Shown one piece after another: positions 1 to 64,000 of a stretch of 64,000 bases of DNA. The translations under genes were made by a program, and so were the position numbers. A model generated the notes under the pieces. That model had not been told where the DNA came from and did not search any database. It was given only the letters and a program-made list of their open reading frames with translations. Location: the NCBI GenBank assembly GCA_002269645.1, contig NIVC01002226.1, positions 1-64,000 on the forward strand, given 5' to 3'. Every line of letters begins with the position of its first letter. Position 1 is the stretch's first letter. Origin of the DNA: Macrostomum lignano. Taxonomy: Eukaryota.

Positions 1-1030
1 AACGTGGGGTACAAGCTTGATACTTCACCAGCTCAAATTCATTTTAGATCGTTCAAAATTCCTGAACTCATGATACCAACTCAAAGCTAAGAGCATAGTA
101 AACTTTTTTATAGAGACTGGTTTTCGCTGCCTTCCACTTACAATTTATACAAATTTGTCTATAAAAAGTTAGAAAAATAATAGCAGCTTTTGCAGCCCGC
201 TGCCAATGTAATGGGGCTTTTGTCTATGGTAGCAAGGCTGGCACATCGGCATCTAATTTGGTCCGACAAGCACCAATTTGGTCTAAACTAAACCAAAGAT
301 CATATATACACAAGATGGGCCACTCATTAGCCGCTAATGTGGCCATAGAAGCTAATGTAAAAAAATTTGCATACCGCGACAGCGCGAAAATCAACTACTG
401 AGTTCAAATTCGTCAGTAGTCTCTGCAGTGCATGCACCATTCCTAATTTGATTAAGTAGCTCTTTATTTAATTCATTAAAAGTTTTATCACATTCTCAAA
501 AAATTGCGTCTATGTCCCTAAGCTACTGAACTCAAAATTTAAGCAACCCATGCATGTCATTTTTGGCACAAGTGACGAAAAACAGCGGTCGCACTTTCCC
601 TATTACCGCCATACAAAGTGGCTTATCTAGGGAATATAAGATCTATGATCCAAACGCCTGTGAGCCATTCGGCAAATTCTTGCCCCCTCTCAAGCGTCTG
701 TGGGTTGTTGCGTACCGTTGGAATGTCAGCGTCTCTACCAACAATTTTCAGTCGCTTTTCCAGAGCTCTGCTGAGGAGTCGAAATCTGATGACCAACTGG
801 AACTGTTCCTTCAACTTCTGCTGCACTTCTACAACGTCAACAAAGGATTCATTTCAACTGCATCGAGTAGCATTTGGATCAGAGGCTCTCGAACAACTTG
901 CCTTGGCGATTGACACCCGTAGAAGGCGATCTCTGCCAAATTAAATGCCACTCTGCCAGCCTTGCTGCCATAGACAAAAGCTCCGTTACATTGGCAAATA
1001 TAGGATTCAATACTTAGATTTCCCAACGAG

Positions 1031-2330
1031 ATGGTTAGCGGCCCGTCCTCTGTCGAGTCGGATAAAACACTCGAACAACATGCTCGCGATCGGACGCAGG
1101 AGGAGCTTGATAATGGACCGCTGGACACCAACTATGCTTTGCCCGAAGATATCGATGACGCCATGCTGGAGGAGCTGATGAGCACCGAGCCTGATTTAAA
1201 CAGGCTGGAGGCTGCGATTTCCGAGTTGGAACGCTCAGCAGAGAACGCCAGTAGCAGACAGCAAGCCGAATGTTATGTAAAAAAAGCTGAACACGTTCAT
1301 GGATGAACATCCCGAGGTTAGTTGCTTCGAAATCAGATATCCTGTGGTTTCAGTTAATCTTTGTATTCTACATGCTTTGAATTCAGATTTTCTATAGGTC
1401 TTTTCGTCAATTCTTGTATTGCTTTTGAACGTCGTAACTTTTTAGGCCCGTGTCGATCTGCAAACCAATTCCGCTGAGGCCATTGCATCTGCACTACGGT
1501 TGTTCTATGGAACCTTCAGGAAGCGTGACGGCAACCTTCCGGCATCGTCTACTCTGATTTGTATGCGAGCGGCATTGTACCGACATCTGATGAAGACCAG
1601 GCGAATGAATATCATTTCCGACAGAGAGTTCTCTAATGCCAATGCGACCTTGAAAGCACTGGCTCGTAGTTTCATCAGTGCAGGTGGCAGATCTAAACAT
1701 TTTGAAGACCTGGAGGAGGACGATTTGCGCAAACTGGCCGCTTACTTCAGCAGAGAATATCCGACGGCGTTGTTGCACGAAGTATATTACAACTGCATCT
1801 ATTACTTTGGAAATCCGGGACGCGAGTGGCGTCGCTGAATCAGTGAGAACAGCTTTATCTTTGAGAAGAGGCCCGACGGAGCGGAGGTTGTGCGGCTTAG
1901 GCTTGGCAAAGTTAAGAATGTAGGCAACAGCCTCAACCGAGAAGCGTGCGATGACTACAAGAACGCGGTGATGGTCTCAATCGCAGAAAAGTGCCCAGTC
2001 GAGGCACTAAAGATGTATCTACGTAAGCAAAGCGAGTCGATTTCTAGCAGCAGCTCTGGTGCTACTCCAGGCACGCCTTTCTTTTTGAAGCCAAAAGTTT
2101 CCAACTGGAAAACGTCTAATTGGTACTGTGCTAAACAGCCTGTCGGTGTCAACACCTTGGCGAGTCTCATGTCGACCATTTCACAAGCTGCTGGACTTAG
2201 TCGTCGGTTCACCGCCCACTGCGTGCGTCCAACAGTTGTGAAAGAACTCGCCGATGATAGCTTCTTAAATGCTGACATTTGCAAGATCACCGGCCAAAAA
2301 AGCACACGAACGGTAGAGCGCTATCTAATG
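1031..2330 (+). pseudogene. Decayed Crypton-type (DUF3504-like) tyrosine recombinase, N-terminal and catalytic part
   Basis: Spliced model 1031-1316 (donor GTTAGT 1317) + 1446-2330. It reads LRLFYGTFRKRDG..STLICMRAALYRHL, DREFSNAN, FGNPGRE, P.G.NTLASLM, FTAHCVR, KITGQKSTRTVERY, typical of Crypton/DUF3504 recombinases. Disablements: +1 frameshift in A7 (1279-1285), in-frame TGA at 1836, and the RRGRE-like Arg and TGHK-like His replaced. Confidence 0.8.
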
Positions 2331-3109
2331 TTTCTGCGAAATACTACGACATGGTTAACAAATGATAATACATTTAATGCACGCTTTTATCATATAAAAT
2401 CCAATTGCTTATTTTATTGACCTTTAATGGGCGCCCTGGCAGCAAGGAATCAATAGTCTATGGTACAACTACTTCTATACCGGGACCAATAAATCATTTA
2501 ATGGTAGATTGTATAGTATCGTAGCGCACGAGTGTCTATGGCCATTATTCAACGAAGTTGCATACTATACAAGTGCATTGTATCTATACTTTTAACTCAG
2601 CGCGCAGTCATTGTGTCATGCTGTACGCTCATTATTCCATGCTTAGGAGTCATTATTTTAGGCTTCTAAAAATACATTCATGAGACAATGTGTTTGTGTA
2701 TATGGTTTTGTCATAGACAATGATAAATTTTAGTCACTCAGTGGCTTCGCCACTCGTGAAAATTTTATCATTGTCTACCTCCAAAACCATATACACAATC
2801 TATCATTATTCCACACTTTTGCGGCCATTATTCCACACTTTTGTCGCGGTCATTATTCCATACTTTTTATCATGCTTCAATTGGCTGTTTTAAGAGTTGT
2901 TTTACCCATAGACGACTGAGTTGTGTGGCTTAGTTTGACCATAGACAACACTGTGAGTGCTGATTTTGCTTGCGTCTTGCAAGAAATCGAGTAGTGAGGA
3001 AGTATGAGGAAAGCGAGTAGTGGGAGAAAAAGCTATTTGTCTTGTCGAACAACTATGGCTATAGTGCATCTCGTCAAACAGCCGCGCTTATTAATTGAAA
3101 AAATCTTCC

Positions 3110-3535
3110 TGTCGACGACTGAACGAACCGTGCGGCGCTACCTAGGAAGAAAACGCGACCATGCAGTCTTCAACGCCTCGACGGCTATAAACGATGCCTG
3201 AAAGCGGCCAATCGATTCAGTCGAGCAGCCGACAGTCCCAAAGAATCCCAGCTTGGATACTGCGGTACCAAAGAAGCTCATCAGACGAAGCTCATCAGTC
3301 GCATGCCAACTTAACCAAGACGTGCATCTTTCAAATGGTAAGTTCGGCAACTATACTTGAGCACCTGTATTTCTCTTTCATAGAAAACATTCAACATAGA
3401 CCAACTCCTTTTGCAGTGCCAAATCATCAGGCTAAAGTGTCGAGCATCTTTGAAAACTGCGGCTTTGAGAACTGTTCATGTTTCACTTTGGGTGACAAAT
3501 TGATTTTTACATTGTCAAATTCGACTACAAACTGA
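3110..3535 (+). pseudogene. C-terminal fragment of a Crypton-type recombinase (second or duplicated piece)
   Basis: RTVRRYLGRKRDH.. parallels RTVERYL at ~2310. In-frame TGA at 3199. A phase-1 intron (3338-3416, GTAAGT..TTGCAG) joins to VPNHQAKVSSIFENCGFENCSCF, a low-complexity tail ending in an F.NC.F.NC motif like other Crypton proteins. Confidence 0.55.
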
Positions 3536-5139
3536 TGAACTGCACTAGCTGTGACATTTATTATTAACTCTTTTCGTGTAGCTGGTACTTTAGTTTTAAT
3601 GATTTTTCCTTTTTGTTCATTTACTTCTTGTTGTTCTGTATTTATTAACAAAAATACTGAGCGATGGATTTTTTCAATCCAAATGTCTATGGTACACATC
3701 AAAACTGTGGAATAATGGCCAAAATATTTTTTCATTGCGTCTGGGTAAAAGTATAATTACAATGGTCTTCAAACGGAGCCCATTAAATGATTTATTGGTT
3801 TCGGGAAAGACCGGGTGTACCATAGACTAATAAACAATTAATGTGTATTTGATAGAAAACGAGAAAAACAGAAAACGAATAACGCATAACTCATGCTTCT
3901 TCTCAATAGCTTCCATGCTTAAAAAAAGTCTGCACGTACTTACTTAATCAGGATTTTAATTTTAGGACCATCAATGACGATAGACTTCACACTGCGTTCA
4001 GCAGAGTACTTTTTGGTCCTCTCCTTTGGTCCTCTGCTTTTTGGTTGGCGTGAGATGGGGAGTGACCATAGACTATAGGATTTAATGCACGCTTTTCGAC
4101 ATTGCAATTGTGTAACAATCATCTTAGATTAAATTGCAATAAATGCGCGTAAACCCAAATGAACTGCAAAAAGCTATAGTACTGAAGAGCGAAAACGATC
4201 AAAATACTGTTGTGTTTTTTCAAATGCAACTGTCTTCTTTTCTTTTAAATGCATTGCGCTAAATGAGGTTTTGCCATAGACAAATTAGAAAGCTTTAGAT
4301 TAGAAGTCCTTGACATGCATGCAGCCAGTATAGGTGACGTAGAACTTTTACGTGTAGCAAATTTCCGACGGTGAGAAAGTAAGCCGGGTGCACAACAACT
4401 GCCTGCAGTGACACTTGTCAGTACCTGTCCAAGTGAAACCCCACCGAAAGAATCACCATCGACCCCCCTACCCGCAGAGAATCGCCTCCTCAACTCCCCC
4501 CCCCACCCGCAGAGAAGCGCCCTCGACTATTCATCCTACGACTCAATGTAGCTCAATGTAGTTAAGCCTTATACGACATTTGGCTTGCGATCCCGTTGCT
4601 GCAGTAAGAGTGATTGCATGTTATGGTTATTGCCACTTTTTCTAGCAATTTTCGTGCAAATAAGAAAGACAGGGCCGCTGTGTATGCATCCGTATGCTTG
4701 AGCGGTCTCAGGGTCATGTGAATGGCATGCATGGCAGCTTGGGTTTTAGCTGACTGCGGGTCTATTAGTCACTCTGATCTGCTGTAGTATCAAACCCCCC
4801 CCCGCCGGACAACTTCAAAGTCAGTAAATTTATTAGTCAACTACTCACTGATGCGGCTTGAAATAGTCGATATATAATGACTTGATTGATGACTATTGAT
4901 GTGGCTAATTAGCTAAAATATTTTGCGGAATAAAAATAAATAATTAAATAACTTTGCAGCCACTGGCTGGACCAAATCCATTGCTGACTTACCGGGGAGC
5001 CTGCTACACCTAACGGGAGAGAACACAAAGTTGGCAGCCATAGGCTATATAGGGAGCTCAGCAGCTCAGCAAATAGGCTATATAGACAGAAAGATAATAC
5101 TAGCTTCCATTTTAGCTGCATCCCAGACGAACCCCAGCG

Positions 5140-8100
5140 ATGAGCAGCGAACCCGCTGACCAGCATGAGCTGAGCTCACCTGTCAAGCAGTTCTGCAGCT
5201 ACACAAGTGCTCACGGACTGGGCAGATTCTCTGAGCAGTCCAGCTTCATCGGCAGGTCACTATGGCTCACTTTTCTGCTGGCTACCTACAGCGGGTTCGG
5301 CTACCACCTGTACACCCTGTTCGACAGGTACCAGCAGGCTCCGGTGTTAACAACAATAACGGTGTCCACTCTGCCGTACCAGTTCCCGGATGTGTACATC
5401 TGCCCGACTCACGCCGTCACCATGAGTAGAATTGTTCCGATGCTGTCGACATCGGATATTTACAATGTAGAGCTCGGCTCTAAGAGTAACACAAGCGAAA
5501 AAATCAAACTTTACGACTTTGATTTGTCTAAATCGGAAACTCTTTTTTTTAACAAGCCGACGCAAGCGTTTTTGATTGCATTGGAGCAAACTGAATCAGC
5601 CGTGATGAGCCAACTGAAACTGCTAGTAAAGTGTAAGCTGCCTTGAAAGTTCTAAATTTATGTTTGCTTCCTTCTACAACCTGCGAATTTGTGTAGTTAA
5701 GCTTCACCTCGGGTCCTTCGAGATTTACTTAGCTTTAGAGATCGACCTGACACCTCCACGACTAAGCTTAGATATCCACTTGGCACCTGCAAGACTGTAA
5801 GCATCTAAAGATCCCCATAACCCCGGTAGAAGCTACAGTACTGAGACTAAAAGTCGGTTTATACATTGAATAACTCGTACTTACAGCTGCTTTTCTACGA
5901 GACGAACTCAGCAGTGACTATAAATTCTTGAAATTAATTTTAAGCGATGTATTTCCAGCATTATAAATGCGTGAAAATAGATTTTCCCGCAAAAATGCGA
6001 GTCAAAACAATTTTTTGCAGCAAAAAATAAAAGCTCCGACTGTAGGAGAAGTCTCGACGGAAGTAACTACCTTGGAAACGCAAGCTATGCAGTTGTCTAT
6101 GGGCCATCTAGTATTACGATTGATCCTTCCGATTCAAAAACACTTGGAAACTATTCGGTTAAGCCACCTGTACAGCCCTACGTGATCTACAAGCAGTGCA
6201 TGCGATGGAATGATGCAGCACGCATGCTGCAGAGAGGGAGCTCGAATGCTGAAGTACTGGGTGGCTTGCTGATGAAACTCAACTTCTCAGAGACTGAGTC
6301 CAGGTGCCGCTTACCTCCGGGTTTGCCGCTGACAGAGTTTCTCCCAATTGCAACTCGTAAGTGACTGACTTAGCGAGTGAGTGAGTGAGTGACTGACTGA
6401 CTGACTGACTGACTGACTGACTGACTGACTGACTGACTGACTGACTGACTGACTGACTGACTGACTGACTGACTGACTGACTGACTGACTGACTGACTGA
6501 CTGACTGACTGACTGACTGACTGACTGACTGACTGACTGACTGACTGACTGACTGACTGACTGACTGACTGACTGACTGACTGACTGACTGACTGACTGA
6601 CTGACTGACTGACTGACTGACTGACTGACTGACTGACTGGCTGACTGACTGACTGACTGACTGACTGACTGACTGACTGACTGACTGACTGACTGACTGA
6701 CTGGCTGACTGACTGGCTGACTGACTGACTGACTGACTGACTGACTGACTGACTGACTGGCTGACTGACTGGCTGACTGACTGACTGACTGACTGACTGA
6801 CTGACTGACTGGCTGACTGACTGACTGACTGACTGACTGACTGACTGACTGACTGACTGACTGACTGACTGACTCTCTCACTCTTGAACTGACGCACTCC
6901 ATGCGCTCACACAGGACCCAGACGGGAAATAATTGGCTGCTTCCCAGTGACAGCGGACACGGCTTTCAACATCACGTGCTACAGCGGAGGCCTGGAGGCC
7001 TTTGAGCCGTGCGCCCAGTGCTGCGACAAGTTCAACGCTCCGTTTGCAGCGCTGCTGAACCGCGGCGACTGCCTCTGCGGCAGCTCCGAGGCCGCTGCCA
7101 CTCTGGCCGACGGGAGCTGGACCAGCTGCGACAGGCAGTGCGGCAACAGCAAAACGGAGCCATGCGGATCAGACAGGACCGCTGCTGTTATGATCATCCG
7201 GGATGTTGGTTTGTGTGCTGAATATACTCTAATTAATAAAGCTAATTAGTTTCTCCATCAGCTTTAATCCGTGACTTCTTTTAGAAGACAAACCAATGCA
7301 TATTGGAAGGTTTGGTCAATTGGAAGCTTATTCAGGCGGACCCTACTGCTTCTTCATGGACTCTGAAAGACTAAACGCTGGCTTGTGCGACGTCCCTTAC
7401 TGCGGTGAGTCAATGGTGTTGATTACAGCCAAAGCAGTCGAAGAAGCTAGTATTCATTCCGTTCACTGAGACATCAATTTAGGGCTGGTGAAAGAAACTT
7501 CGGTAGCTTAGGCGATTCTCTGCGGGTGGCCTGTTGCGAACTATCTAACAAACTAACGCAGCACATTACAGCCGCTACTAAAGAGTTCGACTGCGCCGTG
7601 AGCAAAAATGCCGGAGCGAATGTGGTGTACACTGGTCGGACGAACTGGACAGAGTCGGGCCGGGACTGTTTGCCTTGGAGTAGCGTGGAGAACGTGCAGA
7701 TGAAGATGAAACTCAATAAAGGTTTGTACGTTTCTGAACTTTCTAATCTCTGCTAGGGAAAACAATTTCTTCAATTTTTTGTACTCGGTTGGAAACTAGC
7801 AAACCAAAAATGGCACTAACGAACTAGGGAAAGAAACATTTTGAAGGCCGATTGTTCAAGTGATTTGCTGGTGCTATTTTTGGTATCCGTTTTAGTTTCA
7901 CACCTAGGGAGTGGATGGAGTAAGACTATCTAGCTACGATCTTATTAGCAAGAAAGCACACACCCACTATCTTAAAACAGCAACTTTTCATTCGTCTGAA
8001 TGGATGTTTTTAAATCAACATGCACGTGAAGTGAACCCAATGCGCCGAACTATAGTTGATAAATATTGCATTTCAGGTGTTCGCTTTGTTGAAAAACTGC

Positions 8101-10988
8101 TGCGACTAAAGATTCAAACCCCCGACCGTATTGGGAACACCAGCGACAACTTTTGTCGTCCAGTGAGCATAGTTATTGACCTAGCGGAAACTGAGAACGG
8201 CACCTTCACGTGAGTTTCACTAGCCTCATTTTTTGCAAGCAGCTGTAGAACGACTGCATCTCATTTTTAACATCACTTTCAGACGGCACCCAGTGTTAAT
8301 CTCCAATTCTCCCGTCTGCTTTGCCGATCCATCTCTGCTGCACACAATGTCGGTACCAATTTTTCAAACTCAGTTTTTTGAGATGGCATTCGAACGCTGC
8401 ACAATTCCTACTTGTTGTAAGTCGGAGCCTAAAAGTTGTTAAAACTATAAATTCTGAGCTTCACGCATTGCCTGTCGGCACAAAAATTTCAGCTGCTGAA
8501 ACCAGCGTCAGAGGCGTCTTCACTGACTCGGTCGGCAGCCACCTGCTCGCCAGGCAGTTCAGCAACGACCTCAGCATCGGCCTGGCCGACTGCACCTTCG
8601 CTGGCCAGAAATGCACCAAGGAGCACTTCGTCAATATCGACCATCCGCAGCTGGGAATGTGCCACCAGTTTCTCAAGCAGAGCTTCATCGCCAACATGTC
8701 GAGCACCCAGCTAGCAGGGAGTCAGCTGTCAATAACGTACTTCACCGACTCCACAGACTCTAAAGGGAAAACAGTCGAGGACATGCCCGAAATGACCAGT
8801 GCGTTTCATAACGGTATGAGCTTGGAGATCAGCGACCTGGCTTTCAAGGTAAGCGGTGTGTTTTTGATAGAGGAATCACAATCCGGATGTGAAAGTGCAC
8901 AATGAGATATCATTTGCGAATCAGTAAAGGCACACAAGGAAAGTTGATCGAGGTGTAGTCATTAAAAATTTTTGCACCGAATCATAAAAATGACTGAAGT
9001 CAAAGACAAAAACACACAAAACTGTACACTAAAAACTCAAAAGCGAGAGCTAAGCTAACCCTGAGGTAACAAAAAAGTTACATCCAGAAAGTCAATGCAG
9101 ACTTGACTGAACCTACCTTGGAAAGACTTAGAAAGCATGTTTCTTTTATTTTGTGCCAAAATGCGAAACATTTTAAAAAATTCAAATGAAATTGTCAAAT
9201 GTCTCAAATGATTGTAAAATAAGAAGTCTAGTGCAGAAACCCCACGTAAATCCAAAACTATTACCACAACCTTCCACTCCTAGGCGATCATTGTTCCGGA
9301 AGACTCGTTCCCCTGGTCGTCCAAGGGCATCGACGTGGCCGCCTCCCAACGCATGGACGTGCAGCTCAGGTTCGAAAGATACTCCAGACTCTCAACTGCA
9401 TCGAGGCCGTGCCTAGAGACCACCGAGCCAATTGTATATCGACTGCCGTCATGGAAGAAGTCCATGTCAAACGAAGACCTAAAGTAGGTAACTTTCTTCA
9501 GTGACATTAAATTTTCTTGAAAATTGCCTACGGCAAATTAAAGCAGAAGGTTTCAATGGCTCCTTTGAACTGAATTAAACATTCTTCAGAATGGAGGAAG
9601 CTGCAGAGTTGGTCGGCCACTCTGAGAATTGGTCTGAGATGATCAGAAGACTCCGGGCGATGCTGCTACTGCCGAACAGTTCAAGGTCAGTGCTTGAGAA
9701 ATAATTGCGTTGAGCTTTAGCTAGCATCGAAGGTACGAGCGTAGAACAGATAAAAGTGCATGATATTTCACTGGTCATAACTTAACGTTTATCCAGCGTT
9801 CTGACTGCCACTGAGCGACAGTTCAACGTCTCCGGTAGAGAGGATTGCATCAATTCGTACATTGTACAGCAGTTCATCGAAAACTGCAACTGTTTACCGT
9901 CGATTCTGCCAGTCAAGGTGGACTTATTCGACCAGTACAGCTACTGTTTCGACGCCAAGGACATCGGCAACTTGTCTATCGATCTTGAGATACGGTACAA
10001 TGAGCAGGTATCGCGGATAAACCAGTACGAGTTTGAGGCGATGAAGCGCTGTCAGTCTCCGTGTCGGACAGACGGCTACAGTGTCCGTTACGTCACTTAT
10101 CCGTGGCCTAACTTGAAGACTGCCAGATCCACTCTGCTATTGCAGAAGCTTGCAAGCAACTACGGCTACCGGACCAGCGTTAGCGGTCTTAGAGGTGTAG
10201 CCAATTTCTACCAAGCGTACTTGAAGTCACTTAGCCTCACCGGGGTGCCTTTTGCCAATCAGAGCGCCAAGGACATTCTGGGCTTCGAAAAAGAGCTCGA
10301 GTCGCTGCAGAACCGCCTGGCCAGACTGACAGTTCAGGCGTGGACCTCCGAAGGTCAGGAGATCACCGAAGAGGAGGCCTACCCTACCAAGAATCTCGTT
10401 GCAGACATAGGAGGAAATCGTTCATATTTTACGAGCATGCGTTTCGAATCAGATCACGGTGTGGTAAAAATTAAAAGCAATAAAATGCACCGAAACTTCG
10501 TCAAAAAGTTTCTGAAAATTTTCCCAAAGCTTTTGCAGCGTTGAGTTTCAGTCCAATGCGATCTCAAAGCGGAAGCAAGTCGGGAGAACTAAAACAAAAC
10601 TTGCACCTATAGAGTCCAGTACAGGCCAGTTCCTAGGGGTTGTAAAAGCTACTTCAGAGTGACCTATACACTATGATTTCACTTCGGTATCGATCGCAAA
10701 AATTTAATTCGAATTGTTTGCTACGTAGAGACGTAGACAATCGAATTCCCACTTAGAATCGTAAACGATTTTTTTCAATCTACAGGCGCCTTGGGTCTCT
10801 GGTCAGGCGTCTCGATTCTGACTGTCTGCGAGGTGGTCGAGCTGCTCATCTACATTAGCCAAAGGCTCGCAGCGAAATTGCGACAGAGGCCCAGCGCATC
10901 CGAGGGTTGCTCAGCAGCTGGTAGCAATGAACTCAAGGATTCCGAGGTACATGGCCCCAACGAGGCGGACATAATGACCGCTTTCTGA
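5140..10988 (+). CDS. DEG/ENaC (ASIC/FaNaC-like) sodium channel subunit with extracellular kringle-WSC-kringle insertion, ~1,043 aa
   Basis: Exons 5140-5632, 6021-6356, 6915-7208, 7285-7404, 7572-7721, 8077-8209, 8283-8416, 8493-8848, 9284-9483, 9590-9685, 9797-10413, 10786-10988 are phase-compatible (3,132 nt). Motifs: TSAHG pre-TM1, TM1, FPDVYIC, CTFAGQKC..HPQLGMCHQF, thumb C..CNC and CQSPC..Y..WP, TM2 ADIGGALGLWSGVSILTVCE (GxS filter). AATAAA at 11045. The last donor is non-canonical. Confidence 0.93.
6362..6874. repeat. (GACT)n microsatellite in channel intron 2
   Basis: Direct reading; it produces the SQSV antisense ORFs. Confidence 0.98.
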
Positions 10989-11414
10989 GCGGTTTTTTTT
11001 AGCTTAAACAGTTTGAATTTCCAAATGCCCTAAAACAGAGATACAATAAAAGAGCTAGAATGAGCTAGAATCTAATGATCTCTGAAGTACATGTACAATC
11101 CACAAGCCTAAGTACACACATTGTTTGAGAAATGTTAATGTGTTTGAAAACTTCAAGTCAATACTTTAATATTTAAATGAAACTGACGTGCATATTTACT
11201 GGCTTTATATATTATTAAAATAATTTTATTTACGTTAAATTTTTATACTTATATTTGTTAATTTTGTTATACATGTAGCGTTCAGTTCACTGATTTACTG
11301 CAGTAGTCACTCTGCGTCTGCACCGTAATCCGATAATTTATGCACGGATTATTTTGAAGAATAAACTGTTCAGTAGATGAAAGCGTTTTGAAGCGAAATC
11401 ACCCCCTCCCAATT

Positions 11415-11790
11415 TAAAGACTTGACTTACTTTCGTCACTTGACTTAGCTTCAGAGGTCTCTGGGCAGCTTGTGTTTCGGTGTCGGGAGATCCGGTGGTG
11501 CTGGTGCCGACGCGAGTTAAATGGTCGCTCGCCCAGTAGCCCTTAGCCTTTAAATAGCGAACTGCAGAAATTCCCGGGCCTGTAAACGTCCGGGTTTGGG
11601 CCGAGGTAGGTGAGCCTGTCCTGAGTAAAGGCTGGGGGGCATTCACAGATGAAGTGATTCGTATTCTCAACATCGGAGAGGCAAAATGGGCATTCTTAAC
11701 TGCGGAATTTTCCCTAGAGGTAGCGATGTCTAGAAAATCAGCCATGGCTTGAGAGGGGATCCCTTAAAGGCAGTTCCATCAGATATGGAC
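11415..11790 (-). mobile_element. Degenerate 3' fragment of a non-LTR retrotransposon (R1/LOA/I-like C-terminal zinc knuckle)
   Basis: The minus strand reads ECPFCLSDVENTNHFICECPPAFTQDRLTYLG (C-x2-C..E..H...C..R..LG pattern of LINE ORF2 ends), flanked by stops and frameshifts. Confidence 0.5.
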
Positions 11791-12112
11791 CCGGGCCGAG
11801 TGTATTGTAGTGTGTCTGGTGCCGGTTTGTATCTGGTACATGTACAGCTACACTATACGAATGAATCAAACATGATAAAAATCCGAAATCATGGTATCTT
11901 CTAAATTATATAAAGTGGAATCAGCGCAAGTCAAGAACAGTTGGTTGAAATACTGGATACAAGTCATTTGACTCTCGATTATTTAGGTTAGTCAGGATTA
12001 GGGTTTATTTTATGTGGTTTAGGTTTGGTAGGTTAGGTTGCAGGTAAGGTTAGTGATGGGGATAGAGTTGGCAGTCAATATGAAATAATCGAATTGCCGG
12101 CAGTTGTCACTG

Positions 12113-12487
12113 GCAGTCACACGTCACGGATAGTCAAGTTTCACTAATAGTCAAGTTTCACTGATAGTCACACGTCACTGATAGTCACACGTCACTGATA
12201 GTCACACGTCACTGATAGTCAAGTTTCACTGATAGTCACACGTCACTGATAGTCAAGTTTCACTGATAGTCACACGTCACTGATAGTCACACGTCACTGA
12301 TAGTCACACGTCACTGATAGTCACACGTCACTGATAGTCAAGTTTCACTGATAGTCACACGTCACTGATAGTCACACGTCACGGATAGTCAAGTTTCACT
12401 ATTAGTCAAGTTTCACTGATAGTCACACGTCACTGATAGTCACACGTCACTGATAGTCACACGTCACTGATAGTCACACGTCACTGG
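12113..12487. repeat. 17-bp minisatellite (AGTCACACGTCACTGAT / AGTCAAGTTTCACTGAT), preceded by degenerate TTAGG(G)-rich tract at ~11985-12060
   Basis: Direct reading; two interleaved unit variants. Confidence 0.92.
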
Positions 12488-13043
12488 CAGCAGTCCAATT
12501 GCGGCAGACCCTGGTACCAGCAATCTTCGCAACAATTTTTCTACTCTAAAAATTCCATATTTAGCAAGTTGTTTCGCCGTAATTTCTCTTGACCACGGCC
12601 GGCAGTGCGAAGCAACAATTAAAAGGTAAATTTTCGTGAAAAAGTTGCTTTCTAGGCTTTTTGACTATGGCAAAACTGATAATTATTGTAATAACCCATG
12701 TCTGTTCCAATTTTTCTTTTTCAATCGTATTCAGCGGCGCCAGTTGAAGGGGATTCAAAATTGGCAGAAGGTCCCTTTAGCAGAGGTAATTCTACTCCGA
12801 GATTGAAGCAAAACAGTTGATGCAAAACAAATTATTTAGATTTAAAAAGAAAATTGCTGAAATAATCGGAGCGAAAAATTTGCTTTGGACTCGCCCACAA
12901 AATCGAAGCTGTTGAGTTTGTAGAGTTATCTATATAGCTGGTCAGTTTCCGCGCCTCGGAGCGGTGAGAAAGCGGGCCAGGATCGATTCTCTAAGCGTTT
13001 CGAACAGTCTTAGTCACCTTGTCCGAAGCTAACTCTTGGCACC

Positions 13044-14185
13044 ATGGCCCAGCTCGCTTCCTTGCCTATATTAAAGCCAGCCCATCTGATTAGCAAGTCC
13101 TTGATTACTCTTTTTAACAAACTTGACATCGGCTATGACTTTAACGACAAAAAAATTCTGGCCAATTTGGTAAGCATCTGCTGATGAAATGTTGACACTT
13201 CTGCGGTGCAAATTAGACGCGCATGTCCCAAGCTCACAGCCAGTTATACTAAAATTTTCAGCCATTCTACGAGAAATCGCCGGAAGACCGGTTGAGCATA
13301 GTTAAAGCGCTTAGGAGCGCTTCATATTTAGATGTGCTCGAGGACAGCGACCTGGAGAGAATTGCTGACGCCATGCGCGTGCATCCGGTTGGACTGAGTG
13401 AGTTGCAGACATTCTTATAGTGCTTGTCATTGCTGATCTACTACGAGTACATCTACATGTAATCATTCGTCTGTCACAGTTTCGAATGCTCATTAAGTTT
13501 ATAATTTGCTCGATAATTTCCAGGAGACACCATACCAACCGATAACCTAATGGTGATTCGCAGCGGCAGTTACCAGGTGAAGACTGAAGTGCCCGACAGA
13601 GCCAGTGGCCAGGTGCTGCACCTGTTTAGAGACAGCGGAGTTGTCGGTTTTGCCGTCAATAAACATCAGCAGCAGCATCAGCACCTGCAGGCCACGGTGA
13701 AGCCGCTGTCTCCAGGCTCCCTGTGGGTGCTGGACTGGACCTTCGTCCTGCCGGCTGTCCGCCGCAGACGGAGTCAAATTGTTCAAAGCTTGAGCAGGTC
13801 GCCAGCCCTGGCGAGTGTCTCCATCGGGCGCCTCGCCGAGCTGGTTGACGGCAGCTTCCAGTTGAAACGGTTCGCAGATGGGCAGCCGCTTTTGCTGCCA
13901 GGCAGCGACCTTCAGGGTGTGCTCATCGTCATCAACGGAGGCTGGGCCGCCGTGCTCGACTGCTGGGGAAACGACGTGCACCGGGTTCGAGCTGGCGGAT
14001 GTCTGATGGCCAAGAAAGCCGACCGGATGACAGCTTCGACGGCTGTTGTTGCGGTGGCAGCCAATCCCTACGGCGGTGAAGGAGCTTCCGACCAGCGTCT
14101 GCTAACTGCCCTGGTGACGGGCGATGCGGCTGCCCGGCTGCTGCAGGAATGCCCCGACATCCCGCGATGGAGCAGCGACGTTTAG
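13044..14185 (+). CDS. PKG/PKA-R-like tandem cyclic-nucleotide-binding (CNB) domain protein without kinase domain, ~307 aa
   Basis: ACCATGG start; exons 13044-13169, 13262-13397, 13524-14185 are in phase. YEKSPEDRLSIVKALRSASYLDVLEDSDLERIADAM and ATVKPLSPGSLWVLD align by eye to the PKG CNB-A domain, and SLSRSPAL..LAELVD..FADGQ..VINGG to CNB-B. AATAAA at 14619. Confidence 0.75.
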
Positions 14186-14756
14186 AAATGGGTCGCTTCG
14201 ATCGGTTTTCTTTATGAAAGATCAGAACTGCAGAAAACGGCGTTCTACTCTCGAACGTAGTTTTTTTACTTTTGTGCGCTTTCTAGGCAATTGTATACAT
14301 GTACGTGTAAACCATGTACATCTAAGAAAGAAACGACAATGTAACTTTTGTAGCGAATGCTCGTGTAGATTTATAAGACCAAGATACATGTAATGTACTA
14401 TCTGTGTTTACTTTAAGCGTCTATTTTTAAATAGCTTTAAATCAAATGCGTACGTAATTTTAATTAAAATCCACAAAACTACTAATCTCTATACACGTAC
14501 ATGTTACTGTTCACTCTCGACGCTTACACCCTTGCAATATGCACGGGTACCTTATGTATTATACTCAAAATTTAAATAGCTTTATATAGCTCGTACATGT
14601 AGTTCAGTTTTGTAAAAGAATAAACAAAAGCAATAATCAAGGACAAGTAGTAAATGTATTTTATGTGTGTAAAACTGCGTATAAAACACAGGTGAGCAGT
14701 TGCTTTTTACTTAATGAAATGCTGCTCATTTAATATAAAATGACACTGTATGCTGG

Positions 14757-15190
14757 CCAGGGGCGTCGCCACTGGGGGGACCAAGGGGGACATGACGGCC
14801 CCGCCCCCCCCCCCCACGCTATGGTGGTGGACATGCCGATTCTTTGTCCCCCACATTATGGAGCAGCGACGTTTAGAAATGGGTCGCGTGTAAAATCGCG
14901 TGTAAAATAACGTAAAAATTATAATAATAAGACCCTATCTTTGCTGACCGGAAATGAATAATTTTGCTTCAGGGCGACAAAACATAGCGCCTGCGGCACC
15001 AAAATGGCGACTACGGCGCTAAGACGAGTGCCTGCGGCGCTGAAATGAGTGCCTGCGGCGCCAAAATGAGTGCCTGCGGCGCTAAAATGAGTGATTGTGG
15101 CGCAAAAATGATTTGGAATTTAGGAATTTAGTCATGCAAAATGTAAAATTCTTGGCTTTGTCCCCCACCATAAAATCCATGGTGACGCCT
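14757..15190. mobile_element. MITE-like non-autonomous DNA transposon with internal 21-bp repeats
   Basis: Imperfect terminal inverted repeats (AGGGGCGTCGCCA / TGGTGACGCCTC). Internal GAGTGCCTGCGGCGCTAAAAT repeats are shared with the element at 60865-61154. No clear TSD. Confidence 0.6.
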
Positions 15191-16256
15191 CGATCTGATG
15201 CAGGTCGTCAAAGTATTTGATCGACGAAGTGTCCATTAGCCATATTGACTTGTCGAATATTTATAAAAGTGAAGATCAAACTTCTCCATGGTATGTCAAA
15301 TATCACACAGCTGACTGCAATCTAAATATACAAATCTCTAAGGTTTGTATCCTTGCTTTGCTTGCTTGTAATATATACATGTACATGTTCTACTTATGTC
15401 GAAATCTACAACCAAATTAATGCGTTTGGTACGTCTTTGTTGGTTGTGAATAAATCAGCAAAAATCAACCCCACCGGCCCAGGTGTTCTGCACATAGGCT
15501 TGTGTTGTTGGGTGCACACATGATGTCTCTTCTGTGACTTGAGGCCAAAACCAAAGTACGATCGTAGCCATGCATATAGCTTGAAGTACATGTACACTAC
15601 ATATTCAGCCGTACTTTAGAGGTTTGCATCAGAACGGAGAGAAGCCGTACAACACAAAACTTTAAGTAAATGACAATATGAGATATTATAAGAGGAGAGA
15701 CAATTCAAAAAATTGACTTACCTCTTATAATACCAACACGGTACACTCTAATTATATCAATTACACTCCGAGCTGCTTTGTTTCAAGTAATATTAAAGTC
15801 GCAGTAAAACAAAACTGATAGAATAGTTAGTCGTTTTTATGTATCTATGATTTTCTAAACAAAAATTTTTGGTTTTTACTGCATATAATTAAATTTTAAT
15901 TTCACTTTTATATTTTAGTTTTCTTGAAATTTATTTAGGCCGTGTGTACAAAAACAAGATATAATTTCTTAGTAATTTCCTTATTTCACAAATTAAGTCA
16001 TTGTTTCTTAACCAAAATCGCCCTGTCTTGAACAGAAAATTTTAATAAATAAGCTGAATTAAATTTCTATAGTAATAAACTAAGCTGACACTCTGTGTCA
16101 GTCTTTTCAGACTACTCTAATGTGGTAGTTCCGTAATTGTTTTGCTGATTTAACGATAGACTAAGCTGGTTAGCTGGTATCATCTGTAGGCGACAGGCTT
16201 TCTAGTTGCCTCTAGCTCTAGTCTATATTTTTCTCCACTCAGTCGACTGGCTAGCT

Positions 16257-57281
<41,025 letters not shown>

Positions 57282-59415
57282 ATGAGAGACTTATGCAAAC
57301 TATTGAAGAAAAGGAAGTTTCGTTATGAACCAGGCTTTTTTGCTGCACATTTTTGCTAGAATAAATGAATGCTTAAGTTTACTTAAGTAGAAACCTGCGC
57401 AAACTCTTGATTTTTGAGTTTTAAACTTGAAGTTTTACGCCACTGAGGTTAAAATGATACTTCAGTTGAGAACACACTAAGCCAACCCTTTAATGTCAAT
57501 ACTCTAGAACTAGACTTTGTTATTGTACTATTTCTATTAAGAAGTTTTGTGTTTCTCTTTGCACCTGAGCTCTTGTACTTTTGTTTGGCGTGAGATTGAT
57601 TCTTTTTTTAATTCTAATAAATATTCAGACTTCTGCTCTCAAAGGTTTTTTTGATCGACCGCCAACCCCCTTTCCCTCAATGTACACGTATTTTCCACAC
57701 TCATTATTAATCGATAAATTGAAAAAAAAACTACATCCAGACAAACAAAAGCATAGCGCGAATTCAAATTGCGGCTCTATTTCTAAGAAAACAAATGTAG
57801 CTTTTTGAAAAGATAATCTAAATTAATTATGTTAAAAAATTATTTAAATGTGTTCACTACTATTGACAAACTACTGCGAGTAGTTCATTCGCATATGACG
57901 CCGCTGTTTGATTTATGCGCAATGTTTTGTTGTACCATCGGACCTTGTCCTGCTGCTTATTAAGTTGTTTAAACTATTGTGAGATTATAATAAGCAAGTC
58001 GCTGCTTTGTTTTACTACTCGCTGTGCATTCTTGTTCGAGTAGTAATGCACGCCCAACATGTTTGAGTCGCCTATACCCGCCCACTCGCATCCTCAGCCT
58101 CAATTCCTTGATTGATCAACAATTAACTCTACGGCAGATATCACTATCTCGGACTTTCTTTTATTGCCCTCTTACTTATCAATTAGCTGGTTTGCACCGG
58201 AAAAGTAGCGAAATAAATAAATATATATACCGGTATTCAACAGACAAAAACCTAAGTAAATTAGTGTGTGTGTACTTCGCCCCCAGCCTTGTTGTTTCCC
58301 GTTTTTGTGATTAAACAATTGGTTTCTGGTGTGTTTTTTGTTTGTTATTTGTTTATTTTTCGACTTACAGTACATCTACACATTCAGGTGTAGGTGCAGT
58401 ACTCGTCGTCGTCTACTTCGTATAGCTGAATTGTATTGGCTCTGCAGGCAGAGTCCCAGGACACCAAATACCGGTACTGTATACCGGCGCCCTCAGTGCT
58501 TAGGATCGTGGCCCCTTCGAATTCTTACGTACGCCACTAAAGTACATATGCTGAGCACTTTAGGTGTAAGACTACTAGCATTTAGTTTGGGCTCATTGAA
58601 TTTTCGTTTGCAGGACGGTCGCAGCGCCACCTATTTGAAAACACGTTAAATTCAAGTACTATAGCCCCTTAAGAAAAGTAGTAACATTTTTAACAAAATG
58701 AGAGGCAGATATATCTGAGTCCTAAACTGGAGTCTGTCCTGCAAGCGCTACAAAACCCTTGGATTTGAATGCGTGCGCAGTAACAGGGACTCCTGGGCCC
58801 GCTTCGCTTAGGCGTAGTCAGTCCCTGGCAGTAAACACGGATTGGCGATTAGCCCTAGTGTCACCACCTTCAAGGGGTACATGGGTGTGAGAAAGGGAAG
58901 GCTGACCCTCAAGGCGCAGTGTGTTACATGGCTGACAATTTGACGATTAGTCAAGCCCGCTATACGCACCCTGTGTGAGGATGTATAAACGCGTGCCTGC
59001 AAAGCATGCGGTTCTCCGGGATGTTTTATAAGGAGTCAGCGGAAAGAAACAGGACTGTGCATAGTGTTGTTTTCGAGACAATATTGTTGAAAGTGTTTAA
59101 AACTTATTTTTTAAATAATTTATCATTTGTAAGATAAAAACTTTGTTTAGTTGTTGTTTTACTGGTGAATCGTAAAAGGCTCAGCGATGATTATTTCAAA
59201 TTCTATGAATTCTATGAATCAGCATTTGCCTGAGCCAATTTACAACTACTACATTCAACAAATTTCGTAAAGTTGTGCAACTTCTTTTCTTTTTTTAAAC
59301 GCATCACTCCGATTCCTCCGAATTGTAAGAGCTTCTGTCAATCAGCATAAAAATTACTCATTATATTTAATACTAACTTAGAGGTTTTTTATAGTTAAAC
59401 TCTCAATAATTTCAA

Positions 59416-64000
<4,585 letters not shown>

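What the first reader, a model, noticed from the sequence alone, without database searches (positions are those of the whole stretch)
5140..10988. DEG/ENaC ion channel carrying two kringle domains and a WSC domain in its extracellular finger region
Seen: a phase-consistent 12-exon model of ~1,043 aa with all channel hallmarks (HG motif, TM1, FPxVxIC, palm and thumb cysteines, DIGG-x-LGL-x2-GVS TM2). Between FPDVYIC and the CTFAG..C palm motif, exons 2-7 encode kringle 1 (DC..DGSNYLG / QCMRW / SRCRLP / GPYCF / LCDVPYC), a WSC domain (IIGCF..C..CC..AAL..GDCLCG..SCDRQCG..EPCG) and kringle 2 (DC..YTGRTNWTESGRDCLPW / NFCRP / PVCF / ERCTIPTC). Known: ordinary DEG/ENaC subunits are ~500-700 aa, the finger is the variable ligand/protease-sensing module, kringles bind proteins or lysine ligands, WSC is linked to glycan binding, and kringle+WSC occur together in Kremen receptors. 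I know of no described channel with this architecture, but I cannot search. Inference: a receptor-channel chimera gated or tethered by an extracellular protein, glycan or matrix ligand.
Basis: partly seen in the sequence, partly recalled or inferred. Interest (0 to 1): 0.9.

Follow-up and report, generated by a model that had tools for sequence, protein, structure and literature searches.

The report
Flatworm sodium channel with kringle-WSC insert
This flatworm (Macrostomum lignano) gene encodes a DEG/ENaC-type sodium channel subunit with about 390 extra residues in its outer 'finger': two very divergent kringle domains, the first split by a nested WSC domain. The layout is real and conserved in a family of paralogues, but it is so far seen in this species only and has never been studied.

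Summary
A 12-exon, all GT-AG, stop-free model (5140-10988, 1,045 aa) encodes one DEG/ENaC subunit (Pfam ASC, 3e-40).

Exons 2-7 add about 390 cysteine-rich residues in the finger:
- The WSC domain is solid. Its profile matches Wsc1 (8.7e-8) and Kremen1 (3e-6), and its fold matches with TM 0.67.
- Both kringles fall below Pfam's cut-off, but they are kringle-derived. A kringle model built from an unrelated protein scores them above all 1,000 shuffles.

The organism is Macrostomum lignano. At least seven divergent paralogue lineages there (down to 36% identity) keep the same layout. One transcript-derived GenBank model has the same exon boundaries, apart from one 2-nt shift. No relative with this layout turned up outside this species among the 150 best hits from 1.84 billion representative proteins, and no paper describes it. 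UniProt already auto-labels these proteins WSC- or kringle-containing.

The function is inferred: a ligand- or matrix-binding module coupled to gating.

This copy has two oddities: a GA where paralogues have the exon-11 GT donor, and one lost thumb cysteine.

Verdict: a new variant of a known kind, of moderate to high interest.

The parts
5140..5632 (+). Exon 1: start codon, cytoplasmic N-terminus with the AHGLG (HG) motif, TM1, FPDVYIC, and the first finger helix. Ends in phase 1.
   Evidence: The N-terminus aligns with paralogues. The region matches FaNaC, ASIC5 and PPK26 N-terminal regions.
6021..6356 (+). Exon 2 (phase 1-1): N-terminal part of kringle 1, carrying Cys1 (C172, C-x5-G-x2-Y-x-G-N), Cys2 (C224, QCMRW) and Cys3 (C260, SRCRLP), with long loop insertions.
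   Evidence: Collinear matches to bona fide kringles.
6362..6874 (.). (TGAC)n microsatellite of about 128 copies that fills most of intron 2.
6915..7208 (+). Exon 3 (phase 1-1): a complete WSC domain with 10 Cys, inserted into the Cys3-Cys4 loop of kringle 1.
   Evidence: Pfam WSC 28.9 bits. Family profile against PDB: Wsc1 8.7e-8, Kremen1 2.9e-6. AF2 pLDDT 70. Foldseek: Wsc1 7pz2 TM 0.67, Kremen1 TM 0.65.
7285..7404 (+). Exon 4 (phase 1-1): C-terminal part of kringle 1, carrying GGPYC(4)FF...LC(5)DVPYC(6). An alternative in-frame acceptor at 7336 is used by UniProt model P0001.
   Evidence: The long form is supported by paralogues P0004, P0009 and P0011. It matches HGF kringle 1 and the kringle HMM.
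7572..8416 (+). Exons 5-7 (7572-7721, 8077-8209, 8283-8416; together phase 1-1): kringle 2. Cys at 422, 447, 491, 521, 548 and 553. Motifs FDC, YTGRTNWTESGRDCLPWS, NFCRP, PVCF and ERCTIPTC.
   Evidence: Partial Pfam Kringle hit. PDB hits are almost all kringles, best 2.3e-4 with the family profile. No shuffle of 1,000 reaches the real score.
8493..8848 (+). Exon 8 (starts in phase 1): last finger helix and the palm/beta-ball region (CTFAGQKC ... GMCHQF).
   Evidence: Aligns to FaNaC residues 172-241.
9284..10419 (+). Exons 9-11 (9284-9483, 9590-9685, 9797-10419): palm, thumb cysteines, knuckle, and pre-TM2 up to ADIGG. The homologous donor position (after 10413) reads GA in this copy. The model uses the GT at 10420.
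10786..10988 (+). Exon 12: TM2 (ALGLWSGVSILTVCEVVELLIY), C-terminal tail, and the TGA stop.
11045..11050 (+). AATAAA, a likely polyadenylation signal 57 nt after the stop codon.
   Evidence: Read directly from the sequence.

Best explanation
The locus is one protein-coding gene of the flatworm Macrostomum lignano. It encodes a DEG/ENaC channel subunit whose closest solved relatives are FMRFamide-gated FaNaCs.

Six exons have been built into the finger region, between the finger helices and the C-x-F-x4-C palm motif. They encode a disulfide-rich module of about 390 aa:
- a strongly diverged kringle (K1);
- a WSC domain that K1 hosts in its Cys3-Cys4 surface loop;
- a second diverged kringle (K2).

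The module is bounded by phase-1 introns, and the WSC exon is itself a 1-1 exon. I infer that it arose by exon shuffling, with the WSC exon dropped into an intron of K1.

Shown here:
- the gene structure and the domain identities;
- conservation of the layout in at least seven paralogue lineages;
- inclusion of these exons in transcript-derived models of paralogues;
- purifying selection on the insert.

Inferred, not shown: in the trimeric channel three K1(WSC)-K2 modules project from the upper, outer part of the extracellular domain. They bind an extracellular glycan or glycoprotein/matrix partner. This is not free lysine, because the canonical lysine-binding residues are absent. Binding, or pull on that tether, is passed through the finger to the thumb/palm gate. 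The insert would then act as a built-in ligand sensor or mechanical tether.

My estimates are about 0.9 that the chimeric protein is real at family level, about 0.75 that this particular copy makes a functional subunit, and about 0.4 that the insert works as a ligand/matrix-binding gating or tethering module.
For: Gene model:
- 12 GT-AG exons give one ORF of 1,045 aa.
- Pfam ASC scores 3e-40.
- With the insert removed, the family profile matches FaNaC 7yvb (2.6e-20), then ASIC5, ENaC-gamma, PPK26 and ASIC1. The insertion point aligns about 30 residues before FaNaC's C-x-F-x4-C.

WSC domain:
- Profile matches to Wsc1 (8.7e-8) and Kremen1 (2.9e-6).
- Fold match with TM 0.67 and 0.65.
- Paralogues reach 39-41 bits on Pfam WSC.

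Kringles:
- PDB hits to K2 and to the K1 C-terminal half are almost exclusively kringles.
- The whole-family profile hits a bona fide six-kringle ostracod protein at 3e-16 in a library of 1.84 billion proteins.
- K1 and K2 profiles hit that protein collinearly at the Cys1-GxxYxG, Cys2-xxW and GPWC...CDIPxC positions.
- An HMM built from five of that protein's kringles scores K1 at 22.7-30.8 bits and K2 at 13.7-30.7 bits in all paralogues. None of 1,000 shuffles per sequence reaches the real score.
- UniProt itself names some family members 'Kringle domain-containing'.

Conservation:
- The same motif order is present in WIN (this window's protein), P0004, P0009, P0011, P0013, P0016 and the P0006-8 lineage, down to 36% identity.
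- GenBank model P0004 has the same 12 intron positions, with the same phases except at the exon 3/4 junction, which is shifted by 2 nt.
- That annotation comes from a genome-guided transcriptome.
- For the insert pN is 0.40 against pS 0.70 (dN/dS about 0.29). For the channel core dN/dS is about 0.24.

Extracellular character: the insert has 22 Cys (an even number), 8 N-glycosylation sequons, and no extra hydrophobic segment.
Against: - There is no direct RNA evidence for this copy. Two UniProt models of close relatives (P0002, P0003) skip exon 4, and P0001 uses a shorter exon 4.
- Skipping exons 2-7 altogether would also stay in frame.
- Pfam does not call either kringle above threshold.
- The K1 profile found nothing in PDB at E<=1, and K1 against K2 by hhalign is weak, at 20% probability.
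- The AF2 model of the 658-aa protein was unusable, with pLDDT 35, so the kringle folds and the nested arrangement are not structurally confirmed.
- This copy has a GA at the homologous exon-11 donor, which adds two residues before TM2 if the next GT is used. It also has Arg in place of a thumb Cys that is conserved in P0004 and P0009.
- Nothing here tests binding, gating or expression.
- In the one paper read here, C. elegans DEG/ENaCs with extra EGF modules (EGAS) gave no currents in oocytes (PMC10424705). Added modules therefore do not by themselves reveal a gating mode.
Confidence: 0.5

Rival explanations
1. The insert is a regulatory or assembly module rather than a ligand sensor. It could be an autoinhibitory plug in the finger that is relieved by proteolysis, as with the ENaC GRIP domain. 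Alternatively it could be a domain needed for folding, trafficking or subunit sorting among the many paralogues.
For: The insertion lies in the finger. From established knowledge of ENaC structure, this is where ENaC carries its protease-sensitive inhibitory tracts. The module differs most between close paralogues in K1's first loops and in K2, at 46-50% identity against 90-99% for the flanking regions. That pattern would suit paralogue-specific recognition.
Against: No furin-type or other cleavage motifs were looked for or found. WSC and kringle domains are classically binding modules. Nothing was tested.
Confidence: 0.15
2. The family's main role is adhesion or anchoring at the cell surface, with ion conduction secondary or lost. 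It would be comparable to the kringle-bearing membrane protein Tmed-krg1 of flatworm adhesive-organ anchor cells.
For: Pjeta et al. 2022 (PMC9229212) describe Tmed-krg1. It has six kringles, no signal peptide, and a large extracellular region flanked by intracellular ends, which is the DEG/ENaC topology. Its knock-down gives non-adhesive worms, and an M. lignano homologue is expressed in anchor cells.
Against: That paper reports no ASC domain. Tmed-krg1 has six regular kringles, whereas this protein has two divergent ones plus a WSC. I could not obtain its sequence to compare. The pore and selectivity-filter region (LGLWSGVS) is well conserved in the family, which argues for retained conduction.
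Confidence: 0.12
3. The architecture is genuine in the family, but the copy in this window is a decaying duplicate in a recently duplicated genome. It would be either not spliced correctly at exon 11/12 or non-functional.
For: The window reads GA where L001 and L002 have the GT donor. The rescue donor inserts 'NR' between GG and ALGLW, just before TM2. A thumb Cys conserved in P0004 and P0009 is Arg here and in P0005, which leaves an odd Cys count in the core. The assembly is highly redundant (PMC5730564).
Against: All 12 exons are open, with no frameshift or premature stop. dN/dS against P0004 is about 0.24-0.29. The GA could be an assembly error or a tolerated 2-aa insertion. The Cys-to-Arg change is shared within a sub-lineage, so it is not a private lesion.
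Confidence: 0.15
4. This is a gene-model artefact. Exons 2-7 would belong to a separate gene nested in a long intron of an ordinary channel gene.
For: Exon 1 to exon 8 splicing would remain in frame. UniProt M. lignano models of other ASC proteins carry names such as CUB, ZP or UNC-93, which suggests that fused draft models occur.
Against: The insert exons have no start codon, signal peptide or hydrophobic segment of their own. The same insertion at the same point occurs in every close relative found, including N-terminally truncated models. It is also present in transcript-derived GenBank ORFs. No insert-less close paralogue was found.
Confidence: 0.04

Closest known systems
FMRFamide-gated sodium channels (FaNaC; PDB 7yvb, 8on7) and the wider DEG/ENaC superfamily (ASIC, ENaC, PPK, degenerins)
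   Same: Two-TM topology, HG motif, FPxVxIC, palm and thumb cysteines, and the GG-x-LGLWxGxS TM2. FaNaC is the best solved match to the insert-less core (2.6e-20). From established knowledge, the finger is also the ligand-binding or regulatory region in FaNaC, ASIC and ENaC.
   Different: About 390 extra residues forming K1(WSC)-K2 sit in the finger. The core is very divergent: only M. lignano proteins reached E<=1e-5 in the word-indexed search. No ligand or current is known.
[quoted passage not shown]
   Same: They set a precedent for a DEG/ENaC subunit that has acquired extra extracellular adhesive-type, cysteine-rich modules (PMC10424705).
   Different: The added modules are EGF domains, not kringle or WSC. 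No EGF domain is detected here. The two acquisitions are independent. The EGAS proteins gave no currents in oocytes in that paper, so they offer no mechanistic guide.
Kremen1/2 (kringle-WSC-CUB Wnt co-receptors; PDB 5fws)
   Same: Kringle and WSC occur together in one extracellular region. The WSC here matches Kremen1's WSC in both sequence (2.9e-6) and fold (TM 0.65).
   Different: Kremen domains are arranged in series (KR, then WSC, then CUB) on a single-pass receptor. Here the WSC is nested inside a kringle, a second kringle follows, there is no CUB, and the carrier is an ion channel. The WSC is at least as close to yeast Wsc1 (8.7e-8), so there is no specific sign of Kremen ancestry.
Yeast Wsc1 cell-wall mechanosensor domain (PDB 7pz2)
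   Same: It is the best sequence and fold match to exon 3. It is a WSC domain used as a surface sensor that contacts extracellular polysaccharide.
   Different: It comes from a fungal single-pass sensor and has no channel. The functional analogy is only suggestive.
Tmed-krg1, the kringle-bearing anchor-cell membrane protein of flatworm adhesive organs (PMC9229212)
   Same: A flatworm membrane protein with kringles in a large extracellular region flanked by two intracellular ends and no signal peptide. A homologue is reported in M. lignano.
   Different: It has six regular kringles, and no WSC or ASC domain is reported. Its relationship to this family could not be tested here.

Membership tests
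DEG/ENaC (Pfam PF00858, ASC) | Profile match above the curated threshold across the channel domain | tested here: met
   ASC scores 139 bits against a cut-off of 23.6, in three stretches split by the insert. PDB matches are FaNaC, ASIC5, ENaC, PPK26 and ASIC1.
DEG/ENaC (Pfam PF00858, ASC) | Cytoplasmic HG motif, TM1, post-TM1 FPxVxxC, and TM2 with a GxS filter | tested here: met
   AHGLG at aa 24-28, FPDVYIC at 82-88, and LGLWSGVSILT at 980-990.
DEG/ENaC (Pfam PF00858, ASC) | Canonical spacing GG-x-LGLW before TM2, and a full set of paired extracellular cysteines | tested here: inconclusive
   Paralogues and FaNaC have GG-(A/T/Q)-LGLW. The window model has GG-NRA-LGLW because the homologous donor reads GA. 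One thumb Cys conserved in P0004 and P0009 is Arg here.
DEG/ENaC (Pfam PF00858, ASC) | Trimeric, amiloride-sensitive cation channel activity | not testable with these tools
   Needs heterologous expression and electrophysiology.
Kringle (Pfam PF00051) | Profile match above Pfam's gathering score | tested here: not met
   K2 scores 17.7 bits against 34.3, and only profile positions 8-35 match. K1 gives no hit. Of nine proteins scanned, seven family members give 14.8-24.2 bits at the same place; P0009 gave no hit, and the ninth protein was the bona fide kringle control P0096.
Kringle (Pfam PF00051) | Six cysteines in order, with the signature motifs (C..G..Y.G, C..W, CR.P, GP[WY]C, C.[IV]P.C) | tested here: met
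   K1 has Cys at 172, 224, 260, 396, 409 and 414. K2 has Cys at 422, 447, 491, 521, 548 and 553. The Cys5-Cys6 spacing is 5 in both, as is canonical. K1 keeps every signature motif. K2 keeps most of them but has SPVCF in place of GP[WY]C. These features are conserved in the paralogues, though some loops are far longer than canonical.
Kringle (Pfam PF00051) | Statistically supported similarity to bona fide kringles | tested here: met
   K2 profile against PDB gave 55 hits, nearly all kringles, best 2.3e-4. The family profile hits a six-kringle protein at 3e-16. An independent kringle HMM beats all 1,000 shuffles for all 9 K1 and K2 sequences. However, the K1 profile alone found nothing in PDB.
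Kringle (Pfam PF00051) | Triple-loop fold with 1-6, 2-4 and 3-5 disulfides; lysine-binding pocket | tested here: inconclusive
   The AF2 model had pLDDT 35 and was unusable. By motif alignment, the acidic pair after Cys3 (CRNPDxD) is absent in both kringles and the GPW tryptophan is Y (K1) or V (K2). A canonical lysine site is therefore unlikely. This is an inference.
WSC (Pfam PF01822) | Profile match, conserved cysteine framework, and WSC fold | tested here: met
   28.9 bits against 27.8 when the exon is scanned alone. Paralogues reach 39-41 bits. PDB matches are Wsc1 8.7e-8 and Kremen1 2.9e-6. Foldseek gives probability 1.00, with TM 0.67 and 0.65.
Kremen-type receptor | Serial KR-WSC-CUB ectodomain on a single-pass membrane protein | tested here: not met
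   The WSC is nested within K1, there is no CUB hit, and the carrier is a two-TM channel.
EGAS-type DEG/ENaC (EGF + ASC) | EGF modules joined to an ASC domain | tested here: not met
   No EGF family appears in the Pfam scan at E<=1.

The most novel reading that the evidence does not exclude
These are self-tethered DEG/ENaC channels. The K1(WSC)-K2 module would bind a glycan or glycoprotein of the extracellular matrix, or of the worm's own adhesive secretion. Pull or ligand occupancy would then gate the pore directly. That would give a DEG/ENaC mechano- or contact receptor whose extracellular tether is part of the subunit itself, possibly acting in the flatworm adhesive organ, where a kringle-bearing two-TM membrane protein (Tmed-krg1) is already needed for attachment.
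Probability: 0.15. Interest if true: 0.85.

Novelty: new variant of a known kind. Interest (0 to 1): 0.6.

Why it matters
In DEG/ENaC channels the finger is the part that reads the outside world: peptides in FaNaC, protons and toxins in ASIC, proteases in ENaC. How mechanosensitive members connect to the matrix remains an open question.

This family is a natural case in which recognisable binding domains have been wired straight into the finger, kept under selection, and diversified among paralogues. It therefore offers:
- a tractable test of finger-to-gate coupling;
- an uncommon example of one extracellular domain (WSC) nested inside another (kringle) by exon insertion;
- a possible link between ion channels and flatworm adhesion or surface sensing.

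Macrostomum lignano has transgenesis and RNAi, so expression and loss-of-function tests are feasible.

Tried and rejected
- **AF2, long model.** The 658-aa UniProt model of this gene, run with an 8-sequence alignment, gave pLDDT 35.5. It was unusable, so no fold search was run on it.
- **Kringle 1 tests.** The K1 profile against PDB found nothing at E<=1. hhalign of K1 against K2 gave only 20% probability, although it aligned the Cys2 to Cys3 segments.
- **Paralogue DNA.** Look-ups for P0002 and P0003 found no record. Exact splice mapping of P0009 on L002 failed, so only a coarse tblastn exon map was obtained.
- **Insert-only homology searches.** Both the single sequence and the profile found only M. 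lignano proteins.
- **Literature.** I searched for kringle or WSC together with ENaC/degenerin, for Macrostomum with ENaC, and for the Mlig gene identifiers. None described this architecture.
- **Rejected ideas.**
  - A second channel copy in the window: tblastn finds only one.
  - A nested independent gene: the insert exons have no start codon or signal peptide.
  - A Kremen-derived KR-WSC cassette: the order and nesting differ, and the WSC is no closer to Kremen than to yeast Wsc1.

Full report
**What is in the sequence.** Reading 4500-11500 and translating all frames, I rebuilt the gene independently. It has twelve exons, all with GT donors and AG acceptors and all phase-consistent. They give a 3,138-nt CDS and a 1,045-aa protein with a single terminal stop at 10986-10988. 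An AATAAA follows at 11045.

Exons 2, 3, 4 and 5 are phase 1-1. Exons 6 and 7 together are also 1-1. Exon 1 ends in phase 1 and exon 8 starts in phase 1. This is the classic signature of shuffled extracellular modules. It also means the frame would survive if exons 2-7 were skipped, so phase consistency is not evidence that they are included.

**Organism and relatives.** The insert alone (aa 165-554) found only three proteins among 5.8 billion, all from the free-living flatworm Macrostomum lignano. All are named 'WSC domain-containing protein' by UniProt and carry PF01822 plus PF00858. P0001 is this gene's own draft model: exons 1-8, with a shorter exon 4 that uses an acceptor at 7336.

Searching with the channel part brought in full-length paralogues. 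These are P0004 (1,049 aa, GenBank BOX15_Mlig006056g1, 57% identical), P0009 (1,052 aa, BOX15_Mlig007204g1, 36%), the P0010/P0011 lineage, and the N-terminally truncated P0006-8 lineage, which begins inside kringle 2.

A filter-free HMMER search of 1.84 billion representative proteins with the family profile added P0013, P0014/P0157, P0016, P0019/P0163 and P0037. All are from M. lignano, and some are named 'Kringle domain-containing protein' by UniProt. The other hits I checked among the best 150 were ordinary DEG/ENaCs, multi-WSC proteins or one multi-kringle protein. The family alignment shows the same order of motifs in every lineage: K1 Cys1-3, WSC, K1 Cys4-6, K2, then the palm. I found no close paralogue that lacks the insert.

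**Is the insert part of the channel mRNA?** I could not look at RNA for this copy directly. The indirect evidence is strong at family level.
- GenBank's annotation of assembly GCA_002269645.1 derives from a genome-guided transcriptome (StringTie/TACO plus a de novo assembly, with ORFs called by TransDecoder; PMC5730564).
- P0004 and P0009 come from that annotation.
- I mapped P0004 exactly onto its locus L001. It has the same twelve introns in the same places and phases, apart from a 2-nt shift at the exon 3/4 junction, plus one small extra 3' exon.
- P0009 has a broadly similar exon map.
- The insert exons have no start codon, signal peptide or hydrophobic segment of their own.
- Between the window gene and P0004, the insert shows pN 0.40 against pS 0.70 (dN/dS about 0.29). 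The channel core gives about 0.24. Synonymous sites are near saturation, so the ratios are rough.

A nested separate gene or a prediction artefact is therefore very unlikely. The remaining uncertainty is exon 4. Draft models P0002 and P0003 skip it and P0001 shortens it. The long form I used is the one conserved in P0004, P0009 and P0011.

**Domain identities.**
- *ASC.* Unambiguous: 139 bits.
- *WSC.* The window exon passes Pfam's threshold only narrowly (28.9 against 27.8 when scanned alone). Paralogues reach 39-41 bits. A four-paralogue profile matches the solved WSC domains of yeast Wsc1 (8.7e-8) and Kremen1 (2.9e-6). An AF2 model of the exon (pLDDT 70) superposes on Wsc1 (TM 0.67) and Kremen1 (TM 0.65) at Foldseek probability 1.00.
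- *Kringles.* Pfam gives only a partial sub-threshold hit for K2 (17.7 against 34.3) and nothing for K1. Other tests nevertheless support a kringle origin:
  - For K2, 20 of the 21 weak PDB hits are kringles. For the second half of K1, all hits except designed TPR proteins are HGF kringles.
  - The K2 family profile gives 55 hits, almost all kringles, with a best E-value of 2.3e-4.
  - The whole-family profile hits a bona fide six-kringle ostracod protein (P0096, Pfam Kringle 2e-73) at 3e-16.
  - K1 and K2 profiles match that protein piecewise but collinearly, at the Cys1-GxxYxG, Cys2-xxW and GPWC...CDIPxC positions.
  - An HMM built only from five kringles of that ostracod protein scores all four K1 sequences (WSC excised) at 22.7-30.8 bits and all five K2 sequences at 13.7-30.7 bits. 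None of 1,000 composition-matched shuffles per sequence reaches the real score; the shuffle maxima were 5.9-14.0 bits.
  - Against this, the K1 profile alone found nothing in PDB, K1 against K2 by hhalign is weak, and AF2 on the long protein failed with pLDDT 35.

I conclude that both modules are kringle-derived but strongly diverged, with long loop insertions. The Cys spacings are 52/36/136/13/5 for K1 and 25/44/30/27/5 for K2, against the canonical 21/29/12/12/5 (the canonical values are from established kringle numbering).

The WSC exon is not between the kringles. It sits inside K1, between Cys3 (SRCRLP, exon 2) and Cys4 (GPYCF, exon 4), in all paralogues. In canonical kringles that loop carries the acidic pair of the lysine-binding site. 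Neither K1 nor K2 keeps those residues, and the GPW tryptophan is Y or V. A plasminogen-type lysine pocket is therefore unlikely (my inference from the alignments). The insert has 22 cysteines (6 + 10 + 6) and 8 N-glycosylation sequons, which fits an extracellular, fully disulfide-bonded module.

**Where it sits in the channel.** With the insert removed, the family profile matches Aplysia FaNaC best (2.6e-20), followed by a second FaNaC, then ASIC5, ENaC-gamma, PPK26 and ASIC1. The insertion point aligns about 30 residues upstream of FaNaC's C-x-F-x4-C. It follows a predicted finger helix and precedes the helix 'VGSHLLARQF'. This is the finger, which from established work on FaNaC, ASIC and ENaC is the peptide-, proton/toxin- and protease-sensing part of the extracellular domain.

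**Mechanism.** The structure and conservation above are shown. Everything else is inferred. I commit to the following. Three K1(WSC)-K2 modules project from the top and outer rim of the trimer and bind an extracellular glycan or glycoprotein/matrix partner. Occupancy or tension is then passed through the finger to the gate.

The grounds for this are:
- WSC and kringle are binding modules. The best structural match of the WSC is in fact a fungal cell-surface mechanosensor domain.
- The insertion is in the sensing region of the channel.
- Between close paralogues, the first loops of K1 and all of K2 have diverged (46-50% identity). The flanks, the second half of K1N and the WSC stay at 90-99%. 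That pattern is expected for diversifying recognition surfaces, but gene conversion could produce it too.

The rivals are:
- an ENaC-GRIP-like inhibitory or assembly module;
- a mainly adhesive role;
- decay of this particular copy;
- a model artefact, now very unlikely.

**Oddities of this copy.** P0004's and P0009's genes have a GT donor immediately after the first base of the second Gly codon of DIGG. At that position the window reads GA (10414-10415). The next GT, six bases on, is in frame and yields DIGG-NR-ALGLW in place of the DIGG-ALGLW of paralogues (FaNaC has DIGG-T/Q-LGLW). This could be an assembly error, a rare GA-AG intron, or a real two-residue insertion just before TM2.

In addition, a thumb cysteine conserved in P0004 and P0009 is Arg here and in P0005. 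That leaves 11 cysteines in the core ectodomain. These points lower my confidence that this copy is fully functional, but not my confidence in the family.

**Comparison with what is known.**
- DEG/ENaC subunits with extra extracellular modules have a precedent in C. elegans EGAS-1 to EGAS-4 ('EGF plus ASC', PMC10424705). Those use different modules and have no known function.
- Kremen combines kringle and WSC, but in series, with a CUB domain, on a single-pass receptor.
- No paper in the searchable library couples kringle or WSC with a DEG/ENaC channel. Phylogenetic studies that included M. lignano channels did not mention it in the passages I read.
- One lead I could not test is Tmed-krg1, an anchor-cell protein needed for flatworm adhesion. 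It has six kringles, no signal peptide, and a large extracellular region flanked by intracellular ends. An M. lignano homologue is expressed in anchor cells (PMC9229212). Whether it contains an ASC domain is unknown.

**Verdict.** This is a real, conserved chimeric channel family, so far seen only in M. lignano. It is present in databases under automatic names but has not been described. It is a new variant of a known kind. Interest is moderate to high (0.6). The architecture, especially a WSC nested in a kringle within the finger, would surprise channel specialists and is experimentally tractable. The function is wholly inferred, the taxonomic range is narrow, and this particular copy has two blemishes.

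Noticed in passing
window 6362-6874: A (TGAC)n microsatellite of about 128 copies, 96% pure, fills intron 2 of the channel gene. Similar tetranucleotide-type arrays recur elsewhere in the window, for example the 'SVCL' and 'TDRQ' ORF artefacts near 37.5-38.3 kb, 40.8-41.5 kb and 62-63.6 kb.
   Followed up: partly
window 10405-10425: The position homologous to the exon-11 splice donor reads GA here but GT in two paralogous loci (L001 and L002). The nearest GT, six bases downstream, adds 'NR' between DIGG and ALGLW, just before TM2.
   Followed up: partly
window about 9990-10000 (aa 836, 'LEIRYNEQ'): A thumb-domain cysteine conserved in paralogues P0004 and P0009 is arginine in this gene and in P0005. 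This leaves an odd number (11) of cysteines in the core ectodomain.
   Followed up: partly
window gene versus UniProt paralogue P0003: Identity is mosaic: 99% over aa 1-103, 50% over 104-216, 90% over 217-373, 46% over kringle 2, and 91% over 557-665. This suggests either gene conversion between duplicates or module-specific diversification.
   Followed up: partly
window 7285 versus 7336: There are two in-frame acceptors for exon 4. The long form is conserved in three paralogues. The UniProt model of this gene uses the short form, and two related models skip exon 4 altogether. Alternative splicing is possible.
   Followed up: partly
window about 19.7-56.3 kb, + strand: A large multi-exon UBR4-type E3 ubiquitin ligase gene (Pfam E3_UBR4_N, zf-UBR and E3_UbLigase_R4). 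Its introns are packed with minisatellite and low-complexity repeats that give long spurious ORFs.
   Followed up: partly
window 1890-2420, + strand: A 176-aa ORF with a sub-threshold match to DUF3504 (27.1 bits against 29.7). This domain is seen in tyrosine-recombinase-derived (Crypton-like) elements, so the ORF is probably a transposon remnant upstream of the channel gene.
   Followed up: no
related proteins P0086, P0087, P0044 (M. lignano UniProt models): Other M. lignano ASC-domain models carry names or hits such as CUB, ZP, UNC-93 or PBPe. P0086 has about 600 extra N-terminal residues. These may be fused draft gene models, or they may be further domain acquisitions by DEG/ENaC genes in this species.
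   Followed up: no
literature (PMC9229212): Tmed-krg1 is a flatworm anchor-cell protein required for adhesion. It has six kringles and a two-TM, DEG/ENaC-like topology, and an M. lignano homologue (RNA815_8153) is reported. Whether it is related to this channel family is untested.
   Followed up: partly

What the first reader, a model, noticed from the sequence alone, without database searches (positions are those of the whole stretch)
6021..7404. WSC domain nested inside kringle 1 by a symmetric phase-1 exon
Seen: kringle 1 cysteines 1-3 lie in exon 2 (6021-6356) and cysteines 4-6 in exon 4 (7285-7404). The complete WSC domain is exon 3 (6915-7208, 294 nt, a multiple of 3), bounded by phase-1 introns on both sides. 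Known: 1-1 symmetric exons are the classic exon-shuffling unit for extracellular modules; in Kremen the two domains are tandem, not nested. Inference: a domain-within-domain-within-channel built by sequential exon shuffling. Skipping exon 3 would keep the frame and restore an uninterrupted kringle, giving a possible splice switch.
Basis: partly seen in the sequence, partly recalled or inferred. Interest (0 to 1): 0.72.

Follow-up and report, generated by a model that had tools for sequence, protein, structure and literature searches.

The report
WSC domain nested inside a kringle
A flatworm (Macrostomum lignano) sodium-channel gene has a kringle module in its extracellular part that is split by a complete WSC module carried on one frame-neutral exon. 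The arrangement is real and conserved across a species-specific gene family, but nothing shows the exon is used as a splice switch.

Summary
Exons 6021-6356, 6915-7208 and 7285-7404 have canonical AG/GT borders, are all phase 1-1, and carry 3, 10 and 3 cysteines. They belong to a 12-exon, 1045-aa DEG/ENaC channel gene of Macrostomum lignano.

- **WSC:** exon 3 is a WSC domain by Pfam (28.9 bits, cut-off 27.8). Models containing it match yeast Wsc1 and Kremen1 in Foldseek.
- **Split kringle:** the two flanking pieces get no Pfam kringle hit. Joined, their paralogue profile matches a canonical kringle profile over all six cysteines (hhalign 97.5%, E 6e-12; shuffled controls E 0.006 or worse).
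- **Conservation:** seven divergent M. lignano sequence groups keep kringle-WSC-kringle followed by a second kringle. The three compared at DNA level share intron positions and phases. No full-span match elsewhere among 1.84 billion representatives.
- **Hidden exon:** the flanking introns leave no room for one.

Not supported is the splice-switch idea. No database protein lacks exon 3, exons 2-5 are all equally skippable, and the weak exon 3 donor is not conserved. Whether the halves close into one disulfide-bonded kringle is inferred, not shown. This is an undescribed domain architecture, consistent with exon shuffling, of moderate interest.

The parts
5140..5632 (+). Exon 1: channel N-terminus, HG motif (SAHGLGRF), TM1 (5260-5322) and the first part of the extracellular domain. 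Ends in phase 1.
   Evidence: ATG to GT donor in my model. Pfam ASC. Aligns to FaNaC residues 65-160.
6021..6356 (+). Exon 2 (336 nt, phase 1-1): kringle 1 N-terminal two-thirds (K1a) with Cys1-3 (C172, C224, C260). Motifs are CRxxLxGxxYxGN, CxxW and SRCRxPPG. It carries about 30 extra residues between Cys1 and Cys2 and a predicted helical pair between Cys2 and Cys3.
   Evidence: hhalign of K1a alone against a kringle profile gives 93.6%, E 2e-7, template columns 1-63. Best of 20 column shuffles is E 0.026. Helices in both models.
6362..6874 (.). (TGAC)n microsatellite, 128 copies, filling most of intron 2 (6357-6914).
   Evidence: Tandem Repeats Finder. Leaves no room for a hidden exon.
6915..7208 (+). 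Exon 3 (294 nt, phase 1-1): a complete WSC domain with 10 Cys. GC 0.63 and GC3 0.76, higher than exons 2 and 4.
   Evidence: Pfam WSC 28.9 bits against cut-off 27.8. Four of five paralogue exon 3 products score 33-47 bits. PDB profile hits to Wsc1 7pz2 and the Kremen1 WSC. Foldseek of the paralogue K1a-WSC-K1b models (WSC included): Wsc1 probability 1.00, TM 0.57-0.62. Composition.
7285..7404 (+). Exon 4 (120 nt, phase 1-1): linker plus kringle 1 C-terminal third (K1b), GGPYCFF...LCDVPYC, with Cys4-6 (C396, C409, C414).
   Evidence: Aligns to the C-terminal end of an HGF kringle, followed directly by the start of the next kringle (E 5.7e-6). hhalign of K1b alone gives 96%, E 4e-9, template columns 59-85.
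7336..7404 (+). Shorter form of exon 4 from an in-frame internal acceptor (ttcag|GCGG, 51 nt downstream). It is used in the UniProt model A0A1I8HN37 (P0001) and removes 17 linker residues.
   Evidence: P0001 reads ...RDVGGPYCFF.... Whether this is a real isoform or a prediction artefact is unknown.
7572..8416 (+). Exons 5-7 (7572-7721, 8077-8209, 8283-8416): kringle 2 with six Cys (C422, C447, C491, C521, C548, C553) and long loop insertions. Internal introns are phase 1 and phase 2, and the block ends in phase 1.
   Evidence: Partial Pfam kringle hit of 17-21 bits, below the cut-off. hhalign 97.7%, E 2.5e-12. UniRef names K2-only fragments of two paralogues (P0160, P0168), not the window gene's own K2, 'Kringle domain-containing'.
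8493..10988 (+). Exons 8-12: the rest of the DEG/ENaC extracellular domain, the GLWSGVS selectivity-filter region with TM2 (10797-10856), and the stop codon.
   Evidence: Pfam ASC 3e-40. FaNaC alignment. The donor of the last intron (AATC|gttcat) is weak and adds two residues (NR) compared with the paralogues.

Best explanation
**What it is.** The gene encodes a DEG/ENaC cation channel. Its closest solved relatives are the FMRFamide-gated channels. Its extracellular finger region carries a 389-residue, cysteine-rich cassette encoded by exons 2-7. The cassette consists of a divergent kringle interrupted between Cys3 and Cys4 by a whole WSC (PAN-like) domain, followed by a second divergent kringle.

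**Shown.**
- The exon structure and phases.
- The WSC identity of exon 3.
- The homology of both flanking pieces to one kringle.
- Retention of the arrangement in seven divergent Macrostomum lignano sequence groups.
- Identical intron positions and phases in the three groups whose DNA was compared.

**Inferred.**
1. A class 1-1 WSC exon was inserted into the Cys3-Cys4 loop of kringle 1 before this gene family radiated.
2. The insert is constitutive, not a regulated cassette exon.
3. The two kringle pieces, with 3 + 3 cysteines, close around the self-contained 10-cysteine WSC through the canonical 1-6, 2-4 and 3-5 bridges. Predicted pairs are C172-C414, C224-C396 and C260-C409.
4. The resulting kringle-WSC surface on the channel finger acts as a binding or tethering module for a glycan, matrix or protein partner, and so biases gating.
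For: - **Gene model:** 12 GT-AG exons with an intact 1045-aa ORF and Pfam ASC 3e-40.
- **Position of the cassette:** the FaNaC alignment places it between FaNaC residues about 160 and 184.
- **WSC:**
- **Kringle homology of the halves:** hhalign of the joined halves against a 70-sequence kringle profile gives 97.5%, E 5.8e-12 over template columns 1-85. Each half matches its expected part. Reversed, column-shuffled and WSC controls give 0.1-6%.
- **Independent alignment:** MAFFT in three modes, and in the tool run, aligns canonical kringles to both halves and jumps the WSC. C1-C6, Y, G, W and R are at least 90% conserved.
- **K1b context:** it sits exactly where a kringle C-terminus precedes the next kringle in HGF.
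- **Cysteine parity:** 3 / 10 / 3 per exon.
- **Conservation:** the arrangement is present in the window gene, P0003, P0002, P0009, P0007, P0010 and P0012. Exon positions and phases are identical in the window, L001 and L002.
- **Structure models:** with canonical kringles added to the alignment, the nested unit models as one compact body (pLDDT 83, pTM 0.80). The best Foldseek hits are the Kremen1 ectodomain and Wsc1.
- **WSC termini:** in Kremen1 the first and last WSC strands are neighbours in the sheet, so the domain's ends are close together, as an inserted domain needs (PMC5014086).
Against: - Pfam does not call kringle 1 at all. It calls kringle 2 only partially and below the cut-off.
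- A PDB sequence-profile search with the joined halves gives only marginal hits to kringle C-termini.
- The unbiased AlphaFold run (8 sequences) was mediocre: pLDDT 65.8, with the first 50 residues below about 53.
- The better model used an alignment that already assumes the kringle register, so it is not an independent test.
- Neither model retrieved a stand-alone kringle structure by Foldseek.
- Both models predict two helices between Cys2 and Cys3, unlike canonical kringles, which are low in secondary structure.
- No expression data, no donor gene and no functional data exist. Three M. lignano DEG/ENaCs tested in oocytes by others gave no peptide response, and I could not tell whether they belong to this family (PMC9234716).
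Confidence: 0.62

Rival explanations
1. Splice switch: exon 3 is a regulated cassette exon. The channel then exists in two forms, one with a plain kringle 1 and one with a WSC-bearing kringle 1.
For: Skipping keeps the frame and yields ...PIATQDKPMH.... That joined sequence is the one that scores 97.5% as a kringle. In the window the exon 3 donor is weak (gtttgt) and its acceptor follows a 513-nt microsatellite.
Against: - No protein in the collections read lacks exon 3. The models that differ lack exon 4 (P0003, P0008) or shorten it (P0001).
- Exons 2, 4 and 5 are just as frame-neutral.
- The weak donor is not conserved: it is gtaggt in L001 and gtaagt in L002.
- After skipping, the Cys3-Cys4 spacing would still be 39 residues (counted in the alignment), against 12 in Kremen1's kringle, C84 to C95 (PMC5014086).
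- No RNA data could be consulted, so this is absence of evidence only.
Confidence: 0.1
2. The two flanking pieces are kringle-derived in sequence but no longer fold as one kringle. K1a, with its 30-residue insertion and helical pair, would have become a different small domain, and K1b a remnant hairpin.
For: - No Pfam or PDB sequence hit for K1a.
- Confident helices predicted at model residues 55-64 and 68-76.
- Foldseek finds no kringle-only structure.
- Two predicted gene models drop exon 4 altogether (P0003, P0008).
Against: - All six cysteines and the kringle motifs are invariant across paralogues down to about 35% identity.
- The 3 + 3 cysteines need cross-pairing.
- hhalign covers the whole kringle, Cys1 to Cys6.
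- pTM 0.80 for the nested unit (biased alignment).
- The exon 4-less models come from an older automatic annotation that also mis-splices other exons (P0008).
Confidence: 0.15
3. The nesting did not arise by insertion. An ancestral Kremen-like tandem (kringle-WSC-kringle-kringle) lost the C-terminal third of the first kringle and the N-terminal two-thirds of the next, leaving two complementary remnants around the WSC.
For: - Kringle next to WSC is an established pairing in Kremen, where the two pack tightly (PMC5014086).
- Kremen1 is the top Foldseek hit for both models.
- All exons involved are phase 1-1, so exon deletions would stay in frame.
Against: - It needs two precise, complementary deletions. 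Kringle 1 has no intron between Cys2 and Cys3 and none before Cys4 other than those bounding the WSC exon, so the breakpoints would have to coincide with the WSC exon borders anyway.
- No intermediate form was found among the paralogues.
Confidence: 0.08
4. Artefact: exon 3 belongs to another gene, or the arrangement comes from mis-assembly or mis-prediction.
For: The window gene has no complete database model. The available models for it (P0001, P0008) are partial and inconsistent.
Against: - One continuous open frame runs across 12 canonical exons.
- The same order and phases occur on two other contigs with independent NCBI models.
- Further full-length proteins show the same order (P0010, P0159, P0170).
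Confidence: 0.02

Closest known systems
Kremen1/2 ectodomain (kringle-WSC-CUB)
   Same: It is the only well-studied protein that combines a kringle with a WSC domain. In Kremen1 the two pack tightly and together form the Dickkopf-binding face (PMC5014086). It is the best Foldseek match of both models, and its WSC matches the exon 3 profile.
   Different: Kremen's domains are in tandem, with the kringle complete before the WSC. It has a CUB domain and a single-pass anchor. Here the WSC lies inside the kringle, there is no CUB, a second kringle follows, and the host is an ion channel. The alignments have high rmsd (15-18 A), so the relative orientation of the domains is not shown to be the same.
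DEG/ENaC channels, nearest solved: FMRFamide-gated Na+ channels (FaNaC, 7yvb / 8on7)
   Same: Two transmembrane segments, an HG motif, the GxS region, conserved extracellular cysteines, and Pfam ASC 3e-40.
   Different: FaNaC has about 24 residues where this gene has the 389-residue cassette. My literature searches found no paper describing a DEG/ENaC channel with a kringle or WSC domain (also 38). From my own knowledge, other family members have lineage-specific finger elaborations (the ENaC protease-sensitive inhibitory tracts, the extra cysteine-rich region of nematode degenerins), but these are not recognisable mobile modules.
Kringle arrays of plasminogen, HGF and apolipoprotein(a), as class 1-1 exon-shuffling modules
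   Same: Six-cysteine register, the CRNP-like and PWC-like motifs, phase-1 borders, and K1b followed directly by the next kringle as in HGF (PMC8001218).
   Different: Both kringles here fall below Pfam's cut-off. They have long loop insertions, and kringle 1 hosts another domain. I found no report of a kringle as the host of an inserted domain.
Inserted ('nested') domains in general
   Same: One domain interrupts another at a surface loop. A 2026 survey puts insertions in about 20% of multidomain proteins (PMC13114784 abstract).
   Different: Most catalogued cases are intracellular enzymes. Here both host and guest are small disulfide-rich extracellular modules, and the guest is exactly one symmetric exon, so the genomic footprint of the event is still visible.
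Yeast Wsc1 sensor domain and WSC domains of fungal glyoxal oxidase
   Same: Foldseek probability 1.00 and TM 0.57-0.62 normalised to Wsc1. Pfam WSC.
   Different: This WSC has 10 cysteines rather than Kremen1's 8. It has no Ser/Thr-rich stalk or transmembrane anchor of its own, and its function here is unknown.

Membership tests
Kringle domain (Pfam PF00051) | Score at or above Pfam's gathering cut-off (34.3 bits). | tested here: not met
   Kringle 1 halves joined: no hit. Two of six paralogues reach E 0.046. Kringle 2 reaches 14-22 bits, N-terminal part only.
Kringle domain (Pfam PF00051) | Homology to canonical kringles over the whole domain, with six cysteines and the G-x-x-Y-x-G, C-x-x-W, C-R-x-P and P-[WY]-C motifs in register. 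| tested here: met
   hhalign of K1a+K1b gives 97.5%, E 5.8e-12, template columns 1-85; K2 gives 97.7%; controls 6% or less. MAFFT register across the split.
Kringle domain (Pfam PF00051) | Disulfide bridges 1-6, 2-4 and 3-5, and the kringle fold (little regular secondary structure). | tested here: inconclusive
   Model coordinates were not returned, so no S-S distances could be measured. Models predict two helices between Cys2 and Cys3. Foldseek gives no stand-alone kringle hit. The 3/10/3 cysteine parity argues for cross-pairing.
WSC domain (Pfam PF01822) | Score at or above Pfam's gathering cut-off (27.8 bits). | tested here: met
   Window exon 3 alone scores 28.9 bits. It scores 23.5-26.2 bits when scanned inside longer sequences. 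Paralogues score 33.1, 33.7, 46.0 and 47.4 bits, and one degenerate copy (P0007) has no hit.
WSC domain (Pfam PF01822) | PAN-like beta-sheet-plus-helix fold as in Wsc1 and the Kremen1 WSC. | tested here: met
   Foldseek against 7pz2 gives probability 1.00 and TM (target) 0.57-0.62. Kremen1 and glyoxal oxidase WSC are also hit. The model has one helix (134-143) flanked by strands.
DEG/ENaC (Pfam PF00858, ASC) | Pfam ASC above cut-off, two transmembrane segments, an HG motif before TM1 and a G-x-S motif in TM2. | tested here: met
   139 bits against a cut-off of 23.6. SAHGLGRF and GLWSGVS are read in the model. FaNaC and ASIC5 are the best solved relatives.
Kremen family | Tandem kringle-WSC-CUB ectodomain on a single-pass membrane protein. 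| tested here: not met
   No CUB hit in Pfam. The WSC lies inside the kringle, and the host is a two-TM channel. It resembles Kremen only in domain content.
Class 1-1 exon-shuffling module | Domain borders coincide with introns of phase 1 on both sides. | tested here: met
   Exon 3 is phase 1-1 and coextensive with the WSC hit. The same holds in L001 and L002. The whole cassette (exons 2-7, 1167 nt) is also flanked by phase-1 introns.
Class 1-1 exon-shuffling module | An identifiable donor, or a relative of the host lacking the insert with an intron at the insertion point. | tested here: not met
   No protein with an uninterrupted kringle 1 and no close WSC donor was found among 1.84 billion representatives. 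A channel-only search returned only cassette-bearing family members or fragments.
Alternatively spliced cassette exon | Transcripts or proteins both with and without the exon. | tested here: not met
   All database proteins spanning the site include exon 3. RNA reads could not be examined with these tools, so this is not a definitive test.

The most novel reading that the evidence does not exclude
The kringle-around-WSC unit is a rebuilt Kremen-like composite binding face grafted onto the gating finger of a DEG/ENaC channel. That would make this Macrostomum family ion channels gated or tethered by an extracellular protein or glycan partner, such as a cysteine-rich Dickkopf/colipase-fold ligand or a matrix component. 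This would be a new way of coupling a mobile binding module to DEG/ENaC gating. A variant of this reading is that inclusion of exon 3 is regulated to switch that coupling.
Probability: 0.12. Interest if true: 0.8.

Novelty: new variant of a known kind. Interest (0 to 1): 0.45.

Why it matters
- **Exon shuffling.** It is an unusually clean genomic example of a module inserted inside another module. One symmetric phase 1-1 exon equals one WSC domain and sits in a loop of a kringle, and the host's two halves remain recognisable.
- **Channel biology.** It shows that the DEG/ENaC finger, the region that sets gating and ligand sensitivity, can carry a 389-residue cassette of mobile extracellular modules. 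This cassette has been kept through a sizeable lineage-specific expansion.
- **If it binds a partner.** These channels would then be a tractable model for tethered or protein-ligand gating, in an animal with transgenesis and RNAi.
- **If it does not.** The finding is still a useful caution: standard domain annotation labels these proteins only 'WSC domain-containing' and misses both kringles.

Tried and rejected
1. **Pfam and PDB sequence searches for kringle 1.** Pfam on the joined halves gave no hit. PDB sequence-profile searches with 3 and 6 paralogues gave nothing or only marginal K1b hits. This forced the move to profile-profile comparison.
2. **Search with my spliced window protein.** The large representative search turned it away, so I used paralogue substrings instead.
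3. **Structure prediction with the WSC removed.** This would have directly tested 'skipping restores a kringle'.
4. **Foldseek on both models.** I hoped for kringle hits; only Kremen1 and WSC-type structures came back. A discontinuous, heavily decorated kringle may simply be beyond a sequential local aligner, so I treat this as inconclusive.
5. **Channel-only homologue search.** The aim was to find cassette-less relatives and look for an intron at the insertion site. Only the same family returned, so the outer insertion event could not be dated.
6. **Exon 3 splice-site weakness as a hint of regulation.** The weak donor is not conserved in the paralogues.
7. **Higher GC/GC3 of exon 3 as a sign of foreign origin.** Exon 8 and others are similar in the window, and the contrast is absent in L002.
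8. **Literature.** I found no paper linking DEG/ENaC channels with kringle or WSC domains, and none on a kringle hosting an inserted domain.
Full report
**What the window is.** The region is eukaryotic DNA with short GT-AG introns. A homologue search with my spliced translation returned only Macrostomum lignano proteins. The best was UniRef A0A1I8HN37 (P0001), 97% identical and named 'WSC domain-containing protein'. The window is therefore genomic DNA of this free-living flatworm.

**The gene.** The result is a 12-exon model, 5140-10988 on the + strand, with canonical AG/GT at every junction and an uninterrupted 1045-codon frame.
- Pfam gives ASC (amiloride-sensitive sodium channel) at 3e-40.
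- The closest solved structures are FMRFamide-gated sodium channels and ASIC5.
- TM1 lies in exon 1 and TM2 in exon 12, so everything between is extracellular.
- In the FaNaC alignment, query residues 12-106 match FaNaC 65-160 and residues 558-602 match FaNaC 184-225. The 389 residues of exons 2-7 thus sit where FaNaC has about 24 residues. I identify this position, from my own knowledge of the family, as the finger region.

**Checking the observation.**
- Exon 2 encodes three cysteines, exon 3 ten, and exon 4 three.
- The exon 3 product alone passes Pfam's WSC cut-off (28.9 against 27.8 bits) and covers the profile almost end to end. The exon and the domain are coextensive.
Intron 2 is 558 nt, of which 513 are a (TGAC)n microsatellite. 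Intron 3 is 76 nt. In a paralogue the two introns are 82 and 179 nt.

**Is 'kringle 1' a kringle?** This was the weakest part of the observation.
- Pfam does not see it, either in context or with the WSC removed.
- PDB sequence-profile searches with the joined halves gave nothing with three paralogues and only marginal hits to kringle C-termini with six.
- A profile of the whole cassette did align its K1b-linker-K2 stretch to 'end of one HGF kringle, linker, start of the next' at E 5.7e-6. That fixes K1b as a kringle C-terminus.
- For K1a I built a canonical kringle profile from 70 kringles found in the large search. I compared profiles with hhalign:

| Query profile | Probability | E-value | Kringle template columns |
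|---|---|---|---|
| K1a + K1b joined | 97.5% | 5.8e-12 | 1-85 (Cys1 to Cys6) |
| K1a alone | 93.6% | 2e-7 | 1-63 |
| K1b alone | 96% | 4e-9 | 59-85 |
| K2 | 97.7% | 2.5e-12 | 6-85 |

- Controls stay at 6% probability or less, and the best shuffled E-value is 0.006. They were reversed profiles, 20 column shuffles each, and the WSC profile.
- MAFFT, in three modes and in the tool's own run, aligns canonical kringles to both halves and opens one long gap over the WSC.
- I conclude that exon 2 and exon 4 are the two parts of one kringle-derived sequence, split between Cys3 and Cys4.
- It is a decorated kringle. It has about 30 extra residues between Cys1 and Cys2, and a Cys2-Cys3 segment predicted to be helical.

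**Structure.** Two predictions were possible, both on paralogue P0002, because spliced window sequences are not accepted.
- With eight family sequences the K1a-WSC-K1b unit gave pLDDT 65.8 and pTM 0.59. The WSC and the Cys2-Cys3 part were reasonably confident and the first 50 residues poor.
- Adding 40 canonical kringles to the alignment raised this to pLDDT 83.2 and pTM 0.80. That alignment presupposes the kringle register, so it shows feasibility rather than proof.
- Foldseek on both models returns the Kremen1 ectodomain (E about 8e-4, up to 235 aligned columns but rmsd 15-18 A), yeast Wsc1 (probability 1.00) and a fungal WSC. It returns no stand-alone kringle.
- Coordinates are not returned, so the three cross-bridges could not be measured.
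- Two indirect arguments support closure: the odd-even-odd cysteine count (3/10/3), and the adjacency of the first and last strands in the Kremen1 WSC sheet (PMC5014086).

**Relatives.** A profile of the cassette was scored against 1.84 billion representative proteins.
- Every protein matching the cassette end to end, or a large part of it, is from M. lignano.
- Everything else matches only the WSC columns or only the K1b/K2 columns. These are ordinary WSC-repeat or kringle-repeat proteins, for example from Diplonema and an ostracod.
- Within M. lignano at least seven divergent sequence groups keep K1a-WSC-K1b-K2. Their cassette regions are down to about 33-38% identical (whole-protein identities are). 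They are the window gene, P0003, P0002, P0009, P0007, P0010 and P0012, with all kringle cysteines conserved.
- For two of them I fetched the contigs and mapped the annotated proteins exactly. Exon order, positions and phases are the same as in the window: exons 2-5 are phase 1-1, then 1-2, 2-1 and 1-0.
- The nesting therefore predates the expansion of the family.
- Other macrostomids are probably not in the searched collections, so 'species-specific' may really mean 'clade-specific'.

**The interpretation.**
- *Exon shuffling.* The footprint is what that model predicts: a module on one symmetric phase-1 exon, and a whole cassette (1167 nt) between phase-1 introns (PMC8001218). I found no donor and no cassette-less or WSC-less relative. 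The order of events is not established. A route via a Kremen-like tandem with two deletions cannot be excluded, though it is less parsimonious.
- *Splice switch.* Skipping exon 3 does keep the frame, but so would skipping exon 2, 4 or 5. No database protein lacks exon 3. The deviant models lack exon 4 (P0003, P0008) or start it at an internal in-frame acceptor at 7336 (P0001), and these come from an older automatic annotation with other obvious errors. The weak window donor of exon 3 is strong in both paralogues. The WSC exon is kept in every full-span group read, and four of five paralogue copies tested still pass Pfam's cut-off. I rate the switch at about 10%, pending RNA data.

**Likely function (inference).** The cassette is extracellular, disulfide-rich and carries eight N-glycosylation sequons. 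It sits on the part of DEG/ENaC channels that, from general knowledge of the family, tunes gating and ligand sensitivity.
- Kringles and WSC/PAN modules are binding modules. In Kremen1 the kringle-WSC pair forms one ligand-binding face (PMC5014086).
- The most economical reading is a constitutive binding or tethering unit that couples an external partner to gating.
- No functional data exist. A study that expressed three M. lignano DEG/ENaCs from a FaNaC-adjacent clade saw no response to the peptides tested (PMC9234716). I could not establish whether those genes belong to this family.

**Novelty and verdict.** The proteins exist in databases under automatic names, but I found no description of a DEG/ENaC with kringle or WSC domains, or of a kringle hosting another domain. 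Domain insertion as such is common (PMC13114784). I file this as a new variant of known kinds: real, conserved, a tidy illustration of module-in-module shuffling, and of moderate interest to channel biologists.

Noticed in passing
window 6362-6874: A (TGAC)n microsatellite of about 128 copies fills almost all of intron 2, directly upstream of the WSC exon. The paralogue introns at this position are 82 nt (L001) and 582 nt (L002).
   Followed up: partly
window 7334-7336: An in-frame internal acceptor (ttcag|GCGG) lies 51 nt into exon 4. It is used by the UniProt model A0A1I8HN37 and deletes 17 linker residues between the WSC and the GGPYC motif. It could be a real alternative 3' splice site or a prediction artefact.
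   Followed up: partly
window 10413-10425: The donor of the last intron is weak (AATC|gttcat). It adds two residues (NR) inside the conserved DIGG-ALGLW motif compared with the paralogues and FaNaC. No canonical donor exists at the paralogue position.
   Followed up: partly
window 7572-8416: Kringle 2 is split over three exons, with introns of phase 1 (between Cys2 and Cys3) and phase 2 (between Cys3 and Cys4). Kringle 1 shares neither position. The two kringles therefore differ in intron layout although they are neighbours.
   Followed up: partly
window 6915-7208: Exon 3 has higher GC (0.63) and GC3 (0.76) than exons 2 and 4 (0.47-0.49 and about 0.50). The contrast is weaker in L001 and absent in L002, so I did not read it as a sign of foreign origin.
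   Followed up: partly
window 1839-2417: An open frame upstream of the channel gene has a sub-threshold DUF3504 match (27.9 bits, cut-off 29.7).
   Followed up: no
window 19457-26465 and beyond: A large + strand gene downstream has UBR4 N-terminal and UBR-box zinc-finger matches (E3 ubiquitin ligase UBR4-like), with long low-complexity Q/S/A tracts.
   Followed up: no
window 30482-63739: The second half of the window is packed with tandem arrays. They include tetranucleotide runs of 0.3-1.9 kb (TCTG, TGTC, CAGA, CTGT), an (AGT)n run of 1.2 kb, and satellites of 21-67 nt periods up to 1.8 kb. These explain the extreme base skews in the composition profile.
   Followed up: no
P0007 / L002 4962-5237: One paralogue lineage keeps the exon 3 position and phase, but its product no longer scores as WSC in Pfam and has 11 cysteines. 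It is a degenerate or repurposed insert.
   Followed up: partly
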